A stretch of DNA of 64,000 nucleotides from a virus (taxonomy: Duplodnaviria; Caudoviricetes): IMG/VR virus record IMGVR_UViG_3300044735_000130, positions 6,176-70,175 of that record, one strand, 5' to 3'. The notes below the pieces were generated by a model. It searched no databases. It worked only from the letters and a program-made list of their open reading frames with translations, and had not been told where the DNA came from. A program made the translations under genes and the position numbers. Positions within the stretch are counted from its first letter, which is position 1. Each line of letters opens with the position of its first letter. This document shows positions 1 through 64,000 of the stretch, piece after piece.

Positions 1-85
1 GGCTTTTGCGGTTGCCAAAATGAACGCTTCCGCTGACTATGGGACGTTCTCCGCAGCAAATCCGATCCAAGATGACGGCCAATGA
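1..85 (+). CDS. 3' end of an unidentified ORF entering the window
   Basis: Frame 2 is open from base 2 (AFAVAKMNASADYGTFSAANPIQDDGQ) to TGA at 83-85. Confidence 0.35.
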   Translation, partial: AFAVAKMNASADYGTFSAANPIQDDGQ

Positions 86-207
86 GGAATCCGTTTCGGA
101 TCGCCACGCTCCAATTAAATCATTGGGCGCCTGGAGGCTTCTTTGAGAATTAGAATCCGTGCCGCTACACGCTAACAGTAACATGGCGAAGCCGAGTAAA
201 TACAGTT

Positions 208-1386
208 TCATATTTTTTGACCCTCCATTAGCCAAATATGGCTATAACCTGCCGACGGGTTTATATGATCTTTTGAATAAACGGCTTCTTGTCCATAATA
301 TGTTCCTGTCGGTCGTATGCCGAATAACATCCTTCCCGATCCAGAGGTCCATACAGATTGCCCCCCCATTCCAAATAATACATTGCCCGGGTCAACATCA
401 CAATACCCGACCGCGACACCCGAACTTACCGAGCCACTGTTGCACTGATTAGTCGTAAATTCTAAACGACCGAAATTTGGGATATAGACCCAGTCGTAAC
501 CGGTATAATCAAAATCAATACTATATGAGGTTATCGTGCTTGGATCGGAATTGATATGATCCTTTCCGATCGCGTAGGTATACGAAAACGCGTTTGGACT
601 ATAACTTCCGGTGGCGGTCAATAAGCATCCGGAACCACTCCAATTTGTACGAGCGCCCGTACTTACTGATTTATATTGAACATAGGGAGTAAGAGAAGGC
701 TGGTGTGCTGCCGGAGAAGACGTGGTTTTATGAAGGTGAAGCATATTTGCTAGCACCGAACGATCGATGTAGTTGCCGGAAGCATCTTTCAAACGAATCC
801 CGATCACGTATACATGTAAGATGTGAGCATTCGCTTCTATGTGGTCCTTTGAGCTTGCGACCCAAGTAATAAAATTGCTATAACCATCTCCCTCATCTGC
901 GATATGGTTTTCCCACAGAAGCGCACCGGGTCCCGTACCATAATCCACGTAGGCTCCGCCGCCCATTGCTACAAATCCGGGTTCAACTTGGCAGGCTAGA
1001 CTTTGATGTTGGGCTGCCGAAGGTGTAATACATTCGTAAATACGAGACTCTATTTGTCCGCTTGCATCCGTCCACGTCTGATATAGGGTATTTGTTTTTG
1101 CCAATGCGGCCGTTCCGCCTCTGGATTGGCGCGGCACAATATGCCAGCCGGTATTTAATTGGTATACGTCTCCGGTTTCGGGATCCCTATACACTCCCGG
1201 CAACAACTTATGCTGGCCGGCGGTTTTATCATCGGCAACCTGATGCAAAGTCGCCGAATCAGCCATCACCTTTTCTACAGGTTGGGATCGCGTGGGCGCC
1301 GGATCTATTGCGGATGGGGCGGGAGTATCCTGGAGGTTACATCCTTGAAGAAGGGCGAAGAATAATAGAAGCGCAAGAACTGGCAT
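208..1386 (-). CDS. Putative lipoprotein with three internal ...G-G..LL...KDH repeats
   Basis: Hydrophobic signal plus lipobox LLQG-C; three repeats ending SKDH/GKDH/SKDH; visibly more AT-rich than the capsid genes. Confidence 0.75.
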   Translation of the reverse strand: MPVLALLLFFALLQGCNLQDTPAPSAIDPAPTRSQPVEKVMADSATLHQVADDKTAGQHKLLPGVYRDPETGDVYQLNTGWHIVPRQSRGGTAALAKTNTLYQTWTDASGQIESRIYECITPSAAQHQSLACQVEPGFVAMGGGAYVDYGTGPGALLWENHIADEGDGYSNFITWVASSKDHIEANAHILHVYVIGIRLKDASGNYIDRSVLANMLHLHKTTSSPAAHQPSLTPYVQYKSVSTGARTNWSGSGCLLTATGSYSPNAFSYTYAIGKDHINSDPSTITSYSIDFDYTGYDWVYIPNFGRLEFTTNQCNSGSVSSGVAVGYCDVDPGNVLFGMGGQSVWTSGSGRMLFGIRPTGTYYGQEAVYSKDHINPSAGYSHIWLMEGQKI

Positions 1387-1577
1387 TTAATCTTCCTTTA
1401 GGTTATGCCCCGTGGTAATCCGAGGCGCGATAAAGCTAACGCCACGACATAAGTGCGTCAAGAATTATTAGAGATCCGCGACACGCTTTACACGCCTTTT
1501 TCCTTACGCGCTTCTGTAAGGAGTTTGCGCACGATATCATGGACGCTTCTACGCCCCAAAGTATAGGAAAGTAAATC

Positions 1578-1662
1578 TGGGCCCGGCAGGACTCGAACCT
1601 GCACGTCCTTTCGGACAGACCGTATTTGAGACGGCCGCGTCTACCACTTTCACCACGGGCCC
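1578..1662 (-). tRNA. tRNA-Leu(CAA), CCA not encoded
   Basis: Acceptor stem GGGCCCG/CGGGCCC plus A73; anticodon arm GCCGT-CTCAAAT-ACGGT; long variable arm; GGTTCGAGTCC T-arm. Confidence 0.93.
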
Positions 1663-1670
1663 AAGAAACC

Positions 1671-1750
1671 TACACCCGGAGGGACTTGAACCCCCACGCC
1701 ATTGGCACCGGAGCCTAAGGCCGGCGCGTCTTCCCTTCCGCCACGGGCGC
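1671..1750 (-). tRNA. tRNA-Leu(TAG), CCA not encoded
   Basis: Acceptor GCGCCCG/CGGGTGT plus A; anticodon loop CTTAGGC; GGTTCAAGTCC T-arm. Confidence 0.9.
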
Positions 1751-1755
1751 ATATC

Positions 1756-1843
1756 TGGTGGGTCGGGGAGGAGTCGAACCTCCAAAGCCAAAAGACAGGG
1801 GATTTACAGTCCCGGGGGCTCGCCGCATGCCCATTGCCGACCC
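1756..1843 (-). tRNA. tRNA-Tyr(GTA), CCA encoded, atypical D-arm linker
   Basis: Acceptor GGGTCGG/CCGACCC-ACCA; GGGA-CTGTAAA-TCCC anticodon arm; GGTTCGACTCC T-arm. Confidence 0.85.
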
Positions 1844-1848
1844 AAAAC

Positions 1849-1879
1849 AAAAAACCCCCGACCTAGAAGGCCGGGGGTT
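1849..1879 (-). terminator. Intrinsic terminator just upstream of tRNA-Tyr
   Basis: AACCCCCG...CGGGGGTT stem followed by TTTTTT on the minus strand. Confidence 0.75.
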
Positions 1880-1959
1880 AAAAAGCGCGCACGCGCGTGA
1901 CACCGGCCTTAGTGGGCTTGCTCCAGATAGAGGCCTAGGCGTAACGCGTTCAAGTGCAT
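1849..1959 (-). ncRNA. Candidate ~110-nt rod-like small RNA or tRNA-operon leader
   Basis: Lies between a consensus promoter and a terminator; nested stems GCAC/GUGC, CGCG/CGCG, ACGCC/GGUGU, GGCCU/AGGCC, UGG/CCA. Confidence 0.55.
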
Positions 1960-1965
1960 GGAAGA

Positions 1966-1994
1966 AGTATAGCTCCGAAATGGATTGAAGTCAA
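1966..1994 (-). promoter_or_regulatory. sigma70-type promoter
   Basis: TTGACT-N17-TATACT on the minus strand. Confidence 0.8.
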
Positions 1995-2033
1995 ATAAAA
2001 AGGCCCGGAGGCTTCGTACAGGCCCCCGGGCCT
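1993..2033 (-). terminator. Intrinsic terminator of the tmRNA transcript
   Basis: AGGCCCGG...CCGGGCCT stem followed by a U-rich tract on the minus strand. Confidence 0.75.
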
Positions 2034-2124
2034 AGGGCGCGCTAAGAAGAGCCTCGTAGGCACTCTTCCGCCACCTCCACCACCGGCATTTGAGCACTTT
2101 AAGGGATGCCGGAAACCCTTTTAA

Positions 2125-2534
2125 TGGTGGACCCGGCGGGAATCGAACCCGCGTCCGTCACGCATTCCTCAATCGCTCCTACACCCATTTCCCTTGTTTT
2201 TTATTCGCCTCCGTACTTCCACAAGGGTGGGCCGTACGCAAGCTATCCCGAGCTTGTCACTCCCGCACGTTCGGGTGCCGCGCGGAAGCTACCCCTTATT
2301 TTATTCCAACCTTTCAGGCCCCAAGGGTAGGGGTCCGAAGGCCGCGTCCCGGGCTTTTAGGCCAGGACGGTTTCCGCGTTTTCCACCGAGGCCACGAGGG
2401 CATCGACTTTGGCGCGGACGGCGGCGGTATAAGCGTCGTCGTGTCTTTTTTCCTCGATGATTAAGGTGGCCAACGAGAAATCCACCGGGTGCAACTCTTG
2501 AATCCTGACCTGCCGTCGAAACCTGGGCGGGCCC
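2125..2534 (-). ncRNA. ssrA: tmRNA, one-piece, 410 nt; tag ORF 2440..2357
   Basis: 5' GGGCCCG..GGTTTCGACG; 3' GGTTCGATTCCCGCCGGGTCC-ACCA; acceptor stem has the G3.U70 Ala determinant; internal ORF ends ...ETVLA-TAA. Confidence 0.93.
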
Positions 2535-2546
2535 CTACTCCCGTCT

Positions 2547-2575
2547 AATCTACCTCCGATTTTTTCCGCCGGCAA
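2547..2575 (-). promoter_or_regulatory. ssrA promoter
   Basis: TTGCCG-N17-TAGATT, 12 nt upstream of the mature 5' end. Confidence 0.7.
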
Positions 2576-2628
2576 GATGGGCGTATTACCCCGGAAAAGG
2601 CAGGCCATGAACTGCCCCGGAGACAAAG

Positions 2629-3849
2629 ATGCCCATTGCAGCCAATCCAGGCACCCAGACCAGCGCTGGGCCCATAAGCGATGAAACCCTGACCCAGCTG
2701 GACCAAAACCCGGCCGAGGTCTCGAAGCTGGCCCTCAAGGACAAGTATGCCTTGGTGGACCATCTCATGGCGCCCAAGGAGGAGACTCCCGAGGCGCCGG
2801 CTCCCGCGGAGGCGCCTGCAAAGGTGACTTCGCCGGCAGAGGAGGCTGATAAGGCCGCTGCCGCAGAGACGGAAGAGCCCCAAGTCTCGAAGGATGAAGC
2901 CGAGGACGAACCGGCCGAGAAACCGCTCCGTAAGGATCGGCGCTATTGGAAGGAAAAGGCCCAGCGCGAAGCCGACGAGAAGAACCGGATCAAGCAGCAG
3001 TACGAATCGGCGCAGCGCCGTTTGGAAGCGTTGAAGAAGGTGGAAGAGGAGGCCAAGGCCATCAAGGCCGAGAAGCCCCTGGACGCCTACGACGATGCCC
3101 AGATGACCTCGCTGGCGACAAAGCTGGCGCAGATGGAGAAGGAGCTTGCGGGGTACCGCGACTATTTCAAGACCTCCGCGCAGCAAGAGGCCGAGAGCGC
3201 GCAGAAAAGCCTGCAGCAGCGGGAGGAAGAGTCTGTCTTCACCTCGATTGCGCGGCTCCAGAGCGAGTTCGAAGACCTTCGTACCGATCAGCCGTTCGAA
3301 AAGCTGAACGCGGAATACGCGTCCTGGCTGGACAACCTGGTCAAGCTTTCCGGCTTCAAGGAATCCCATCCGAACGCGCCGGTTAACGAGCTGCGATCGA
3401 TGGCGAAGGAGCTCTACAACGAAGACGAGGACTTCCGCAAGACGGCGATTGCCAAGCGCGCGAAGGCCCCGAAGGAGCTGGAGAAAATCGAAACCATCCT
3501 GAACGTCCATGAAAAGAAGATGCGGGATGGGGGCGGATATCGCGCGAACTACCTGGACATGCTTGCCGAAAATGGGGTGCTCCCCAGTGTGATCGCGAAG
3601 CGCGAGCGGGAAGCGGCCTTGAAGGCCTCGAACGCCACGATTGACGCGATGACCCGGGGTAACAAAGGCGTTACAACCCTCGCGCCCACCGATGGAAGCA
3701 ACAGCTTCCCAGATAAGACGCCCGCCGAAAAGATGCAGGCGTACCTGAAGGACTTGCACACCCGCGTCGCCCGCGGCCATCGGATGAACTCCGAGGAAAA
3801 GGCCCAGGCGATGACGTACATGCAGCTCCTGTCGGAAGGCGCACAGTAA
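2629..3849 (+). CDS. Capsid scaffolding protein (putative)
   Basis: Directly upstream of the capsid gene; acidic Pro/Ala-rich N-terminus, long coiled coil, basic helical C-terminus. Confidence 0.7.
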   Translation: MPIAANPGTQTSAGPISDETLTQLDQNPAEVSKLALKDKYALVDHLMAPKEETPEAPAPAEAPAKVTSPAEEADKAAAAETEEPQVSKDEAEDEPAEKPLRKDRRYWKEKAQREADEKNRIKQQYESAQRRLEALKKVEEEAKAIKAEKPLDAYDDAQMTSLATKLAQMEKELAGYRDYFKTSAQQEAESAQKSLQQREEESVFTSIARLQSEFEDLRTDQPFEKLNAEYASWLDNLVKLSGFKESHPNAPVNELRSMAKELYNEDEDFRKTAIAKRAKAPKELEKIETILNVHEKKMRDGGGYRANYLDMLAENGVLPSVIAKREREAALKASNATIDAMTRGNKGVTTLAPTDGSNSFPDKTPAEKMQAYLKDLHTRVARGHRMNSEEKAQAMTYMQLLSEGAQ

Positions 3850-3864
3850 AGGAATAACAAGGCC

Positions 3865-5067
3865 ATGGCCTACAGAATTGCAAATAGCGACGCGCTTCTC
3901 CAGCAGACCTGGGAAGACATTCTCTGGGAAGAGTCCCAGGAACAGGACATTTTCACCGGCCTCTCCGGCACCTTTTCCGATGACAATGGGAATCTTCCCG
4001 ATTCCATCGTGCAGAACGTGAACCTGCAGCCCGGTTCCAACCAGCACACGATCGGCATGATCCTCGACCTCACCGGCTCCGGCCGTCAGGGTGCGGGCAT
4101 CAACCTCGTGGGCTACACCGAGACCATGGTGACCCGGCGCTTCACCGTGTACGCCAATGACGTCCGGCATGGCGTGGATACCGAGCAGTATGGACTCTAT
4201 GCCCACCGCAACGAGGCCTACGGGATCCTGAAGAAGGTCAACCCGCTCCTTGGCAAGTGGCTGAAGGCGCGCCGCGGCAAGCATATCCGCCAGGCGCTTC
4301 TGGAGACCGTTTCCGATAACCTGACCGCGAGCCCGACCTCGCTGACCAACAAGTGGAATCGCCATATCTTCGTGAAGAACGCCGCGATCACCTCGCAGCC
4401 GACCTACGACAATACCCTGGCGAATTACACGGCCAACATCGTCGCGGCTTTGAGCTCGGCGGGTACGTCCACCTCGGCGAACGTGGATACCAACTTCTTC
4501 ACCACGCTGGAATACTACGTCACCAACGTGTGGAAGATGATGCCTCTGGATGACGGTTCCTACATCGTGACCGTTCCGTCCCGTCAGGCCGTTTTCCTGA
4601 AGCAGCTTCAGTCTTCGACCAGCTTTGCGGGCCTGCAGCGCCTGTCGCTGGTGCAGAAGTACGTCGAAGCGGCGTACGGGCAGTACCTGATGCAGTTTGG
4701 CCGGTTCCATATGGTCGTGGATGATCGCGCTCCCGTGATCAACTACAACACCTCCACGTCCGTCCTCACGACCGCCTACCGTGATGTGGGCTCGACCGAT
4801 TCGCGCAGCTCCTACACCAACACCGGCTCCAACCGCGTGTTCGATGTCGGCTACGTGCTGGGCAAGGCGGCGGTAACCTGCACCACGGCGATGAAGCCTC
4901 GCTACGATGACGACATCACCGATTTCAACCGCCTGCGGTCCATCGGCGTGTCGACCACGTACGGCTACCAGGTGACGGAATTCGAAGCGGAAACGGCGAC
5001 CACGACCAGCCGCATTGGTCAAAACTGCGCTGTTTGGCTGGCCTATTCTGGAAACCTGACGGCGTAA
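3865..5067 (+). CDS. Major capsid protein (DUF4043 / N4-gp56-like)
   Basis: 400 aa; W..ILWEE..EQDIF.G, LTGSGRQG..LVG.TE, V.ANDVRHGV pattern; strongly biased codon usage; good RBS. Confidence 0.8.
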   Translation: MAYRIANSDALLQQTWEDILWEESQEQDIFTGLSGTFSDDNGNLPDSIVQNVNLQPGSNQHTIGMILDLTGSGRQGAGINLVGYTETMVTRRFTVYANDVRHGVDTEQYGLYAHRNEAYGILKKVNPLLGKWLKARRGKHIRQALLETVSDNLTASPTSLTNKWNRHIFVKNAAITSQPTYDNTLANYTANIVAALSSAGTSTSANVDTNFFTTLEYYVTNVWKMMPLDDGSYIVTVPSRQAVFLKQLQSSTSFAGLQRLSLVQKYVEAAYGQYLMQFGRFHMVVDDRAPVINYNTSTSVLTTAYRDVGSTDSRSSYTNTGSNRVFDVGYVLGKAAVTCTTAMKPRYDDDITDFNRLRSIGVSTTYGYQVTEFEAETATTTSRIGQNCAVWLAYSGNLTA

Positions 5068-5072
5068 TCATC

Positions 5073-5115
5073 CCGGCGAGTTTACTCGCCGGTCCCCTAG
5101 GTGAAGGCCTAGGGG
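5073..5115 (+). terminator. Tandem hairpins after the capsid gene (stabiliser or partial terminator)
   Basis: CCGGCGAG-TTTA-CTCGCCGG and CCCCTAGG-TGAAGG-CCTAGGGG; no U tract. Confidence 0.5.
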
Positions 5116-5135
5116 CACTCTAACGTCCCCGGGGT

Positions 5136-5753
5136 ATGACGCTAAACTACCCCGCCACCTTATCCCAGACCACTGAAGGGACGTTTATGAATGCGAACAA
5201 AGAAAAATCCAACCTGACCCGTGAAGTCCTGGAACAGCTCCTGGGCGAAACGGGAAGCGACGGGATGCCTGTGATTCTGGCCAAGCGGATTGATCCGCAA
5301 ATCCCGACCACCAACACCCTGACTGATTACGGCTTTGAAGGCCTGGCCAAGCAGGAAAAAGGCGGCAAGATCGGTTGGGAGCCGCATCGGAACTTCGTGC
5401 TTTACATCGATGGTGAGACCGGCAACTGCCGCATCCCTGATACCCCGAAGAATCGTCAGCGCCTGAAGCGGCTTTCCCAAGGCGGAATAGAAAAGGTCAA
5501 GCGCCTGACCCTGAACGACGATGGGCAGATTACCGAGGTCGAAGATGAGGTGGAGATACCGCCTACTTACAAGATGCTGGAGCAAAACCTGGCGGCCTCG
5601 ACCCTGGTCAATACCGTCGCCATGCAGGTGATGAACCTTATGAAAGGCGGCATCCAGCAAGAATCCGACGCACCGCCCCCAGAAAAGGGATACCGCAAGC
5701 CGGTGGGATATAAGAAAGACATCGAGGATCGGCTTCTGGAGCCCCTGAAGTGA
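5136..5753 (+). CDS. Hypothetical virion/morphogenesis protein
   Basis: 205-aa ORF between the capsid and adaptor genes; true start may be later. Confidence 0.65.
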   Translation: MTLNYPATLSQTTEGTFMNANKEKSNLTREVLEQLLGETGSDGMPVILAKRIDPQIPTTNTLTDYGFEGLAKQEKGGKIGWEPHRNFVLYIDGETGNCRIPDTPKNRQRLKRLSQGGIEKVKRLTLNDDGQITEVEDEVEIPPTYKMLEQNLAASTLVNTVAMQVMNLMKGGIQQESDAPPPEKGYRKPVGYKKDIEDRLLEPLK

Positions 5754-6451
5754 CCACCTCCCAGTTCGTGTCCTTGATCTTGGATGAGGTCGGGTCCTCT
5801 TGGACCCGCGCCCAAGTCTTGGATATCACGAACAATGCGCAGAACGAGATCCTGGGCGAGAACCTGCGGTTAACGCGCGTGCGCCCGGACCCTTTCTTCG
5901 CAACCACGGACGGCACGTACACGTATACCGCCGCCAGCTCCCTATACGACTCCAGCGCCAATACGCAAGGATCGCTGGTTGGGGACGTGCGCACAGTAAC
6001 GGAGCTGTATAGCTATAGCAACTCCGTTTCCATTTTCGATAACCAGACCCTGGATCCGGCTTCGGAAAAACCCAATCAGTTCGAATTCACTCAGACCAAG
6101 GATCGTGTTACGATGCGCCTGGATTGCATCGACTCCTTGGGCCCTACCCTTTCCGATTGCACCCTTAAGATTTACGTCACCAATAATCCCGGTACTACGA
6201 CCACAACCTGGCGCGCCGTGGCGTACAAGTGGCCGACGCAGCTGACCAGCGAAAATGTCGCTTTGTCCGTGCCCGCGGACTTTCAGGATACCCTCCTTTT
6301 TTTCGAGGTCTTGAAGCGCTTGGAGCGGCGGGAGTACGGCGAGAACGCCTTTACCTTTCAGCAGGCCGAGTACTATCGAAAGCGCTTCCGCCGCAAGTAC
6401 AACGCGCAATCCGATTCCGACCTCCGCATCGCCCCGTTCCGGATTGTCTAA
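5750..6451 (+). CDS. Head-tail adaptor / tail tubular protein A-like
   Basis: Size and position; C-terminal ..L.SENVAL.VP.DFQD.L helical pattern typical of adaptors. Confidence 0.6.
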   Translation: MTTSQFVSLILDEVGSSWTRAQVLDITNNAQNEILGENLRLTRVRPDPFFATTDGTYTYTAASSLYDSSANTQGSLVGDVRTVTELYSYSNSVSIFDNQTLDPASEKPNQFEFTQTKDRVTMRLDCIDSLGPTLSDCTLKIYVTNNPGTTTTTWRAVAYKWPTQLTSENVALSVPADFQDTLLFFEVLKRLERREYGENAFTFQQAEYYRKRFRRKYNAQSDSDLRIAPFRIV

Positions 6452-9400
6452 ATGCGCGGTTTCCTCCGCCGAAAAAACCGCTCCCAAGCTCAGCAGGAAG
6501 TCCGCTTCGAGCAAGACCGTTTTAATAACGGGTATATTGCCGATATCCCCGGAAGCGATCTACCGAAGGACTCCATGGCGCTTCTAGAGAACTTCAACGC
6601 CTATCCCGAATATCTAGAGGGGCGAAGCGGCAGCCAGCTCTACAGCTCAACCGCGCTTCCGGGCACCGGCACCATCCGTTCGCTTTTCCAGCATAAGACA
6701 GCCAAGAAATTTGTCCTGCATCGAGATTCCGGCATTTACATGGCGGACTCGGCTATCAGCTCCTGGACAACTCTTTTATCCTATACCCCGATCCAATCGG
6801 TGTCTCCTTCAGGAGATACGGGCGGCCAGCTCAGTTTATTCTATCTGCAAGGAGTCGACCGATCGAATACTAACAACGGTTTTCTCTACTGGAATCTGAC
6901 GAATTCCGGTGGGACGCGCACGCTTGATCTTTATAGTAATTCGGGCAAAACCACCAAAGTTGCGACCGGATCGATTTCGGGTAATGGGCAAATGCAAATT
7001 ACGTCCGTCAACGCCTCCGGCCTTCAGGGCGTGGTCACGGTGACGTATACCGGAGACGATACGGATAGCGGCAATACCATTTTCTTAACTACTGGGTCCT
7101 CTTATGTACAGGCGGTGGACAGCACGATTTGCCCGTACAAAAACGACTGCATTCTTTTTAGCCAGAATGCTTCCACCACCAATGGCGGCCTTCTTCATCT
7201 TAATCTAACAACCGGAAAGTATGCCGTCTTGAATAGCGCCGGGGCGGCCGTAGGTTATGGATACGGCTATTATCCGCTTAACGGATCGGGAACGCAAAGC
7301 GCCACTACTCCCTATGGATATCGCTACATTTATACCTTCAGTCGGATCACCAATAGCTCGGGGGGCGTGGACACCTCCTTAAACCGTCTGACGGGCAACC
7401 TGGTCTTTGAAAGCCCGAGCAACGCATCGCGCGATCAGACGGGAGCCACCTTTGCCAACGATTACGCGGAATTCTGGCTTGCAAACCCGATTTCCGGATC
7501 GAACAGCAATACCTTCTACATTACCTTTGGCGGCGGAGCGCTTCCGGTTTTTCTTTCCAACTATGCCGAAGGGCATTTTTCGCACATCAGCCTTTACCGG
7601 ACACTGGATATCGGGGTTTCCGGAATCGATCCCGTCACGGGTTCGGGAAATAGCCAAGAGACCTATGTATGGGTCGGAGATTGGCCGATCACCCAGATTC
7701 AGGTGACCGACAATAAGACGGATGCGCAGCTGCGCAGCGCATTGGGGGCAGGGTACGGCATTAAGTCCCGATTCTGGGTTAACCTGCCCAATGGCGCCTG
7801 CGGGGAAGTTGGGAACAATTTCCTTTATACGGCCGCGCGCGCCGCGAATAACATCTACTACTGCCAACTTCTTGATCCGCGGTTTATCGGCTATTACAAT
7901 CCCGCTTTCCAGTTTATGAAACTGGATGATGGTGTCCAGGTGATCGCCAAATCGCCGGACATGATTTCCTTTATCTGTTCGAATAGCACCTACGTCAGCT
8001 CTCCGAATTCTTATGTGGACGCGGGCTCTTCCGTTACAGGCCCGATTTATGTGCTGCAGCACCTGACCAAGGCGTCTGCTAACATTGGCTGCACGGATTA
8101 TGGAAGCTTTGCGCCGGTCGACAGCGCAAATCAGCTAGGCCAGTTCGGACAGGGAGGCGCTACCGCCTTTATTGCCCGCTGCTCGGACAATACCATTCGG
8201 ATTTGGAACAACTCTTATTGGTCCAATGACCTTTCCAGCCGCAGAGTCAATACGATCGTACAGACCATGGTTGCGGGATCGGTTGGAGCCTACTGGAAAG
8301 GCGTCTACCGGCTCTATTACAGAACCAATTCGGGCTACACGACGACCACCAATTGCCTCCGCTTTGGCATGTCCACGGATGGTGGGTTTGGTTGGAGCCA
8401 AGAAAGCGGCGTGGCGCTCCCCCTTCCTCAGACCTATGTTGGGGCGGGCAGCTTTATCGATGCCAACGGCGTGCAGCGGATGTTCTGTCTCGACGCCTCC
8501 GACGGCCTTTTTTACTGGATTGAGACCTTTACCAGCTATTCCGGATCCGGTTTGACCAAGGTTTTCCTGGATAAAGTGGCTGCAAATGGCTCAGGAGGCT
8601 ATACCTTCACCTGTAAAGCGCGCTTCCGCGAGGTTCAGGGCCCCTTGGAAAGCTTGGATTTAATCCATAAGGAAGCGCATATCTTCGATCGGCCCTATGA
8701 TGAATCGGTCGGTTACCCTTCCGGCTTTTCTCGCTCCTACTTGATCTACGCTGACGGCTCCTCCACAGCCTCTGGAACGCTTTCTGGCGTGACCAAAGGC
8801 GCTGATCTGCAGTTTTTCGAGGCCGTTTTGGGCAAGCGCCTTCAACCCGAGGTCCAATTTAATCAATCGGGCGCCCGTCTAACCGGTTTTGAAGCTCTTT
8901 TTGACTCTTTGAACCGCGCGAACATCGGGGGAGGCCCTTCCGCCTATTCGGAGGCGACCTACCAAGCCGATCTGGCGCAGAATTTAAAGATTTGGCTGAC
9001 GCGCCCCTCCAATACACTGAATCGCGCCTCCGGATCCGCCTTCACGCTGACCGGAACCGCTCCGACAAGCGTCTCGGGGCCCGATGGAAAGACCTACGCG
9101 CTTTCTTTTGGTTCGGGAGCCTCCTATTCCCTTGCCGAAACGACCTCTTATAGCAATTTCAGCCTGCACTTCTGGGTCAAGTCGGCGACGGCAGGAAGCC
9201 GTATCCTGCAGATTACAGGAACGAATAGCTTTTACGTCACCTTTGCCAGCAGCACAAGCCTTTCCCTTAATGGCGCCGGCAGCCTGACCGTTTCCACCAT
9301 CGCCTCCGGATGGCATGACTTCTGGATTGTGCGTTCGGGGTCGACGGTAACGGCCTATCAGAATGGCGCCGCGGTTTCCGGAAGCGTCTCGGTCAGCACA

Positions 9401-9562
9401 GCGCGCGGCGGAACTAGCTTCGACATCAATCCCGATGGCGCGGCGGTTCAGCTGTATGATATCCGCGCCTATACCACGGCGCTTTCCGCCGCCGATATCG
9501 CCTATTACTACGCCTCCGTGACCACAGCTAACGGGGGGTCCAAGGTATTACCCTTGGGATGA
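6452..9562 (+). CDS. Tail nozzle / tubular protein B-like with C-terminal LamG-like domain
   Basis: N-terminal F..GY..D.P..DL..D.M..LENF; beta-rich; C-terminal SLHFWVK..WHDFWIVRSG..VTAYQNG..YDIRAY..ALSAADI. Confidence 0.65.
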   Translation: MRGFLRRKNRSQAQQEVRFEQDRFNNGYIADIPGSDLPKDSMALLENFNAYPEYLEGRSGSQLYSSTALPGTGTIRSLFQHKTAKKFVLHRDSGIYMADSAISSWTTLLSYTPIQSVSPSGDTGGQLSLFYLQGVDRSNTNNGFLYWNLTNSGGTRTLDLYSNSGKTTKVATGSISGNGQMQITSVNASGLQGVVTVTYTGDDTDSGNTIFLTTGSSYVQAVDSTICPYKNDCILFSQNASTTNGGLLHLNLTTGKYAVLNSAGAAVGYGYGYYPLNGSGTQSATTPYGYRYIYTFSRITNSSGGVDTSLNRLTGNLVFESPSNASRDQTGATFANDYAEFWLANPISGSNSNTFYITFGGGALPVFLSNYAEGHFSHISLYRTLDIGVSGIDPVTGSGNSQETYVWVGDWPITQIQVTDNKTDAQLRSALGAGYGIKSRFWVNLPNGACGEVGNNFLYTAARAANNIYYCQLLDPRFIGYYNPAFQFMKLDDGVQVIAKSPDMISFICSNSTYVSSPNSYVDAGSSVTGPIYVLQHLTKASANIGCTDYGSFAPVDSANQLGQFGQGGATAFIARCSDNTIRIWNNSYWSNDLSSRRVNTIVQTMVAGSVGAYWKGVYRLYYRTNSGYTTTTNCLRFGMSTDGGFGWSQESGVALPLPQTYVGAGSFIDANGVQRMFCLDASDGLFYWIETFTSYSGSGLTKVFLDKVAANGSGGYTFTCKARFREVQGPLESLDLIHKEAHIFDRPYDESVGYPSGFSRSYLIYADGSSTASGTLSGVTKGADLQFFEAVLGKRLQPEVQFNQSGARLTGFEALFDSLNRANIGGGPSAYSEATYQADLAQNLKIWLTRPSNTLNRASGSAFTLTGTAPTSVSGPDGKTYALSFGSGASYSLAETTSYSNFSLHFWVKSATAGSRILQITGTNSFYVTFASSTSLSLNGAGSLTVSTIASGWHDFWIVRSGSTVTAYQNGAAVSGSVSVSTARGGTSFDINPDGAAVQLYDIRAYTTALSAADIAYYYASVTTANGGSKVLPLG

Positions 9563-12500
9563 CCTCCCAGGCTAACTTTACCCCCGAAAACATCTCCGAC
9601 GATGAATCTGGCCGCGGATTTCGGACCAAGACGCGGAACAATTTCAATTACCTCCAAATCGCCTTAAATTCGTTCCAGTCTTGGGTTCAAAACGCGCTGG
9701 AGGATTTGAAAAGCACAATCATCAAACCAGCGATTCGGGGCGGCTTTGCCGTCAATGATATCCGGTACTATGGGACGCTCTCGGCCGCCGTAGCCAATAT
9801 CCCCAGCACCTCTTCCCAGACCGTCCATATCACAAGCGCTCTGAGCATCGCCGCCGATTTAACCGTTCCCGCTAACATTTCCATTGTGATGGCTAAAGGC
9901 GGCAGCTTCGCCATCGCTTCCGGAAAGGTTTTGACCTTTAACGGCTCCTTTGATTCCCAAGGGAACGCTCTTTCAGACCTCTTCTCGGGTTCCGGCTCCT
10001 ATCGTTTTGGAAAAGCGGTTCGTCTGGTGGGGACCGGGTCGCCCGAAGGCGCCGTTTATGCTCCCGTGGGGTCGGAGTTTCTGCGGACGGATGGCGGCGC
10101 GACGAGCACGCTCTATATCAAAGAAAGTGGGACGGGAAACACGGGATGGACCTCTCCCGCCTCGGGCGCGCCCATCGGATCGGGCACAGCTGGCAAGCTG
10201 GCCAAATGGGCCACCTCCAGCTCCTTGACTGATTCTATTGTGACGGAATCCGGTGCCGCAATCACGGTTGGGGGAACAGTTCAAAGTAGTAATATCCGAG
10301 TCGGCGGCGCTCCTAGCTCGGCTCAAGGAATATCGGTGGATGGTATTGCCCTTACCTCCGTAAATCCGATTGGCATCCTATCTCAGCCCGCCTTCCCTTC
10401 AAGCGCTACGGGAAGCGCTAACGCGGCCGATTTCCAATTTAGGACCGCCGCGTCGTCTTTTACTGTGGCCACTGGCCGCGGCCTTTATATTGAATCCCCA
10501 TTGCTTGGCTCAGGTTCTGCAGTTACAACCCTAATTGGACTAGAGGTTGGAAATCAAACTGGCGGCGGAACCAATTATGCTATCAAAACAGGTTCTGGAT
10601 CCATATCACTTGGAGACACCTTAACTTTTAACCAGACAAGCGGATCTGGTGGTGGTGACGCCAGCATTTGGCGATCTGCTGGAGCAGGTCTTGCTGTTCG
10701 TGGTGTTGCTGGTAGTTCCTATGATTACGCGCTATTTAATCCCAGCGCTAACTACTTGATGAGGAATCCTACGGGCACCCAATCCCTGGAGTTTCCTGGG
10801 ACGGGCACGAATACCTTTGCTGGCGCAGTAAGCATGTCTTCAACATTGACTGTCACCAGCAATATCTCTTCGACCACAGGCTTCTTTTATTCGTCCCTGG
10901 TCACCAAGCCCACCTTTATTTTGAACGCGACGGGATCGAATTATGGTTACCTCGCAAACGTTACATCTACTACTTGGGCGCTTGGCTACGGTACAAGTCA
11001 GACCGCTCTAGGCACTTCTGCCCTTACCTGGGATGCCACGGGAGCCGTTTCTTTATCTTCGACATTGGCTGTTGCCGGTGCGATCACTGGGCAATCCTCT
11101 CTGGCTCTTACTGGAGCATCCGGAACTCTCACAGTTGGCAATACCGCTCAGACTATTTCCGGTATCAACGTCTCATCCCTCCTCACTGGACTGACGGGAA
11201 CCGATCAGCGCGGTATCAGTGCCACTCCCACATTCAGCTCTGCGGCCACCACGATGGGTCGCGGTTTACTCACACAGGTCAGAACTGCTGCTGCCGCATT
11301 CACGATGACCGATGGTATCGGTCTCAATATTCTGGATGCGAACAAGGGTTCTGGATCAGCGATCGCGACATTGTATGGCATTAAGGTAGAGGACCAGACG
11401 GGCGGTGGCACAAACTACGCACTCAAGACGGGGCAAGGCCAGGTTCAGCTTTCAGACTATGTTGGCATAGGTACTGGCGGACCCGCCAATGATGTCGGTC
11501 TTTATATCACCGCCGTTTCCAATTTTAGCTCGGCGACCGCGTTACAAGGATTCATGTCCGATGTTACGTACCCTGCGACAGCCACCAGTTCTATACGGGC
11601 TGCGCGCGCCCGTGTCCGAACTTCGGCCTCTTCATACACGGTAACCAATGCGATCGGGGTGAATATTGATACCCCGATTAAAGGCGCCTCCAGCTCCATA
11701 ACGAATGGGTATGGGCTAAAGGTGGAGGATCAAACGCAAGGCTCAACCGCAAACTACGCCATTTACTCCGGCTCGGGCCAGGTGAGATTTGGTGACAATG
11801 TTTTTGCGGAAGGAACGGGTTTAGGGTATTGGATCAATACGCCAGGCACTTTCACCTATGGCATGTACACCACGGGAACAAGCTTGGCTTTTAGGTCAGG
11901 CTCCACAACCCCCTGGCTTACCATCGATTCATCTGGACAGCCCACTTTTTCAACCGCAGCCACGTTCCAGCAGAATGTCTCCATTGCGGCCAACAAAACG
12001 CTGGCTTTAGGTACTGGAACCACGCTTTCCATAGGCAACAATTCCGGATTTTCTATTGGCAGCGGATCCACCGTGACTTTATCGGCCGCCACGACCATAA
12101 GCGGGCATCTGGCAATCGGATCGGCTGCGATTGTCGATGGCGCTTCCACAATAAGTTTGGTGGATACATTAGGTGGCGCCACTACCGATGGAGCGGGCGT
12201 TTATATCGATGTCACGTCCTCCACGAATACATCGGCGGTGCATAAGGGCATTAGCATCCGTGCCCAAACGCAAGCGGGCAGCTATACCGTCAATTCTAAT
12301 TATGGCGCTTATATCCGCAGCTCGGTTAAGGGCTCGGGAAGTACGCTAACCAATAATTATGGGCTTTACATTGAAAATCAAACCGTCGGTTCCAGCAATT
12401 ATGCCATAAAAACAAATACGGGAACCGTAGAACTTGGGGACATTCTTAGGCTGGGGCCAGCAGCGGCGTTGGATGATATTTTCCTAATTAACCTAGCATC

Positions 12501-13209
12501 TGTGCCCAGTAGAACGCCTTCCATAGCCGGCATACGAATTCAGTATACCGCAACCTCTTCTCATACCAGCGAAATTATTGGAATTGCAACCTCAATTAAT
12601 GGAGCCACAAGTACCGCAGTAACAAATGCCTACGCTCTGCAGATTGGCGCTATTTCGGCCGGATCAGGCGGATCGATTACCAACAATTATGGCCTTTGGG
12701 TTGGGGATGTTACCTCTGGAACGAATAAGTACGCCATCAAAACCGGCCTTGGATTAATTTCGATTGGCGATAATGCAACCATTACAAAAAGCATTAATGG
12801 AAATCTGATTTTAAGTATAAATAACTCCAGCAACGGCGCTAGCGCGACTAGCCTGCTTGAAATTACGGCCGGAGGAACATCTGCCAATTTTAACGGTATT
12901 CAATTTGATGTAACAGGGAATAGCAACGTCTTTCTTTTCGGAATGTCTCCTTCTTCCCAAGCCGTAGTGCTCCAAACCGGCTTAGGGGGAACAGCCTTCA
13001 CGGCATCTCAGGGGTCTATCGCAGGATACGCTAATTTGGCTCTTTTTGGCTCAGGTTCTTTTGGGGGCGGCAACAGCCTCTTGTTCATCAACAATACCAG
13101 TTCGCCTCCAACCAGTAATCCAAGTGGCGGCGGTCTTTTATTTGCCGATAGCGGCGCGTTGAAATGGCGGGGCTCCTCAGGCACCATAACCACGATTGCG
13201 CCGGCCTAA
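9559..13209 (+). CDS. Tail fibre protein
   Basis: G/S/T/A-rich; GTGSPEG..APVGS.F.RTDGG..TLYIKESGTGNTGW and C-terminal PTSNPSGGG..GALKWRGSSGT motifs familiar from phage fibres; five internal repeats. Confidence 0.75.
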   Translation: MTSQANFTPENISDDESGRGFRTKTRNNFNYLQIALNSFQSWVQNALEDLKSTIIKPAIRGGFAVNDIRYYGTLSAAVANIPSTSSQTVHITSALSIAADLTVPANISIVMAKGGSFAIASGKVLTFNGSFDSQGNALSDLFSGSGSYRFGKAVRLVGTGSPEGAVYAPVGSEFLRTDGGATSTLYIKESGTGNTGWTSPASGAPIGSGTAGKLAKWATSSSLTDSIVTESGAAITVGGTVQSSNIRVGGAPSSAQGISVDGIALTSVNPIGILSQPAFPSSATGSANAADFQFRTAASSFTVATGRGLYIESPLLGSGSAVTTLIGLEVGNQTGGGTNYAIKTGSGSISLGDTLTFNQTSGSGGGDASIWRSAGAGLAVRGVAGSSYDYALFNPSANYLMRNPTGTQSLEFPGTGTNTFAGAVSMSSTLTVTSNISSTTGFFYSSLVTKPTFILNATGSNYGYLANVTSTTWALGYGTSQTALGTSALTWDATGAVSLSSTLAVAGAITGQSSLALTGASGTLTVGNTAQTISGINVSSLLTGLTGTDQRGISATPTFSSAATTMGRGLLTQVRTAAAAFTMTDGIGLNILDANKGSGSAIATLYGIKVEDQTGGGTNYALKTGQGQVQLSDYVGIGTGGPANDVGLYITAVSNFSSATALQGFMSDVTYPATATSSIRAARARVRTSASSYTVTNAIGVNIDTPIKGASSSITNGYGLKVEDQTQGSTANYAIYSGSGQVRFGDNVFAEGTGLGYWINTPGTFTYGMYTTGTSLAFRSGSTTPWLTIDSSGQPTFSTAATFQQNVSIAANKTLALGTGTTLSIGNNSGFSIGSGSTVTLSAATTISGHLAIGSAAIVDGASTISLVDTLGGATTDGAGVYIDVTSSTNTSAVHKGISIRAQTQAGSYTVNSNYGAYIRSSVKGSGSTLTNNYGLYIENQTVGSSNYAIKTNTGTVELGDILRLGPAAALDDIFLINLASVPSRTPSIAGIRIQYTATSSHTSEIIGIATSINGATSTAVTNAYALQIGAISAGSGGSITNNYGLWVGDVTSGTNKYAIKTGLGLISIGDNATITKSINGNLILSINNSSNGASATSLLEITAGGTSANFNGIQFDVTGNSNVFLFGMSPSSQAVVLQTGLGGTAFTASQGSIAGYANLALFGSGSFGGGNSLLFINNTSSPPTSNPSGGGLLFADSGALKWRGSSGTITTIAPA

Positions 13210-13248
13210 AAAGGAAATAATAAGGAAGGCTCTTTTGAAAGGAAAAAG

Positions 13249-13416
13249 ATGAATACCCTGTCCGATATCAAAGCCCGTTTTCACGAACTTCAGCTGGAGA
13301 TGGGCAATCTAGTCTCCTTGATGGCGGCCGAGATCCTGGCTTTGCATAAAAAGCAGCAGGAGCAAGAGTCGAAAAGCGATTCTGCCCCCGCTTCAACCGC
13401 ACCCCAAACCGATTAA
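13249..13416 (+). CDS. Small coiled-coil protein (possible fibre chaperone)
   Basis: 55-aa ORF (MNTLSDIKARF...) with GAAAGGAAAAAG RBS; absent from the supplied track. Confidence 0.5.
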   Translation: MNTLSDIKARFHELQLEMGNLVSLMAAEILALHKKQQEQESKSDSAPASTAPQTD

Positions 13417-13423
13417 GCCTTTT

Positions 13424-13642
13424 ATGGATGGAGAAATGACAATGAGCACCCATGATCCAGAAATCTTGGAGCGGATTCGCGATCTGGAAATCAATCATGG
13501 GAGGCATGATGAGCGCATTAAATCCGTGGAAGATTTTGCCCGGGAGATGCGCTCCGCGATCAGCGGCATGCAGGTCAAGCTTGCGGGCGTGGTGGCCATT
13601 GTCACGATTGGAGTCGAGCTTGCGTTCCGGTTTATCAAATAA
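13424..13642 (+). CDS. Small membrane protein, coiled coil plus C-terminal TM helix (holin/XhlA-like)
   Basis: LERIRDLE...VKLAGVVAIVTIGVELAFRFIK. Confidence 0.55.
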   Translation: MDGEMTMSTHDPEILERIRDLEINHGRHDERIKSVEDFAREMRSAISGMQVKLAGVVAIVTIGVELAFRFIK

Positions 13643-13729
13643 CCCCATCGGATCAGGCGTTGGCGTAGGGATGTAAGCCCTTCGCTTCCATCCTTCCCGC
13701 CCGTATTAGGCCCTGTAAAAGGGGCTTAT

Positions 13730-14092
13730 ATGGCGTGGTGGAATCCGAAATCCTGGTTCAAGCCTAAAGCGGCTCCGGATGAGCCTCCCGCTGAAGCGCC
13801 GCCGAGTCCCATTCCCGGGCCCTACCCGCCCATTCCTGACGGCGTTCCTTGTCTTTGGGTGCGTTTAAATCCTGCGCATCCCTTCCAGGGCTTTGATCAT
13901 TACCTCGAAGCCGCCGAAAATCCATTTCCGACCGCCCTTCTTGTGCTACACCTCACTTCCGATGAGGCGCGCTTAAACCTGGTGGGAAAGGTGTTGGATT
14001 GGACGCGCCTTTCCCCAACTCAGCTGGACGATCTCGAAAAGCGAAACGCTTTCGCGATTGAGTACGCCGACCTTGTAAGGATGTTCCGCTAA
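13730..14092 (+). CDS. Hypothetical protein
   Basis: 120 aa; stop overlaps the next start (TAATG). Confidence 0.6.
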   Translation: MAWWNPKSWFKPKAAPDEPPAEAPPSPIPGPYPPIPDGVPCLWVRLNPAHPFQGFDHYLEAAENPFPTALLVLHLTSDEARLNLVGKVLDWTRLSPTQLDDLEKRNAFAIEYADLVRMFR

Positions 14093-17000
14093 TGCTGCTT
14101 TATTCGCGCAAACTAGACTGGATTTTGGGTGGGTTTGAATACCTGCACGCGGATGACCTGGTTGCCAATCCCGGTTCCGGCGGCGCCACCTTCCGTACGG
14201 ATCAGCTGCTTTCGGGGCAGCACGTTCCTTATACCAAGCTGATGAGCGGTACGGCAGATGATACCGCCGTGATCCCAGGGGACGCGACCAATGGTCTATT
14301 CGTCCAGGTCAAAGCCTCTGCTGCCGTCCCGGTCACGGACAACAGCGGCTCTCTGACCGTAGATAACGCAGGCACGTTTGCGGTTCAGGCCGCCCAATCG
14401 GGAACATGGACCGTGCAGCCCGGTAATACCGCGAACACAACCCCCTGGAAGGTGGACGCCAGCTCCGCAGCCGTTCCCGTCACGGATAATTCAGGGTCCT
14501 TGACCACGGACTTTTCCGGCCAAAAGACGCTGGATTATGACAGCGGCGCGGGAACGGATACGGTTCTGGGTGTCGGTATCCTTTTGCCCGCCAATGGAGG
14601 CGCGGTGGCCGGGGGGACCGCCGCGAACCCGGTTCAGGTTTCCTTGGCGAACACGGCCGCCAATAGCACGGCGGTTAAGGTCGACGGGTCGGCGGTCACC
14701 CAGCCGATTTCGGCGGCCTCTCTGCCCCTCCCTTCCGGCGCGGCTACGGCCGCTAAGCAGCCTGCTTTAGGGACGGCCGGCACGGCCTCTACCGATGTGA
14801 TCACGGTCCAGGGCATTGCCTCCATGACTGCGCTTAAGGTGGATGGCTCGGCCGTCACGCAGCCGGTCTCCGGCACGGTCACCGCGAATGCGGGTACGGG
14901 TCCATTTCCCGTTGCGGGTACGGTGGCTTCGGGTGCGGCTGACTCCGGAAATCCCGTAAAGGTCGGCGGCAAATACAATTCCACCCCGATCACCTTGACG
15001 GATGGCCAGCGCGGGGACGCGCAGCTGGACGCGAACGGGTATCTGAAGGTTAACGTCGCGGCCGGCGGTGCCTCCGGCGGGACCTCCTCTAGCTTTGGAA
15101 GCGCGTTCCCGTCGACCGGTACCGCTATTGGCGCCAAGGATTCCAGCGGCACCAATATGGCCGCGTTGAACCTGGATGCGTCCGGCAATTTAAAGGTCAA
15201 CTTGGCGGCCGGCGGCGGCTCCGGGGGCACGGCGCTCTCCGATAAAGCGGCTTTCACGGAGGGCTCGACCAGCTTTACCCCTGTTGGCGGCGTCTATAAC
15301 GAAACCATTGCCGCCGATCCAACTGAGGATCAGGCGGCCGCGTTTCGAATCACCGCGAAGCGCGCGCTCCATGTCAACCTTCGCGACTCTTCGGGAAATG
15401 AGCTTTCTGCAGGCGCGCAGTACGCCGAGGACGCCGCGCATACGTCAGGCGATCTGGGAACGCTGGCCTTGGTACGGCGCTCGGATACGGCCTCCTCTTC
15501 TTCGGGCACCGACGGCGATTACTCTACCTTGAATACGGATTCGAGCGGCCGCCTCTGGGTCAACGCTTCGGGTGCGGCGGTGCCGATTACGGACAACTCC
15601 GGATCGATCACGGTCGACAATGCCGGTACGTTTGCGGTGCAGGCGGATGGGTCCGTGGCTTCCGGATCGGCGGATTCGGGTGCTCCGGTTAAGATTGGGG
15701 GGAAGTACAACTCGACGCCCATCACCTTAACCAATGGCCAGCGCGGGGACGCGCAGCTGGATGCAAATGGGTATCTCAAGGTCAACGTCGCGGCGGGCGG
15801 CGCCTCCGGCGGGACCTCTTCCTCTTTCGGATCCGCTGTTCCAAGCACCGGTACGGCCGCCGGCTTCAGTGACGGCACCAACATGCAGTTGGCCCGCGTT
15901 TTCGATTTGGACTCGGGCGCCGGCACACAATATGGCCTCGGAGTCAATCTCCGCGCGTCTGCTTCAGGTGGTTCAGTGGAGCTCGCCTCCTCCACTTCCA
16001 GCCCCTCCGGATCCGAGCAAGCTTTAATCGTTCGGAATATCCCAAGCGGCACCCAAACTGTTTCGGGGACCGTGACCGCCAATGCGGGAACCGGAAACTT
16101 CGCCACCAATCTTGCCCAAGTAAATGGATCGACGGTCTCCACAGCGGCTACGGGTGTGCAGAAAGTTGGACTGGTCGGCAACGCGGGTGCGACCGTGGAC
16201 TCGACGGTGGGCGCGGGCTCCGCTCCTACAAACCAGGTAGTTGTAGGCTCCGTCTACAACACCTCCGCTCCCGCTCCGACCAATGGCCAGGCGATGGCGC
16301 AACAGGCCGATCAAGCAGGGAATCTTCGTACCTTCCCCGGCATTGCGCTTACGGCCCTTTCGGTGTGGAATAGCGGCACCTCTTTAAACGCCACGCAGAA
16401 CATTTTCACGAATTCCGGCGCTGCGGCGGTGCTGGTGCAGATCGTGCAGTCCTCTGGATCGTTTTCCGCGGGCGCCATCACCTTCGAAATCACTTTTGAT
16501 GGTAGCAACTGGGTAACCGCCTCCGCAGATGCCATAATCGATCCGACCAGCACCACGAACGCGACCCAAGCGATTCCGTATACGCTGGTTACAAGCACGA
16601 ACAAGCCCTTCTTGATCCTTTGTAAGGGTGCCCAAGGGCTTCGAATCAAACTGTCCACGGCGATTACCGGCACGGGCACGGTGACGCCAAACTACGCGCT
16701 TCTCCCCTATTCCCCGGTCCAGCAAACGGTCCTGGGGGCGGGCTCGGCCACGATTGGTTCCTTGGCCGCGAATCAAAGCGTGAACTTGGCGCAGATCGCC
16801 GCAACTACCACGGCGACGGGAAACGGAACGGCTTCGGCAGGTTGCCAGCGGGTGACCATCGCGAGCGACAATACTGCATTTAGCGTGAACGCGGCGCAAT
16901 CGGGGACCTGGACGGTTCAGCCTGGCAACACCGCGAATACGACGCCCTGGTTAGTAACTCCTACCCCTGCAACCTCCGGTGGCCTTTCCGTCTCGCGCCT

Positions 17001-17313
17001 TCTTTCTGCGGCGAGCACCAATGCCACGAGCGTGAAGGGTTCTGCCGGCCAGGTCTATGGCTGGTTCATTTACAACACGACTAGCTCGGCGAAGTTCTTC
17101 AAGCTTTATAACAAAGCGTCCGCCCCAACCGTGGGCACCGATACCCCCTTCATGACGATTCCGATTCCGGCTACATCGGGAACGAACGTGGAATACTCCA
17201 TGGGCATTCCCATGGGAACCGGGATCGCGTTTGCGTTGACGGGTGCGGTAGGCGACGCGGATACCACGGCCTTAGCCGCGAACGACGTGGTCGTCAACCT
17301 CTTGTATAAGTAA
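14092..17313 (+). CDS. Large Ala/Gly/Ser/Thr-rich repeat protein (putative fibre or decoration)
   Basis: 1073 aa with duplicated ~68-aa and ~20-aa blocks; inside the virion operon. Confidence 0.7.
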   Translation: MLLYSRKLDWILGGFEYLHADDLVANPGSGGATFRTDQLLSGQHVPYTKLMSGTADDTAVIPGDATNGLFVQVKASAAVPVTDNSGSLTVDNAGTFAVQAAQSGTWTVQPGNTANTTPWKVDASSAAVPVTDNSGSLTTDFSGQKTLDYDSGAGTDTVLGVGILLPANGGAVAGGTAANPVQVSLANTAANSTAVKVDGSAVTQPISAASLPLPSGAATAAKQPALGTAGTASTDVITVQGIASMTALKVDGSAVTQPVSGTVTANAGTGPFPVAGTVASGAADSGNPVKVGGKYNSTPITLTDGQRGDAQLDANGYLKVNVAAGGASGGTSSSFGSAFPSTGTAIGAKDSSGTNMAALNLDASGNLKVNLAAGGGSGGTALSDKAAFTEGSTSFTPVGGVYNETIAADPTEDQAAAFRITAKRALHVNLRDSSGNELSAGAQYAEDAAHTSGDLGTLALVRRSDTASSSSGTDGDYSTLNTDSSGRLWVNASGAAVPITDNSGSITVDNAGTFAVQADGSVASGSADSGAPVKIGGKYNSTPITLTNGQRGDAQLDANGYLKVNVAAGGASGGTSSSFGSAVPSTGTAAGFSDGTNMQLARVFDLDSGAGTQYGLGVNLRASASGGSVELASSTSSPSGSEQALIVRNIPSGTQTVSGTVTANAGTGNFATNLAQVNGSTVSTAATGVQKVGLVGNAGATVDSTVGAGSAPTNQVVVGSVYNTSAPAPTNGQAMAQQADQAGNLRTFPGIALTALSVWNSGTSLNATQNIFTNSGAAAVLVQIVQSSGSFSAGAITFEITFDGSNWVTASADAIIDPTSTTNATQAIPYTLVTSTNKPFLILCKGAQGLRIKLSTAITGTGTVTPNYALLPYSPVQQTVLGAGSATIGSLAANQSVNLAQIAATTTATGNGTASAGCQRVTIASDNTAFSVNAAQSGTWTVQPGNTANTTPWLVTPTPATSGGLSVSRLLSAASTNATSVKGSAGQVYGWFIYNTTSSAKFFKLYNKASAPTVGTDTPFMTIPIPATSGTNVEYSMGIPMGTGIAFALTGAVGDADTTALAANDVVVNLLYK

Positions 17314-18164
17314 TGCCTCGGCTAGGAATTAAAAGCGGGCTTGTGCCCGCGCCTGTCGCTTCGGGCCCGCAATACGGAATCCTGGCGCCCACGAACAACA
17401 ATACGGGGCCTGGGCCGACTCTTTTTGCTTTTACCGGTTCCGCGCTCATTCCGTTCGCGCCCGCGACATACATCTTTAATGTCTACTTCAATCAGGAAGC
17501 GGGATACTATACCACTTTCTTTTATGATCGCAACGACTGGAACGGGGATTACGGGAATGCTGTACAGGCAAACTCTTATTTTGGATGCCACCCCTATCCC
17601 TACACCACGGGCGTTGGAGCTACAGGCGCGAGCGGCACTGATCATCACTGGGAGGTGTCTGCAGAGGGCACTGATACCCCGATTACGCTAGGCGGAGTAG
17701 ATAGTAACGGCAACTCAACCCTGGTGACGACTGGCCAGTGGTTTCGCCAGGCCGTGCGCGTGACCCTGGTCGGCGGAAAGCCTCTGATTGAGTTCTTCTG
17801 GGACATCGGGACCGGAATGACTCGGTTGATCTCCAAGCAATTTGATGGCGTAGCGAATACGGGAAGTAATCCGGGGCTTGCTTTTTTGGCTACGCCTTGG
17901 ACCGCTCCGCAAACCTTTAGCACCATCGAGACAATGGATGGGATTTTGCGGAACCTCCAGCAATACCCCTCCGCGCTCTCGAACGCCAATATTCAAGCCG
18001 CTTCCGCCTGTAATTACGACAGCCAAATAGCGGCCTTAGGGCTAGGTGCGTGGTACTACAACGCGAATCCCAAACCGACTGACATCACCGATAAAAGCGG
18101 GAACGCGCACCATCCAGCGTGGGTGGACTCGCGCTATACCGGAACCCTCTGGACAGGACCCTAG
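17313..18164 (+). CDS. Putative virion protein, concanavalin/LamG-like beta sandwich
   Basis: W+ (WFRQAVRV) and MDGILRNLQQYPSALS.ANI motifs; coupled to the upstream gene. Confidence 0.5.
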   Translation: MPRLGIKSGLVPAPVASGPQYGILAPTNNNTGPGPTLFAFTGSALIPFAPATYIFNVYFNQEAGYYTTFFYDRNDWNGDYGNAVQANSYFGCHPYPYTTGVGATGASGTDHHWEVSAEGTDTPITLGGVDSNGNSTLVTTGQWFRQAVRVTLVGGKPLIEFFWDIGTGMTRLISKQFDGVANTGSNPGLAFLATPWTAPQTFSTIETMDGILRNLQQYPSALSNANIQAASACNYDSQIAALGLGAWYYNANPKPTDITDKSGNAHHPAWVDSRYTGTLWTGP

Positions 18165-18165
18165 T

Positions 18166-18525
18166 ATGGCCACCTTATTTACCCTCCCTCAGACCACCAT
18201 GACGCCGGGCGAACACGATTTCGGTCCTTTCAATGTCGCCGGCAGCGTCAATCAATACGTCATTACCCTGACGCAGGTCGGGTGGCCAGGCGCCGGCGAC
18301 ACCGCCTTTTCCTATTCCTGCGACGTGTCGCTGGATAATGGAACGACGTGGATTTCCGAAGCCGCGAACACGGTCTTAGACAATCCTATTCCCGCCAAAT
18401 TCGGGAACCCGGCAAATACGATGAAGATCGTATGCAACATTCGCGGAAGCGGCGCGCGCCGCGTCCGCATGCTGACCAATTGGGCCAAATCCCTGACCAT
18501 CTCCGGAACTATTGCGGCAAACTAA
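18166..18525 (+). CDS. Hypothetical beta-rich virion protein
   Basis: ATG at 18166 one base after the previous stop (MATLFTLPQT...). Confidence 0.6.
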   Translation: MATLFTLPQTTMTPGEHDFGPFNVAGSVNQYVITLTQVGWPGAGDTAFSYSCDVSLDNGTTWISEAANTVLDNPIPAKFGNPANTMKIVCNIRGSGARRVRMLTNWAKSLTISGTIAAN

Positions 18526-19239
18526 ATGGCGTACGCGTTTGTTTCCAGCACCGATTTTGGAGATACCACCTCTTCGACCACGGTGCAGCTTAGCTCCTAT
18601 ACCATTGCTACGGGAGAGCGGCTTCATGCGTGGGTGACCTATGGATCGGGAACCGCGGTTTCGGAATCGATGTCCGATGGAACGAATACCTGGTCCAAAA
18701 TAGGAACCACGCTGAGTGATTCTGGAAACACGCAGTCGTCGGTCCAGTTTGAATGCCTAAGCGCGACAGGCGGTACCTATACGATCACCTGTACCTTGGG
18801 TTCGGCTCAGGTTTACCGAGGCATTTGCGTGGCGCGATATACCGGTCTCGCTTCAACCGGTACAGGCCAAACTGCCGCAACCCATAACGTGGGTCCGGGC
18901 TCGGGAGCGGGCGCGGTAACCTCGGGTAATCTGACCCCTGCCGGCCAGCCCGGAATGCTTCGTGGCGTTTCGATGGACGATTCTGCCACGGAGTCCAGCT
19001 TGACCGCGGCGGGGGGCGCGACCAGCCGCGGCGCCATGAGCAACATCGAAACCTCTTTTTTCGTAAAGACCATGACCGAAGACAAATCGATTACATCGAC
19101 GTCCGCCGTTGCCGCCACCTTCACGGCCGGGTCGGGCACGGGAAACTTTTTGACTATGGCGTATTACGCCCAAGAGTCAGGTGGAGGCGGGGGCGGCTCT
19201 CCGGTTTCGCAACTCATGCTTTTAGGAGTCGGCCCATGA
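18526..19239 (+). CDS. Ser/Thr/Gly-rich putative virion protein
   Basis: 237 aa, abuts the upstream gene. Confidence 0.65.
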   Translation: MAYAFVSSTDFGDTTSSTTVQLSSYTIATGERLHAWVTYGSGTAVSESMSDGTNTWSKIGTTLSDSGNTQSSVQFECLSATGGTYTITCTLGSAQVYRGICVARYTGLASTGTGQTAATHNVGPGSGAGAVTSGNLTPAGQPGMLRGVSMDDSATESSLTAAGGATSRGAMSNIETSFFVKTMTEDKSITSTSAVAATFTAGSGTGNFLTMAYYAQESGGGGGGSPVSQLMLLGVGP

Positions 19240-19352
19240 TCCTCACCCATTTGGTCTTTTTTCAATTTTTCCCGGGCGCCGGCAACGCGGCGGACTTGCC
19301 CATTTTGGTTGCGTACAGCAAGATTCACCAGGGCATGGGCTTAGCCTTTTAA
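19236..19352 (+). CDS. 38-aa hypothetical peptide
   Basis: ATGA overlap with the upstream stop; MILTHLVFFQFF...GMGLAF. Confidence 0.4.
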   Translation: MILTHLVFFQFFPGAGNAADLPILVAYSKIHQGMGLAF

Positions 19353-19386
19353 GCCTCTCCGGTATTAAGCCGGAGAGGAGGGCGCC

Positions 19387-19683
19387 ATGACCCCCATTAA
19401 GACTCCAGGCCTACTCTGGGACGCGAAAAACGTCACCTTGGGCTCGATTGTGAACCCCGACACCTTGGCGGGGGCGAATGCGCGCTTTGGCACCAACGCT
19501 GCCAACGCGATTTTCGTAGGGACCAGCGGTAACGTGCATCTCACCTTGGCCAACGGGAAGGATGTGGTCCAATTCACCGGCGTTACGGCCGGAATCTGGA
19601 TGGGCATGCCGCCCTATATCCACGTGAACCCGTCGCCTGGAACTACGGCCTCGAACATCGTCGCCGGCATCACGGCGGGGTAA
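19387..19683 (+). CDS. Small virion protein (spike-base-like)
   Basis: AIFVGTSGNVHL.LANG..V.F..V.AG pattern resembles small phage spike-base proteins; strong RBS. Confidence 0.5.
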   Translation: MTPIKTPGLLWDAKNVTLGSIVNPDTLAGANARFGTNAANAIFVGTSGNVHLTLANGKDVVQFTGVTAGIWMGMPPYIHVNPSPGTTASNIVAGITAG

Positions 19684-19686
19684 TCC

Positions 19687-22600
19687 ATGGCCGGCATTTC
19701 CTTTGGTCTCGGGCCTTCGGACTGGCTCAAGATGAGTAATCCGATCAAGACGGTCGCGCCTATTCAGCCTACCGCCTCGTCAAGCCCCTTAACCTTAAAG
19801 ACCTCCACAACCAGCCCCGTAACCTCGGGTCCTACGGCTCCAAGCCCCTTGGGCGGATCGAGCGCCGGTAGTCTTTCGGGATTCAAAAGCCCTCTCTCCT
19901 CCTCTCTCCCTACCGGGACTTGGGGAAGCCTTTTCTCCTCAACTCCGGCGCCCGCTTCCACGACCTCGCAGCCTAAGACGGATTCGGTCTCGGGCCTTCC
20001 GATTCAGCCTGCGGGGGCGCCAAAGACCAATATCAACGTGGCGCCGCTTTCCCTTTCGCCCCAGACCGAGGCGGCTCCAAAGACCAATATCAATGTGACG
20101 CCTTCGCCGCTTCAAGTGCAATCGGCGCCGGCGGAGACTCAGTCCTCCAGCGATGCGGCTCAAGCGGCCGCGGCGCGGGGCGCCGCCGCCTCGGCAGGCG
20201 CATCGTCGGCCGCTGCGACGCAGGCGGGACAAGCGCAGGAGAGCGCACAAGCGAACGCGATGCAGCAGGCGTCTTCAGCCGCTCCGCAGGCGACCAGCGC
20301 GCCCGCCCCAGCCTCTTCCGCACCCGCTTCTACGAGTGGCGCGTCTTCGGGGCAGCCGCAAAACGGCACGCCCCAAACCGCGCAGCCCCCCACCAGCCAA
20401 CCGGTGACGGCACCCCCGAATGCGGGCCCGTCCTTGGACGACATGATGGCGCAGTACGAGCAGACGGCGCAGGACTGGATGAATGGAAAGGTGAATCAGC
20501 AGGTTTTCCAGACCGCCGCCAACCGCGCCATTCTGCAAATGGGACAGAACAACAGCGCGCAGATGGATGCCCTTAAGATGCGGATCAACTCTGATCCGAG
20601 CCTGGCGGGCCAGGGCGCCGGCTCCGCGCTCCTCAGCATGATGGCGGCGAACCAAAATTTCAACGCCGACCAACTTTTCGGGCAACTCTCTCAAACCGCC
20701 CAGCAGCAAATTCTGGACATGCAGAAGTATGGGCTCCAGGAAGGCGTCGCTATCAACCAGCAGCGCCGGCAGAATGCCTACGCCGAGGTGCAGGCGCTCC
20801 AGGATGCGGGTGACTTTACGGGCGCCGCTAAGATTTTGGCTAAGACTGTGGATTTTCCGGGGGTTTCGATTGATCCGTCCCAATTCTCTGCAAGCCGGGC
20901 GCGTCAAACGCAGGATATTCAATCGCTTCTGACGGCCGGCAATTATCAGGGCGCGGCGGAAAAATTGGCCGCCTTGACGGGTATGCCCGTGAATCCAGCG
21001 GACTTGCAAAAGCGCGATCCTTATACGCTCCAGCAAGCCATGAACCTGGAGCAAAAAGGGGATTTTGAAGGCGCGGCGAAGCAGTATGCCCAGGCCGGCA
21101 TCAATGTGACCGCCGACGACCTCCGCTCCCAATCGCCTTTCATGCAGCAGTCCTGGACCAATACCTTGGACGCGATCAAGGCGACGGCAACCACCAACCC
21201 GGCCGCCGCGGAGGCGCAGCTGGCGATCCTGATGAAGAACCCCGCTGCCGCGAAGTACCTTGGCTTCACGGCCGATCAGAATCCGCACGATCTGATCCAA
21301 GCCATTGTTTCGGGTCAGTACGCCCAGGACCAGCAAAAGATCGCCACCCTGAATACCGAGATCAACCGGCAGGCCAAAAGCAATGTGCCCTTTGCGCAGG
21401 CCTTGGAGAACTACAAGCAGCAAGGGCCTGTAGCTTGGCAGGGGATGACCAATACCGGCAAGAACATGGCGAAAAGCGACCTCGATAGCTTTAATCAAGC
21501 GCGCGCCGCTCTCGGCATGGATCCGGTTCATAAGGATGCGCAGGGAAATATCATCGACGCCCAGGGCACGATGTTGACCGATGAGGACTTTGCGGAGACC
21601 GCGGCCGCAGCCGATTACGTCAGCCGCAAAACCCAAGTCAACCAGCAACCCTGGCAGGCCGTCTACGACCAGCTGATGGCTCCTGGAAGCCCGTTCCAGC
21701 AACAGATCCTTTCGATTCCGGGCGGCGATACCATGGTGAAGCAAGCCCTGATGACGCAGTACCTGGGCGGCGGCTACAAGACCGATCCGAATACGGGCGC
21801 CATGGTTCCTGACTTTACAAATGGAATGCCCTGGGAAAACCCCAGTACCTCGTACCTCTTCCATGCGTGGCCCACGGCCGTCTTTGATGCGAATGGCCAA
21901 GTCCAAGGCAAGTACGATCTCGGTGGCGATCCATATGGCATGGACATGGGCGGCGGCCAAAAGGTGCAGAAGCTTCCTCAGGATGAGCAGCTGGATAACG
22001 CGTACGCCAAGTATCGCTATACCGGGGGGACCTTGAATTCGACGCAGTGGTACTTTGCGACGGCCGGAGGCACCAAGCCTCCGGACGCCACTCGAATTCC
22101 CGATGCCGTGAAGACGCAAGGGGACAATTTCCAATCGGTCGGACAGACCGGCGCTCCTGGAACGACTGGAGCCGGTACGACGCCGGCGACTATCGATACC
22201 AGCACCCCGCAGGCGCGGGAGGACGCGTTCCGTAATCTCCTTGGCTCGGGTGCGGTGGCCTTTTCCACTCCCGATCAGAAGCAGACGTTTATGCAAGATA
22301 TGCTGACCTATCGGGATATCGGCAATAAACTGAGTCCCGATAAGGTCGGCGGTGTTCCGGACAACGGCACGACGCAGGCGCTCCTTCAGGATGCGGACAC
22401 GTGGCTTAAGAACCACAATATCCCCGCCAGCACGATTAGCCAAAACTACGATCGCTCTAGCGTAGGAGGGAGCGGCTTAACCGATACCTCCCATATCGCC
22501 TGGGACGCCAGTCAAAAGGGCCTAGACCTCGCGCTCTACATCCATATGCTGAATCAAGGCATGAAGGAAGCAGATGCCCAGAAGGCTTTGAGTTATTTGG

Positions 22601-22740
22601 TTGGGGATGCGCGCGCGAACAATGCGATGAGCCTTCTTCCATCCTCGGCCTCTTTGAGCCCGGCGGCAGCGAACGGAATGACAACCGGAGGCCTCAGCTT
22701 GGGCGGCCTGGACTTCAGCAACTACAAGCCTCAGGTGTAA
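19687..22740 (+). CDS. Internal virion / ejection protein
   Basis: 1017 aa; disordered S/P/A N-terminus, Q/A-rich helical body; upstream of the giant SLT protein. Confidence 0.6.
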   Translation: MAGISFGLGPSDWLKMSNPIKTVAPIQPTASSSPLTLKTSTTSPVTSGPTAPSPLGGSSAGSLSGFKSPLSSSLPTGTWGSLFSSTPAPASTTSQPKTDSVSGLPIQPAGAPKTNINVAPLSLSPQTEAAPKTNINVTPSPLQVQSAPAETQSSSDAAQAAAARGAAASAGASSAAATQAGQAQESAQANAMQQASSAAPQATSAPAPASSAPASTSGASSGQPQNGTPQTAQPPTSQPVTAPPNAGPSLDDMMAQYEQTAQDWMNGKVNQQVFQTAANRAILQMGQNNSAQMDALKMRINSDPSLAGQGAGSALLSMMAANQNFNADQLFGQLSQTAQQQILDMQKYGLQEGVAINQQRRQNAYAEVQALQDAGDFTGAAKILAKTVDFPGVSIDPSQFSASRARQTQDIQSLLTAGNYQGAAEKLAALTGMPVNPADLQKRDPYTLQQAMNLEQKGDFEGAAKQYAQAGINVTADDLRSQSPFMQQSWTNTLDAIKATATTNPAAAEAQLAILMKNPAAAKYLGFTADQNPHDLIQAIVSGQYAQDQQKIATLNTEINRQAKSNVPFAQALENYKQQGPVAWQGMTNTGKNMAKSDLDSFNQARAALGMDPVHKDAQGNIIDAQGTMLTDEDFAETAAAADYVSRKTQVNQQPWQAVYDQLMAPGSPFQQQILSIPGGDTMVKQALMTQYLGGGYKTDPNTGAMVPDFTNGMPWENPSTSYLFHAWPTAVFDANGQVQGKYDLGGDPYGMDMGGGQKVQKLPQDEQLDNAYAKYRYTGGTLNSTQWYFATAGGTKPPDATRIPDAVKTQGDNFQSVGQTGAPGTTGAGTTPATIDTSTPQAREDAFRNLLGSGAVAFSTPDQKQTFMQDMLTYRDIGNKLSPDKVGGVPDNGTTQALLQDADTWLKNHNIPASTISQNYDRSSVGGSGLTDTSHIAWDASQKGLDLALYIHMLNQGMKEADAQKALSYLVGDARANNAMSLLPSSASLSPAAANGMTTGGLSLGGLDFSNYKPQV

Positions 22741-22750
22741 GGATCCGATC

Positions 22751-23515
22751 ATGGCGAACCCGCTTCCGATTGTCCAGCCTACCGACTCGCAAAAACCGTA
22801 TCCGGATGTCGAAAACGAATGGGACCCGCACCCGATCGCGTCTTTCACCGCGCCTAAAAACACTGATGTTTTGACCTCGGCGGATATGAACAAAACGGAC
22901 GTTCAAAGCTCTGCCATTCCAACCATGGGAGCGAGCTACGGGTATGGGCGCAATTATGCCTCGATGCCCATTGGAAACGTCCAGTCCACAATGGCGCAAA
23001 AGCCCACCGATTACCTCTCTCCCGAAGCGCGGGAATACATGGGGTATGGAAATGCGGCCTTGGGGGGTGCGGCCGCTGGCGGCCAGATCAATGCGACGCC
23101 GAACGGCAGCGATGCTGCGCTTCAGGTGGTGGGTTCGGGCATTGGCGGCGCCGCAGCCGGCGCGGCGTACGGGGGCCCGGTAGGTGCTGCAATCGGCGGC
23201 GCTGTTGGCCTCGTAACGGGTGGGATCAACGCCTATGTCGGCACCAAGGCGGCGCGGCAACAGCGGCGCGAGCAAGAGAAAATCCGGCAGCAGATTGCAG
23301 CCAAGGATGAGGCGCGGTACCAGCAGGCGCGCGCGGATGCGCAGCAGTACTTCAATACGGAGCGTGCGGATACCCAGGAGCAGTTGCGGTATAATCGCCG
23401 CATGGAAGCCATTCAGTCTCAATGGCAGGCGCAGGAGTCCGCGCGCCGCGCCTTGAACGATGCTATTCAAAATAACGCCCAGCTGAAAATGATGCTGACG
23501 CAAGAGGTGCGCTAA
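22751..23515 (+). CDS. Ejection protein with glycine-zipper TM hairpin
   Basis: GIGGAAAGAAYGGPVGAAIGGAVG followed by a Q/R-rich coiled coil. Confidence 0.65.
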   Translation: MANPLPIVQPTDSQKPYPDVENEWDPHPIASFTAPKNTDVLTSADMNKTDVQSSAIPTMGASYGYGRNYASMPIGNVQSTMAQKPTDYLSPEAREYMGYGNAALGGAAAGGQINATPNGSDAALQVVGSGIGGAAAGAAYGGPVGAAIGGAVGLVTGGINAYVGTKAARQQRREQEKIRQQIAAKDEARYQQARADAQQYFNTERADTQEQLRYNRRMEAIQSQWQAQESARRALNDAIQNNAQLKMMLTQEVR

Positions 23516-24642
23516 TGGCCGGTCCTATTGGTTACGTTCCTCCGGCGAATCCGTATGCGGCGATGCCGCTTGAGCAGCCCCGATTCACGGGACTAAATCC
23601 GATGCCGGCGCAAGCCGCCGCACTGCAAGCGGAAGCGCCTATCGAACAGAAGATCAAGGAGTCGGAAACCTACGATACGCAGGCGCAATTGGCGGCGCAG
23701 TTCCAGCAGCAGCTGAATAAGGGTGTGGCTGGAATGCAGTCCTACATCGGGGACGTTCAAAAGGAGAATCCTGAGCTTGCGCAGCACTTTACGCAAGAGC
23801 TCCAAACCATGGCTCCCTTCCTGCAGACCCTAAAAGGCAAGGATCTGAACGACGCCGTTTTCAACCTGTACGATTCCTGGAACGGCCGGTACAACGGTGC
23901 GAAGCTGGGCAAGGTCATGAACGATCCGTTCTCCACGGATCAGGATGTTTTCGGGGCGTATGCGGCTAATGGTGGGTCGGCGGACAAACTCATGTCGGCC
24001 TACACGACCAACCAAAAGACTCAAGCGATGACCCCCTACTGGCAGGCGCGGGCAGGCGAAGCGGCATCGCGAGGCGCATATTACGATCAGCTGCCGGCCT
24101 TGAAAACAAAATTGGGCGAGATGGCTGCGGAGGCGAAAGTGCGTGCCGCGAAGTTGCGCTCCAATAAGGATGGTTCGGGATATCAGGTTAGTTACAAGGA
24201 TGCCAAGGACGCCTACGATCAGGTGCAGAAGCGGATTGAAGAGCTGAGCGCTTCCGATCCGAGCGCTGGCGTCGATCCTTCGACGGGCCAGCCTTACCCG
24301 CTTTGGCAGCGGAATATGATCCGGGAAAACGTGGGCTGGAACAAGACCATGAATGACCTGGTCAAGGAGCAGAACCAGTGGCGCATGGCGATGATTCGGG
24401 CGGAAGCGCACGGCGCGAAGCCCGGTGATTCGCTGAACTTGGATACGCCTCCGGGTGTCACCGCTCCTGGAATGTCTAGCAGTCAGCCGGGCGCCGCTCC
24501 GGCCGGACCCCCTGCGGAATTGAAATCGACCTCTTCACCGGACCAGATTAAGAACTACCTGCGTAGCCTGAATCCGAATCGGGAGCCTTCCGATCAGGAT
24601 ATTCAAAAGGCCATTCAGGCCTTGAAAGCTATGGGTCGATGA
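23515..24642 (+). CDS. Internal virion / ejection protein
   Basis: 375 aa, helical Q/A-rich, coupled on both sides. Confidence 0.55.
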   Translation: MAGPIGYVPPANPYAAMPLEQPRFTGLNPMPAQAAALQAEAPIEQKIKESETYDTQAQLAAQFQQQLNKGVAGMQSYIGDVQKENPELAQHFTQELQTMAPFLQTLKGKDLNDAVFNLYDSWNGRYNGAKLGKVMNDPFSTDQDVFGAYAANGGSADKLMSAYTTNQKTQAMTPYWQARAGEAASRGAYYDQLPALKTKLGEMAAEAKVRAAKLRSNKDGSGYQVSYKDAKDAYDQVQKRIEELSASDPSAGVDPSTGQPYPLWQRNMIRENVGWNKTMNDLVKEQNQWRMAMIRAEAHGAKPGDSLNLDTPPGVTAPGMSSSQPGAAPAGPPAELKSTSSPDQIKNYLRSLNPNREPSDQDIQKAIQALKAMGR

Positions 24643-27600
24643 GCGCTTGGGACGATTTCGTCCAGGGGTATACGGCAGACGCGCAACAGCCTGCCGCCGA
24701 ACCCCTTCCGGACGATATTCCGGATATCGATTCGGACTATGCCGCCAAGCATAAGCGGGCGGCCGTTTACTATCCGATCATCGATCGGTACGCGAAAGAC
24801 TATCCCGACGTCCCCGACCTAGCCGGATACGCCAAAGCCATGATGCTCCGGGAGTCGGGAGGGAATCCCGGCGCGACCTCCTCCGCCAATGCGCGGGGCT
24901 TGATGCAGCTGATTCCGTCCACCTATGCCGACATGGGCGGAGATCCTTCCAATGCCTACGATCCCGAAGACAACCTGAAGTATGGGGTCAAATACATTGC
25001 GAACCAATACCGGGATTACGGGGATTGGAAATCCGCCTTGGCGGCCTACAATTGGGGTCCGGGGAAGGTCGATGCCTACGGAACCTCTTCCCTACCCCCC
25101 GAAACCGACAACTATATCAAGGCTGTGAACGCCTACCGGAAACGTCTCAAGCCATCCGGGTTTGAATTCTTTACGGATGAAGCGCCGGCCGCTCCGGATT
25201 CCGCCGGGAACGCCTGGAATCAATTCGTTCAGGATTATGCGCAAAACCCCACCTCTTCGCCGGCGGCCCCGACTGGCCAGCGCATGCAGGATGTAAATCC
25301 AGCCTTTGCGCCCTTTGTTCCGCCCGGCATGCCCCTTGTGCAATCCTCCCCCCAAGCCGCCAAGATCGAGGCGCAGGATAAGCGGCAGAAGGCGCAGCTG
25401 GAGGCCGAAGGCGCGGAATACTACCAGGCGGCCGCCGGGGAGACGCCGCAGCCGACAGGCGCGCCCGTTGGACAGCCCCAGCCGCTTCAGGCCGTCAACC
25501 CCACGGCCGCGCCGTTTGCACCTCCTGGGATGCCGCCGTTGCAGTCCTACGCAACGCCTACGCCCTCCGTCAATACCACAACCCCCGAATCCTACCAGGC
25601 TTCGAAAATGGGCGTTGACCGGGGCGCCCTGGCGCCCCTGGGCGACCTTGAAGCGATGTCCAGCACCCTGACCCGGCGCCTGATTGAAACCCTGCAAGGG
25701 AAGTCGCTTTTCGAGGCTGCGGGCGAGCGGATGGAGGCGACCAAGGCCGCGCTGGAGCATAAGCAATACCTGCAGTCCCCACAGTACCAGCAGGACCTGG
25801 CGCAGGCCTATGCGAAAAAGCAGCAGGGCCAAGAGCTCAACCCCCAAGAGGAAGCTGCGTTGAAGGCGGATCCGTCCTTCTGGCAAGAGATGGGGGATTT
25901 GGCGAAACAGTTTGCCCAAGACCCGGGCGAAATGGTCAAGGAATTCGGTCTCCAGACCCTGAAGGATCTCCCCACCTTCCTTTTGACCGGCGAGGGCATT
26001 GGCGGCCTCCTTAAGCTGAAAACGGTTGGCGAGGTAGGAAAGTCTGCGGAAGGGATCCTGGGTGCCCAGCGCGCTGCCGCCTTAGGAAAAATTGGGCAGG
26101 AAGCGGCCCAGAATGTTGGAGCGGTTGGAGCGGTCAATTACCCCCAAGCCGTAGCCGGCGGCCAGGATTATGGGCCCAAGGAGGTCGCCCGAGATGTCCT
26201 TACGGGCGCCATTATTGGCGGGGCCGCGCATGCGCTTGGGAAGGCACCGGAGGCCCTGAAAGCCGAACCCGAGGCCACGCCCAAAGCGCCCGCAACCCCA
26301 GAAGCCGCCGGCCCCACTCCCGAGGCGGAAGCCCAGCGCGCGCTGCAGAACGCCGCCCTGATCGCCAATGTGCGTAAAGCGGGCGCGGAAGCTGGTATCC
26401 CTCCCGACCACGTGGAGCTTTTCCTCCAAAAGTATAAGAACGACCTGCAGCGCACCGACGAACCCCTGGAGTTTGTGGTGGAGCGCATGATCAAGGAGGA
26501 AGCGCCTCAAAACATTGTCCACGTGGGCGATCAAGTCTACCGCTCCCTCTTGGTCGACCGGCCGGCTGGCGCCGGCGGCCGTTACCTGGCCGTGAACCCC
26601 GAAGACGTCGGGCGCTTAGGGCTCTATAAGGGCATGGCTTCAAACCCGGAGCCGATGACGCCCGCGGAAATGTGGTCGCGCATGGGCGTCCCGGTCAAAA
26701 TCGATCCCGCCGCCCCGAAGCTGAACGACCTCGCGCATACCTTCCTGCAGCATGAAGGGGAAGATGTCGGCGCGCGGGCCACGAATCGGTATATCGGTGT
26801 GGACACCCCGGACAAGGAATATGGGTTTTCCGCCGATGACCTCGCTACCGCGCTGATTAACCGGCCGCGCGGAAAGGAGGCACTGGAGCGGGAAGTAAAG
26901 GCCGCGACGCAGGGTCAGGATCAGGCAGCCTATGATCAGGAGCAAGAAGCGGCTTGGAATGCCTTAACGCCCGAGCAGCAAGCAGAACACCAGCGTCAGT
27001 GGGCGGAGAGTGCGCGGCAAGAGCCGGCACCCGTGGATGAAGGTTTGCCTGACGAAGGTCCTTCTCCTATCGCGCTGAATCCGGATATGGAGGCCCTGCG
27101 CAAGGCCTATAACGCCGGCGAATTGCAGCAAAAGGGCTCGCCCAAGCTTATGCAAATGGGGTCGGATAAGGAGGGTGCGAAGCCCGCATTCTATTCCCAG
27201 CTGGAGCGCGTGGTTGAGGACAAGATGCCGAACGCCATGGGACCCGAAGCTCTTAAGAACATGCTGAAGGCGAACGCGGTCAAGGACGAGGAGATCAAGT
27301 GGACGGGGCTGGATGACCTACTGAGGGGCAAGGAGAAGGTCACCAAGAAGGAGGTTCAGGATCATCTTGCGCAAAACCAGATCCAAATCGAGGAAGTCCA
27401 TAAAGCGAATAGAAACAGGCGCGAAGCGGGTGGCGAAACGGCTTTTGCGGAAGAGGGTGACGATGGTCGCTGGCATGTGTATGGCGAAGCCGCCAACGAG
27501 GGCGACATCTACGATACCGAAAGTGAAGCTAAGGCTAAGGTAGCCGAATACAATCGAAATCTCCCAACATCGCCCACGAAATATGAAGGTTACCAGGAAC

Positions 27601-30600
27601 CCGGCGCGCACAATTATCGCGAATTGTTGCTTACGAAGCCCCGGGAAAATTTTGAACGCCAGCGCGCGGATATTGTGGCAGAAATCAAGCGAGCCCATGA
27701 AGCTTACGATATGGAGGCCTATCATAAGGCAAACCAGCAACTTCGCGATTTGAATGCGCGGAGCATCCTTAAGACGGATATATACCGTTCAAGTCATTGG
27801 GATGAACCTAACGTACTTGCCCACGTCCGCTTCAACGATCGGGTAACGCCGGACGGAAAAAAGGTCCTTCATTTGGAGGAAGTTCAATCCGACTGGCACC
27901 AGGCCGGGCGGAAGAAGGGATACGAATTACCCAAGGGCAAAACGCCCTCCCTGGCTGAAGCAAAAGAATTCTTCGGGATCAGTAACGAGGCTTGGGATAA
28001 AATGTCCCCTGAAGATCGTCAATCCTACGTGGACGAAATCGTGGCTGGGGGGAACCATTTGAAGGGCGGCGTTCCCGATGCACCTTTTAAAAAGACCTGG
28101 CACGAGATGGCGCTGCGCCGCATGCTCCGCTACGCGGCCGAAAATGGCTACGACTATATGACCTGGACCGGGGGCGAGAAGCAAGCCGCCCGATATGACC
28201 TGAGCAAGCATATCGACCGTATCCAATACGTGAAGGAGGATGGAAAGTATTGGGTTGGGGCACTAAAAAACGATCGCGAAATTCCAGGGCTCGAAAATAA
28301 GGCGATGGATGAGCACGAGCTCGAAGCGACGTTTGGAAAGGAAATCGCTTCAAAAATCGTGAACGGCGAAGGCTCCTCGATTCCTGGTGGTCCGGAAAAG
28401 GAGTTGTCCGGGCTCGATCTCAAGGTCGGTGGCGAGGGCATGAAGGGGTTCTACGACAAAATCGTCCCGGAGTATCTGAACAAGTACGCGAAGAAATGGG
28501 GCGCGAAGGTCGAACGTGTGCCTATTGATTGGGATCCGGCGATTGTCAATGGTGAAGTTCAATTAGGCGTTCCGCATGGCCGGCTTATGGATCATTACCA
28601 AGGCATCCCTATCACGCCGGAGATGAAGGCCTCCGTGATGGAGGGTCAACCGCTTTTCCAAGGAACGGACGTTAAAAAAGGCTCCTACCAATTCGATGAG
28701 CGCCTGCAGAAGCACGTGATCAGCCTGGTCAAGGGCCAAGCGGACCTTTCGACCCTATTCCATGAATACTTCCATTACCTGGAGCAGTCGGGCGCCCTAT
28801 CCCCCGCGGAGCGCGGCATCCTTGGAAACGCCCTTAAGGCCTACGGCATTCAGAACATCTACGACCAGCGGGATCGGTTCACCCCCGAGGCGGCCGAAAA
28901 GGCAGCGCGATGGTACGAACGCTGGCTCCGCGATGGCAAGGTCCGGGATCCGGAACTCCAGCCCGTTTTCGACAAGATCAGCTCCGCCCTGCGCGAGATC
29001 TACAAGACAACCCGCGGCACCGAATTGACCGAGGTCCCGGAGAAGGTGGCCAAGGTTTTCAAGACCTTGCCCGAAATGGAACGGCCCGAAGCCCCGGAAG
29101 AAAACCTGTCCAGCGAAATGGCGGGCACGGAGCCGGTAGAAAAGGGGCCGCAAGGGGATGTGGTCCTGCAGTCCATGATGGTGCCCGGCCTAAAGGAATT
29201 TATCGAGCAGGACGCCGCGCCGGTAACCCGCGAAACCAAGCAGGCCTTTAAGGACCTCCTGGGCGATATCACCAAGGTTCTTTCTCCCCGCACTGGCGTC
29301 CGGACGGACGCGCTAGACATGGTCTACCGCATGAAGGGGGATCGCGAAAAGGCGATGTATACAATCTCCGAGGGCATGCGCTCCATCAAAAAGATGTTCA
29401 TCAAGATGGGCGATGAAGCCAATATCGCCTTTATTGACCGGATCAAACGGGGCGAAAAGCAGCCAACGGAAAAGCTTCAGCGGATAGCAGATACCTATCG
29501 CGAGTTGGAAGACGAAACCTTTAAGGAGTTCATTTTAAATAAGCCTACTCTAGCTTATAAGGAAGGCCATTTCCGCCTTTTTTACTCTAATTACAAGATC
29601 TTGGACGCCAATCCGAAGCTGAAAGCATCCTTGGAGGGTGGTAAAGGCTTCATGAAGAAAATGATTTTTCCGGACCTCACCTCGGCGATGGAGGCCGGCT
29701 TAACCCCTATTTCGTTGAACCCGCAAGTCCTATTCGAAAAATCCTATGCCGATGCCTTGCGCTACATTTCCGCCCAGCGGATGTGGAGGGCGATCAAGGA
29801 TAGGGGTTTGGCAGTGTTCGTAAAAACAGGCGAGCGACCGCCCGATGGATATGCAAAGCTGGACGATAAGATCTCCCGTGTTTACTTCAAGGGCCCACGG
29901 GACGAATTCGAAAAGACCGGAGATTATTACGTCGAGTCGAACGTCGCCCGCATCCTGAACAACTATCTCTCCGAGGATTGGCTCCGGAGCCGCGCCTACG
30001 GCCGTGGGCTTCTGGCCTTGAAGAACCTGACCACGGGCATCGAGCTTTCGATTTCTCCCTTCCATTTCATGTTCGAAACCCTGGACGCCATGGCCTCCAA
30101 GTTCGGGTTGGGCTTAACCAAGCTGGTGAACCAGGGCGATATCAAGGGTGGGCTTTCCGATCTCGCCACAGCCTGGAAGGCGCCGTACGATTTTGCGCGG
30201 ACGGGTGGGAAGGCGCTGAAGTATTTTGCCAATAAGGAAGCGTTCTCGAAGTCCGTAGGGGGTCAAAAGTTCCTCCAGCGGTTCCCGGACGTTGAATCCT
30301 TGATGGACGATCTCTTCCTGGGCGGCGGGAAGCTGGCCATGCACGAGGATTACAAGGTCAACTCCTTGGATACCTTTAAGCAGAACCTGACTTCCCACAA
30401 CTACATTGGAGCCCTTCTGCGCGCCTTCCCGGCCGCGAATGAGCTGATGATGAAGCCGCTCTTTGAAGTCTATATCCCGCGGCTTAAGGTTGGCCTTTTC
30501 CTCCACGAAATGTCCCAGCAGCTGAGCCAGCATGCGGACGCTCTGGCGCTTGGGAAAGAGTCCCGCGCTAAGCTCGCCCGCGAAACGTGGGATCGGGTGG

Positions 30601-31652
30601 AGAACCGCTTTGGCGAAATGAACTTTGATAACCTCTTCTGGAATCGCAGCTTCAAGACCGCCATGCAGCTGATGTTCCGCTCGGTGACCTGGAAGCTGGG
30701 ATCGCTCCGCGGCATGGGCAGCGCGGTATGGAATCAGGGGCGGATTCTGGCTGAAGCCACCGCTCTCATTAAGGATGCGGAGGGGCAGCGGGGCTTTAAG
30801 CGGCCGAAACTCGATCCCAGCGCGGCCTGGATGCTCGGGGTGCTTTCGACCACGGCCACCTTAAGCACGATCATTCAAAAATCTCTGACCGGCCAGTGGC
30901 CCCAGCAGCCCATTGACTTTATGTTTCCGAAGGATGGCACGAAGGACAAGAACGGGAATGACAACCGCGTTTCTCTCCCGACCTACCTGCGCGACGCTTT
31001 TTCCTTCAAGCACAATCCTGTTACCTATGTCGCCCATTCCACCTCCGGCTTGGCCGCCCACCTTTTCGACGTGCTGCAAAACCGGGACTTCTACGGCGAC
31101 TTCGTTTTCGATCCGGATGGATCGCTGACCAGTAAGGCTTGGGATATCGCGAAGTATATGGCTCCGAAGCCTTTCTCCGCCACGCAACTGACACAGTCGC
31201 TTCAGAGCACAGGGCCGGCGGCGAATAAAGCGCTTGGCCTACTCGGCGTCTATAAGGCTCCGAAGGAATATATCCAAACCCCCTTCCAGGAAGAGCTGGC
31301 AAGGGCTTTTGAGCGCCAGGTCGGGTTCAAGCCGAAGACGCCGGAGCAGAAGGAACTGAAGCAGGAGAAGCGCGACTACCTGCAAAAGTTGCGGGAGGGC
31401 AAGGTCAGCGGCGCCGAGATTCTGGATGCAACCGAAAAAGGCCTGGTCAAGCCGAAATCCGTCCGCCGCGACGTGAAGATGTCCGGGCTCTCCCCCATGC
31501 AGTACATGTGGAAGATGCTTTCCAAGGACGAAAAGATGCGCCTCGACCCTCTTATGAGCGACGAGGAACGAAAGATCCTGATGTGGCCGCGGATGCCCAA
31601 GATGCCCGAGCTCCCCAAGCCCGGGCAAAAGGCCGCTCCCGCAAAGACTTAA
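24639..31652 (+). CDS. Giant polyvalent ejection protein: N-terminal lytic transglycosylase, central domains, HExxH motif
   Basis: MMLRESGGNPGATSSANARGLMQLIPST..ALAAYNWGPG (SLT); ADLSTLFHEYFH; 2337 aa. Confidence 0.85.
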   Translation: MSAWDDFVQGYTADAQQPAAEPLPDDIPDIDSDYAAKHKRAAVYYPIIDRYAKDYPDVPDLAGYAKAMMLRESGGNPGATSSANARGLMQLIPSTYADMGGDPSNAYDPEDNLKYGVKYIANQYRDYGDWKSALAAYNWGPGKVDAYGTSSLPPETDNYIKAVNAYRKRLKPSGFEFFTDEAPAAPDSAGNAWNQFVQDYAQNPTSSPAAPTGQRMQDVNPAFAPFVPPGMPLVQSSPQAAKIEAQDKRQKAQLEAEGAEYYQAAAGETPQPTGAPVGQPQPLQAVNPTAAPFAPPGMPPLQSYATPTPSVNTTTPESYQASKMGVDRGALAPLGDLEAMSSTLTRRLIETLQGKSLFEAAGERMEATKAALEHKQYLQSPQYQQDLAQAYAKKQQGQELNPQEEAALKADPSFWQEMGDLAKQFAQDPGEMVKEFGLQTLKDLPTFLLTGEGIGGLLKLKTVGEVGKSAEGILGAQRAAALGKIGQEAAQNVGAVGAVNYPQAVAGGQDYGPKEVARDVLTGAIIGGAAHALGKAPEALKAEPEATPKAPATPEAAGPTPEAEAQRALQNAALIANVRKAGAEAGIPPDHVELFLQKYKNDLQRTDEPLEFVVERMIKEEAPQNIVHVGDQVYRSLLVDRPAGAGGRYLAVNPEDVGRLGLYKGMASNPEPMTPAEMWSRMGVPVKIDPAAPKLNDLAHTFLQHEGEDVGARATNRYIGVDTPDKEYGFSADDLATALINRPRGKEALEREVKAATQGQDQAAYDQEQEAAWNALTPEQQAEHQRQWAESARQEPAPVDEGLPDEGPSPIALNPDMEALRKAYNAGELQQKGSPKLMQMGSDKEGAKPAFYSQLERVVEDKMPNAMGPEALKNMLKANAVKDEEIKWTGLDDLLRGKEKVTKKEVQDHLAQNQIQIEEVHKANRNRREAGGETAFAEEGDDGRWHVYGEAANEGDIYDTESEAKAKVAEYNRNLPTSPTKYEGYQEPGAHNYRELLLTKPRENFERQRADIVAEIKRAHEAYDMEAYHKANQQLRDLNARSILKTDIYRSSHWDEPNVLAHVRFNDRVTPDGKKVLHLEEVQSDWHQAGRKKGYELPKGKTPSLAEAKEFFGISNEAWDKMSPEDRQSYVDEIVAGGNHLKGGVPDAPFKKTWHEMALRRMLRYAAENGYDYMTWTGGEKQAARYDLSKHIDRIQYVKEDGKYWVGALKNDREIPGLENKAMDEHELEATFGKEIASKIVNGEGSSIPGGPEKELSGLDLKVGGEGMKGFYDKIVPEYLNKYAKKWGAKVERVPIDWDPAIVNGEVQLGVPHGRLMDHYQGIPITPEMKASVMEGQPLFQGTDVKKGSYQFDERLQKHVISLVKGQADLSTLFHEYFHYLEQSGALSPAERGILGNALKAYGIQNIYDQRDRFTPEAAEKAARWYERWLRDGKVRDPELQPVFDKISSALREIYKTTRGTELTEVPEKVAKVFKTLPEMERPEAPEENLSSEMAGTEPVEKGPQGDVVLQSMMVPGLKEFIEQDAAPVTRETKQAFKDLLGDITKVLSPRTGVRTDALDMVYRMKGDREKAMYTISEGMRSIKKMFIKMGDEANIAFIDRIKRGEKQPTEKLQRIADTYRELEDETFKEFILNKPTLAYKEGHFRLFYSNYKILDANPKLKASLEGGKGFMKKMIFPDLTSAMEAGLTPISLNPQVLFEKSYADALRYISAQRMWRAIKDRGLAVFVKTGERPPDGYAKLDDKISRVYFKGPRDEFEKTGDYYVESNVARILNNYLSEDWLRSRAYGRGLLALKNLTTGIELSISPFHFMFETLDAMASKFGLGLTKLVNQGDIKGGLSDLATAWKAPYDFARTGGKALKYFANKEAFSKSVGGQKFLQRFPDVESLMDDLFLGGGKLAMHEDYKVNSLDTFKQNLTSHNYIGALLRAFPAANELMMKPLFEVYIPRLKVGLFLHEMSQQLSQHADALALGKESRAKLARETWDRVENRFGEMNFDNLFWNRSFKTAMQLMFRSVTWKLGSLRGMGSAVWNQGRILAEATALIKDAEGQRGFKRPKLDPSAAWMLGVLSTTATLSTIIQKSLTGQWPQQPIDFMFPKDGTKDKNGNDNRVSLPTYLRDAFSFKHNPVTYVAHSTSGLAAHLFDVLQNRDFYGDFVFDPDGSLTSKAWDIAKYMAPKPFSATQLTQSLQSTGPAANKALGLLGVYKAPKEYIQTPFQEELARAFERQVGFKPKTPEQKELKQEKRDYLQKLREGKVSGAEILDATEKGLVKPKSVRRDVKMSGLSPMQYMWKMLSKDEKMRLDPLMSDEERKILMWPRMPKMPELPKPGQKAAPAKT

Positions 31653-34363
31653 GCCTCGATGGCCTGAAGCTCCCGCTCATACCACGCTTTCAACCTTTCC
31701 CGGACCTGCGGCTTCCAGGCTGGCGCAAAGGTCGGGAAAAGCGTCGGGATGGGCGTTTTCAGGAATTTCCGGTAGAGGTCCGCCTGAAAGCCCTCCTCCA
31801 GCTCCGCGCGCAGACACAGCGCATCCGCGAAATCGGTCATTTTCAGCTTCCGCAACGCCAGGTCTTTAAGGCCCATCTTGTAGAAGGCGTATCCGACTAA
31901 GAAGGCGAGGTAGGCTCTGAATTCCGGTTCCGGGGTGCCCGCCTCCGCCACCTCCGCCCAGATAATGGCATCCGCCCAGCGCTCCATGGCGGCATAAGAG
32001 ACCGCTTGCTGATAGTCCCGCCAGGGCGAAGGCTTCATTTGACCCAGAATACGAAGGTTCCGTCCTTGCTTACGCTCGTTGGCAGCCAGGTCACTGGATC
32101 CGAGGTGATCGATCTGTAGAACGGAGAGAGCGAGGGTGGTAAGACCGATATCGCGGGCCGCCGGATCCACGGATTCGTGTAAAGGTTCGCGGAACTCCAG
32201 GGTGGACAGATTCTTAAACAGGCGGGTTTGGTAGCCGGCTTGTCCGCGCACCCCATCCCGGACATCTGTGACCAGGAAGCGGAAGGCTCCGGGATTCGTA
32301 ACGCCAAGCTTCCGAAAGGTCCAAGTCCCGAATTCGGAAAGGCGGCGTTGGGTATCCTCGGGTAAGCGTTCATCCGCATCGATGTAAAAAATCCAGTCTC
32401 CTGTACACTTGCTCTTGGCAAAATTCCGTGCGGCGGAGAAATCATCATTCCAAGGATATTGGAACACGCTAAGCTTGCCCCGGCGAAATAGAAGGCTTGG
32501 GTCAGCCACCACGGCGCCCTCCGGATGCGAAAGCGCCAGGGGAACAAAGTAATCGCCATAGAGCTTTTCCACCGTTTCATCTTCCGACCCCGTATCCACG
32601 ATGACGATTTCATCCGCCCACTGCAGCTGCTTGAGGCACGCATCCATATGCGCTTCTTCGTTCTTGACGATCATGAGCGCGGAGATTTTAGGCCGGGCGC
32701 GCGGCACCTTGGCCAAAAGGGCTTTCAGCTCCTCAACGCGCGCCGCGAAGGTATGTCTTGTACGCGCCTCCTCGGTCCCTGCGTGGGCGATCGCGGCGCG
32801 CTCATCTTCATGTTCCAGGTAGTAAGCGATCTTTGCCTTCAGGTCGTCGCGGTCCGTCCATTCCACGAAGTGCTTGCCCGGGACAAGGCCCAGGTACTTT
32901 TCAATCTGATCGACCTTTTGCTGCAAAAGCAGACAGCCGCCAGCAGCAAGGATCATGAATGTGCGGTCGCTGCAGAAAGCGGTGGCTTCGAAAAACTGGT
33001 TGTCGCCGATAGCCATTTTGGAAGCGCGGTATAATTCACCCGTGCGCTGGTAGTTGTATAGGCTTTCACCAGAACTAATCCCATCCGGATAGCCATTTCC
33101 AAATACGGCCGTCTCATAGGGCAGAGCCTTGATCCAGCGAGCCAGACTGAGGCGGTCTTCGCTGTAGTTGTTGCCCAGAAAGACAACGTCGCGGATTTTA
33201 GGAAATCCCGGATTCCCAAAATATAGGAGCGTCGGCTCCCAGGCATTTTGCCAGTAGGCAGCCCGGATGCCGACCGCCTCATAGCGGGGCAATAGGGAGG
33301 CGTTGACGGTCAGGTGGTAGTCGTAATGCCGGAGGATTTCCATCATCTCCGGATCGGCCTGGTTCGGGTAGACGTCCCCGTTCCAGTTGACCATGTACCC
33401 CTTGCAGGAGGTCTTGATCCGCCGCACGTCCTCGATGCTGGTGTTCTGCGCGACGTGGAATTGCGTTAAGACGTAATGGGGCGCCCACGCCTCCGCCGCC
33501 TCCGCCACGGATTCCCCCGAGTAAACGTAGTCGACCTCCCAGAGGGGGCCGAGGGCCTTCAGCGCTTCGCGGAGGCCTTTTTTCTGCTCTTTCTGGACTT
33601 TGTATCCCCCTTCGATGATGGGGGCGTAAAGAACCCGCTTGCGATCTTCGGTAAGCGGATTGGGGTAGAGAGGGGTTGGCGAAACGTGAAAACCCTGGGG
33701 AAAGGTTTTCCAGAGATTCTGGTCAGGGTGACGGTGATCGTTATTGAGCCTTCTAAGGTCGTCTTGGGGCGTGCGGTCGTGGATTTTGCAGCCTTCGATG
33801 GGGACGACGCGGTACCCGCTTTCGTAGACTTTGGCCGAGATGTAATTGTCGCCACCATAGGTTCGTCCTCCCCAGTTTCCCCATCCGCCGCACGTGTCCC
33901 ACAACCACTTCGGGATGATCCCCACTTGCATGTAGGGCTCCCAGCGTGGATCGCTTTCGCCGGGATAGTAGATCGGCATCGCTTCCACGTGCCAATCCTT
34001 GCCATTCCGGTCCTGGTAAAAACAGCCCGCGCCGACGTCTGGATTATCCATCATAAACGCCAAAGCGCGCGCAAGCGTAAAATCTACAAATTCGATATCG
34101 TCGTTGGCAGGGACCAGGTAATCGCCCCTCGCCACGGCTCCGGCATCGTTGAAAGCCTTAATGGCTCCTTTAAGCTCGCCATGCTCAATGACCACGCAAT
34201 CGGGTTCACCATGGAGGTAGGTCAACGTGCCATCGGTCGAGCCGCCATCGGCGACCACAAATTCGTAGTCAATGCCTTTCGGCATGGATTTCCGGGCCGA
34301 TTCGATCATGGCCTTGAGATACGGCAGGCGGTTGTAGGTGCCGGTGATGATGGACAGGAGCAT
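31649..34363 (-). CDS. Multidomain glycosyltransferase (GT2 + CgeB-like GT-B + GT2 + TPR-like)
   Basis: SIITGTYNR..VVADGGSTDGT..NDD; DVVFLGNNY..FMILAAGG; ISALMIVKNEE..VIVDTGSED..FSAARN..IDADE. Confidence 0.88.
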   Translation of the reverse strand: MLLSIITGTYNRLPYLKAMIESARKSMPKGIDYEFVVADGGSTDGTLTYLHGEPDCVVIEHGELKGAIKAFNDAGAVARGDYLVPANDDIEFVDFTLARALAFMMDNPDVGAGCFYQDRNGKDWHVEAMPIYYPGESDPRWEPYMQVGIIPKWLWDTCGGWGNWGGRTYGGDNYISAKVYESGYRVVPIEGCKIHDRTPQDDLRRLNNDHRHPDQNLWKTFPQGFHVSPTPLYPNPLTEDRKRVLYAPIIEGGYKVQKEQKKGLREALKALGPLWEVDYVYSGESVAEAAEAWAPHYVLTQFHVAQNTSIEDVRRIKTSCKGYMVNWNGDVYPNQADPEMMEILRHYDYHLTVNASLLPRYEAVGIRAAYWQNAWEPTLLYFGNPGFPKIRDVVFLGNNYSEDRLSLARWIKALPYETAVFGNGYPDGISSGESLYNYQRTGELYRASKMAIGDNQFFEATAFCSDRTFMILAAGGCLLLQQKVDQIEKYLGLVPGKHFVEWTDRDDLKAKIAYYLEHEDERAAIAHAGTEEARTRHTFAARVEELKALLAKVPRARPKISALMIVKNEEAHMDACLKQLQWADEIVIVDTGSEDETVEKLYGDYFVPLALSHPEGAVVADPSLLFRRGKLSVFQYPWNDDFSAARNFAKSKCTGDWIFYIDADERLPEDTQRRLSEFGTWTFRKLGVTNPGAFRFLVTDVRDGVRGQAGYQTRLFKNLSTLEFREPLHESVDPAARDIGLTTLALSVLQIDHLGSSDLAANERKQGRNLRILGQMKPSPWRDYQQAVSYAAMERWADAIIWAEVAEAGTPEPEFRAYLAFLVGYAFYKMGLKDLALRKLKMTDFADALCLRAELEEGFQADLYRKFLKTPIPTLFPTFAPAWKPQVRERLKAWYERELQAIEA

Positions 34364-34364
34364 C

Positions 34365-34460
34365 TTATTTCCTTGCTAGGTAGGCTAAGGCAACGATCTC
34401 GATAACCAGGAATGCAACCGTAAGGAATCGCATCAAATCCGAAAATTTCTCGTCGCTCAT
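34365..34460 (-). CDS. 31-aa single-TM peptide
   Basis: MSDEKFSDLMRFLTVAFLVIEIVALAYLARK; overlaps the upstream stop. Confidence 0.45.
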   Translation of the reverse strand: MSDEKFSDLMRFLTVAFLVIEIVALAYLARK

Positions 34461-35026
34461 GGCTTGATCACCACCCCGAAGCCCGTATCGTGCAGATGCG
34501 GAAGCTCGATTTTTGGCCAGGTGATCGCGTCCCAGAATTCGCGGATGCCGGTCGGGAGGTTGATGTCGTCCATGATGATGAGGCCGCCCGAGCGAACCAA
34601 AGGAACGTACCATTGCCATTCCCCAGAAACCTGGTTCCCACTATGCTCGCCATCCTCGAAGAACAGATCGTACCCATGATTGGGGGAATACGTATTGACC
34701 AATTCGCTAAGGTCCGCCGGCAGGCCCGGAACCCGATTTACGTTGTCATGCAGGAAGGTAATGTTCGGGAAGGGGCGGATTCGGTCCTCGATGACGGGGC
34801 TTGCGGCCTGGTCCACGGTCACGATGCGGTTATCCGCGCGGGCGGCCGCCATGTGGCATGCAGAATCCCCTTTATCCGTTCCAATCTCCAGAATCATCGC
34901 CGGCCCGATGGCTTTGGCGACGTGATACAGGAACCCGTAGTATGGGTAGTTGTGCGGATTCTGCAGCGTCGGGAGCTGAGGCGCTTCCCAGTAGGACATT
35001 TCATGCAGCCGATCTAGGGTCAGCAT
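34457..35026 (-). CDS. Class I SAM-dependent methyltransferase (Methyltransf_24-like)
   Basis: ILEIGTDKGDS; DLFFEDGEH; GGLIIMDD. Confidence 0.85.
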   Translation of the reverse strand: MLTLDRLHEMSYWEAPQLPTLQNPHNYPYYGFLYHVAKAIGPAMILEIGTDKGDSACHMAAARADNRIVTVDQAASPVIEDRIRPFPNITFLHDNVNRVPGLPADLSELVNTYSPNHGYDLFFEDGEHSGNQVSGEWQWYVPLVRSGGLIIMDDINLPTGIREFWDAITWPKIELPHLHDTGFGVVIKP

Positions 35027-35787
35027 ATCGGCTCCTTGCCGTAAAGCGGATGTTTCTTCAAGACCTCGGGAAGATTGGCGACGTCATAGTCTTCCGCGTT
35101 CCAGAAGTTGAAGACGACGGGATGCAGATCGGTTTGCGCATGTGCGAGCCATTTGGTTTCGTACCAGTCGGGACGGAATTCCGGTCGGTGGCCGCTGCAC
35201 TGCAGCTTGTAGGCGATATAGGCGGAGGGTTGGGCGTAACCCATGTGGTGCAGGTACCATTTCCCTTTGGCGTCGAGGTACCGCTCCCCTTCCCCACCGC
35301 CCTTAAGGCGGTTGAGGCGAATGGGCATTTGGCCATCCTTGCACACCCGGCTAAAGGACTGCCAGAAATGCACAATGGGAACCCGGTAATCGCGCGCATA
35401 GGGCCGCCACGGTTGCCCATCCTGCAGATCCTCGTCAGCCTGCCGGATCATCTCATCGACCATGCCCGGCGGCCAGATCTCGTCCGAGTCCAGGCGGATA
35501 GCCCAGTCGTAGTCGTTCGCGAAAATGCGGAAGGCGTTCACGTGGTCGCCCTCATTTCCCCACTTCCCTTGGACCCACGTCACCTTATCCCAATAGGGAT
35601 TGCAGGCTTGCATGAGGTCGTCCATGGAATCGGGGCATTTCATCTCCGGGAGAAAGCCCTGGGACGGCTCATCGGTATACAGGATCACGATCTTGTCCAC
35701 TTGGTCGTAGATCGCTTCCAGGGCGGCCGCCAGATACGGCTTGCCGTAATGCAAGATCATGTAGGCTAGCTTACGCGGCTCCGCCAT
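35020..35787 (-). CDS. GT-A fold glycosyltransferase
   Basis: Y.I.HYGKPYL..L.AIY..VDKIVI; AIRLDSDE DxD motif. Confidence 0.7.
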   Translation of the reverse strand: MAEPRKLAYMILHYGKPYLAAALEAIYDQVDKIVILYTDEPSQGFLPEMKCPDSMDDLMQACNPYWDKVTWVQGKWGNEGDHVNAFRIFANDYDWAIRLDSDEIWPPGMVDEMIRQADEDLQDGQPWRPYARDYRVPIVHFWQSFSRVCKDGQMPIRLNRLKGGGEGERYLDAKGKWYLHHMGYAQPSAYIAYKLQCSGHRPEFRPDWYETKWLAHAQTDLHPVVFNFWNAEDYDVANLPEVLKKHPLYGKEPIC

Positions 35788-36913
35788 TTTTCCTCCATTC
35801 CAGGTGTACGGCTTCGGTAAATTTCTCGATGATGTAGTCCTGGTCCGACTCCGTCAGGGCATCATGGCAGGGGAGCGTCAAGAGCTTGGGCCAGACGGCA
35901 TTGGTCTGCGTTAACGGAACGCGCTCCGCCTTGGCCCAGTAGGTCATCTTGTTCAAGGGCTTAAAGTGGACGGAGGTCGAGATCCCTGCGGCCGCAAGGC
36001 GCGCGGCAATGGCATCGCGGTTTTCCGTTTTGAGGGTGTAGTATTGCACCGTATGGGACCATTCGGGCAGCGTCACTCCGGGAAGTTCATGGAAGGCCGA
36101 GTTATACTGGGCCTGGATGCGCCGGCGCTTGGCAAGGAGATCGTCTAGGCGTCGGAGATTTCCTAGGGCTAGGCACGCGTTAATATCGTTCATGTAGGCC
36201 TTTAAGCCCGTATGCTTGATATCGTAGTCCCAGCTATAGGATGCGCCTTTAGCCCGATTGTAGGTCGTATCGCTTTTGTTGATCCCGCACCAGGTCAGGT
36301 CCCGAAGCCTTTGAGCAATATCATCGTGATTGGTTGTGACCATGCCGCCATCCCCCGCCGGGAGCGTTTTGACTGCCTGGAACGACCAAATCGCGATATC
36401 GCCTTTTAGGCCCGCCGAGGGGGTGAGGCACGCGTGGGCGCAGTCTTCAATGACCAGGATTTTGAATCCCGTTTTCCGCTCCTGCTCGCGGACGCGGGAC
36501 AGAATTTGTCCCATATCCGCCAGGCGTCCATGCGAATGCACGACGATGATCGCCTGGGTGCGCTCGCTTAAGGGCAGGGAGCCCGGAGCCAGGCAGAGCG
36601 TATGGGGATTAATATCCCCAAAGACCACCTCCATGTCGTTCCATTCGCCCACCAAGGCGTCAGAAACGAAGGTCATGGCCGGCGTAATCAGTTCGCCCCC
36701 CCCAACCCCATGGGCCTTTAGAGCTAGATCCAGGGCGGCCGTTCCGGAGGACACGGCGATGGCGTGCTTGACGCCAACGCGCTTTGCGAATTCGGCTTCG
36801 AATTCGGCGGTCACGGGCCCCTGCCCGACCCAACCCGAATCCAAGACCTTCATCATGGCTGCCTTGGTGGCTTCGTCAAAGGTCGGCTGGAGGACGCGGA
36901 TACTAGGTTGCAT
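35771..36913 (-). CDS. DegT/DnrJ/EryC1/StrS family PLP sugar aminotransferase
   Basis: GWVGQGP..FEAEFA; AVSSGTAALDLAL; VIEDCAHA; SFQAVKTL..GDGG. Confidence 0.93.
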   Translation of the reverse strand: MQPSIRVLQPTFDEATKAAMMKVLDSGWVGQGPVTAEFEAEFAKRVGVKHAIAVSSGTAALDLALKAHGVGGGELITPAMTFVSDALVGEWNDMEVVFGDINPHTLCLAPGSLPLSERTQAIIVVHSHGRLADMGQILSRVREQERKTGFKILVIEDCAHACLTPSAGLKGDIAIWSFQAVKTLPAGDGGMVTTNHDDIAQRLRDLTWCGINKSDTTYNRAKGASYSWDYDIKHTGLKAYMNDINACLALGNLRRLDDLLAKRRRIQAQYNSAFHELPGVTLPEWSHTVQYYTLKTENRDAIAARLAAAGISTSVHFKPLNKMTYWAKAERVPLTQTNAVWPKLLTLPCHDALTESDQDYIIEKFTEAVHLEWRKNGGAA

Positions 36914-37613
36914 AGCCCTTCCTTATTTTCAGTTGGGTCCAGGCGGAGAGGTCTAGGGAGCAATCCCGTGGCACAGGGATAGGAGCATGGGCAATCGAAT
37001 TAGGGCGAACCTCGGGCCGCGTCTGGCGCGCCAAATCCAGCATAGTTTTCCGGCCTGTACCGATATGCAGGATTTTAGGCAGGTCCGCAAACCAGTCGAT
37101 CGCCAGGTTGATTTCCTTAGCGATAGCATCGACGTAATCCCCGGACGTCCATTGGTCGTCATAAGCCACGTCAAAAGGCCACGGGCTGGGCTTGAAGATG
37201 CAGCGGAGAATCGTCCCCCACGGCCGCGTCTGCTGCTCGCCAATGAGCTTTGTCAGGGCATAGTAGTTGATGGGATTCGGGAAGTCCTGCTCGCTATAGA
37301 GGCCTACCTTACCATCGAAGACATATTCGGTCGAGATATAGACCATCGGGATCCGATGGGCGATCAGGTTCCGCGTGCCTTCGACATTGGTCTGCCAGCA
37401 CGCCTCCCGTTCCTGATCGGCCTTGGAGGTATTGGTATAGGCCGCGGCATGGACGATCAAATCCACCTTATCCTTGATCGGAGTCAGGTACCGATGGACC
37501 GAAAGAAAGCTGGTGATGTCCATCTCCTGCCGTGTCGGCACGTAGTCGAAGGCGCGGAGCTTCCGGAGCTCGGTTCCAAGGCGGCCGCTGCCGCCGGTTA
37601 GAAGAATGCGCAT
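36903..37613 (-). CDS. RmlD-like dTDP-4-dehydrorhamnose reductase (SDR)
   Basis: ILLTGGSGRLG; VHAAAYT; YISTEYVFDG; NYYALTKL. Confidence 0.88.
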   Translation of the reverse strand: MRILLTGGSGRLGTELRKLRAFDYVPTRQEMDITSFLSVHRYLTPIKDKVDLIVHAAAYTNTSKADQEREACWQTNVEGTRNLIAHRIPMVYISTEYVFDGKVGLYSEQDFPNPINYYALTKLIGEQQTRPWGTILRCIFKPSPWPFDVAYDDQWTSGDYVDAIAKEINLAIDWFADLPKILHIGTGRKTMLDLARQTRPEVRPNSIAHAPIPVPRDCSLDLSAWTQLKIRKGYAT

Positions 37614-38413
37614 CCATCCACCGCACTTTCTACGCACGTCCGAAATGGGAGCGCACGCGTGATCATGTTGTAGTTGTACTCCACCATTTCTTCGAGGACT
37701 TCTTCGCTCAAGGAGCGCAGCTCATTCAGCTCCGGATCGAAGCCGATGAACTTATAGGGGTAGCTATCTCCCACCTCTTCCGCGACGATGGGGAGGCGCC
37801 AGCATGCGAACAAGACGGCCCGGAGCGGGGTCATGATGGGATGCGGCGTCTGGTGCAGCATGAGGCCCCACCGGGAATGAGCGAGGGTATGCCGGCGCCC
37901 CATCGGATCGAAGGTGGCGGGAGCCAAAAGAAACCCGTTAGCCTCCAGCTGATAGAGCTTCTGCGCCCGAGAACCATACGCATAGGCCAGGTGAATCAGG
38001 TCCCAGACCTTGGGCAGCGCCGGCGCGCCGCCGAGTTCGACGTGCCCACCGAGCGGGACGTAACGGACGCGGGGATGGTTGGCTAGGGCATATTGGGTCT
38101 TGTCCGAAACCCACGTTTCATCAAACCAAGGAAACCACTCGGTCCCCGGTCGCTCCAGCTCCCAATGGACAGCCTTGCAAAGGCGAGGGCGGCTTTTGAG
38201 CGCCGCCTCAACGTACCCGTTGTTGGGAGCGAAGATGTAGGTATTGTCTGAATCGAATTCGATGTCCCCGATTTCGCAGGTCTTGAAGCCAGAAAGGCGC
38301 ACCAGGGCGCGGAAGTCGGTGTAGGAGGCGCTGCCTCCCGGATGCGGATCCAGCCATTCATAGGCGGTTCCATGGTCGTTCCGCACGTTGACGAAGACAA
38401 TGTCTCCTGACAT
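37598..38413 (-). CDS. Probable GT-B-like glycosyltransferase, first gene of the cluster
   Basis: 271 aa; YVPLGGH..L..WDLIHLAY..R pattern; cluster context. Confidence 0.5.
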   Translation of the reverse strand: MSGDIVFVNVRNDHGTAYEWLDPHPGGSASYTDFRALVRLSGFKTCEIGDIEFDSDNTYIFAPNNGYVEAALKSRPRLCKAVHWELERPGTEWFPWFDETWVSDKTQYALANHPRVRYVPLGGHVELGGAPALPKVWDLIHLAYAYGSRAQKLYQLEANGFLLAPATFDPMGRRHTLAHSRWGLMLHQTPHPIMTPLRAVLFACWRLPIVAEEVGDSYPYKFIGFDPELNELRSLSEEVLEEMVEYNYNMITRALPFRTCVESAVDGCAFF

Positions 38414-38419
38414 GCAGTC

Positions 38420-38448
38420 ATTCTAGCACGGCCAAATGGAAGAAATCC
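38420..38448 (-). promoter_or_regulatory. Promoter of the glycosylation operon (leaderless)
   Basis: GGATTT-N17-TAGAAT with TG extension, 6 nt before the ATG. Confidence 0.55.
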
Positions 38449-38545
38449 GAAAAAGTCAAGGAATTTTTATTCCCCATTAAATGAGCAAAGGGCTAGAAAA
38501 TCAAGGATTTAGGGGGATTGGGTTCTATCCACAGCCTATTCACCC

Positions 38546-38575
38546 TTGCTTTTTTCGTTCTAGAATGGGTAAGCT
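38546..38575 (+). promoter_or_regulatory. Promoter with CGTTCTAGAAT box in the spacer
   Basis: TTGCTT-N18-TAAGCT; box at 38556-38566. Confidence 0.55.
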
Positions 38576-38750
38576 AGCACGGGGTTTGGACTTGGAACAA
38601 CGCAGAAAGCTTTATTCCAGGTTATCCCCAACTTAATCCTATAAGGATATCCCCATGCACGATCTCAATCGGGACTTGTCTAATGCTCATTTAATGGGTA
38701 TTATTCCAGAGCGTGACGACCCGTCTATCGTCACGAATAGGAGCAAAGAC

Positions 38751-39089
38751 ATGGTGAATAAGACTTTGAAAAAGGAGCTGGAGAGCTGTAATGTCCCTCA
38801 GCTTCGCCAGGTGGCGCACGCTGTTTTAGGCAAGGGCACGTGGATTTCCATCGGGAGCAAGCGCGAGATTATCGATCGCGTTCTGGATCACGTTCAGAAA
38901 TTAGAGGAGCCCGATCAAAAAGAAGTCCTTCGCATCGTAAAAGAAGTGCAGGCAGGGACCTGGAAGAAAAAGAAGGAAACGATTGTCTTCACGCCCCGCA
39001 TGAAGAATCTTCTAGCCATGATCGGCGCTGAAATCGGGCGGGAGATCGTGAAGCAGATTCAGAAGGCCGACCTGGAGAGCCTTCTCTGA
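38751..39089 (+). CDS. Hypothetical protein
   Basis: Start placed after the AGGAGCAAAGAC RBS (MVNKTLKKEL...). Confidence 0.65.
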   Translation: MVNKTLKKELESCNVPQLRQVAHAVLGKGTWISIGSKREIIDRVLDHVQKLEEPDQKEVLRIVKEVQAGTWKKKKETIVFTPRMKNLLAMIGAEIGREIVKQIQKADLESLL

Positions 39090-39325
39090 TGCTCGCGCCC
39101 ACCGAAACCCCGCATTCGGAAGCGTCCATGATTGTGCTGGTACAAGAGTCTGGCCCGACCAAAAGCCATCCTCCCCACCTGGCCGAAGCCATCCAAGCGC
39201 TCCGCAACATATACGGGCCGAAGAACATCGTCTTCGACCTGGAAGAAAAACCCTACAGCCCCCCTACCCTGGTTGCGTTCTATGTCCACAATGGTCAAAG
39301 CACGCGCCTTGGGCCCGTTCGATAA
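39089..39325 (+). CDS. Hypothetical protein
   Basis: TGATG coupling with the upstream gene. Confidence 0.45.
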   Translation: MLAPTETPHSEASMIVLVQESGPTKSHPPHLAEAIQALRNIYGPKNIVFDLEEKPYSPPTLVAFYVHNGQSTRLGPVR

Positions 39326-39347
39326 CCCTATCCCAAAGGAATTCTCC

Positions 39348-39605
39348 ATGGCTAACCGGCAAGTTGACGATATGCTGAAGCACCCGGAATCCATCCGCCC
39401 CCAGCATACCTGCAACTTTGGCGACCCGTATCTGAAATTCCGTGGCCTTGTCGCTGCGAAGCTCTATGGGTGCGACTTCAATACCCTGATCAGGATGGCC
39501 TTAGATCAGTTCCTGCAGTCGACCCAGAAGAAACGCGGAGCCGAGTTTGAGGCCTTGCTCCGTCAGTTCCCCTATCGCTCGCAGGGCATCAAAAAGAAGG
39601 AATAA
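39348..39605 (+). CDS. Small DNA-binding protein (RHH-like)
   Basis: HTCNFG.......L.AAKLYGCDFNTLIRMALDQF; AAGGA RBS. Confidence 0.5.
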   Translation: MANRQVDDMLKHPESIRPQHTCNFGDPYLKFRGLVAAKLYGCDFNTLIRMALDQFLQSTQKKRGAEFEALLRQFPYRSQGIKKKE

Positions 39606-39712
39606 AGGGGGTGCCGCCCAGGGGGCTTGGGACCCCAAGGGCGGCGGATGGATTCAGTCCTCGCAGTTTCGTTGTCAATTTGGAGCAAAGACACTTAAAC
39701 CAAAAGGTAAAC

Positions 39713-40183
39713 ATGAATCCGCTTATGAATCTAGTTTTTGCGGTTTTTTTCGGCAACCGGATTTCCTACCTTCGAGAATCCGATAATGGAACAAAGGAGG
39801 AGGCGTGCGTGGATGTGCTGGACCCGGTCGATCCGGAAAAGTCCGCCCAGCCGGCATCTTCTCCCCCGCCCCGGGCGATCAAGAAGGGTTTACTTTCAAA
39901 CCCTTACGTCGGCCTGATTGAGACCGTGCGTTATGCCGATGTGCCCGCCGGGACGCCCGGAGGTGGGAAATATCGGCTGTACGAGATCGTGACTGGGGCG
40001 GCCTCCTTTAACACCTTCGATTATGCGACCGCCATCCTAGCCTACCATGCTTGCATGGATGGCGAAGAGGTGCGGATCGATTGGGGCTTCTATCGCGACG
40101 GCCGCAAGCCCTCCTATGATATCCGCCGCTTGTCTGTATTACTCCCGCATGGGAACAGCCAATCGCGCGTACAAGATCAATGA
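39713..40183 (+). CDS. Hypothetical protein
   Basis: ATG at 39713 after AAAAGGTAAAC. Confidence 0.55.
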   Translation: MNPLMNLVFAVFFGNRISYLRESDNGTKEEACVDVLDPVDPEKSAQPASSPPPRAIKKGLLSNPYVGLIETVRYADVPAGTPGGGKYRLYEIVTGAASFNTFDYATAILAYHACMDGEEVRIDWGFYRDGRKPSYDIRRLSVLLPHGNSQSRVQDQ

Positions 40184-40952
40184 GGTTGAATGGCCTTCGG
40201 TCACGACCGTCTTAAGCCTTCTGGATAAGGGCGACGCCCTTCTCCAGTGGGCCGTGAATCAAGCCCTGCAGTATATCCGCGAGAACGTCCTTACGGAGGA
40301 CTTTGAGACCTGCTTACACCTCGCGAAGCATAATTGGCGCGAAGCGCGTGAAGTAGCCGCGGATATAGGGAAAGAGATCCATGATCTGATTAAGCTCTAT
40401 ATCCGACATGGGCGGGACGCGATAGGTAACTATCGCCCCGAAGTCGAGAATGGCTTTCTTGCCTTCTTGGAATGGGAGAAGGTAAACGGAATCCAGTGGC
40501 TGGAATCGGAGAAGGAAGTCTTCGATCCCGAGCACGGTTATGCCGGTACGCTCGATGCCAAATGCCGGTTCACGCTGGGACCCTTGACCAATCGCGTCTA
40601 TGTGATTGATTTCAAAAGCTCGAAGGGGTTTTGGGATGGTTACGCAGAGCAGCTTGCGGCCTATAAGCATGCGGATTCCTTAACGACCAAAATTCCTAGT
40701 GACGGCATGGGGATTTTGCGGCTGGATAAAGAGACAGGCTTACCCGAGTTCAAGGACTACTCCGACGTATACGAGGTCAAGCTGGAGTTCTTTTTCCAGC
40801 TGGTCAAGTGCTACTACCTGCAGAAGAACCGGAAGCTTAAAGGTAATCCCTTTACTCTTTCGGCCCAGAAGGCGCTTCTAGGGAAGAAGACGCTGGCGGA
40901 TCTTCGAAAGGAAATTGAAACCCGTCCGGTTGGATTTGCGCAAGCGCGCTAG
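40149..40952 (+). CDS. PD-(D/E)XK exonuclease (phage Cas4/lambda-exo-like)
   Basis: PSVTTVL..L.QWA; GKEIH; ESEKEV..YAGTLDA; VIDFKSS; QLAAY. Confidence 0.85.
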   Translation: MGTANRAYKINEVEWPSVTTVLSLLDKGDALLQWAVNQALQYIRENVLTEDFETCLHLAKHNWREAREVAADIGKEIHDLIKLYIRHGRDAIGNYRPEVENGFLAFLEWEKVNGIQWLESEKEVFDPEHGYAGTLDAKCRFTLGPLTNRVYVIDFKSSKGFWDGYAEQLAAYKHADSLTTKIPSDGMGILRLDKETGLPEFKDYSDVYEVKLEFFFQLVKCYYLQKNRKLKGNPFTLSAQKALLGKKTLADLRKEIETRPVGFAQAR

Positions 40953-41076
40953 AGAAGTCCACAAGGCGCTCGCCTAGGTGGAATAGGCAAACGGGTTCAT
41001 CCCCGAAATAGCTAAGCGCCGCCTTTGCGCAGAAGGCGCATTTACCGTAAGCCATGGCGCTTGGGCATGGGAACAT
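40852..41076 (-). CDS. Hypothetical Cys-containing small protein
   Basis: CAFC...CLFH motif. Confidence 0.35.
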   Translation of the reverse strand: MFPCPSAMAYGKCAFCAKAALSYFGDEPVCLFHLGERLVDFSSALAQIQPDGFQFPFEDPPASSSLEAPSGPKE

Positions 41077-41262
41077 GGATAATGCGCCCCCTTAAGCCAT
41101 CCTTCTGCCAGCTGACCTCGATGCGGAAATCGTAGCCTTTTGCAGCCAGCTTCTTGAACAGCTGATCCACGACGCCCTGAACCTCATCATCCATTTCGGC
41201 TGCCTTTTGAGGCGAACGTCTTTTTCCGGACTTTGGTCGTTCTAGCATGGTATTCTGGAAGC

Positions 41263-41619
41263 ATGAACAAGCCGCTTAGCTTCAGCCTCTTCCGGAACGA
41301 CAAGAAGACTGGCAACCAACCCGACTACAGGACGCCGGTTAAAGGCGTCTTGACCATTACCGAGCCCGGTGAGTACAAGGTGGCGGGGTGGAAGAAGGAG
41401 ACCAAGGAGGGGCAACCGTATCTCTCCTGCGTCTTGGAGCGCGTCGACCCGGGCGCTCCATCTCGGGCCCAGAATGTAGCGCAGATCCAAGCGGTGCGTC
41501 AAGCGCTGGACGCGGGACAAGCGCCGCCCCAGCCGTTTCGAAGCGCCCCTCCGCCTCAAGGACAGTACCGGCCCACGCAAGCCCGCGTCCAGCCGAACGC
41601 CGACGATCTCCCATTCTAA
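41263..41619 (+). CDS. Single-stranded DNA-binding protein (phage type)
   Basis: LFRNDKK..NQPDYR..YKVAGWKKE..YLS, Q/P-rich linker, acidic tail ADDLPF. Confidence 0.75.
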   Translation: MNKPLSFSLFRNDKKTGNQPDYRTPVKGVLTITEPGEYKVAGWKKETKEGQPYLSCVLERVDPGAPSRAQNVAQIQAVRQALDAGQAPPQPFRSAPPPQGQYRPTQARVQPNADDLPF

Positions 41620-41898
41620 ATATGATCCCCCCTATCTGGTCAAGCCCCCGGATACGGGGCTTCTTCCGGGTCTCAAGCCGGTTTATATCGGCAGCTGCGG
41701 CGATTGCGTTCACTTCGAAGAATGCAGCAGCCCGCATAGCAAAGCCGTTACGGCGGCCTCAACCTATTGTCACTGGCGACCTTGCCGTTTTTTGCGGAAA
41801 ACCCCTGCTAGAATTAGGGGATTTGATTAGTTTTGGATCGATTGGCCTAATTGGGCCTTTAACCCAAGGATTTTATGCGGTAACCGAACCTGCAAAAG

Positions 41899-41928
41899 AA
41901 AAAACCCCGGCTGGAACCAGGGTTTTTT
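41899..41928. terminator. Bidirectional intrinsic terminator
   Basis: AAAAAACCCCGGCTGGAACCAGGGTTTTTT. Confidence 0.65.
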
Positions 41929-42562
41929 CAGTATCGCTCTTGCTTGGCCGCGGAGCTTGTTGAATCCCACCCTATCAGGTGGCCTTCGTTGTTTAATGTA
42001 ACACCGAAGCCGCCCCGGGTCAAGGGGATTCCGCGCCCAGCAAGAGCTTGAAATCGTCCGCCTTTCCTACGGCGGGGTGTGACCGGTTTTGTCTGAATCG
42101 GGACGGCCATCCTTATTCAGTCCCTTAAGCCGGCGGCCTTATGCGGGCCTTTAAACGCAGCGGAAATCGTCGCCTTGGCCGGGGACGTGGGTTGCCTTCG
42201 CAATGCCGCCTGAATCCGTTTCGCGGGGTTACATCCTGCCAGCGGGATAAGGGGTCGCGCTGCCCGAGAAAGCGAAGAGGAGACGCAGGGCCGCCCTTGG
42301 GCCTAGAGCGCCGCAGTCCCCCAACGGCCAGTTAACGGGCCAACGGGCGGCTGGAGGGTCCGAGCCCCGGGATTACAGGGGCGGTGGTCTCCCCCATGGA
42401 AGGGGGTGTAGGGCCCCTATTGTCTTGCGCCTTTTTTTGAGGGTGCGGGAGGGTAGGGAGGGTTTTAGATGGTCTTACCACGCCGGGCTTATTTTTGAAC
42501 TTATCCCCGTGCGATAAACCGGCTAATAAGGCTATAAAGGTCCAAGCGAAGCGCGGAAGCGT

Positions 42563-42736
42563 TTAGAAGTGGGAAGAGAGGTGCCAGTTGCGGCAATACC
42601 GGCAGAGGTAGGTGATATGGCTGACTCCGCGGATACGCTGCTTTTCCAAGCGCGCCTGTTCTGCGGCAAGATAGTCTGTATAGCGCGCCTTCCACTGGCA
42701 GGACTTCAGGTAGTTATGGGTGCTTCGGCGGCCCAT
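42563..42736 (-). CDS. 57-aa Cys/His protein
   Basis: C..KARY..YL.A......Y.C..C..WHLSS, a common small phage pattern; absent from the supplied track. Confidence 0.6.
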   Translation of the reverse strand: MGRRSTHNYLKSCQWKARYTDYLAAEQARLEKQRIRGVSHITYLCRYCRNWHLSSHF

Positions 42737-42767
42737 GGCCTAAGTATACATCCTTAGCTAGGTCAGG

Positions 42768-43346
42768 TCAGCTAAGTCCCCTAGCATCGAAAGTCAGCCT
42801 AGGCGCCCTAGGTTTGTACCCGGGCCCAAAAATCACAAATACCGAGCCCTGGCTATTCCCATCCTGCACAAAAGCCTTCCGTGTCTCTGACCACTTAGTC
42901 GGCCGTTTCCCTGTTTCGGGGTCTAGGAAGTGAATGCGGCCGCGCACCGGCCGGACCTCCGCAAAAGGCTCGACCAGGTCATGCCACCAGTCCTGATCCT
43001 GTTTGTTACAAGGAAGTAAGTATACGATGGTCAGCCCCTTGCGGGATTCCTCAAGGCCTTTCCGCACCCAATCCTTGACCGTTTTGCCGCGGTACTTCCC
43101 ATAGGGCGGATTGCACCAGGCGGCCGCAACGCGCACTCCCTCCCCCATTAAACGATCTACATCCGCAGCCCAATCCTGCTGGAAGGCATCTTGGGATTCG
43201 GTATACCAGCTCGGAGCCCGTGTAGACTGGACGCTTGCGCAGACGTCTAGCACGAATTGAAATTCCCGTTCTAGAACGTTTAGGATTTTGGGCGGCGTCA
43301 TCCAAAATTGGCTTTTGCTGGTCAAAAAGGCGGTAGGAACGGTCAC
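42768..43346 (-). CDS. Phage N6-adenine DNA methyltransferase (Dam-phage family)
   Basis: WMTPP..L..F.LDVCA; WCNPPYG; RGRIHF. Confidence 0.9.
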   Translation of the reverse strand: MTVPTAFLTSKSQFWMTPPKILNVLEREFQFVLDVCASVQSTRAPSWYTESQDAFQQDWAADVDRLMGEGVRVAAAWCNPPYGKYRGKTVKDWVRKGLEESRKGLTIVYLLPCNKQDQDWWHDLVEPFAEVRPVRGRIHFLDPETGKRPTKWSETRKAFVQDGNSQGSVFVIFGPGYKPRAPRLTFDARGLS

Positions 43347-43367
43347 GGTTGCCTCCGAACATTCTAC

Positions 43368-43397
43368 TTGACTCGTTCTAGAATACTACCATAGAAT
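43368..43397 (+). promoter_or_regulatory. Promoter with CGTTCTAGAAT box (leaderless)
   Basis: TTGACT-N18-TAGAAT, 5 nt before ATG 43403. Confidence 0.7.
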
Positions 43398-43402
43398 ACG
43401 GC

Positions 43403-43663
43403 ATGCTTGCTACCCGCCCGCGTAAGCCCTATGCCGAATACATCGTGAAACCCAAGGCCCCCTACTCCACCTATCGGAAGCACGTGGGTTACTATTGCCG
43501 CAAATGCCAGGTGGAGAAACGCCTGGCCCTGACGCAGCTCTGCGACTGCCTCTTGTTCGTGGAGGACGCAAAAAAGATCAAGACCCATATCAATACGGAA
43601 TGGGTCCCGATTTACGCGGATATGCTGGTGGCGCCGGCTAAGCCTTTGCGCGACCTGGACTAG
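43403..43663 (+). CDS. Small Cys-containing hypothetical protein
   Basis: CRKC...LCDC; own promoter. Confidence 0.55.
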   Translation: MLATRPRKPYAEYIVKPKAPYSTYRKHVGYYCRKCQVEKRLALTQLCDCLLFVEDAKKIKTHINTEWVPIYADMLVAPAKPLRDLD

Positions 43664-43952
43664 ACCTTTTCCGGGCCTTCAAAGGTGGCGCCATCCTGGC
43701 TATCTTAAGGCGCTCTCTCAATTCCGCGATCAGTTTGCGGGCTTTAAGATGCACGCAGCCAAGTAGGGAGAACCCATTGTAGGTTCCTTTCTGGAGTGTA
43801 AAGCTAGGCTCTCCGCAGATAGAACAAACCTCAACCCCAATTCGGGAAGGGAGTTTGGCATCCACGGAAGCCCGATGGGATTTATACCGGAGCTTAATTG
43901 ATTTTCCGCGTTCGGATTTAGCCATTGATTGCCGATCCCTTCTGCTCCTCAA
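43638..43952 (-). CDS. Hypothetical Zn-ribbon-like protein
   Basis: CSICG...GCVH. Confidence 0.5.
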   Translation of the reverse strand: MRSRRDRQSMAKSERGKSIKLRYKSHRASVDAKLPSRIGVEVCSICGEPSFTLQKGTYNGFSLLGCVHLKARKLIAELRERLKIARMAPPLKARKRSSPGRAKA

Positions 43953-44310
43953 TGGCTTTAGTAAAGCTATTTATCCCGGAGCCAGTGGTAATCTTGAAAA
44001 CGGGAATGGCCGCTTTTCGGGCCGCGGGCATGATGACATTATTCATTTGATGCCCGGCCCACCGAGCCAAAAAAAACACCAGATCATAGGATTTTCCTTC
44101 AATCAATTTAGCTGCGGCGTGAATTTTTTGCTGATTCCCTTCAGCTTCCGCCGTTATCCAGTCTAAACGCTTCATACATAATAGGGCTTTTAGTAACTCA
44201 CGCTGGTGCTCCAAGGTCTTATTGCCACCTATAATGACGCCCACCTTATCCTCGGTGCAATCCAAAACAATATCCGGAAGATGATATTCGGCTGTGTCTT
44301 GGATATTCAT
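43918..44310 (-). CDS. DUF2325-like protein
   Basis: VIIGG..LDW..DLVFFL.RWAGH..AARKA.IPV..GINSF. Confidence 0.6.
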   Translation of the reverse strand: MNIQDTAEYHLPDIVLDCTEDKVGVIIGGNKTLEHQRELLKALLCMKRLDWITAEAEGNQQKIHAAAKLIEGKSYDLVFFLARWAGHQMNNVIMPAARKAAIPVFKITTGSGINSFTKAIEEQKGSAING

Positions 44311-45305
44311 GCGATCCTCGTCACTTGAAGCTTGGGTATATCTTTCCCATCGTGCCCTTCATCCAGGACAAGGCTTACGTTAAACTTCATAGTAGTGCCG
44401 CGCTCTTGCGAACTAAAAATGTCGGCCAGAGCTGAAGGAAGATATTTGCGTAACACCCGCCAATCCTTTTCTTCCATGCCTTCGCAATCAATTTTTCGAC
44501 CAAGGATCTGGGGATTTTTGATCACGATATTCGGATCCAAAATTGCCGAGACGCCCAACGATGCGGGTGCGGCCGCTGGAGCCGTATGACCGTTCAAGCC
44601 CCTTGTACGCGGAACCGCAGGCGCATTTTTCGGGAGGGAGGGCAGAGTGGCGCTTATTGAAACACCATTATGCTTTTCATCCGAGGTGCGTGCGCCTCTG
44701 GTTTTAACGAGGTACCGGTACGATTGGAAATTAGCCTTGATAAGACGGCAATTCACAACCCGTTCAGCTTCTTCGTAAGTTATATCATTGTCTTTCCGAA
44801 TAGCCTTGATCAACTTATCGCGTTGTTCATCAGTGAGTTCTTTAATACCAAGTTCTTTAGCCACTACAGGTTCTTCCTTTAAGGTTGAGGGTGAAGGAGG
44901 ATGGTTTTCGGGAACAGGTTGCGGATGAGAAACGGGTTCTGGAGCAGGTGCCGGCGCTCCGACGGGCGTGAAATCGGAAGGCGGTGCTGGAGTAACGCGC
45001 CCCTGTTCCACCAATTTTTGTTCTGCCTTTTTAAGGGCTTGCTTCTCTATGTCGCGTAGGAGTTCCATATGGGCTTTCCCACCGAGGATCATGGGAATCT
45101 CTCCCTTCTTCTGCATATCCCGATAGACTTGATCGAACTTATGCCGCGGAACCTGCGAAGGGCGGTGGATATTCCACTTCTCTTTGCCGTTCTCAATAAA
45201 GTCGTTATAGTTGCCTTCCCGATTTTTATGGAAATATAACCACACCCTGTTTTTATGGTCATCCTGATAGGGTGGTTTGAGTAGTGGTGCTTCCATCGTA
45301 ACCAT
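44307..45305 (-). CDS. Hypothetical protein with Pro-rich linker
   Basis: Start placed after AAGGAGAATCCC (MVTMEAPLL...). Confidence 0.6.
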   Translation of the reverse strand: MVTMEAPLLKPPYQDDHKNRVWLYFHKNREGNYNDFIENGKEKWNIHRPSQVPRHKFDQVYRDMQKKGEIPMILGGKAHMELLRDIEKQALKKAEQKLVEQGRVTPAPPSDFTPVGAPAPAPEPVSHPQPVPENHPPSPSTLKEEPVVAKELGIKELTDEQRDKLIKAIRKDNDITYEEAERVVNCRLIKANFQSYRYLVKTRGARTSDEKHNGVSISATLPSLPKNAPAVPRTRGLNGHTAPAAAPASLGVSAILDPNIVIKNPQILGRKIDCEGMEEKDWRVLRKYLPSALADIFSSQERGTTMKFNVSLVLDEGHDGKDIPKLQVTRIA

Positions 45306-45741
45306 GGGATTCTCCTTCTGCGGGTTGAGGGGATTCGAGTGGTAGCTTGAGGATGCCCAGCTTGGCTTCGCGGTTTTCTTTGCGATGCCGGATGTGATCG
45401 GCAAGATCGAAGCGAAGGTGGCAGCTTTGACAGAGGTGAGCCAGGTTTTCGTCGCGAACATCATGCTTGTCATGTTTATCCCCCGGGCTTCCATCGGATT
45501 TAGGCGTTCCTAGATGCGCGACGGTTAAAATCACGCGGGTCGGTTTCAGGCCCCAACAAATGTCTTCGGGTCCCGTAACATACATGTAACCCCGACGTTC
45601 TGGAAAATCCTTGGGAAAGCGGATAATCCAGGCTTTATTCTGAACCCCGCACCATTCGCATTGGTCACCGGAGCGCTCCCGGATGCGCGGAACAACTTCC
45701 GTTTTCCAGTTCGCAGGATATCGGGAATAGTCAATCGGCAT
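45259..45741 (-). CDS. HNH-like protein
   Basis: YPANW..IRERSGDQCEWCG..ILTVAHL..NLAHLCQSCHLRFD. Confidence 0.75.
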   Translation of the reverse strand: MPIDYSRYPANWKTEVVPRIRERSGDQCEWCGVQNKAWIIRFPKDFPERRGYMYVTGPEDICWGLKPTRVILTVAHLGTPKSDGSPGDKHDKHDVRDENLAHLCQSCHLRFDLADHIRHRKENREAKLGILKLPLESPQPAEGESHGYDGSTTTQTTLSG

Positions 45742-45991
45742 CGACTTCGTGCATCAAATGCTTGACTGCGTCACGGTCATTAATTTTTTGGTCGACATAA
45801 ATACGGAGGGCGCGAGTTAGGATAAGGCCAATAAAGCAACCCAACATATAAATCCAGCCCTTCCACATACGCAAGGAGCCCGAAGGAAACCCAATTAACC
45901 AACCAACGATAAAAGCTACTGCAATGGATTGGCTTTGAATGGACTTCTTTAGAAGGTTCCATAGATTCATGCAATTTGCTCCTAGCACCAA
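45731..45991 (-). CDS. Small two-TM membrane protein
   Basis: Two hydrophobic segments. Confidence 0.45.
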   Translation of the reverse strand: MVLGANCMNLWNLLKKSIQSQSIAVAFIVGWLIGFPSGSLRMWKGWIYMLGCFIGLILTRALRIYVDQKINDRDAVKHLMHEVDAD

Positions 45992-45994
45992 AAT

Positions 45995-46201
45995 CTAATA
46001 TACCGTGCTAGATTGGTCCAAGGTCGTTTCATGGTTCACGATCTCAATGCGGCACGCGTCCAGCATCTCCTCCGCATTTTCCTCCATCGCCTTATAGCGG
46101 TGCTGGCCATCCCGAGCCGTTTTGAGCAGGCGCTCTAAAAGCACCTCCTCCATCTTGAGGAACGCGATGCGGGCGCGGATGCGGTTTATGGAGTCGCGCA
46201 T
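45995..46201 (-). CDS. Small coiled-coil hypothetical protein
   Basis: Overlaps the upstream gene. Confidence 0.5.
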   Translation of the reverse strand: MRDSINRIRARIAFLKMEEVLLERLLKTARDGQHRYKAMEENAEEMLDACRIEIVNHETTLDQSSTVY

Positions 46202-46596
46202 GGGAAGTCCTTCAAAAACTGGTCCAGGCCCTTGGGCTTGTATGTTTTATCGACATGGAAGCGGCCAGATCGATAATCTCCTTTAACGATCCGCAAGGGG
46301 CCAGGCCCGAGGTATTCCCAGATCTTGATCTTGATCATGACCTCGCGCGTCATGACGCCTTTGAAGTCCTCAAAGTAGCGGATTCCATCGGAAGTCATGA
46401 CGTAACTGGAATCCAATTTCCAGTTGAGGCCTGGAAAGATTTCGACCGAAGGATGGAACTTTAGCTCCCGTATCATCCCCGCCGCCTGCTCCAGCTTCAG
46501 GGCGTGAGCGCGGGCCGCTTCCCCCTTGGACGGGTAGAAGTGCCCATCATCATCCCGTACGCCTTTGGCCTTGTACTTGTTCTGCCGCCATGCCAT
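46186..46596 (-). CDS. DUF1064-like endonuclease/resolvase
   Basis: NKYKAK...FYPSKGEA.R...L....I.EL.FHP..YFEDFKG..T. Confidence 0.75.
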   Translation of the reverse strand: MAWRQNKYKAKGVRDDDGHFYPSKGEAARAHALKLEQAAGMIRELKFHPSVEIFPGLNWKLDSSYVMTSDGIRYFEDFKGVMTREVMIKIKIWEYLGPGPLRIVKGDYRSGRFHVDKTYKPKGLDQFLKDFPCATP

Positions 46597-46637
46597 TTCT
46601 CCATGCTAGCACGGCAGCGGGGACAATTTCAGGACTT

Positions 46638-47030
46638 TTACGTTTTTCCCTTGCGTCGGCCGCTGGATTTAATCCGAGCTAGATAGCGGGCCGGCGGGGG
46701 CCCTTTGTCTGGAAATTTGGCCAAGCCTTCGGTCAGGATCTGAATGACCATTTCCTTCAGCGATCGCCGTTCTTCGTCCCAGCCCACCACCGAATGAAGT
46801 CGCCTATGGAGGCTAGGAGGGATATCTACGTTAAGTTGGATATCCTCTTCTTTCTCGATAGGCAGGCTACCTGAGCTAGGTTCGTTAGAGGGTCTAACTA
46901 AGGTTTCAAGCTTAGTATGTCTAGGCTCTCTATCTCCGGTATTTTTGCTAGGCGAGCTATCCGAGATATCTTCTCCAGGCTGGGTTATCCAGGTTAGATG
47001 GGGTAGGGTCGATTTACGCGGGCTGGACAC
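46638..47030 (-). CDS. ParG/omega-like ribbon-helix-helix partition protein
   Basis: Directly after parA; C-terminal QLNVDIPPSLHRRL...SLKEMVIQILTEGL. Confidence 0.7.
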   Translation of the reverse strand: MSSPRKSTLPHLTWITQPGEDISDSSPSKNTGDREPRHTKLETLVRPSNEPSSGSLPIEKEEDIQLNVDIPPSLHRRLHSVVGWDEERRSLKEMVIQILTEGLAKFPDKGPPPARYLARIKSSGRRKGKT

Positions 47031-47796
47031 GGTTTACCTCCCGATTTACAATTTCCTCGCACAGGGCTTCTAAAGCAGGAATGGCCAGGCTTCCCGCGTC
47101 ATGCTCCCAAATCGATTTCCCCAAGCCGCCCGCCACCTTTAAAGCGGTATTCTCCGGGATTCGGGTTGAGAAAAGGAGGGTGGGGAAACGTTCTTTGAGA
47201 AGCTTGAGCATGTCTTTGTCGATGTTGCGCTGAAGGTTCACGCGCGTGGCTATGACGCCTAGGATACCTAGGGAGGCGTTCATCTTCTGGACTGTGCGAA
47301 TGGTCTCCCAAAGATCCACCATGCCTTTTAGGGCGTAGCTGTCACAGGTGACCGGGATCACCACCTCCTGGGCGGCCATCAAGCCATTGATGGTCAAAAG
47401 CCCAAGGTTGGGCGGGCAATCCAAGAGAATGTAGTCGTAGCGCTCTGCCGCCGCATCTTTCAGGGCGAATTGCAGGCAAAACTGCCAGTCCGCCAATCCG
47501 CTTAAAGACCTTTCTAAGCGGGCCAAACCGATATCCGCTGGGATCACGTCAAGGTAGGAGATGGGGGTGTTGTAAATTCCGACTAGTTCGCGCTTCTCCA
47601 AGACGGCGCCGACGGTGGCGTCCCGTTGGATTTTGTCCGGTTTCAATCCCAGCGAAAAGGTTAGGTTGCCTTGGGGATCCAGATCAATCCCTAAGACTTT
47701 CTTGCCTAGGCGAGCTAGGCCGTACGCGGTTTGGGCCGCAAGGGTGGTTTTGCAAACGCCGCCCTTCTGGTTGACATAGGCGAGGGTACGAGTCAT
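47014..47796 (-). CDS. parA: ParA/Soj family ATPase (no N-terminal HTH, type Ib-like)
   Basis: NQKGGVCKTT; IDLDPQGN; LDCPPNLG..NGL.AA; start after the AGGAGCAAAGAC RBS. Confidence 0.93.
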   Translation of the reverse strand: MTRTLAYVNQKGGVCKTTLAAQTAYGLARLGKKVLGIDLDPQGNLTFSLGLKPDKIQRDATVGAVLEKRELVGIYNTPISYLDVIPADIGLARLERSLSGLADWQFCLQFALKDAAAERYDYILLDCPPNLGLLTINGLMAAQEVVIPVTCDSYALKGMVDLWETIRTVQKMNASLGILGVIATRVNLQRNIDKDMLKLLKERFPTLLFSTRIPENTALKVAGGLGKSIWEHDAGSLAIPALEALCEEIVNREVNRVQPA

Positions 47797-47833
47797 GTCT
47801 TTGCTCCTAAGCCGGGGTATTCCGGGCTTGTAA

Positions 47834-47863
47834 AACATAACCTAGCTAACCTAGGTTCGTCAA
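47834..47863 (-). promoter_or_regulatory. parA promoter overlapped by CCTAG repeats
   Basis: TTGACG-N18-TATGTT; spacer contains AACCTAGGTT and CTAG. Confidence 0.55.
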
Positions 47864-47895
47864 GATAGGGTAGGGTGCCTAGGACAAAAAATTCC

Positions 47896-47925
47896 TTGCA
47901 GCATTCTAGAACGGCATGCTAGCAT
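47896..47925 (+). promoter_or_regulatory. Promoter with an inverted CGTTCTAGAAT box
   Basis: TTGCAG-N18-TAGCAT with TG extension; box at 47903-47913. Confidence 0.6.
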
Positions 47926-47949
47926 GGTCGGGTGCTTAAGGAGCCGCTT

Positions 47950-48045
47950 ATGGTCTACCGTATTCTTGAAATCGCCTCCGCCTTGCTGATCGCCTGCCTC
48001 GTGGCGCTTTTGCATGCCTACTACCTGAATCACACCCATCCCTAA
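47950..48045 (+). CDS. 31-aa single-TM peptide
   Basis: AAGGAG RBS; MVYRILEIASALLIACLVALLHAYYLNHTHP. Confidence 0.5.
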   Translation: MVYRILEIASALLIACLVALLHAYYLNHTHP

Positions 48046-48057
48046 AGGAGCCTTGTT

Positions 48058-48813
48058 ATGGAATCCATTTCTTTGCCCAATTCTCAAACCGTACTCTGGG
48101 ACGCATCCGCTCGCGCAATGCAGGTTTCGGATTCTACGACCGCCTTTATTCCCGGATGGGGTATTGCGGATGCGATATGGAGGAATCAATTGCGGGCATA
48201 TCAGCAAGGCCTTAACCATACCCTTTTGAATAAGGAAACCCCATGCCATCCCGCGTTGAAAGGGAAGGAGCGGCCTTGGATTCAGGAATTCGTGCCGCGC
48301 TGGGAAAAGGCCAAAAAGTTGGCATTAATCACGGAAATGGAGCGGATTGAAAAGATGATCTTGGAGCGCGACATCCGTGAAATGACGCAAGGAGCTGGCT
48401 ATCCCGAGGTCACCGACGCGGACCTGGAAGCGATGTTCGACTTTCCGCGCCTGCGCAAGAAGGTGCGCTGGCACAACTTCAAGGCTCGGCTGCCTTTTAC
48501 GAAGGAGCAAGAGAGCGTGGTTTTGCGTCTTAAGAAGGACGCCATCGAGCGCGCGGGCGTTTCGATTCCCTACGGGGCCATGCTGCGGTACGAGGAAGCC
48601 AAGGAGATGGGATTTTTCACCCGGTTCGAGGTCGTCTATCCCAACGTGATTACCGAAACCGAGCTGGCTGCGGAGCGGCGCGCAAAGGATCCGGCTATCG
48701 TTGGGTACTTTAATGGCTCCATGTTCCTGATCTGCTCTTGGGATCTTCCGAAGGATATCGCCAAGGCGGAAGCCAAGATGGATGAACTGATGGCGCTGAA
48801 GCTGAAGGACTAA
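48058..48813 (+). CDS. Hypothetical protein
   Basis: 251 aa, AAGGAG RBS; C-terminal KDPAIVGY..L.CSWD. Confidence 0.7.
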   Translation: MESISLPNSQTVLWDASARAMQVSDSTTAFIPGWGIADAIWRNQLRAYQQGLNHTLLNKETPCHPALKGKERPWIQEFVPRWEKAKKLALITEMERIEKMILERDIREMTQGAGYPEVTDADLEAMFDFPRLRKKVRWHNFKARLPFTKEQESVVLRLKKDAIERAGVSIPYGAMLRYEEAKEMGFFTRFEVVYPNVITETELAAERRAKDPAIVGYFNGSMFLICSWDLPKDIAKAEAKMDELMALKLKD

Positions 48814-48925
48814 GCTGCCTATTCTCCCAGGGGCCCGATCTTCCCCGGTTAGCTCGCGCGCGGCGGGTGGGAGGAACCGCGCATCCTTATTATTATTGGA
48901 AACCCTTTAACCTAAAGGAGAGGTT

Positions 48926-49126
48926 ATGGCTTTTAAATTGATCACCCGCGAAGAAATGGCGCAGCAAGAAGACCGGGTTAGCTTTAATGTCGAATTGGTC
49001 GGCAAGGATGCAAGCGCCTTTAAAAAGGCTTTGGAAGCGGCGGAAGGCAAGGTAAGCCAGAAAGATGCCGCGGTTCAAATGGTGCGCTATTGCCTTAAGG
49101 ATGCGGGCTTGCTTAAAGGGGAGTAG
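48926..49126 (+). CDS. Small DNA-binding-like protein
   Basis: AAGGAGAGG RBS; strand-helix-helix pattern. Confidence 0.5.
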   Translation: MAFKLITREEMAQQEDRVSFNVELVGKDASAFKKALEAAEGKVSQKDAAVQMVRYCLKDAGLLKGE

Positions 49127-49134
49127 GGTAGGGG

Positions 49135-49644
49135 ATGGGTCTTTCCATACCTGAATGGCTCCAAGAAAGTTCCAGAACCGATCCGCGATCGTTTGGAGGG
49201 CTGGAGGCTGGCCCTTTTATTTTCAATGATGGGGACTGGTATCTTTTTTCGGCGCTTCAAATCTGCGATAGTCCGTATGACGGCGACGCCTTTCCATTAT
49301 TGCAGTCCATTCGTACCGTGCGCCTCCTTGGTGTTGTCCGGTCGAAGTCGCTAGACCGGGCCCGGCAGGCGGCGCATGCGCGGTTTTATGGCGTGAATGA
49401 CATTTACGTTACGTGCGCCTTTAAGCCCCAGGTCAGTCGGTGGCGTTTAAAGAACCTGACTAAAACCCTGTACCGTGCGCCTTACAAGCTTAATCGGGCC
49501 ATGTGTCGGCGGTGTAGGGACGTAATCGAATCCTTCTACAGGCATGACTTCAAGACCTGCCGATGCGGGTCAATTGGGGTGGATGGTGGCTACGAATATC
49601 CGCGGCGATTGGGCGACCCAAAGAATATCGAAGAAATGCCGTAA
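49135..49644 (+). CDS. Hypothetical protein with C-terminal Cys4 domain
   Basis: NRAMCRRCRDVIES..RHDFKTCRCGSIGVDGG..Y.RR. Confidence 0.65.
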   Translation: MGLSIPEWLQESSRTDPRSFGGLEAGPFIFNDGDWYLFSALQICDSPYDGDAFPLLQSIRTVRLLGVVRSKSLDRARQAAHARFYGVNDIYVTCAFKPQVSRWRLKNLTKTLYRAPYKLNRAMCRRCRDVIESFYRHDFKTCRCGSIGVDGGYEYPRRLGDPKNIEEMP

Positions 49645-49719
49645 GTCCTTGAGCCAAAAGGACTTGTACGCATAAGCGTCATTATGTAAACATGCGCGTT
49701 ACCGTAACGCGGAGGTTAC

Positions 49720-49944
49720 TTGGACAAGAAAAGCAAGCGCGTTTTCTTTACATTCGATGATAGGTCCTGGTCCATGCTCGAAAATCTTCGGAAGAAGCTG
49801 CGCTTTAAGAAGCCCGGCGAAGCTATAGGTCGAGCGCTCAAGATAGCTGACGCCCTTCAAAGTCAAGCGGATCAAGGGTTTATTGAAATAGCTGTACGCG
49901 ATCCTAAGACGGGGCGGGAGCGAGTGCTCGTATATCCTGAATGA
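49720..49944 (+). CDS. CopG/RHH-like regulator
   Basis: KRVFFTFD...LE.LR.......EAIGRAL; inverted repeat over the RBS. Confidence 0.6.
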   Translation: MDKKSKRVFFTFDDRSWSMLENLRKKLRFKKPGEAIGRALKIADALQSQADQGFIEIAVRDPKTGRERVLVYPE

Positions 49945-50123
49945 TTACGGCTTGAAATGCGCAGTGGTCGGCTAGGCGTTTCAGCCGCTCCACCTCGTTC
50001 CGAAGTTCCGCCAGACAAATAGGACATCCCCAAGCGTTCGGGGATTCGCCGTGGAGGGCACACGAGTGCGGACCTAAAGTATGACTCATGGAAAAACCGT
50101 GCCTATTGGGCAGCTGATAGGAC

Positions 50124-50366
50124 CTAGTCAGGCCAGTCCAGGTTTTCGAATTCGCCGGGGTTTTGCTTAAGGTGATCCCAATGCATTTGGCGGCCAATGG
50201 ACAGCGAGCGGCGGCGGCCGTCTACGACGCGCATTAGCCTAGAGACGCGCGTAAGGATGCGGCGGCGGGCAGTTTCGCTTTTGCTCTTAGCGAATCGGTT
50301 AAGGGCAACATGGAACCAAGTCGGAATTCCGTATGGCCCTATTTGATCGGGGTAGTGTTTAAGCAT
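50124..50366 (-). CDS. Hypothetical basic protein
   Basis: Within the coupled minus-strand operon. Confidence 0.45.
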   Translation of the reverse strand: MLKHYPDQIGPYGIPTWFHVALNRFAKSKSETARRRILTRVSRLMRVVDGRRRSLSIGRQMHWDHLKQNPGEFENLDWPD

Positions 50367-50586
50367 GGGGATCCTTTGGAAGCGTCCAGCGCGTAAAGCG
50401 GCGATCGCGGGGCTTTGCTGCTTTGCGTGGAATACGGTAGTCCCGCCCCTCTAGCCGCGCGCCTTCGATAAGCCCCTGTTCGCAATATTGGGTGGCTCTG
50501 CGCCGGGAAATGCCATGTAGGGCGGCCCATTCGGCCGTCCCAATGGTATCAAGGAGGTCAGCGGGACTCAATGCCATAGCGATCAT
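50359..50586 (-). CDS. Excisionase-like HTH protein
   Basis: IGTAEWAALHGISRRRATQYCEQGLIEGA...RDYRIP. Confidence 0.75.
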   Translation of the reverse strand: MIAMALSPADLLDTIGTAEWAALHGISRRRATQYCEQGLIEGARLEGRDYRIPRKAAKPRDRRFTRWTLPKDPHA

Positions 50587-50798
50587 TATACCTTTCCCGC
50601 CCCCTTTTCTGTCCGATATTTTCGTTCTAGCTGGAAGAGGGTTAGGCGTAAGCTTTCGTTCATGAAATGCGCGCTTTTGATGGCCTGGATTAGCTTTTCC
50701 GGAGGGTCGGGCGGGAGCGTTTTTTCCAAGGATCGAAGGCGGGATTTGATGGTGTTGACGTCGCCGAAAATGGCTTGGATTTGTTCTATGGGCGTCAT
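50586..50798 (-). CDS. Hypothetical coiled-coil protein
   Basis: Overlapping start/stop codons. Confidence 0.5.
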   Translation of the reverse strand: MTPIEQIQAIFGDVNTIKSRLRSLEKTLPPDPPEKLIQAIKSAHFMNESLRLTLFQLERKYRTEKGAGKV

Positions 50799-51022
50799 TC
50801 GGCGTCGTCCTCTCCTTCGTCAATCCCGAATCCTGCGCTTAAGGAGCCGCCTAAGATCTCGGCGGCTGGAATGGGATCGCTATTCTGGAATATGGGCGGC
50901 GGTTGAGGCGATTGAAGGCTTTCCGGATACCATGTTTCGCCAATAAATCGAAGGTTTCGCCACGCATCATAAGCGTTTATTCCTTTGGCCGGGATAGGAA
51001 TCCAAAAGGTGTAATTATTCAT
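50795..51022 (-). CDS. Hypothetical protein
   Basis: ATGA coupling. Confidence 0.45.
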   Translation of the reverse strand: MNNYTFWIPIPAKGINAYDAWRNLRFIGETWYPESLQSPQPPPIFQNSDPIPAAEILGGSLSAGFGIDEGEDDAE

Positions 51023-51672
51023 GTGTTAAAGATCTCCCGGATTTTAAAGATGAGGTTTTGGGCTTGTTCATGGGTGAGGTCGTCAATCGTGATCTTATTA
51101 TACCGGCCGGTGCTGATATCGATTTCGGCGCGGACGCGGTTGGCGTTGTTGGGATCCCGCGGAAGAATGGGCAGGTTGCAACGGCGGTTCTCGACGTATC
51201 GCCGCAGGTCGTCCGGCTTGATCTGCGCTTCGCATATGCGGGCGTAATGCTCCAGTAAGGCCCGATAATCCCTGTCCGCGTTTTCCGCCGCCACCTTTTT
51301 ATCGAGGTGGTGAGCGTATCGTTCCAAGGCTGCCGGCAAGATGCGCTTGGCCAGGCTTTTAGCCGCATCGGTTACGTTTCGGTCGCCATCAACACTAAAG
51401 TTTAAGGCTGGGCCCCCGGAAAAGTCATATCCGGGAGTGCAGTAAGAGGCCGTGATTTTCCGATAGGGGTAATGGCACGAAACCGAAACCCGTGTTCCGT
51501 TGACATGGGTGAGGTAATTGCGATCGTAATCCGCTTGAAGGGAGTATTTCCAATCCGGATTATCCTTGGCCATTTGTTTCGCGATCAGGGTCGCTCTTAG
51601 TTTCCGTTCTTTTTGCTGTCGCTCTTTCTTCTCGCGTTCTAGCCTGCGCTGGTCTTCATAGCTTCCGATCAT
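51019..51672 (-). CDS. Hypothetical early protein
   Basis: Start after AGGAGCAAAGACC (MIGSYEDQRR...). Confidence 0.7.
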   Translation of the reverse strand: MIGSYEDQRRLEREKKERQQKERKLRATLIAKQMAKDNPDWKYSLQADYDRNYLTHVNGTRVSVSCHYPYRKITASYCTPGYDFSGGPALNFSVDGDRNVTDAAKSLAKRILPAALERYAHHLDKKVAAENADRDYRALLEHYARICEAQIKPDDLRRYVENRRCNLPILPRDPNNANRVRAEIDISTGRYNKITIDDLTHEQAQNLIFKIREIFNT

Positions 51673-51784
51673 GGTCTTTGCTCCTAACTGGATTCCCGCC
51701 AGATATGCCCCATCCTTGCAGGGGCCGGGCCTGGGAATCATTCCCCAGGTGCCGCGCCTAAACCGGGCGCGTTCGGCAACTGAT

Positions 51785-51976
51785 TTAGATCCTTTCCATA
51801 TCCAAGCGTTTATTGAATTCCGCAAGGGCGCAATCCGCTATCTCCGCGCATTCTTTGGCCATGGCTTCGGGGGTTTGGCGATTATCCCCATTAGCCATAA
51901 TCGCCGCTTGCATAAACCGTTTCCATTCCATTGCATTTTGGGAGTGAGGGTGGAATTTCGGCATTTCTTGGGCCAT
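51785..51976 (-). CDS. Hypothetical early protein
   Basis: AAAGGA RBS; FMQAAIMANG...A.ECAEIADCALAE. Confidence 0.55.
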   Translation of the reverse strand: MAQEMPKFHPHSQNAMEWKRFMQAAIMANGDNRQTPEAMAKECAEIADCALAEFNKRLDMERI

Positions 51977-51981
51977 AATTA

Positions 51982-52341
51982 TTATCCTTTCGCTTTGGCT
52001 ATAAGTTGGTCGAATCTGTCCAAGATCTTTTTCGATCGATATAACCATGTGACTTCTGTTTTGAGGATGCGTGTAGCTTCCTCCAAGGCGTGTACCAAGT
52101 CGGGAGTCAGAGCAATTAGTTGCATGTTGGCGCGGTCCATTGCTTCCGGATTGTTGGCGAAACCTTGGCAAATCGAATACAGGCCGGCAGGGTTATCTAT
52201 GTCAGTATAAACCGATCTACCGCTTGGATGGGCTTTCCATGGGCCGGGTGTATGCTGGGTTGCGATCCGATCATATAGTTCCGCGGATGCCTCCAAGTCT
52301 TCGGGATCGATTTCATCGGCTTCGGGGTTGTAATTTGGCAT
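51982..52341 (-). CDS. HTPGPW...ANxxLIA family early protein
   Basis: HTPGPWK...ANMQLIALTPDLVHAL. Confidence 0.65.
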   Translation of the reverse strand: MPNYNPEADEIDPEDLEASAELYDRIATQHTPGPWKAHPSGRSVYTDIDNPAGLYSICQGFANNPEAMDRANMQLIALTPDLVHALEEATRILKTEVTWLYRSKKILDRFDQLIAKAKG

Positions 52342-52343
52342 GG

Positions 52344-52763
52344 TTATTTTCCCTGCGCTTTGGCGACGGTTTTCTGTGATTGGCGGAGGGCGCGGAGGGC
52401 CAGCGCGCGCTGATCTCGATGGATCCAGGGGTAATCATAGCCCGGATGATCATTAAACCCGGCCTGTCCGCGTTCGGGTGATGCGCATCCCTCTAGGATG
52501 TTAGAGAGCGCATCATGTAGGGCTTGGCAGGTTTTGAGCAAATTAGGGGCAGCGGCAATTAGACGCATGTTCGCCTTATCTTCATCATTACCCGTGATGA
52601 CTTCGGCGATCAGTTTTAGGCCCGTAGCGGCCTTTCTAGACCATATGCGGGCAAAGTGCCCCATGGGTTCCGCTTCCCAGGGTTCTTGCGTGTGCTTGGA
52701 AAGCTGCTTAATGAATTGGCGCTTTCCAGCCTTGGTGGTGATGGGGTAATCTTTCGTCATCAA
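52344..52763 (-). CDS. HTPGPW...ANxxLIA family early protein
   Basis: HTQEPWE...ANMRLIAAAPNLLKTC. Confidence 0.65.
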   Translation of the reverse strand: MMTKDYPITTKAGKRQFIKQLSKHTQEPWEAEPMGHFARIWSRKAATGLKLIAEVITGNDEDKANMRLIAAAPNLLKTCQALHDALSNILEGCASPERGQAGFNDHPGYDYPWIHRDQRALALRALRQSQKTVAKAQGK

Positions 52764-52954
52764 AGTTCTCCGGTTTCCATGGGATCATTAGCGGGGACGG
52801 CATCTAAGACCGTCATTTTTCCGATTCCGGTTTCTTGGTCGGCGCGTGGTATTCCGTTGGCGTACGCTTTTGCTTCCGCCTCGGCTGCATCTTTGGCTTC
52901 GATTTTCATTTCGCCAAAGGTTTCCCATTTGACTTTCACAATATATTCGGGCAT
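52760..52954 (-). CDS. Small hypothetical protein
   Basis: YIVKV..T...KIEAKDAAEAEAKA; AGAAAGGAAC RBS. Confidence 0.6.
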   Translation of the reverse strand: MPEYIVKVKWETFGEMKIEAKDAAEAEAKAYANGIPRADQETGIGKMTVLDAVPANDPMETGEL

Positions 52955-52969
52955 CTAGCGTTCCTTTCT

Positions 52970-53020
52970 GCCGTCTTAGTCAATCCAGGCCCGCGACGGG
53001 GACGCGCGGCTAGTGGGCCC
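52970..53020 (-). ncRNA. Minimal HDV-like (theta-like) self-cleaving ribozyme
   Basis: P1 GGGCCC/GGGCCU with G.U at +1; P2 GCCG/CGGC; P3 GCG/CGC; L3 UCCCCGU; GG after P1; J4/2 ACUAA; no real P4. Confidence 0.8.
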
Positions 53021-53048
53021 ATATAAGCGGGCGCAAGGCCCGCGCGGG

Positions 53049-53276
53049 TTAGGTTTCTCGCTGTATTCCGTGGATGGTTGCGCGATCTAATCCTCCGCAT
53101 TGGCAGGATTTGATCCCGCAAAAATGCCGGGCCGCCCGTTTTTGTTGGGAGGGTGTGAGCATATGTGGCCATCCAAGGCTATAGCGGCCCGGTTCGATCC
53201 AGAATAGGATCAGGGGTCTCTTATGGAATCCTCCTTGCGCGGTGATCTTGATGCGGTGTGCGAGTTGCTTGCTCAT
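53049..53276 (-). CDS. Hypothetical early protein
   Basis: LTPSQQKRA.RHFCG..SCQCG. Confidence 0.6.
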   Translation of the reverse strand: MSKQLAHRIKITAQGGFHKRPLILFWIEPGRYSLGWPHMLTPSQQKRAARHFCGIKSCQCGGLDRATIHGIQRET

Positions 53277-53279
53277 GGA

Positions 53280-53366
53280 TTAGGCTTCCTGTTTTAGCGC
53301 CAACCAATAGGCGGCGGGAAAGATGGAAAGGGACAAAGCGAAGTGAATCGGGATTGCGTAGGCCAT
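53280..53366 (-). CDS. 28-aa hydrophobic peptide
   Basis: TAATG overlap; MAYAIPIHFALSLSIFPAAYWLALKQEA. Confidence 0.45.
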   Translation of the reverse strand: MAYAIPIHFALSLSIFPAAYWLALKQEA

Positions 53367-53620
53367 TACATTCCCTCGGGGAGATAGTCTTCCAGCTTGT
53401 AGCGCTGGACCATAGACGGGACAGCCGCATCGGTTTCCGTCGTCCCGTAGACAGTCTTTTTAGGCTTCGGGAGCGGCACGGCCTCTAGGCCTTCGTGCGC
53501 GCTGAACTTGAGGAAGTCCGATCCCCGGTGGATGGCGTGGCCGCGCTTCTTGGCTTCCGCAATGAGGCGATCCAGGGTTGCGGGTTCGTGCTCGGTGAAT
53601 ACAACGATTTGAGGCTTCAT
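53366..53620 (-). CDS. Hypothetical early protein
   Basis: AGGAGCAAAGACT RBS. Confidence 0.65.
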   Translation of the reverse strand: MKPQIVVFTEHEPATLDRLIAEAKKRGHAIHRGSDFLKFSAHEGLEAVPLPKPKKTVYGTTETDAAVPSMVQRYKLEDYLPEGM

Positions 53621-53644
53621 AGTCTTTGCTCCTTGGGTTGTCTT

Positions 53645-53698
53645 GCCCGACGCGGTTTCCCGCGTTTCGGCCGGGCGTGGCCGGCCATCGTCAGGGGC
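53645..53698 (-). ncRNA. Type I hammerhead ribozyme (copy 1)
   Basis: GCCC-CUGACGA-U-GGCCGG(CCACGC)CCGGCC-GAAAC-GCGG(GAAA)CCGC-GUC-GGGC. Confidence 0.9.
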
Positions 53699-54021
53699 TA
53701 AAGCTTAAGCGCCTTCCTTTTTTTGGTCGGGCAGTCCAGGACATCGGGGAATTTCACAATCGAATCCCCTTCGGCCTTGACATAGACCATTCGCCCCGGG
53801 TCCATCGCCGCATGCTTGCGCGATTTCAGGAAGGCGGCGAACTCGGGCCCATCTTCGTTCCCGAGGATGAAAAGGGATAGGCGATGCGTTTTCCCGGCCT
53901 GGTCGGTCACGTGGACGTATTGCGCCGAATCCGAGGTCGGCCGCGCTTCCCGACAAACCGAGGACGCATGGGCGATCGGGCTGAGGATGGCCAGGGACAG
54001 GAAAATAAGCTTGGTTTTCAT
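53698..54021 (-). CDS. Secreted/periplasmic hypothetical protein
   Basis: Signal peptide MKTKLIFLSLAILSPIAHA-S; two Cys. Confidence 0.65.
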   Translation of the reverse strand: MKTKLIFLSLAILSPIAHASSVCREARPTSDSAQYVHVTDQAGKTHRLSLFILGNEDGPEFAAFLKSRKHAAMDPGRMVYVKAEGDSIVKFPDVLDCPTKKRKALKL

Positions 54022-54037
54022 GGTCTTTGCTCCTTTT

Positions 54038-54089
54038 TCTCCCTCTGCATTTCTCCGGGCTTGGGACCGGCCTAGGCTGCATTAAGAGG
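54038..54089 (-). ncRNA. Twister ribozyme, type P1
   Basis: UCU-U^AA-UGCA-GCCUAGGC-CGGUCCCAAGCCCGG-AGAAA-UGCA-GAGGG-AGA. Confidence 0.9.
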
Positions 54090-54109
54090 CCCCTAAAAGG
54101 GGCTTGGGG

Positions 54110-54430
54110 CTAGACTTCGCTTCTAGCTCGGCTAATTGCCGCCTGGGCTTCTATGGCCCAATGCTTGGCCGTATCGGCGCGGTGTTGGCCTTGGCTTCGT
54201 AGCCAATCGGCGCAAGTGGTAAGGGCGCGCTCGGCCGCTTCCAGGGCTGCAAGAGTGGCCGGGGCTTCGGCGATCAAACGGGCGTTATATTCGTCTTCAT
54301 CCGTCCAAGCGGGCAATTTTCCCATGTGGGCCCGGCGTGGACCGTGCAGGGTGAAAAACTTATCCCCGCCCGTTCCATCTTGGAAGGCGTGATACTTGGT
54401 GTGCCAGGGTGCGGGTGTATGCGTTGCCAC
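54110..54430 (-). CDS. HTPGPW...NARLIA family early protein
   Basis: GTG start after AGGAGCAAAGACC; HTPAPW...NARLIAEAPATLAALE. Confidence 0.7.
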   Translation of the reverse strand: MATHTPAPWHTKYHAFQDGTGGDKFFTLHGPRRAHMGKLPAWTDEDEYNARLIAEAPATLAALEAAERALTTCADWLRSQGQHRADTAKHWAIEAQAAISRARSEV

Positions 54431-54451
54431 GGTCTTTGCTCCTTTGTTCTT

Positions 54452-54505
54452 GCCCGACCCGGAATCCCGGGTTTCGGCCCCGCGCTGGGGGCCATCATCA
54501 GGGGC
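54452..54505 (-). ncRNA. Type I hammerhead ribozyme (copy 2)
   Basis: GCCC-CUGAUGA-U-GGCCCC(CAGCGC)GGGGCC-GAAAC-CCGG(GAUU)CCGG-GUC-GGGC. Confidence 0.9.
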
Positions 54506-54508
54506 GAA

Positions 54509-55609
54509 TTACTGGCCGATGCCAATATCCCAGATCGAAACCGGCTGCGGCGCATAGGTGGCGAGCTGCGCGGCCTGGGAGGTTTCCACGGCCCGGAGGA
54601 TGCGGGAAATGTCGTCCTCCATGTCCATCACCTCTACCAAGGTCTGAAGCGCGCGGCCGTTCTTCTCCGCAATGGAGCCGAATAAGACCGCCTTTGCTCG
54701 CCCCTCTTCCTTGCTGATCGTCTCGTCGTGCAGGCGGACGGCTCCCGAGTGGCAAAAGTGTTTGGTTGCGGCATTGTAGGCGTTCCAAGCGGTCGCCGGG
54801 TCAATGCGGCCGCCATCGGCATCCCGCCACAAACGCGCGACGGAATCGGCTTGCTCCTTGGCGTTCTTGGCCCCCTGGGACTCGGTCTTCCCTTCCGCGG
54901 GAAAGAGGCGGAAGAGGTATTCCCGCATATGGTCCTCGGTCACGCGCTTCCGGGCCAGGGCTTGGAAAACGCGCTCGGTCTTGACCAAGCGATCCCCGAT
55001 GATGTGATACGCCCGCTTTGCGGCCCGAAGGCGGTCTTCCGCGCTCTTGGTGTGCGAAATGGCGAATCCATCGTCGGAGCCGTTCAGGGCCCGGGTAAGC
55101 GTGTTGGCGCATACAATGCGGGTGGGGGTCGTAAAATACTTCATGCGGCCGGATCCATCGTGGGCGTTCGCCCAGGTGATCCGCCGTTTTACAACGTCCT
55201 TAAATCCTCCGCGGCCCGTGTCGCCGATGACCATTTCCCCCAGGTCAATCTGAGCCACAGCCACGCGTCCGCCGTCAAAGGTCATTCCACGGGCCATGAC
55301 CATGCCCCCCGCTTCGCCCGCAAAGGCGGACAGGATTTCTACGGCTTCGTCATTCTGGATGGTCGTAAAACGGCTGGACAAGCCCGATCCCAGGATTTCG
55401 CGGGTGTCTTCGCGGTAGACGTCATAAAAGTGCGTGGGCTGGCCGTTAAGGGCGTTCTTATGGTTCACAGTCAAGACCTTGTAATCGAGGCCGTGATCCC
55501 GCATCCACGCGCGGATCCCCTCTTGGGTGTTCAAGGTCTGGCGCTCTTCCTGGCCGAAGTACTTTTCCGTGTCTAAATCAAGGCCGAAAGCGAGGTTACG
55601 GGCGATCAT
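54509..55609 (-). CDS. DUF932 family phage/plasmid protein
   Basis: LDYKV..YREDT..ILG..S.RFT.IQN; FDGGR.A..Q; WANAHDGSG..F.TPTRIVCANTL..AL; AWNAYNA. Confidence 0.88.
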   Translation of the reverse strand: MIARNLAFGLDLDTEKYFGQEERQTLNTQEGIRAWMRDHGLDYKVLTVNHKNALNGQPTHFYDVYREDTREILGSGLSSRFTTIQNDEAVEILSAFAGEAGGMVMARGMTFDGGRVAVAQIDLGEMVIGDTGRGGFKDVVKRRITWANAHDGSGRMKYFTTPTRIVCANTLTRALNGSDDGFAISHTKSAEDRLRAAKRAYHIIGDRLVKTERVFQALARKRVTEDHMREYLFRLFPAEGKTESQGAKNAKEQADSVARLWRDADGGRIDPATAWNAYNAATKHFCHSGAVRLHDETISKEEGRAKAVLFGSIAEKNGRALQTLVEVMDMEDDISRILRAVETSQAAQLATYAPQPVSIWDIGIGQ

Positions 55610-55650
55610 GGTCTTTGCTCCTAGTGAGGGTGGAATTACCCTACGCTCAT

Positions 55651-55679
55651 AAGATACCTCCAGAGGAAGGATATAACAA
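55651..55679 (-). promoter_or_regulatory. Early operon sigma70-type promoter
   Basis: TTGTTA-N17-TATCTT, ~40 nt upstream of the DUF932 start. Confidence 0.7.
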
Positions 55680-55764
55680 GGGTAGGACTAAGCCGATCGC
55701 ATAAGAAAAGCGGAACAAATCACCCCGATTTATGCTTGGCGGACTGAATAAGGATTAGATCCCC

Positions 55765-56484
55765 ATGGAAGAGCTAACCCCCCTAACCGACCTAACCCCC
55801 GAATTCCCCCCAAAAGGCAAAAAAAGGCCCGAACGGCTTAAACACGCCAACCCCGCCAACGTCCCCACCATCGGCACCGGAAGCACAAACGAATCCCTCA
55901 CCGATGACGATATCGCCGAAGCCTTCTCTAAAGCCGGCGGCCAACCCAAAAGGGTCAAAGGACGGCTTTCCTCCGATGTGGGCGCCTATAAGCCCGAGTA
56001 CTGCCAATCCCTGATCGATTTCTTCGACCGACCCCCCACCCGGGAAATCCTCGAAACCTGGTATCATTCGGATGGATCGGTTAAAAGAGAAAGCCTAAAG
56101 GAAATCCCGAACAGCCCCCCCCACCTCGGCCAATGGGCCATGTCCATCGGATTTTATCCGTTCGTGGCGTATGAGTGGGCGCGGAAACATAAAGATTTTG
56201 CCTATGCTCTCGCATGCGCTCGATCTCTCCGTAAGCACCTGGTCATTGATAACGCCCTGAAAGGCCTTTATAACCCGATTTTCGCCAAGCTGGCGGCCGC
56301 CAACTGGTTCCAGTGGTCGGAGAAACAGGACGTGCACCATTCCGGGGAAGTCAAATCCGTCCTCGTGGCCTACCATAAGCCCGAGCGGGAGGCGCCGGTT
56401 CAAATCGAGGCGGCCGAAGTCCTGCCGCTGCCCGGTCCCGCGCCGACCCCTCTCCCTCTACCCGAAGCCGAAGGCGAGGGGTAA
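55765..56484 (+). CDS. Terminase small subunit
   Basis: YKPEYCQ.LIDFF..PP.L..WA..IG....YEWA..H.DFA.A...LIDNALKGLYNPIFAK..WSEKQDV. Confidence 0.8.
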   Translation: MEELTPLTDLTPEFPPKGKKRPERLKHANPANVPTIGTGSTNESLTDDDIAEAFSKAGGQPKRVKGRLSSDVGAYKPEYCQSLIDFFDRPPTREILETWYHSDGSVKRESLKEIPNSPPHLGQWAMSIGFYPFVAYEWARKHKDFAYALACARSLRKHLVIDNALKGLYNPIFAKLAAANWFQWSEKQDVHHSGEVKSVLVAYHKPEREAPVQIEAAEVLPLPGPAPTPLPLPEAEGEG

Positions 56485-56742
56485 CAATGCATTCGAATGC
56501 AATTGCATTCCCCCCGGGGAGGAGGGGGACAGTACGTGGGGGTATAGGGGGGGCCCATGGGTTCCCTAAAATGCCCCTCTAAGCCGATCCGACTTCCGTA
56601 CGACCCCCTGCCCCGTTAGACGGTCCTTTTATCCCGCCCGTGGACAATCGGCATTTTGGGACACCTCCCCCACCCCGCCCGGTGGCCGCTCGGTAGCCTT
56701 GGAAGCACCGGACAGGCCACCAGCCGGCCACCGCCAAAAAAT

Positions 56743-56997
56743 TTAGCCCTTAGGCCCCTTCCCGCTGTTTGACCCGGCCCGGCTGGCCAGGCTGATGCCG
56801 AACTTTTGACGGGTGTAGTCGAAGCGGAAGAAGCGGTACAGGAGGTCCAGCTTGTACTCTGCCCGTTCTCGTTCCCGGGGGTCGAGCCAGGGGCCGTGGG
56901 CGGAGCAGAGTTGGTTTTCCAGGTGGAGGTATTCCTGGAACTTGGCGGGGTAGGCGAGGATGAGGTCTTCGGTGGAGTCGGCGTTAATGGGCGGCAC
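56743..56997 (-). CDS. Hypothetical protein
   Basis: Coupled to the upstream RHH gene. Confidence 0.5.
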   Translation of the reverse strand: MPPINADSTEDLILAYPAKFQEYLHLENQLCSAHGPWLDPRERERAEYKLDLLYRFFRFDYTRQKFGISLASRAGSNSGKGPKG

Positions 56998-57214
56998 GGG
57001 CCTTCATCCTTTCGTTGTAGGCTTGGACGGTTTGGTTGTAGTAGTGGCGGATGGCTTTGCGGCAGAAGGAGGAGAGGGATTCGGCGCGGTAGCCTTTTTC
57101 TTGGGCGAGGCGTTCGAGGAGAATGGGGATAGCGTGGTCGAGGTCGGCGTCGAGGCGGATGCCGCGGTAGACCTTGCTTTTATTGTCCTCGGGACTCGGG
57201 GTGTAGGTGCTCAT
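56984..57214 (-). CDS. RHH-like regulator (leaderless)
   Basis: KVYRGIRLDADLD....SLSSFCRKAIRHY; GGACTT-N17-TACAAT 6 nt before the ATG. Confidence 0.6.
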   Translation of the reverse strand: MSTYTPSPEDNKSKVYRGIRLDADLDHAIPILLERLAQEKGYRAESLSSFCRKAIRHYYNQTVQAYNERMKARAAH

Positions 57215-57291
57215 GGATCCATTGTATAACGCCTTTTTTAGGAAAGTCCGGATTATCGCATTGGAGAATGGAGGAGGCAAGGGGGTACCAG

Positions 57292-57732
57292 ATGCAGTTC
57301 AAGTTCCGGGATCGGGTGAGGGTCGTGTCGCAGCCGTCGAAGATTGTGCGGCCGGATGGGCATGTGAGCCAGGGGGAGTTCTTCGAGGGGGCGGAGGGGA
57401 CCGTCATTCGACATGATCCGCAGAAGGAAGGATACCTGTTGGTCATGGACTGCCCCGAGCTCTCGGCCCTGATGGGCGAGAACATCACCGCCAGCTTCCG
57501 GGAGTATGAGCTGGAGCTGGTGCACTCGGTGAAGGAGCAGCGGGAGAAGGATGAGGAAGCGCGGAAGCAGGTGGGGACAGCGCGGCCCTACACGGTTCCG
57601 GGTGGAACCTTGACTACGAACGGGCCTTATTTCATCCCGGCCAATACGGGAGAGAACATTGTTCCCTTTCTGACCAAGGAGCAACGGCTGAAGCGGAAGG
57701 CCCGCGGTCTGGAGGGCAAGGCCGATGCTTGA
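57292..57732 (+). CDS. KOW/SH3-like fold protein
   Basis: FKFRDRVRV...GAEGTVI..YLLV..SFREYELELV. Confidence 0.55.
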   Translation: MQFKFRDRVRVVSQPSKIVRPDGHVSQGEFFEGAEGTVIRHDPQKEGYLLVMDCPELSALMGENITASFREYELELVHSVKEQREKDEEARKQVGTARPYTVPGGTLTTNGPYFIPANTGENIVPFLTKEQRLKRKARGLEGKADA

Positions 57733-57863
57733 TCTCTCCCCTACCCCCACCCGCTTTCCGATTCCTACCGGCTTCGAATCCTGGTTTTATTGGACGGGCG
57801 AGTACGTGCGCTCCCGATTGACCGGCCTCCGCTACAGCGTGGAGGCGGCTCGGGTGCTCTTGA

Positions 57864-58679
57864 ATGTCCGTCGCACCTAAGGGCTTAACGACGGCGGCGT
57901 TCTTTGCCAAGAACGACGACCTTGCGCAGCGATATCCTCTAGCCTCCGAGTCCGCCCGGAGGAACATCCTTGATGAGCTGTATAAGCTGGACCTGCACCT
58001 CTTCCAGGCGTGGCGGGTCTTGGGGGAGGATCGCGAGGACTATAAGCAGTCGGCCGTCCTCTGGCTGGCCCGGGCCCTGGAGACGTATAAGCCGGGCAAG
58101 GGGCCGTTTGTCCACTGGCTCCGCTTCTACGTCCAGAAGACTTTTACCGCCCACGTTCGCGACTACAAATCCTCCTTAAGCTTATCAGAGGCAGAGGAGG
58201 ACCATGCGGCCGCACCGGAAGAGGAAGAGCCGGACCCTGTCTTCTGGCGGGCGCTGAAGGCGAAGACGACCCCCGAAGAATGGGACCTGATCGAACGGCG
58301 GTTCCTGAAAGGGCAGGATATCCAGGAAATCGCCAAGGACTTGGGCACCTATCCCGAGAAGATCCGTGGGCCGATCAAGGAGGTTCTGGAGCGTTTCAAG
58401 GTCTCCACAATAAAACCCAATAAGATGGGCGAAAATTTTTCGGACCTGGACGACGCCGGCGCGCGGTGGATCAAGCGGCCGGAGCTGGGGCGGATTCTCG
58501 GCCTCTCCCCGCACAAGCTCAACTGCATGACCAATCCGAATATCCCCCGCCATTACACCTCGACCATGATCCACCCCCATGACATCATCCGCGTCCCCAC
58601 GATTCGCATCCGATTCCTTTTAACTGATAAAGGCCTCATTTATCCCCGCCTGGTTCCCCGCCCCAAGATCAAGCGCTGA
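57864..58679 (+). CDS. Phage sigma-70-like transcription factor with an extra C-terminal HTH
   Basis: Region 2-like EDYKQSAVLWLARALETYKPGKGPFVHWLRFY; region 4-like EEWDLIERRF.KGQDIQEIAKDLG. Confidence 0.7.
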   Translation: MSVAPKGLTTAAFFAKNDDLAQRYPLASESARRNILDELYKLDLHLFQAWRVLGEDREDYKQSAVLWLARALETYKPGKGPFVHWLRFYVQKTFTAHVRDYKSSLSLSEAEEDHAAAPEEEEPDPVFWRALKAKTTPEEWDLIERRFLKGQDIQEIAKDLGTYPEKIRGPIKEVLERFKVSTIKPNKMGENFSDLDDAGARWIKRPELGRILGLSPHKLNCMTNPNIPRHYTSTMIHPHDIIRVPTIRIRFLLTDKGLIYPRLVPRPKIKR

Positions 58680-58695
58680 GGCGGATTAGACTCCC

Positions 58696-60297
58696 ATGAC
58701 CTACACGAGTATGAAGGGGGAGTGGTTCAATCCCGAGGACCCCTTAGCCAAGCTCGAGCCGGAGCGGCGCGTCATTTACCCCCAGAAAGGGTCGCAGCTG
58801 ACCATGCTCACCACGAACGCCACGGAGGTGTTCATGGGCGGCGAGGCCGGCGGCGGCAAATCGTTCGGCTTCCTTCTGGACTTCCTCGAAGACATCGATA
58901 AGCCGCAAGCCAACGGCCTCTTTCTCCGCCGGCATTACACCGACCTGGAAGGCATCATCCACGAGGCCTTGGGGCTGTACAAGGGATTCGGCGCTAGCTT
59001 CAACGAGCAGCGGCATACGTTCACGTTCCCAAGTGGGGCCCGGCTTCGCTTCGGCCATCTCAATAACGTCAAGGACGTCTACAACTACACGGGTAACCAG
59101 CGCACCCACTACTACTGGGACGAGCTCTGTCAGTTCCCGAAGATGCCCTACCTCCTCCTCATGGCCTGGCTCCGCTCGCCGGATACGACCATCTTCAAGC
59201 GCATCCGCGCCTCGGGAAACCCGGACGGTGAAGGGTTCCTCTGGGTGAAGGACCGCTTTATCGACAAGCTCCAGCCGATGGAGAAGGCCTGGTTCCTGAC
59301 GAAGCACGATCGGGACACCAAGGTGCCCCCCGGCACGCCCGGCGCCATGCTCCGCCAGTTCATCCCCTGCTACCGCGAAGAGAACAAGGCGCTGATGGAG
59401 AAGGATCCGGGCTACCGCGACCGCCTGGAGCAGCTGCCCGAAGACAAGAAGCGCGCATACAAGTACGGCATCTGGGACCTCGCCGACCGGCCGTTCCAGG
59501 TCGTGCGGACCCGCGACTGGGTCAAGGCGCTTTCGGGGGAGAACCGGAAGCGGCCGGGGCTCTATGCCCTGGGCGCGGACTATGCGGAGCATGGGGACAA
59601 GTGTACCCTCTGCGTCGGCTTCGGGAACCAGGTCCGGAAGTTCAAGGAATGGCCGGGCATGGAGACGCCCGACTTCGGGAAAAAGATCCTCGATGAGGCC
59701 CAAGGCTGCGCGGACATCATGGGCGCGCGGAACGTATCGATCGGTATCGACTCCATCGGCCCGGGCACGGGCGTCTTCCACTTCCTGAAAGGCAATCCCA
59801 AGGGCTACCGCATCGACCCGATGAAGTATAAGGACAAAGCGTACGATCGCCAGGCCGCGGACTCCGCGTACAAGATCCGCTTCAATAACCTGCGCTCGCA
59901 GATGTGGTGGAAATTCAAGGAAGACATGGCCGCAGGGCTGATTGATCTCTCCGACCTGCAGGGCGAAAAGGGCTACTACGAAAACCTGCACCTCCTTCAA
60001 GAAGAGGTTTTGGCGCATACCTACAAGGAAGAGAACGGCGTCATTAAGATCGTGGATAAGAACACCCTCCGCGACGCCGACCACCTGAACCGCTCCCCGG
60101 ATAGAGCCGACGCCTTGGTCATTTGGAATTGGGTCCGTGAACGCCACCGCGAGCACAAGCCCGCCCCCATCGTGGACCTGCACTTCACCCCCGAGGCCGC
60201 CCGCATGCGCGACCTGGTGCGCCGGCGCATGTTCCAGGCGGAAGATACGGATGTCGTGGTGGACGATGAAGATATGAATTCCTGGCAAGCGGGATAG
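58696..60297 (+). CDS. Terminase large subunit
   Basis: Walker A GGEAGGGKS; LFLRR; Walker B YYWDE; ASGNP coupling motif; nuclease GADYA..GD, GIDSIGPG, RSPDRADAL. Confidence 0.93.
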   Translation: MTYTSMKGEWFNPEDPLAKLEPERRVIYPQKGSQLTMLTTNATEVFMGGEAGGGKSFGFLLDFLEDIDKPQANGLFLRRHYTDLEGIIHEALGLYKGFGASFNEQRHTFTFPSGARLRFGHLNNVKDVYNYTGNQRTHYYWDELCQFPKMPYLLLMAWLRSPDTTIFKRIRASGNPDGEGFLWVKDRFIDKLQPMEKAWFLTKHDRDTKVPPGTPGAMLRQFIPCYREENKALMEKDPGYRDRLEQLPEDKKRAYKYGIWDLADRPFQVVRTRDWVKALSGENRKRPGLYALGADYAEHGDKCTLCVGFGNQVRKFKEWPGMETPDFGKKILDEAQGCADIMGARNVSIGIDSIGPGTGVFHFLKGNPKGYRIDPMKYKDKAYDRQAADSAYKIRFNNLRSQMWWKFKEDMAAGLIDLSDLQGEKGYYENLHLLQEEVLAHTYKEENGVIKIVDKNTLRDADHLNRSPDRADALVIWNWVRERHREHKPAPIVDLHFTPEAARMRDLVRRRMFQAEDTDVVVDDEDMNSWQAG

Positions 60298-60309
60298 GAG
60301 AATGGATCT

Positions 60310-60510
60310 ATGGAAGAAGAACGACGGAAGTATGTGAGGGTCAAGCTCAAAAACGGGGATATTAAGGGCTATTCGGGCAAGGACGTGGAGCTGGTTTTTT
60401 TAGACATAAACCAAAAGACATGGTTAATAGTTCAGAGGATCACTCCACCGTATGAAAATGAAGGCTGGAGTATGGATGAGGTGGAATCTTTTCAGGAGCG
60501 CGAGATCTGA
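60310..60510 (+). CDS. Small hypothetical protein
   Basis: AGGAGAA RBS. Confidence 0.5.
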   Translation: MEEERRKYVRVKLKNGDIKGYSGKDVELVFLDINQKTWLIVQRITPPYENEGWSMDEVESFQEREI

Positions 60511-60698
60511 TGGACATGACCGAAGGCGAGTTCCGGGAGATGATGGCCTCCTTGAAGGAGATGTTTGAGGAGTACCTGGAAGAGGTGGAGGCGGAGGAGT
60601 CCATCGAATACTACGGCACCCGCTTCGACCACGCCGACCGCGAGCTGAAAAAATTCCTCAAGTGGATGGAAGGCCCGGATGGACGAGAAACCGTCTAA
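60510..60698 (+). CDS. Small acidic hypothetical protein
   Basis: TGATG coupling. Confidence 0.5.
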   Translation: MDMTEGEFREMMASLKEMFEEYLEEVEAEESIEYYGTRFDHADRELKKFLKWMEGPDGRETV

Positions 60699-60939
60699 GC
60701 CGCCCACCTTCTTTGTGGCGCTGGAACAGTTGATGGAGTCCTACCACGTGGCCGACTACGCTGTCGTGGCCCGCACCGTCGACGCCGAGACGCGCTCCAC
60801 GTGGATTGCTGGCGTCGGGCAGAATATCGTCTCCGACCGCGAACGCGCCATGGTCCTCTATGGGGAGATGGCGCTCCTTCAGAATTCAATCCTCAACCGC
60901 TATACCCTAAAGCCAAATGGATCGCAAGAAGGACATTGA
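60679..60939 (+). CDS. Small hypothetical protein
   Basis: Overlapping chain of small ORFs. Confidence 0.55.
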   Translation: MDEKPSKPPTFFVALEQLMESYHVADYAVVARTVDAETRSTWIAGVGQNIVSDRERAMVLYGEMALLQNSILNRYTLKPNGSQEGH

Positions 60940-61168
60940 AGAATCCGTCAAGAAGATGGTAGCCGACTTCCAGGAGCGGAACGTCGACACGTCCATCCGT
61001 GTCTTCGTCACCCATACCAGCGAAGCCAAATCCTTCGCCTTCACCTACGGCGGCGGCGATTACTTTGCCCAGTACGGCTGCGTCGCTGATTGGTTGGAGA
61101 AGAAGAAGGCGGAGACGTGGCATGATGCCCAGTGCCACGAAGAGGGCGGCGAAGAGCGGGCGCTTTAG
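60917..61168 (+). CDS. Small hypothetical protein
   Basis: Overlapping chain of small ORFs. Confidence 0.55.
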   Translation: MDRKKDIEESVKKMVADFQERNVDTSIRVFVTHTSEAKSFAFTYGGGDYFAQYGCVADWLEKKKAETWHDAQCHEEGGEERAL

Positions 61169-61288
61169 GGTTTCCCTGCATTATACCAAGCCATGAATGC
61201 TACGGGAATAGCCCAATCCCATCCTTTTTTGCGATAGAAGGCGATTACCTCACAAACATCTTGATCAGTAAATCTTTCCATTTAATCT

Positions 61289-61474
61289 CTACGGCTTAAG
61301 CATTTCTGGCCCAATCCCCCACTCTGTCCCGCATTTCCAGCATGTACCATTTAAAATGGTGCCCATGTATCCACAGGGACATGCGCCATTTCGGAGGGCG
61401 GTTATAAGCTTCAAGGCCGCCTCTATGCGCTCCGTGCGCTTGACGCTTTCATCGCGGGCGTCCCTATCTTCCAT
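61289..61474 (-). CDS. Small Zn-ribbon-like protein
   Basis: CPCG...CWKCG. Confidence 0.5.
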   Translation of the reverse strand: MEDRDARDESVKRTERIEAALKLITALRNGACPCGYMGTILNGTCWKCGTEWGIGPEMLKP

Positions 61475-61477
61475 ATT

Positions 61478-61723
61478 TCAATGGGGTTTGGGTTCTTGAG
61501 GGCCGTGCCAAGCGTTTATTAATTCAGCTTCAAAGACGTGGTAACCGTAATGCTCTGTGAAAACATAGACGGAATCATCATCCATAAGAACGAACGCATC
61601 GAACCAGCAGAAGAAGCTGCCATCCTGCATGGAAACAACTACGGGGCCATGAGGAAAATGCTCGCATTGAAGGGCATCTAACCCTGTTTCCACCTTTAGG
61701 ATCTTTGCGAATTCAGCTTTCAT
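61478..61723 (-). CDS. Hypothetical protein
   Basis: VFTEHYGYHVF motif. Confidence 0.55.
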   Translation of the reverse strand: MKAEFAKILKVETGLDALQCEHFPHGPVVVSMQDGSFFCWFDAFVLMDDDSVYVFTEHYGYHVFEAELINAWHGPQEPKPH

Positions 61724-62097
61724 ATTTAATCCCTACGGCCGGGCTTGATTCCGGCTGTCCGATTATTTCGCACACGGATAGCACCACGAAACCTATAGGA
61801 AGCTCCAACTCCAGCTTTACTCATGGATGCTTGTACGTCCTCGCATAACCGGTAGCGCCAACTATGCTTCGCCCGCCGCGGGCGGGCTCCGTACTGCGTA
61901 GGGAAAAGGAGGGAAGCGGAAGTGAAGGCGGGTTTGGACAACAACCCACAACATGGGCAACAAGTTGACCGGCGGCTTACAACAACACCTCGGTTGCCGC
62001 CTGATCGGGAGTCCCAAGGATAACGCCAGCTTAGCAAGCTAGGTGCCCTCATGTTCAAGGACCGTATTTCAACGGTCCTCTATCCGCTTCCCCATTT

Positions 62098-62400
62098 TTA
62101 CTCGTCGCTTCCGATGTTCCCGATCAGCTTTTTGAAATCCGTTTCGGAAACACTAATCACGGTTTTGGCGTTCGATTCCTTGCAGGCCGCGTCGATTTCA
62201 AAAATCGCCAACTTAATCTCCGCCAAGATTGCATCCACTTTTTTCGGGTCATATTTAGGCTTGGAGATTTCGGAATTGTCGCTCCCAAAAAAGCGTGTCT
62301 TCTGGGTTACGGTTTCCTCCAAGAGCTTCTTCAGATCGTTCTCGCGATTCTGAAGCGCCGCCTTAAGAACTAGTGCTTTATTGATTGTGATTTCTGGCAT
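62098..62400 (-). CDS. Coiled-coil hypothetical protein followed by a long non-coding region
   Basis: ITINKALVLKAAL..R..DL...PKYD...VD....EI..IDAA.KESNA.T. Confidence 0.7.
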   Translation of the reverse strand: MPEITINKALVLKAALQNRENDLKKLLEETVTQKTRFFGSDNSEISKPKYDPKKVDAILAEIKLAIFEIDAACKESNAKTVISVSETDFKKLIGNIGSDE

Positions 62401-62487
62401 GGTTTCCCTAATTTGGTTGAAGGAAGGACAATTTAGTCACCCAAATTTCCCTTGTCAAGGAAGGGTAAATAGGGCATATTTGAGCAG

Positions 62488-62703
62488 TTAAGGAGGGCCA
62501 TTCCCATGCACGCCATCCCCTATAAAGGCTTCCTGCTCGTGATCCTTTTCGTGGCTATAGCTATACGCCTGGCGTTCCGGCTCGCGCATTAGGACAAGCG
62601 CGGTTTCTGAGTTCGGAGGTGTCGGTTGGCCACTGCATTGCCTGCACCAGATGCCTAAATAGGTTGGTGTTCCGCATCCGGGGCAAGGTTTATATGCGCT
62701 CAT
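62488..62703 (-). CDS. Small Cys4 protein
   Basis: CPGCG...WCRQC. Confidence 0.5.
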   Translation of the reverse strand: MSAYKPCPGCGTPTYLGIWCRQCSGQPTPPNSETALVLMREPERQAYSYSHEKDHEQEAFIGDGVHGNGPP

Positions 62704-63065
62704 ACTTTAGCCTTTCTTACTTCGATTTTAGCGATTCCTTCCCATAAATCCTCGGGATAGCCCCACGACTGCCGTAACGCTTCAAGGAATCCAAACACGA
62801 ACGTATTCTGCTCCTTTAGGTCCTTCTCGTCAATGATTCCGGTGCGCCAATACTTTTGCCAGTACTCCAGTGGATTTTCGTTCGCCCCATTAGTCAACCA
62901 TTCGCGAAAAAGGTCCTTATACCCCTCCTCCTTGCACGGATAGATATGGGTTACCCCCTTCTTCCCCGTAAGAACCACTTCTAGAGTATCCGGGTCGTTG
63001 CAGGCGGCTTCAATTTCTTCGGGCTTCAAGGCCCAGCCTCCCAGTGAGACGGTCCTCTTGTGCAA
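62700..63065 (-). CDS. Hypothetical protein
   Basis: 121-aa ORF coupled downstream. Confidence 0.5.
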   Translation of the reverse strand: MHKRTVSLGGWALKPEEIEAACNDPDTLEVVLTGKKGVTHIYPCKEEGYKDLFREWLTNGANENPLEYWQKYWRTGIIDEKDLKEQNTFVFGFLEALRQSWGYPEDLWEGIAKIEVRKAKV

Positions 63066-63229
63066 TTGTGGTCATCGAAGGCGATGGTGGTATCCATATC
63101 CTCATACTGCGGCGCCTTGAGGGGAACGGTACAGGTTTTCGTACCCGGCTCTTTATGGGCGACAAGAAGTTCGTCCGGGCCGCTGCAGCCTAAGGCGAAG
63201 AAGATGGGTAAGCATAAGGCTATTTTCAT
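63026..63229 (-). CDS. Small lipoprotein
   Basis: MKIALCLPIFFALG-C lipobox; AAAGGAG RBS. Confidence 0.6.
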   Translation of the reverse strand: MKIALCLPIFFALGCSGPDELLVAHKEPGTKTCTVPLKAPQYEDMDTTIAFDDHNCTRGPSHWEAGP

Positions 63230-63259
63230 GGTGACTCCTTTTCGGTTAAATGAGGATTT

Positions 63260-63955
63260 TCACGACGCCTTCCCGGCCTGAGCTTGAGGGGCCGCCCCAC
63301 GGAGGCGATGCAGGGCCGCGAGAGCGAGGTCAGCATCCTTTATCACGGCCGCCTTGGCGTCCAGAAGGGCGGATTCAATCTCGTCCAGATCATGGGCTTG
63401 AGGGGCCGCCGCCTGGTACGCTCCCCTAGCTGCTGCCTCCAGGGCTGCACGGAGTTCCGGCGGGGTTTCCGGGGTGATATGCAAGGTCGTTTCGACGCTC
63501 TGGGCTTGAGGGGGAGCACCGGCCCCGCCCATGGGGGTTTCCGATGGCCGTTGCAACGCGTGGTCTCGTAGTTGCCCCAGTAGCTCCTGGGAGCCGGGAG
63601 CGGCCTTGCGTAGCGCGCCCTTGAGCTGTTCGACGGTCAGCCTCGCGGCGGGAGCACCGGGGGACTCGACCACCTCCCTGACATGGACGTACCCTTTAGC
63701 GATTGGCTCGCCTTGGCTGTTCCTTGGCTCCTTTTCGGAGATGGCGTATGCATATTCGCCATGCCTGGGGCTCCAAGTCGTCTTGAGCCACCATTCCCGG
63801 CCCGCCGGGGACTCCCGGGACGCCTGGGGGGCCTGCATCGCGTTCAATAGGTCCTTCATAGCCCTTCGGTGCATGGATCGGAATTCGGCTGCCTCGGCCT
63901 GGGAAGACGCCCCCTCCCAAGCTCTCCAAGTGCGCCAAGCTTCATCCGCTGCCAC
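63260..63955 (-). CDS. Ala/Pro-rich hypothetical protein, possibly 5'-truncated by the window
   Basis: 231-aa ORF at the window edge. Confidence 0.55.
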   Translation of the reverse strand: MAADEAWRTWRAWEGASSQAEAAEFRSMHRRAMKDLLNAMQAPQASRESPAGREWWLKTTWSPRHGEYAYAISEKEPRNSQGEPIAKGYVHVREVVESPGAPAARLTVEQLKGALRKAAPGSQELLGQLRDHALQRPSETPMGGAGAPPQAQSVETTLHITPETPPELRAALEAAARGAYQAAAPQAHDLDEIESALLDAKAAVIKDADLALAALHRLRGAAPQAQAGKAS

Positions 63956-64000
63956 GCTCAGGTTGCCCGGCTCCGGGCTGGCGCCCTCCGAGGGGGCCGC

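What the first reader, a model, noticed from the sequence alone, without database searches (positions are those of the whole stretch)
52970..53048. Minimal HDV-like ribozyme not linked to a tRNA, with competing upstream pairings
Seen: GGGCCC-ACUA-GCCGC-GCG-UCCCCGU-CGC-GGGCCU-GG-AUUG-ACUAA-GACGGC fits the nested double pseudoknot with catalytic C in J4/2 and no P4, like minimal metagenomic HDV-like/theta ribozymes as I recall them. The 5' flank can form GCCC(GCUUAUAU)GGGC over P1 and CGCGCGG/CCGCGCG over P2-P3. Inference: cleavage may be gated by folding or by ribosomes ending at the stop codon at 53049-53051; here it trims an mRNA rather than a tRNA trailer.
Basis: partly seen in the sequence, partly recalled or inferred. 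Interest (0 to 1): 0.8.

Follow-up and report, generated by a model that had tools for sequence, protein, structure and literature searches.

The report
Minimal HDV-like ribozyme between phage genes
A 51-base stretch between two small genes of an uncultured soil phage has every sequence hallmark of the smallest known hepatitis-delta-type self-cutting RNAs. It most likely cuts the phage's long early message just before the next gene, which makes it one more member of a known class rather than a new kind of element.

Summary
On the minus strand, 53020-52970 folds into a P4-less HDV-type nested double pseudoknot. It carries the conserved unpaired bases of published "theta"/minimal HDV-like ribozymes: L3 U-CC-NCGY, GG for P1.1, J4/2 CUAA, and a G1-U wobble.

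A general descriptor hits only this site in the 64-kb window and nothing in 300 shuffles. A covariance model built from 94 other phage theta ribozymes also finds only this site (24 bits, E about 0.004). Its short P2 (inner pair, bulged A, four G-C pairs) is a recurrent family layout with median predicted stability.

There is no tRNA nearby. The element lies 28 nt after a stop codon and 15 nt before the next AUG, behind a GC hairpin. The twister ribozyme in the same operon has the same layout, and so do arrays of theta-like ribozymes in other phages. The best reading is intercistronic mRNA processing.

The competing 5'-flank pairing is real and stronger than in about 94% of relatives. Gating by folding or by ribosomes remains untested. 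Rfam does not recognise the element, no locus-specific homologues exist, and no RNA data were found.

Non-tRNA theta ribozymes are already published, and this scan has reported intercistronic HDV-like ribozymes on other DNA several times. Verdict: new member of a known kind.

The parts
53049..53276 (-). Upstream gene (75 aa), stop codon UAA at 53051-53049
   Evidence: ORF list. One homologue, P0002, at 65% identity over 68 aa. SD-like AGGAAG upstream of its AUG.
53027..53043 (-). GC hairpin: 6-bp stem (53043-53038 with 53032-53027) and 5-nt loop. It would end the upstream cleavage product.
   Evidence: Predicted dG -12.6 kcal/mol, and it is the MFE of the flank alone. Not scored as an intrinsic terminator. 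Comparable hairpins precede other intercistronic theta-like ribozymes and the twisters.
53021..53026 (-). 6-nt U/A linker. The predicted scissile bond is between U53021 and G53020.
   Evidence: The position follows from the HDV-family rule that cleavage is 5' of G1. The R2 model alignment starts exactly at 53020. Cleavage itself was not tested.
52970..53020 (-). Minimal (P4-less) HDV-like / theta-type ribozyme, 51 nt
   Evidence: Only descriptor hit in the window, with 0 hits in 300 shuffles. Only hit of model R2, 24.0 bits, E = 0.004. Segment-by-segment match to the published theta format.
53015..53020 (-). P1 5' strand, pairs with 52987-52992 (G1-U wobble plus 5 G-C pairs)
   Evidence: Predicted duplex dG -10.8, against a family median of -6.5.
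53006..53010 (-). P2 5' strand, pairs with 52970-52975 (inner C53006-G52975, bulged A52974, then 4 G-C pairs). J1/2 is 53011-53014.
   Evidence: The same inner-pair-plus-bulge layout occurs in 23 of 109 distinct family members. Duplex dG -6.3, against a family median of -6.1.
52993..53005 (-). P3 (53005-53003 with 52995-52993) enclosing the 7-nt L3 (53002-52996). The L3 CC (53001-53000) pairs with GG 52986-52985 to form P1.1.
   Evidence: L3 is identical to that of published and fetched theta ribozymes. GCG/CGC as P3 is present in the published data file.
52976..52984 (-). L4 linker (52984-52980, replacing P4) and J4/2 CUAA (52979-52976). The putative catalytic C is at 52979.
   Evidence: Matches the invariant C-U-A-A of the family. 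Five of 109 family members also have a 5-nt L4.
52955..52969 (-). 15-nt leader with SD-like AAGGA (52966-52962) before the AUG at 52954
   Evidence: Read directly from the sequence.
52760..52954 (-). Downstream gene (64 aa), an orphan
   Evidence: ORF list. It found only itself among 5.8 billion clustered proteins.
53040..53046 (-). Competitor strand in the 5' flank. It can pair with 53009-53003, which are the P2 and P3 5' strands.
   Evidence: Present in the MFE fold. It overlaps the 5' arm of the hairpin.

Best explanation
The element at 53020-52970 (minus strand) is a genuine minimal, P4-less HDV-like self-cleaving ribozyme of the theta type. It sits inside the polycistronic early transcript of an uncultured 70-kb soil/rhizosphere phage.

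As the RNA is made, the flank hairpin (53043-53027) forms first. The ribozyme then folds into P1, P2, P3 and P1.1 and cuts between U53021 and G53020.

The upstream message would end in a hairpin plus six bases with a 2',3'-cyclic phosphate. The downstream message would start with a 5'-OH and the compact ribozyme fold, 15 nt before the AUG of the 64-aa gene and directly next to its Shine-Dalgarno sequence. The likely effect is to separate the stability and translation of neighbouring cistrons. The twister at 54037-54088 has the same stop - hairpin - ribozyme - SD layout, and the hammerhead-like elements at 53645-53698 and 54452-54505 also lie between genes of the operon.

Shown: the sequence and fold match to the family, the statistical significance, and the modular context. 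Inferred: that it cleaves, the exact cut site, and the consequences for the mRNA.
For: 1. The parse fits the segment format of published theta ribozymes, including every conserved unpaired base.
2. A general descriptor gives 1 hit in the window and 0 in 300 shuffles.
3. Model R2, built from 94 theta ribozymes of other phages, has this as its only window hit. The alignment is full length, starts at G53020, and scores 24.0 bits with E = 0.004, even though P2 is not modelled. GC-rich family members score similarly (L194 24-32 bits, L087 30 bits).
4. A core-pattern scan that left P1 and P2 free found independent ribozymes with the same P3 and L3 and with covarying P1 and P2. All 39 core matches in bacterial genome contigs lacked P1/P2.
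5. The P2 layout recurs in the family and its predicted energy equals the family median.
6. Context: it is on the sense strand, 28 nt after a stop codon and 15 nt before an AUG. The same hairpin-ribozyme-SD module is used by the operon's twister, which scores E = 1e-11 against Rfam. A twister in relative contig L311 shows the hairpin-ribozyme part of that layout. About 14 theta-like ribozymes lie between ORFs in L302, which has no tRNA.
7. Published work proposes that several ribozymes flanking genes in prophages process polycistronic RNA (PMC3088659; PMC6765202).
Against: - No Rfam HDV family matches, even at E up to 10 on 351 nt.
- The narrow model R1, built from 18 ACC-type theta ribozymes, does not score it even with filters off.
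- R2's training set contains a few GCG-type sequences that I fetched with a pattern derived from the candidate, so its score is not fully independent.
- P2 has only 5 pairs against a typical 6-8, and J1/2 is 4 nt against a typical 1-2.
- The predicted misfold with the 5' flank is about isoenergetic with the native fold.
- There is no locus-specific comparative support. The downstream gene is an orphan, and the only homologue of the upstream gene has no spacer after it.
Confidence: 0.72

Rival explanations
1. A theta-type ribozyme whose cleavage is gated. The 5' flank (53046-53040 and 53032-53028) traps the P2/P3 and P1 strands in an inactive fold. A ribosome terminating at UAA 53051-53049 covers the trap strand and so permits cleavage, which would couple maturation of the downstream message to translation of the upstream gene.
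For: The trap helices are in the MFE fold. The energy gap between the native nested fold and the MFE is 6.2 kcal/mol, and only 6% of 109 family members reach that. The trap strand begins 3 nt after the stop codon, which from general knowledge lies within a terminating ribosome's footprint. That last step is inference.
Against: The region's fold energy is ordinary for its composition (z = 0.39). The complementarity comes from CG-repeat sequence that arises easily in 70% GC DNA. The flank's own hairpin (-12.6 kcal/mol) uses the same bases, forms first, and is a standard part of the module elsewhere. Seven other family members have equal or larger gaps. No relatives exist in which to test conservation of the trap.
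Confidence: 0.1
2. A decayed or weak ribozyme. The sequence descends from a theta-type ribozyme but no longer cleaves usefully, because P2 is short, J1/2 is long and the misfold is strong. It would persist only as spacer or structure.
For: Its parameters lie at the tails of the family ranges. Its covariance-model score is among the lowest of the set. It lies in a block not covered by contigs of a co-occurring variant strain.
Against: Every base known to be needed is intact: G1-U, the L3 CC, GG, and the J4/2 C-U-A-A. All four helices are fully paired. Predicted P2 and P1 stabilities are at or above the family median. It keeps the functional module position next to the SD.
Confidence: 0.12
3. 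Not a ribozyme. It would be a chance resemblance within GC-rich spacer hairpins, for example a weak terminator or mRNA-stabilising stem-loops.
For: Rfam is silent. A hairpin followed by a U/A-rich run stands just upstream. About 100 chance matches to the core pattern exist in public GC-rich DNA.
Against: Chance cores almost never also have P1 and P2: 0 of 101 did, and 0 of 39 bacterial loci passed the full descriptor. There were 0 hits in 300 shuffles. It is the only R2 hit in the window. The hairpin is not scored as a terminator.
Confidence: 0.05

Closest known systems
Theta ribozymes / minimal HDV-like ribozymes of Caudoviricetes (Kienbeck et al. 2024, Nat Commun 15:1559, PMC10879173; the minimal motif was first described from metagenomes by the earlier work that paper cites)
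   Same: It has the same P4-less nested double pseudoknot and the same segment order. The conserved bases are identical: U-CC-NCGY in L3, GG for P1.1, C-U-A-A in J4/2, and G1-U. GCG/CGC as P3 occurs in their data. It is phage-encoded, intergenic and in the sense orientation, like their 526 non-tRNA hits.
   Different: There is no tRNA at the cleavage site. The host environment is soil/rhizosphere rather than gut. It is 70% GC. P2 has 5 pairs with a bulge against their 7-nt P2, J1/2 is 4 nt and L4 is 5 nt. It lies tightly between a stop codon and an SD, whereas they report most non-tRNA hits more than 200 nt from an ORF.
Multi-ribozyme operons of prophages (several hammerheads flanking single genes: Perreault et al. 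2011, PMC3088659; twister and hammerhead sharing gene neighbourhoods: review PMC6765202)
   Same: Self-cleaving ribozymes sit between genes of one phage transcript, which suggests processing into shorter mRNAs. The operon here also holds a twister-P1 and two hammerhead-like elements.
   Different: Those reports concern hammerhead and twister. Here an HDV-like ribozyme occupies an equivalent slot.
Genomic and antigenomic HDV ribozymes and the bacterial drz-Fpra-1 (HDV-F-prausnitzii, Rfam RF02682)
   Same: The fold topology, the cleavage 5' of G1, the J4/2 cytosine, and sensitivity to upstream attenuator pairings. That sensitivity is established for HDV from my own knowledge and was not checked here.
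   Different: There is no P4. The element is much shorter, at 51 nt. None of these Rfam models matches.
Theta-like ribozyme array in IMGVR_UViG_3300043442_000931
   Same: A GC-rich hairpin, then a theta-like ribozyme, then about 23 nt with an SD before the next AUG. No tRNA. A DUF932 gene is in the operon.
   Different: That phage uses about 14 copies of one class. The window's operon mixes classes and has a single HDV-like copy.

Membership tests
HDV-like (delta-like) self-cleaving ribozymes | Nested double pseudoknot: P1, P2, P3 and the 2-bp P1.1 in the canonical order | tested here: met
   All pairs are standard. P1 has 6 bp, P3 3 bp, P1.1 2 bp, and P2 5 bp with one bulged A.
HDV-like (delta-like) self-cleaving ribozymes | G1 at the cleavage site, forming a G-U wobble that closes P1 | tested here: met
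   G53020 pairs with U52987. 104 of 109 fetched family members start with G.
HDV-like (delta-like) self-cleaving ribozymes | Catalytic cytosine as the first base of J4/2, followed by N-R-A | tested here: met
   C52979 followed by U-A-A. Substituting A, G or T at the catalytic position in the descriptor gives no independent hit in the window.
HDV-like (delta-like) self-cleaving ribozymes | Site-specific self-cleavage giving a 2',3'-cyclic phosphate and a 5'-OH | not testable with these tools
   No RNA run holds the locus. This needs a bench assay.
HDV-like (delta-like) self-cleaving ribozymes | Match to a curated Rfam HDV-type model | tested here: not met
   No HDV-family hit at the gathering score or at E up to 10. 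Those models include P4 and cannot model the pseudoknots.
Theta ribozymes (Kienbeck 2024) | No P4, with a short L4 linker | tested here: met
   L4 is 5 nt, 52984-52980. The family range seen here is 5-8.
Theta ribozymes (Kienbeck 2024) | Conserved L3 U-CC-NCGY, GG after P1, and J4/2 CUAA(N) | tested here: met
   Identical at every one of these positions.
Theta ribozymes (Kienbeck 2024) | Score against a covariance model of family members | tested here: met
   R2 (94 sequences): 24.0 bits, E = 0.004, and the only hit in the window. Caveats: the narrow model R1 gives no hit, and a few training sequences were fetched with a candidate-derived pattern.
Theta ribozymes (Kienbeck 2024) | 7-nt P2 and 1-3-nt J1/2, as in the listed hits of the refined descriptor | tested here: inconclusive
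   The candidate has P2 of 5 bp plus a bulge. Read as 7 nt, it would carry 2 mismatches. J1/2 is 4 nt. The authors' descriptor file is an image that is not held, so their tolerance for mismatches is unknown.
Theta ribozymes (Kienbeck 2024) | Cleavage site within 5 nt of a tRNA 3' end (source of the name; true of 58% of their occurrences) | tested here: not met
   ARAGORN and Rfam find tRNAs only at 1577-1751. The bases upstream of the site are an ORF end and a hairpin.

The most novel reading that the evidence does not exclude
The ribozyme is a translation-coupled switch. The unusually strong trap helix formed by the 28-nt flank keeps it uncut until a ribosome finishing the upstream 75-aa gene melts the trap. 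The downstream cistrons would then be released as a separate, stabilised mRNA only when the upstream gene is being translated.
Probability: 0.1. Interest if true: 0.7.

Novelty: new member of a known kind. Interest (0 to 1): 0.4.

Why it matters
It adds a GC-rich example from a soil phage to a ribozyme class described mainly from gut phages and mainly as a tRNA 3'-end trimmer.

It also shows an HDV-like ribozyme in the same "stop - hairpin - ribozyme - SD" slot that a twister fills elsewhere in the same operon; two hammerhead-like elements also sit between genes there. That supports the idea that different self-cleaving classes are interchangeable modules for cutting phage polycistronic messages. 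It offers a compact natural system, with three classes in 1.6 kb, for testing what such cuts do to mRNA stability and translation.

The element itself is not a new kind of thing. Similar intercistronic HDV-like ribozymes have already been noted several times in this scan on other DNA.

Tried and rejected
- Rfam at the gathering score over the whole window, and at E up to 10 on 351 nt around the site, gave no HDV-type hit.
- The narrow covariance model R1 gave no hit, with default filters or with filters off.
- The genome search 'own' with R2 returned nothing, although cmsearch with the same model finds the site. I attribute this to that tool's first-look filter and draw no conclusion from it.
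- Locus-specific relatives:
  - blastn of 52300-55700 against the phage collection found no match.
  - The search for related loci with the 64-aa and DUF932 proteins found none in viral contigs.
  - An exact 36-mer of the ribozyme found none in viral contigs.
  - The 64-aa protein is an orphan.
  - The homologue of the 75-aa protein is followed directly by the next gene, with no spacer and no theta hit.
- RNA evidence: no RNA holder is listed for the locus.
- Laying DNA contigs of a co-occurring variant strain gave no cover of 51878-53887, so no natural variants of the ribozyme were seen.
- Terminator reading of the upstream hairpin: not scored by the consensus scan.
- Hammerhead neighbours: Rfam hammerhead models do not hit 53645-53698 or 54452-54505 even at E up to 10. 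Their identity rests only on reading the core by eye.
- The Weinberg 2015 paper could not be read. I therefore could not check whether HDV-like ribozymes were already counted among the ribozyme-associated gene neighbourhoods.

Full report
**What is there.** The window is bases 6176-70175 of a 70,175-bp IMG/VR virus record with direct terminal repeats. Its DNA is held by soil and rhizosphere metagenome runs. The finding lies on the minus strand, in a 94-nt spacer between a 75-aa ORF (53276-53049, stop UAA at 53051-53049) and a 64-aa ORF (52954-52760). The upstream ORF is a real gene, with one homologue at 65% identity. The downstream ORF is an orphan.

**Anatomy.** Numbering from G1 = 53020:
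- P1 is 53020-53015 with 52992-52987, a G-U wobble followed by five G-C pairs.
- J1/2 is 53014-53011.
- P2 is 53010-53006 with 52975-52970.
- P3 is 53005-53003 with 52995-52993.
- L3 is 53002-52996. Its CC (53001-53000) pairs with GG 52986-52985 to form P1.1.
- A 5-nt linker (52984-52980) replaces P4.
- J4/2 is CUAA (52979-52976), with the candidate catalytic C at 52979.
- All pairs are standard.
- Fifteen bases containing AAGGA then lead to the AUG.

**Comparison with the published family.** The supplement of Kienbeck et al. 2024 (PMC10879173) lists theta ribozymes cut into segments: P1 | J1/2 | P2 | P3 | U | CC | NCGY | P3' | P1' | GG | L4 | CUAA(N) | P2'. The candidate fits this format. It is identical at every conserved unpaired position. 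One listed ribozyme has the very same L3. GCG/CGC as P3 is present in their data file. The paper also reports 526 theta hits that are not next to a tRNA, mostly intergenic and in the sense orientation. "Not linked to a tRNA" is therefore already known.

**Is it chance?**
- I wrote a general descriptor: any Watson-Crick P3; L3 U-CC-NCGY; GG; L4 of 4-9 nt; C-N-R-A; P1 of 6-7 bp starting with G; P2 of at least 4 bp. It hits the window once, at this site, and never in 300 dinucleotide-preserving shuffles.
- I then scanned public collections with a pattern that fixes only the P3-L3-P3' core, the U-GG and CUAA, and leaves P1 and P2 free.
- Of 121 distinct matches, 20 had a perfect P1 and a P2 of at least 4 bp. 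These are independent ribozymes with different, covarying P1 and P2 sequences. They include a family from 150-kb gut phages and single cases in other phage and metagenome contigs.
- Of the other 101, only 2 had a perfect P1, and neither of those also had a P2 of at least 4 bp.
- All 39 matches in bacterial genome contigs were bare cores of this kind.
- The candidate belongs to the structured group.

**Covariance models.**
- Model R1, built from 18 theta ribozymes of one narrow ACC-P3 type, did not score the candidate.
- Model R2 was rebuilt from 94 ribozymes that R1 found in the fetched loci. Its only hit in the 64-kb window is the candidate: a full-length alignment starting at G53020, 24.0 bits, E = 0.004.
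- P2 is a pseudoknot and adds nothing to this score.
- Other GC-rich members score in the same range.
- Caveats: calibration is rough, and a few training sequences came from my candidate-derived pattern.
- Rfam has no model that recognises the element.

**The short P2.**
- Among 109 distinct theta-like ribozymes collected here, P2 is usually 6-8 bp and J1/2 is 1-2 nt. The candidate, with four contiguous pairs and a 4-nt J1/2, sits at the tail.
- However, 23 of the 109 share its exact layout: a pair next to P3, then a single bulged base (A in 16 cases), then the helix.
- Because the candidate's pairs are all G-C, its predicted P2 duplex energy is -6.3 kcal/mol, against a family median of -6.1.

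**The flank.**
- The 28-nt flank contains a 6-bp GC hairpin (53043-53027, -12.6 kcal/mol). It is the stable fold of the flank alone and forms first as the chain grows.
- The hairpin plus the nested part of the native fold gives -24.9 kcal/mol, against -34.6 for the misfold. In the 79-nt comparison used for the family, the native nested fold is 6.2 kcal/mol above the MFE. Adding the pseudoknotted P2 duplex (-6.3) closes that gap, so the two folds are roughly isoenergetic.
- The 6.2 kcal/mol gap is equalled or exceeded by only 6% of family members. The competition is real and unusually strong.
- There is no sign that it has been selected. The region is no more stable than shuffles (z = 0.39), the complementarity is CG-repeat sequence, and no relatives exist to test it.

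**Context and likely function.**
- The genes from about 55.6 kb down to 50 kb all lie on the minus strand. The first encodes a DUF932 protein.
- Rfam finds a type-P1 twister at 54037-54088 (58 bits, E = 1e-11, below the gathering score because an optional stem is missing).
- Two elements with a complete hammerhead core and compensatory stem changes lie at 53645-53698 and 54452-54505. Rfam does not hit them.
- The twister has the same layout as the candidate: stop codon, GC hairpin, ribozyme, SD, AUG. A twister in contig L311, which carries homologues of three of this operon's genes, also follows a stop codon and a GC hairpin.
- Non-tRNA theta-like ribozymes elsewhere repeat the module. Locus L302 (IMGVR_UViG_3300043442_000931) has about 14 of them on one strand between ORFs. 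Those I parsed sit mostly about 22 nt after a stop codon, behind a GC hairpin that ends about 2 nt before G1, and several lie about 23-25 nt before the next AUG. L302 has no tRNA and also carries a DUF932 homologue.
- Published work already proposes that several ribozymes flanking phage genes cut polycistronic RNA into shorter messages (PMC3088659; PMC6765202).
- I therefore read the candidate as an intercistronic processing ribozyme. The hairpin would cap the 3' end of the upstream fragment. The ribozyme fold, with a 5'-OH, would head the downstream message. This last step is inference.

**Limits.**
- No RNA data exist for the locus.
- Contigs of a co-occurring variant strain match 51500-51877 and 53888-55800 but not the block between them, so no natural variants of the element were seen.
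- Activity, the cut site and any gating need bench tests.

**Relation to earlier notes of this scan.**
- Notes on this same window describe the operon with four ribozymes of three classes (e1-5855757 and its parts). I confirmed the twister, and I confirmed the hammerheads only by eye.
- On other DNA the scan has already reported HDV-like ribozymes between phage early genes: e1-4048133, e1-5929340, e1-5849034, e1-2147662 and e1-1197486. The arrangement is therefore recurrent, and this case is one more member.

Noticed in passing
L302 = IMGVR_UViG_3300043442_000931:37753-49197 (minus strand of the locus): About 14 theta-like HDV ribozymes on one strand in 11.4 kb, between ORFs. Those I parsed mostly follow a GC hairpin that ends about 2 nt before G1, and several lie about 23-25 nt before the next AUG. 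There is no tRNA, and the locus includes a DUF932 homologue.
   Followed up: partly
window 54037-54088 (-): A type-P1 twister ribozyme (58 bits, E = 1e-11, below Rfam's gathering score of 67.2 because the optional stem is absent). It has the same stop - GC hairpin - ribozyme - SD layout as the HDV-like element.
   Followed up: partly
window 53645-53698 (-) and 54452-54505 (-): Two type-I hammerhead-like elements with intact CUGANGA / GAAA / UC cores, an extra U before stem II, and compensatory differences in stems II and III. No Rfam hammerhead model hits them even at E up to 10.
   Followed up: partly
window 2125-2534 (-), 1577-1751 (-): The phage record carries a full-length tmRNA gene (125 bits) with an unusual predicted tag peptide ending in PERLE, next to two tRNA-Leu genes (anticodons CAA and UAG).
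   Followed up: no
window 51878-53887: Contigs of a co-occurring variant strain (runs X3/X4) match 51500-51877 and 53888-55800 (42 substitutions, all in 54520-55554) but break at both edges of this block. This suggests a swapped gene cassette that includes the HDV-like element.
   Followed up: no
L311:97-149 (+) (logan SRR26696974 contig): A relative contig carrying homologues of the 75-aa and 139-aa genes has a twister-P1 (E = 1e-8) behind a GC hairpin, upstream of the 139-aa homologue. In the window, the HDV-like element and an orphan gene stand upstream of that gene. Ribozyme classes seem interchangeable between related operons.
   Followed up: partly
family-wide (109 distinct theta-like ribozymes in fetched loci): About a fifth share a P2 sub-motif: a pair next to P3, one bulged base (mostly A) directly after it on the 3' strand, then the helix. 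I did not find this in the parts of the theta paper that I read.
   Followed up: partly
L194 = Ga0315280_10176869:86-139 and 884-937 (-): Two GC-rich (67-70%) theta-like ribozymes within a 1.3-kb metagenome contig. One has a 5-nt L4, as in the window's element, and stands behind a strong GC hairpin.
   Followed up: no
window 53277-53365 (-) and 51686-51784 (-): Two further spacers of about 90-100 nt in the same operon. Rfam gave no significant hit in this operon other than the twister, and model R2 hit neither spacer. I did not examine them further.
   Followed up: no

What the first reader, a model, noticed from the sequence alone, without database searches (positions are those of the whole stretch)
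54038..54089. P1 twister ribozyme ending at the RBS
Seen: UAA, P2 UGCA/UGCA, GCC..GC, CGGUCCCAAGCCCGG and GAGGG match the rice twister (UAACACUGCCAAUGCCGGUCCCAAGCCCGGAUAAAAGUGGAGGG as recalled) nearly base for base; P1 is only 3 bp (UCU/AGA). After cutting, the folded ribozyme caps the secreted-protein mRNA a few bases before the SD; the hairpin GCCCC(UUUUA)GGGGC caps the upstream fragment.
Basis: partly seen in the sequence, partly recalled or inferred. Interest (0 to 1): 0.78.

Follow-up and report, generated by a model that had tools for sequence, protein, structure and literature searches.

The report
Phage twister ribozyme between two genes
This is a genuine copy of a known self-cutting RNA, the twister ribozyme, between two small genes of a soil phage, where together with two hammerhead ribozymes it most likely cuts one long early message into single-gene pieces; it is a clean but ordinary example of a layout described since 2011.

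Summary
Window 54037-54088 (minus strand) matches Rfam twister-P1 at 58.0 bits (E 1.8e-10 for the whole window). Every conserved core letter and both pseudoknots are present. The optional P3 stem is replaced by a 5-nt junction, and P1 is 3 bp. The score is below Rfam's cut-off (67.2), but so were all 14 phage twisters I scored (47.9-66.3 bits).

Ten P3-less phage twisters, this one included, show compensatory changes in all five helices. The upstream hairpin (54089-54103) is the optional P0 stem: 47 of 49 distinct phage twisters have such a hairpin there, against 12% at random positions.

The window is from a 70-kb soil phage. The twister lies in an 88-nt gap between two same-strand genes. Structurally complete type-I hammerhead motifs fill the gaps on either side. 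A relative with an 88%-identical secreted protein has that gene promoter-proximal, with no twister before it, and carries hammerhead and type-P5 twisters at other junctions. The ribozymes therefore mark cistron junctions rather than that gene.

Cleavage and end protection are inferred; no RNA data were available. This scan has already noted such operons in at least 82 genomes. It is a new member of a known kind.

The parts
54089..54103 (-). P0 hairpin GCCCC-UUUUA-GGGGC. It abuts the P1 5' strand and stays on the 3' end of the upstream cleavage fragment.
   Evidence: Sequence. MFE fold. The same kind of GC-rich hairpin ends no more than 7 nt 5' of the cut in 47 of 49 distinct phage twisters (31 distinct hairpin sequences), against 11.7% of random positions. 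It is not called as an intrinsic terminator.
54037..54088 (-). Type-P1 twister ribozyme core without P3. P1 is 54085-54087 with 54038-54040. P2 is 54078-54081 with 54046-54049. T2 is G54077 C54076 with G54060 C54059. A 5-nt junction (54071-54075) replaces P3. P4 is 54067-54070 with 54055-54058. T1 is C54063-C54065 with G54041-G54043.
   Evidence: Rfam RF03160, 58.0 bits, full model. Covariation of these helices in 10 P3-less phage twisters. Definitions of P1-P4, T1 and T2 from PMC5408937.
54083..54084 (-). Predicted scissile bond, U54084 / A54083. The expected products are an upstream piece ending in U with a 2',3'-cyclic phosphate and a downstream piece starting with 5'-OH A.
   Evidence: Position of the U-A step of junction J1-2 in the Rfam alignment. 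Chemistry from PMC8782182 and PMC5408937. Not tested experimentally.
54022..54033 (-). SD plus spacer GGAGCAAAGACC before the AUG at 54021. The 11-mer GGAGCAAAGAC occurs 8 times in the window.
   Evidence: 8 exact copies, against 1.1 expected even allowing one mismatch. The copies at 55611, 54432, 54023 and 53622 precede four consecutive genes of this operon.
53698..54021 (-). Downstream gene: a 107-aa protein with a signal-peptide-like N-terminus and no family match.
   Evidence: ORF. No Pfam or PHROG match. An 88%-identical homologue lies on other soil contigs.
54110..54430 (-). Upstream gene: a 106-aa protein of phrog_1273, with two paralogues further down the operon.
   Evidence: phrog_1273, E 7.9e-10; the paralogues at 52344-52763 and 51982-52341 hit the same family.
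54452..54505 (-). Context: type-I hammerhead motif in the junction between DUF932 and the 106-aa gene.
   Evidence: A descriptor (stem I, CUGANGA, stem II, GAAA, stem III, UH, stem I) finds exactly two hits in the window and none in 200 shuffles. The MFE fold is the three-way junction. There is no Rfam hit. The core carries an extra U after A9.
53645..53698 (-). Context: second type-I hammerhead motif, overlapping the TAG of the 107-aa gene.
   Evidence: z -2.4. Relative to the other copy it has 3 base pairs changed on both sides. A hammerhead occupies the same place after the homologous gene in L070.
54509..55609 (-). First gene of the operon: a DUF932 protein of 366 aa.
   Evidence: Pfam PF06067, E 1.7e-33. 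phrog_1221.

Best explanation
This is a functional type-P1 twister self-cleaving ribozyme (P0 present, P3 absent, P1 of 3 bp) in an early leftward operon of a 70-kb soil phage. As RNA polymerase transcribes the gap between the 106-aa gene and the 107-aa gene, the RNA folds into the double-pseudoknot twister and cuts itself between U54084 and A54083. The upstream piece ends in the P0 hairpin followed by CUCUU with a 2',3'-cyclic phosphate. The downstream piece starts with a 5'-OH adenosine buried in the compact twister fold, followed 4 nt later by the SD and the 107-aa gene. With the two hammerheads in the neighbouring gaps, this cuts the polycistronic message into single-gene mRNAs. Their stability and translation are then independent of their neighbours. 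Status of each step: the motif, its place and its family-level covariation are shown. Cleavage in vivo, protection of the two new ends, and any effect on expression are inferred.
For: Rfam twister-P1 scores 58.0 bits over the full model, E 1.8e-10 for the window. All strongly conserved letters are present and T1, T2, P2 and P4 are complementary (definitions in PMC5408937).

P3 is optional: present in 78% of twisters (PMC6154101) and replaced by a short junction in about 20% (PMC5408937). P1 is dispensable for cleavage (PMC5408937). All 14 phage twister-P1 hits scored fell below Rfam's cut-off, and the P3-less ones scored 47.9-58.0 bits.

In 10 P3-less phage twisters, this one included, 96.5% of cells pair. 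Nine of 17 pairs have changes on both sides, in all five helices. No shuffle of 500 reached the observed value on four of five measures (7 of 500 on the fifth), and slid controls pair at 24-48%.

A P0-like hairpin occurs in 47 of 49 phage twisters against 11.7% at random positions. About 44 of 51 phage twisters have an SD-preceded start within 45 nt downstream.

The genes on both sides are on the same strand, the gap is 88 nt, and no sigma-70-like promoter or intrinsic terminator is called in it. Hammerhead motifs sit at the two adjacent junctions. The relative L070 also has ribozymes at its junctions.

Published precedent: clustered hammerheads flank single genes in prophages and cleave in vitro and in vivo (PMC3088659). 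Processing of polycistronic transcripts has been proposed for bacterial twisters (PMC6765202). An engineered analogue exists: a self-cleaving insulator that leaves a 5' hairpin raised transcript about 2-fold and protein 2- to 10-fold in E. coli (PMC6206723).
Against: There is no experimental or RNA evidence for cleavage of this copy. The score is below Rfam's gathering threshold, and P1 has only 3 pairs plus a C.A mismatch. The nested MFE energy is not exceptional (z -1.2 to -1.4), although pseudoknots are not modelled. No close relative carries a twister at the same junction, so there is no locus-specific covariation. The host is unknown, so which RNases would be blocked by a 5'-OH, a 2',3'-cyclic phosphate or the flanking folds cannot be said. 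In Bacillus the glmS ribozyme's 5'-OH product is targeted rather than protected (my recollection of Collins et al. 2007, which PMC6765202 lists as its reference 22).
Confidence: 0.75

Rival explanations
1. Translation switch. Before cleavage the SD leader of the 107-aa gene is held by pairing with the stop-codon region of the upstream gene. Cleavage releases the upstream piece and frees the SD, so the ribozyme's main role is to activate translation rather than to change stability.
For: The MFE fold of 54015-54115 pairs GUCU.GC.CC (54115-54106) with GG.GC..AGAC in the SD leader around the twister. The same leader follows every ribozyme of the operon.
Against: The pairing is short and interrupted, and the fold is not better than shuffles (z -1.38, 21 of 200 as good). 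An equivalent pairing is not evident at the hammerhead junctions. The same leader is also used by promoter-proximal genes with no ribozyme (47797, 55611).
Confidence: 0.08
2. Inactive relic or purely structural spacer. The sequence keeps the twister shape but does not cut at a useful rate, because P1 is too short and carries a mismatch. It acts only as a structured intergenic element.
For: The score is below Rfam's cut-off. P1 is 3 bp. There is no direct evidence of cleavage.
Against: No conserved core letter is changed. P1-less twisters cleave at almost wild-type rate (PMC5408937). A 3-bp P1 is the commonest length in the phage set. The outermost P1 pair is unpaired in 3 of 10 P3-less copies.
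Confidence: 0.1
3. Circular mRNA. The 107-aa gene is bracketed by a twister (5') and a hammerhead (3'). The excised RNA would therefore have a 5'-OH and a 2',3'-cyclic phosphate, the substrates of an RtcB-type ligase, and could be closed into a circle.
For: The bracketing geometry. The end chemistry of both ribozyme classes (PMC8782182).
Against: The phage has no RtcB gene. I saw no pairing that would bring the two ends together. Perreault et al. looked for circular or spliced products at clustered hammerheads and found none (PMC3088659).
Confidence: 0.03

Closest known systems
Type-P1 twister ribozyme (Rfam RF03160; class of Roth et al. 2014), P3-less form as in the Oryza sativa Osa-1-4 ribozyme (PDB 4OJI)
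   Same: It has the same conserved core, P1-P2-P4 stems, T1 and T2 pseudoknots and U-A cut site, with a short junction in place of P3.
   Different: It scores below Rfam's cut-off. It carries the optional P0 hairpin. It comes from a soil phage rather than a plant or a Clostridium-type bacterium. This copy has no biochemical test.
Clustered hammerhead ribozymes flanking single genes in prophages (Perreault et al. 2011, PMC3088659)
   Same: Several self-cleaving ribozymes sit in successive intergenic gaps of one phage operon, implying that a long transcript is processed into gene-length mRNAs.
   Different: Here two classes are mixed (twister plus type-I hammerheads). A relative uses type-P5 twisters at other junctions.
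Twister arrays in other uncultured phages (IMG/VR loci L011, L064, L034, L015 and others)
   Same: The module is the same: stop codon, P0 hairpin, twister, SD, start codon. There are up to three copies per few kb on one strand.
   Different: No gene of this operon is shared with those phages.
Synthetic ribozyme insulators such as RiboJ (PMC6206723)
   Same: A self-cleaving ribozyme removes the upstream RNA, leaving a structured 5' end and a standard leader before the RBS. Transcript and protein levels rise.
   Different: RiboJ is an engineered hammerhead-type part placed after a promoter. The element here is natural, is a twister, and lies between cistrons.

Membership tests
Twister ribozyme, type P1 (RF03160) | Score at or above the family's curated gathering threshold (67.2 bits) | tested here: not met
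   The score is 58.0 bits. The threshold is not discriminating for phage copies: all 14 phage twister-P1 hits scored lie at 47.9-66.3 bits, including copies with P3. E is 1.8e-10 for the window.
Twister ribozyme, type P1 (RF03160) | Strongly conserved nucleotides of L1 and L4 (UAA; GC of L2; GGUCCCAAGCC of P4-L4; AAA; GAGGG) | tested here: met
   All are identical to the Rfam consensus in the cmscan alignment. They are invariant or nearly so across 10 P3-less phage twisters.
Twister ribozyme, type P1 (RF03160) | Essential stems P1, P2 and P4 (PMC5408937) | tested here: met
   P2 is UGCA/UGCA (4 bp), P4 is CCGG/CCGG (4 bp) and P1 is UCU/AGA (3 bp plus a C.A mismatch). The pairs covary in the subclass.
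Twister ribozyme, type P1 (RF03160) | Double pseudoknot: T1 (CCC of L4 with GGG of L1) and T2 (GC of L2 with GC of L4) | tested here: met
   Complementary in this copy. Each has one compensatory double change among the 10 aligned copies, and 100% of cells pair.
Twister ribozyme, type P1 (RF03160) | Ends of the motif in P1 (type P1), with the cut 5' of the conserved A next to P1 | tested here: met
   The order of elements in the Rfam alignment places the cut at U54084/A54083.
Twister ribozyme, type P1 (RF03160) | Site-specific self-cleavage giving a 2',3'-cyclic phosphate and a 5'-OH | not testable with these tools
   This needs in vitro transcription or end-specific RNA-seq.
Ribozyme-punctuated phage operon (Perreault et al. 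2011) | Two or more self-cleaving ribozyme motifs in successive same-strand intergenic gaps of a phage operon | tested here: met
   The twister and two type-I hammerhead motifs lie in three consecutive gaps of 78, 88 and 77 nt. The record is a virus with direct terminal repeats.
Hammerhead ribozyme (Rfam Hammerhead_1 and relatives), for the two neighbouring motifs | Match to an Rfam hammerhead model | tested here: not met
   No hammerhead family is reported at E up to 10. The canonical core and three stems are present by descriptor, with an extra U after A9. Their activity is unproven.

The most novel reading that the evidence does not exclude
The phage may run a natural 'insulator' scheme. 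Every cistron that begins a processed or primary mRNA carries the same SD leader, GGAGCAAAGAC (8 exact copies in the window). A self-cleaving ribozyme of whichever class removes the upstream RNA just before it. Translation of each early gene would then be set by a standard 5' end and be independent of its neighbours. The relative L070 does the same with its own leader (AGGAGAATAG, 5 copies) and with different ribozyme classes at the junctions. That would show that the ribozyme classes are interchangeable parts of one processing module.
Probability: 0.2. Interest if true: 0.5.

Novelty: new member of a known kind. Interest (0 to 1): 0.22.

Why it matters
Why bacteria and phages place self-cleaving ribozymes between genes is still unresolved (PMC6765202). 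This locus adds no new class or new layout. It is, however, compact and well defined: three ribozymes of two classes lie in 900 bases, each followed by the same ribosome-binding leader. A relative has the same secreted-protein gene next to a hammerhead but with different neighbours and type-P5 twisters. That makes it a convenient natural construct for testing whether cleavage, the retained P0 hairpin or the retained twister fold changes the stability or translation of the flanking messages. In practice it also shows that Rfam's twister-P1 threshold misses phage copies.

Tried and rejected
- **Close relatives by protein.** The search for related loci with the 107-aa and DUF932 proteins found nothing in viral contigs or metagenome contigs. 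An alignment-based search gave one 25%-identical DUF932 locus of no use. The 106-aa protein has no homologue beyond itself in the word-indexed search.
- **RNA evidence.** No RNA holder is listed for this stretch, so cleavage in vivo could not be examined.
- **DNA contigs laid on the region.** A second strain's 3.1-kb contig covers 53888-55700 with 41 differences, all inside the DUF932 gene (54520-55554). The twister is identical, but so are the whole 106-aa gene and hammerhead J1. This says nothing specific about constraint on the ribozyme.
- **Other ribozymes by Rfam.** I accept the hammerheads on descriptor evidence only. The HDV-like candidate at 52970-53048 is left unsupported (fold z +0.38).
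- **Type-P5 twister model on the phage.** It gives only a weak echo of the same locus.
- **P0 as an intrinsic terminator.** Rejected: it is not called, and the following sequence is P1 plus UAAUGCAGCC in all copies.
- **Shared genes with other twister-bearing phages.** None apart from the L070 group.
- **RtcB in the phage.** Absent.
- **Primary papers.** Those of Roth 2014, Weinberg 2015 and Felletti 2017 are not held in the library. What I say of them comes from reviews or from memory and is marked as such.
- **The recalled rice twister sequence.** It could not be checked against a tool-supplied sequence.

Full report
**What is in the sequence**

On the minus strand, 54115 to 54019 reads as follows. 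First comes the stop codon of a 106-aa gene (TAG, 54112-54110). Seven bases later comes a hairpin, GCCCC-UUUUA-GGGGC (54103-54089). Then follows CUCU-UAA-UGCA-GC-CUAGG-CCGGUCCCAAGCCCGG-AGAAA-UGCA-GAGGG-AGAA (54088-54037). After four A's comes GGAG (54033-54030), and eight bases later the AUG (54021) of a 107-aa gene.

**Is it a twister?**

The default Rfam scan at gathering thresholds lists only a tmRNA and two tRNAs. With E-value reporting, RF03160 (type-P1 twister) matches 54037-54088 on the minus strand over the whole model at 58.0 bits. E is 6.7e-13 for the local search and 1.8e-10 for the whole window against all families. The next best hit in the neighbourhood is noise. The alignment is identical to the consensus at every capitalised position. 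The only loss is the P3 hairpin, replaced by CUAGG.

According to the review of Gebetsberger and Micura (PMC5408937):
- P1, P2 and P4 are the essential stems, and P0, P3 and P5 are optional.
- P3 is replaced by a short junction in about 20% of twisters, as in the crystallised rice ribozyme.
- T2 pairs the conserved GC of L2 with two bulged bases of L4.
- T1 pairs three L4 bases with L1.

In this copy those pairs are:
- T2: G54077-C54059 and C54076-G54060.
- T1: C54065-G54041, C54064-G54042 and C54063-G54043.
- P2: four pairs, 54081-54078 with 54046-54049.
- P4: four pairs, 54070-54067 with 54055-54058.
- P1: U54087-A54038, C54086-G54039 and U54085-A54040, with a C54088.A54037 mismatch outside.

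The cut is predicted between U54084 and A54083.

**The sub-threshold score and the short P1**

I scanned IMG/VR for the P4-L4 core followed by GAGGG and found 67 viral contigs. Rfam scoring of eight of these loci gave 14 twister-P1 hits, all below the 67.2-bit cut-off (47.9-66.3 bits). The P3-less hits scored 47.9-58.0 bits, so the window's copy is at the top of its subclass.

An alignment of ten P3-less phage twisters, this one included, was tested against the five-helix structure with both pseudoknots. In it, 96.5% of cells pair, and nine of 17 pairs show changes on both sides, at least one in every helix. No shuffle of 500 reached the observed value on four of the five measures, and 7 of 500 did on the fifth (further pair types). 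Sliding the partners drops pairing to 24-48%.

P1 is 3 bp in the largest group of phage twisters, and its outermost pair is unpaired in 3 of the 10 aligned copies. In vitro, twisters lacking P1 cleave at almost wild-type rate (PMC5408937).

**The hairpin**

In 47 of 49 distinct phage twisters (31 different hairpin sequences), a GC-rich hairpin of at least 5 bp ends within 7 nt 5' of the cut, usually directly against P1. At random positions of the same loci the figure is 11.7%. This is the optional P0 stem, which reviews list as present in 21% of all twisters (PMC6154101). Its position 5' of P1 is from my memory of the consensus figure, and it agrees with this survey. It is not followed by a U tract and is not called as a terminator.

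**Context**

The window is part of a 70,175-bp IMG/VR virus record with direct terminal repeats, assembled from soil or rhizosphere metagenomes. The twister lies in a leftward operon opposite a terminase-like gene. Reading along the minus strand, the operon is:
- DUF932 protein (55609-54509)
- a 78-nt gap
- the 106-aa phrog_1273 protein (54430-54110)
- an 88-nt gap holding P0 and the twister
- the 107-aa signal-peptide protein (54021-53698)
- a 77-nt gap
- an 84-aa protein (53620-53366), and so on.

Rfam reports nothing in the two flanking gaps. A plain hammerhead descriptor (stem I, CUGANGA, stem II, GAAA, stem III, U-H, stem I) finds exactly two hits in the 64-kb window, at 54505-54452 and 53698-53645, both on the minus strand. 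It finds none in 200 shuffled windows. Their MFE folds are the three-way junction. The two copies differ by three base pairs changed on both sides. Both have an extra U after A9, so their activity is less certain than the twister's.

No sigma-70-like promoter or intrinsic terminator is called inside the gaps. This fits one transcript, although the host's promoter type is unknown.

**A relative**

The 107-aa protein has an 88%-identical homologue on other soil contigs. In that phage (L070) the gene is the first of the operon, behind a 520-bp promoter-type region with no twister. It is followed by a hammerhead that overlaps its TAG exactly as in the window. Next comes a DUF932 gene only 38% identical. 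After that come two type-P5 twisters above Rfam's cut-off, at 42.8 and 46.5 bits against a threshold of 37.6.

The twister is therefore not tied to the secreted-protein gene. Ribozymes, of whichever class, occupy the junctions between cistrons that are not translationally coupled. This agrees with the published picture. Multiple hammerheads flank single genes in prophages and cleave in vitro and in vivo (PMC3088659). Bacterial twisters share gene neighbourhoods with hammerheads and are suspected of processing polycistronic transcripts, with the purpose still undefined (PMC6765202).

**Mechanism and its status**

Shown: the motif, its fold-compatible covariation in the subclass, its place between two same-strand genes, the P0 hairpin, and the close spacing to the SD.

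Inferred: co-transcriptional cleavage at U54084/A54083. The upstream mRNA would then end in P0 plus CUCUU with a 2',3'-cyclic phosphate. The downstream mRNA would begin with a 5'-OH A inside the folded twister, 4 nt before the SD.

About 44 of 51 phage twisters surveyed have an SD-preceded start within 45 nt. A synthetic ribozyme insulator that leaves a 5' hairpin raises transcript and protein levels in E. coli (PMC6206723). But at the two hammerhead junctions of this same operon the downstream mRNA starts with an unstructured leader of about 28 nt, so a folded 5' end is not the common denominator. What all three junctions share is the cut, a structured 3' end on the upstream piece (P0, or hammerhead stems II and III), and the same leader, GGAGCAAAGAC(C/U)-AUG/GUG. 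That leader occurs eight times in the window, against 1.1 expected. L070 has its own repeated leader.

I rate the identity of the element at well over 0.9, cleavage in vivo at about 0.8, and the end-protection or uncoupling function at about 0.5.

**Rivals**

- A translation switch through pairing of the SD leader with the upstream stop region appears in the MFE fold, but is weak and not significant.
- An inactive relic is unlikely, given the intact core.
- A circular mRNA from the twister-hammerhead bracket has no support. The phage has no RtcB, and none was found in earlier work on clustered hammerheads (PMC3088659).

**Novelty**

This is a new member of a known kind. The points worth keeping are practical. 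Rfam's twister-P1 threshold misses phage copies. P0 is near-universal in phage type-P1 twisters. Related phages place different ribozyme classes at comparable junctions of the same kind of early operon.

Noticed in passing
window 38740, 39682 (+); 47797, 51674, 53622, 54023, 54432, 55611 (-): The 11-mer GGAGCAAAGAC occurs 8 times exactly, against 1.1 expected with one mismatch allowed. Seven copies sit 0-1 nt before an ATG or GTG, at genes that follow a ribozyme, a structured gap or a promoter-like region. The copy at 39682 is 21 nt from the next ATG. The relative L070 has its own repeated leader, AGGAGAATAG, 5 times.
   Followed up: partly
window 53280-53366 (-); L070 about 6785-6874 (+): An uncalled 28-aa hydrophobic peptide gene (MAYAIPIHFALSLSIFPAAYWLALKQEA) overlaps the stop of the 84-aa gene (TAATG). 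A 30-aa counterpart ending in PAAYWLALKQEHAK lies in the relative. This 'gap' is therefore coding, not a ribozyme junction.
   Followed up: partly
Its nested fold is no better than shuffles (z +0.38). A G.U-closed P1 (GGGCCC/GGGCCU) and a GG after it can be drawn by eye, but I did not verify a full HDV-like fold.
   Followed up: partly
window 51685-51787 (-): A gap of about 100 nt, GC-rich with several hairpins, lies between a small gene and the next copy of the standard leader (the true start of the downstream gene is probably the ATG at 51671, not the TTG at 51825). No Rfam match; fold z -0.7. It may be another processing element or only a spacer.
   Followed up: partly
window 39612-39646 (+): A long hairpin after a plus-strand gene contains GGGCTTGGGACC, the exact reverse complement of the twister L4 core GGTCCCAAGCCC (about 0.01 expected by chance in the window). 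No twister model matches on either strand, and no GAGGG or UAA partner is seen. Unexplained.
   Followed up: partly
L070 5593-5661 and 7264-7320 (+); L070 4315-4379 (+): The related soil phage carries two type-P5 twisters above Rfam's cut-off and a canonical type-I hammerhead (no extra U) overlapping the TAG of the secreted-protein homologue. After its DUF932 gene it has a twister where the window has a hammerhead.
   Followed up: yes
window 2125-2534 (-), 1578-1750 (-): A full-length tmRNA (124.8 bits) and two tRNAs lie in a virus record with terminal repeats, so the tmRNA is phage-borne.
   Followed up: no
window 54110-54430, 52344-52763, 51982-52341 (-): Three paralogous small proteins of phrog_1273 (P-x-P-W near the N-terminus, LIA-x-AP in the middle) lie in one operon. 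Their function is unknown.
   Followed up: no
IMG/VR loci L011, L064, L034, L015, L021, L029, L042, L032, L051: Other uncultured phages carry two or three type-P1 twisters on one strand within a few kb. All scored copies are below Rfam's gathering threshold for RF03160.
   Followed up: partly

Follow-up and report, generated by a model that had tools for sequence, protein, structure and literature searches.

The gap between a DUF932-family gene and the small gene behind it, on the minus strand of the phage DNA analysed here (a stretch of 64,000 nucleotides, hereafter the window), holds a sequence that can be regarded, on the basis of its core, its helices and its relatives, as a genuine and complete type I hammerhead ribozyme. 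We consider it likely that this copy (HH2) is functional within the minus-strand operon mRNA of an uncultured soil or rhizosphere phage, and that HH2, a second hammerhead further downstream (HH1) and a twister ribozyme cut the transcript into single-gene mRNAs. The window was taken from a viral record of IMG/VR that counts 70,175 bases and has direct terminal repeats, and the public runs that contain it are soil and rhizosphere metagenomes. The positions of the ribozymes, their parts and the surrounding genes are collected in Table 1.

Table 1. Position of the ribozymes, the structural elements of HH2 and the neighbouring genes within the window
Feature	Position	Strand	Remarks
DUF932 gene	55609..54509	-	366-aa product, DUF932 family match
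UAA stop of DUF932 gene	54509..54511	-	3 nt ahead of HH2 stem I
HH2 (hammerhead copy 2)	54505..54452	-	gap between DUF932 gene and 106-aa gene
HH2 stem I, 4 bp	GCCC 54505-54502 with GGGC 54455-54452	-	open end
HH2 core CUGAUGA	54501-54495	-	N7 is U at 54497
HH2 extra U	54494	-	between A9 and G10.1
HH2 stem II, 6 bp	GGCCCC 54493-54488 with GGGGCC 54481-54476	-	6-nt loop CAGCGC
HH2 GAAA	54475-54472	-	
HH2 stem III	CCCGG 54471-54467 with CCGGG 54462-54458, plus closing pair A54472-U54457	-	loop GAUU
HH2 predicted scissile bond	54455..54456	-	3' of C17 (54456); deduced from the location of GUC with regard to stems III and I
AAGA tail	54448..54451	-	directly 3' of stem I
RBS motif (AGGAGCAAAGAC plus C) and GUG start of 106-aa gene	54428..54443	-	
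106-aa gene	54430..54110	-	phrog_1273; directly downstream of HH2
Type-P1 twister ribozyme	54088..54037	-	RF03160, 58 bits, E 2.9e-11; gap between HH2 and HH1
107-aa gene	54021..53698	-	start resembles a signal peptide
HH1 (hammerhead copy 1)	53698..53645	-	C17 at 53649
84-aa gene	53620..53366	-	downstream of HH1

Core, helices and fold of the two copies

HH2 has the type I topology, in which stem I is open and loops cap stems II and III. The residues of the hammerhead core (C3, U4, G5, A6, N7, G8 and A9, then G12, A13 and A14, the pair A15.1-U16.1, and H17, which is not G) are complete in HH2 as well as in HH1, and the G10.1-C11.1 pair of HH2 is formed by G54493 and C54476. The hammerhead shape is the minimum free energy fold of HH2, and likewise that of HH1. 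For HH2 the fold is kept when flanks of 150 nt are included, with pair probabilities of 0.76-0.92. Beyond its 4 bp, stem I of the window copies could be extended by at most 2-3 weak extra pairs. A separate observation concerns HH1 (taken as 53641-53702, minus strand), for which stem I is predicted to be displaced by other pairings in the presence of a flank of at least 30 nt (pair probability at most 0.03).

A preliminary description of this DNA had put forward HH2 as a copy with compensatory changes relative to HH1 and with a predicted cut after C54456. Its coordinates and the predicted cut position are correct, the GUC being placed between stems III and I, and the changes it listed were recovered when both copies were read in the minus strand: stem II is GGCCCC/GGGGCC in HH2 versus GGCCGG/CCGGCC in HH1, stem III is CCCGG/CCGGG versus CGCGG/CCGCG, and N7 is a U versus a C, whereas the remaining core, the extra U, the GCCC/GGGC stem I and the AAGA tail are unchanged. 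The two copies align without gaps and differ at 13 of 62 positions. Six of these differences are located in stems and make up three G-C/C-G swaps, of which stem II has two and stem III has one, and no pair is broken; the other seven affect N7, loop II, loop III and the 5' flank. The earlier claim that pairing is kept despite the change in sequence thus holds, with three double changes and zero disruptive ones. When six stem substitutions were drawn at random, all 16 pairs were kept in 4.4e-4 of the trials, and when thirteen substitutions were placed anywhere, all 16 pairs survived in 8.9e-4 of the trials. Given the compensatory changes between the copies, none of which is disruptive, the RNA fold appears to be under selection.

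Relatives in viral contigs

Taken by itself, the core pattern carries no significance, as it was matched in 16 of 100 shuffles, and weight was therefore placed on the helices and on the relatives. These were gathered by two DNA-pattern scans of viral contigs, which yielded 58 distinct sequences with all three helices; the 24 that aligned cleanly were checked by hand and make up alignment A1. Within A1, 13 of the 17 pairs display a change on both sides and 97.5% of the cells hold a pair, a share that drops to 31-47% once the partner column is slid. A covariance model built from A1 (R1) gave 95 matches in 83 sources, and among the 89 distinct ones both-side changes were found for 16 of the 17 pairs, with 96.2% of the cells paired. 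The sets of relatives favour pairing, having been gathered by pattern, by a pairing filter and with a structure model. Considering the effect size and the slid controls, there is still little doubt, as judged from the sequences, that these represent real hammerhead helices. The alignment with homologues, named beforehand in the preliminary description as one way to check it, has brought out strong covariation in all three helices over the 89 distinct relatives. The selection on structure that had been proposed at the outset is supported by the pair of window copies alone and is greatly strengthened by the relatives.

To keep the window copies out of the model, a second one (R2) was made of 22 hammerheads from other viral contigs only. 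Its scores were 59.5 bits for HH2 and 59.1 bits for HH1 (E around 3e-18), the next best match in the window having 11 bits; in the whole 70 kb record HH1 and HH2 are the only two model matches. A chance origin of the two copies was rejected on the basis of the R2 scores and the substitution trials. Across the 95 relatives, the core positions C3, U4, G5, A6, G8, A9, G12-A14, A15.1-U16.1 and H17 are invariant or nearly so.

The nearest relatives of the window copies reside on a metagenome contig (L085:4359-6235, minus strand) that carries four hammerheads within 1 kb. All four have the same stem I as the window copies, starting at the G of a UAG stop, and in all four loop II is CNNCGC. The AAGA tail is identical in HH1, HH2 and the four L085 hammerheads. 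Stems II and III of L085 are unlike those of the window, and over the five closest relatives (window plus L085) 6 of 15 pairs are changed on both sides. Two of the L085 hammerheads do not have the extra U, and one copy is degenerate, with A9 and most of stem II missing. The L085 ribozymes separate genes of 66-100 aa, two of which are paralogous, and two twister-P5 ribozymes are found further along the same strand.

A tertiary contact between stem I and loop II is needed for fast hammerhead cleavage at the low Mg2+ concentrations of the cell. Among the relatives, a pseudoknot of 4-5 bp between loop II and the 3' tail is possible in 60 of 92, compared to around 35 expected from shuffles. We further observed that in alignment A2 (loci L009-L079) the pseudoknot pairs covary (e.g. 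CGGGC/GCCCG, UGGCU/AGCCA and UGACC/GGUCG); this type of contact was described in 2011. For the window copies, a comparison of loop II with the 14 nt that flank stem I on each side gave nothing beyond 2-3 bp, and loop II and the 3' tail could form at most 2 bp. A contact of non-Watson-Crick type might be provided by the AAGA tail, which is conserved, together with loop II and its CNNCGC pattern. One may go further and view the type I hammerheads that abut a stop codon, mostly with the extra U, as a coherent phage subfamily missed by the databases. Within it, the subgroup of the window and L085 would stand out by its invariant GCCC/GGGC stem I, its AAGA tail and a CNNCGC loop II replacing the pseudoknot. 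The subfamily would then act as a natural insulator cassette that gives small early or accessory genes the same 5'-OH leader and RBS, would hold a new non-Watson-Crick contact and would perhaps mark a junction for gene exchange. Taken as a whole, we regard this proposal as speculative and rather unlikely.

The position between A9 and G10.1 is occupied in the 95 model matches by a U in 77 cases (a frequency that is overstated, as the scan pattern demanded U), by an A in two and by a G in one, and is empty in 15. Given the two L085 copies that do without it, the extra U is optional. There is a precedent for a residue at this site: according to the accounts in PMC3705267 and PMC1636495, the (+) hammerhead of CChMVd has a natural extra residue, A10, between A9 and G10.1, and its replacement by U raised the rate of trans-cleavage 3-4 fold (De la Pena and Flores 2001, as related in PMC3705267). 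On the strength of these accounts, the extra U is no argument against activity of HH2. The likeness lies in the single extra nucleotide at exactly the same core position. In contrast to the window copies, which are of type I, have a U and are located in the mRNA of a DNA phage, the CChMVd ribozyme is a type III viroid ribozyme with a natural A that belongs to a rolling-circle replicon.

None of the Rfam hammerhead families was matched over the whole window at the gathering score, nor within 50000-60000 or 54400-54560 at E <= 10. The type I model RF00163 (Hammerhead_1) has its topology and core in common with HH1 and HH2, yet leaves both of them unreported even at E <= 10. At the gathering score it recovers one of around 40 related phage hammerheads (18 loci) and none of the four on L085, the two without the extra U included. 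As almost every related copy goes unrecognized by these models too, the silence of Rfam was not counted against HH1 and HH2.

The absence of an Rfam match would also fit a reading of HH2 as a conserved RNA structure that does not cleave, and whose G+C-rich hairpins past the stop codon serve as a 3' stabiliser or as a binding site for a protein. The shortness of stem I and the search for a tertiary contact, which came up empty, point in the same direction, and the degenerate copy on L085 implies that decay does occur in such arrays. We nevertheless hold this reading to be highly improbable. The catalytic core is complete in HH1 as well as HH2 and does not vary among the 95 relatives, a constancy for which a simple hairpin would have no need, and hammerheads of the same arrangement do cleave (PMC3088659).

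Arrays of related hammerheads are found on several contigs, with around ten copies on L038 (within 6.6 kb), five on L003 and three each on L071, L075 and L052. On L038 (2988-6431, plus strand) the roughly ten hammerheads are spaced 300-500 nt apart among small ORFs and most have no extra U; a single one of them was recovered by Rfam at the gathering score. Twisters adjoin the related hammerheads on L006, L026, L041 and L085. A search of the viral contigs for related loci with the DUF932 protein of the window yielded no relative. DUF932 homologues with 25-29% identity were observed at around 1 kb or less from hammerheads on L005, L041 and L042, on L041 also near twisters, which suggests that the DUF932 family is recurrently linked to ribozyme arrays. 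A scan of genome contigs gave one match, on a contig of a Methanomassiliicoccales MAG (L086:5132-5196, minus strand). This sequence is hammerhead-like and has the GCCC/GGGC-AAGA ends, with 22.7 bits against R1 and a poor stem II, and it was rejected as a clue to the host, the score being too weak and the match isolated.

Operon context and proposed processing of the transcript

HH2, the twister and HH1 occupy three successive intergenic gaps, in sense orientation to the minus-strand genes, each flanked by a stop codon and the RBS that follows. The 5' edge of each of the three ribozymes lies a few bases from the stop codon, and the 3' edge 25-28 nt ahead of the next start; for HH1 the first base of stem I is the G of the upstream UAG stop. 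The same placement characterizes the family. In 73 of 92 cases, an ORF with 50 codons or more has its stop codon at -3 to 15 nt before C3, compared to 9% for positions drawn at random from these loci, and a Shine-Dalgarno sequence plus start codon is present within 90 nt downstream in 69 of 95 members, at a median of around 34 nt. The twister scores below the gathering score of RF03160 (67.2), with all conserved positions matched and one optional hairpin absent. ORFs on the plus strand also overlap the HH2 site; these were set aside given that the minus-strand genes have family matches. Three small products of the phage match phrog_1273, and the gene for the small subunit of the terminase is located on the opposite strand to the ribozyme operon. 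The RBS motif occurs in eight exact copies in the phage, among which are five ribozyme-free sites (38740, 39682, 47797, 51674 and 55611).

A scan for terminator-like sites gave just two, both at 55657-55727, upstream of the DUF932 start, and none between 52800 and 55609 in the operon. Since a simple scan for a consensus sigma-70-like promoter upstream of the operon found none, a single shared transcript is what we infer. Elsewhere in the record, we observed that the gap before the gene starting at 51671 (51672-51981, minus strand) is unusually long at around 310 nt, is G+C-rich and contains several possible hairpins; it had no match in Rfam. The record also has a tmRNA gene of full length (124.8 bits), which is adjoined by two genes for tRNAs with a long arm, at 1578-2534 of the window (minus strand).

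Based on the observed motif, its conservation and covariation, and its placement, the following course of events can be proposed. Upon transcription of the operon, the 54-nt motif would fold and break its own chain 3' of C54456, separating the DUF932 gene from the 106-aa gene. The upstream product would retain nearly the whole ribozyme as a G+C-rich 3' end, with two stable hairpins and a 2',3'-cyclic phosphate, at 53 nt past the stop codon; the hairpins and the cyclic phosphate should slow down 3' exonucleases. The downstream product would start with a 5'-OH at G54455 and carry an unstructured 25-nt leader, of which only the first four bases come from stem I and which leads into the standard RBS of the phage. 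HH1 and the twister would act in the same way at the next two gene junctions, with the difference that the twister would be cut near its own 5' end and thus stay on the downstream product. In this manner, a long transcript would be turned into single-gene mRNAs whose stability and translation may be independent of those of their neighbours. After the predicted cut, the first 8 nt of the leader and the RBS are identical for HH1 and HH2. A self-cleaving element upstream of an RBS brings to mind the insulators of the RiboJ type, commonly attributed to Lou et al. (2012), in which self-cleavage reportedly creates a fixed 5' leader that is independent of the upstream sequence. RiboJ is an engineered device derived from sTRSV, with an added hairpin, and the likeness to HH1 and HH2, which share the start of their leaders and their RBS, would be a functional one only.

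Two other roles can be envisaged for the pair of hammerheads. In the first, the hammerhead and the RBS chiefly form a junction cassette for the shuffling of genes, in which they provide the homology for recombination of one phage with another, small accessory genes are swapped as units and cleavage is secondary. A related strain, recovered from other soil and rhizosphere runs, is of importance in this respect. It shows 41 substitutions (4% divergence) across the DUF932 gene (54520-55554) and zero across 53888-54519, and beyond 53888 its resemblance to the window ends. One of its divergence boundaries therefore coincides with the 5' edge of HH2, and this switch from 4% divergence to none is what recombination at a cassette could leave behind. 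Likewise, HH1 and HH2 have stem I, the AAGA tail and the RBS in common despite unrelated flanking genes, and the arrays of the relatives (around ten hammerheads on L038, five on L003 and four on L085) separate small and variable genes. Homology for recombination, however, requires neither a catalytic core nor covariation of base pairs, the other breakpoint of the related strain is located inside a gene and away from the ribozymes, and the RBS motif is also present at the five ribozyme-free sites. A main function in gene shuffling is therefore very unlikely. HH2 and the twister are unchanged in the related strain, which hence adds no covariation.

In the second, HH1 and HH2 together excise the intervening segment of 807 nt, which is subsequently ligated to yield a circular or a spliced RNA. 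Such a possibility was raised by Perreault et al. (PMC3088659), and the identity of stem I and tail in copies whose stems II and III have diverged would suit it, as the ends of the segment can rebuild a hammerhead. Yet any circle would be cut by the internal twister, circular or spliced products went undetected in the work of Perreault et al. (PMC3088659), and the phage does not encode an RtcB ligase, which could rejoin the ribozyme ends. Moreover, stem I varies between the copies on one contig elsewhere (e.g. L075 and L003). Considering these points, excision is extremely improbable, and the cutting of the operon mRNA into single-gene units is the reading that we retain.

Relation to known phage ribozymes

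Clustered hammerheads that flank genes have been reported for prophages, where they cleave in vitro as well as in vivo (in E. coli), and the processing of long transcripts was proposed as their role (Perreault et al. 2011, PMC3088659). The arrays described were those of Agrobacterium tumefaciens, Azorhizobium caulinodans and Clostridium scindens (PMC3088659). Like in the window, several hammerheads of the same sense occupy the gaps of a phage operon and flank single small genes of varied identity, and the proposed role is the same, namely the conversion of long phage transcripts into gene-length mRNAs. The window differs in that it belongs to an uncultured soil phage, in that both copies are of type I with the extra U and a stem I of 4 bp, in that the common pseudoknot between loop II and the 3' tail cannot be formed, and in that a twister is mixed in between the two hammerheads. 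The co-occurrence of twisters and hammerheads near phage genes has itself been described (Roth 2014 and Weinberg 2015, as summarized in PMC6155905 and PMC6765202). According to these summaries, different self-cleaving classes are found there in equivalent gaps beside small genes of unknown function, and in this respect they indicate no essential difference from the window. The processing of polycistronic transcripts has also been proposed in a later review, which still calls the purpose of these ribozymes unresolved and according to which a benefit has been demonstrated for no phage (PMC6765202).

The layout has thus been known since 2011, and the window is a clean but ordinary example of clustered phage hammerheads that by itself leaves existing knowledge unchanged. 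Modest interest attaches to the extra U, to the lack of the pseudoknot and to the failure of the Rfam model to recognize this group. Most of the related copies escape the Rfam type I model, and phage genomes therefore probably hold more such ribozymes than their annotation shows. The analysis adds two well-supported hammerheads, and around 90 relatives on viral contigs, to the phage operons that are punctuated by ribozymes, in arrays that reach ten copies within 6.6 kb. With two hammerheads and a twister in equivalent positions ahead of the same RBS motif, the window makes a compact test case for ribozymes of this kind.
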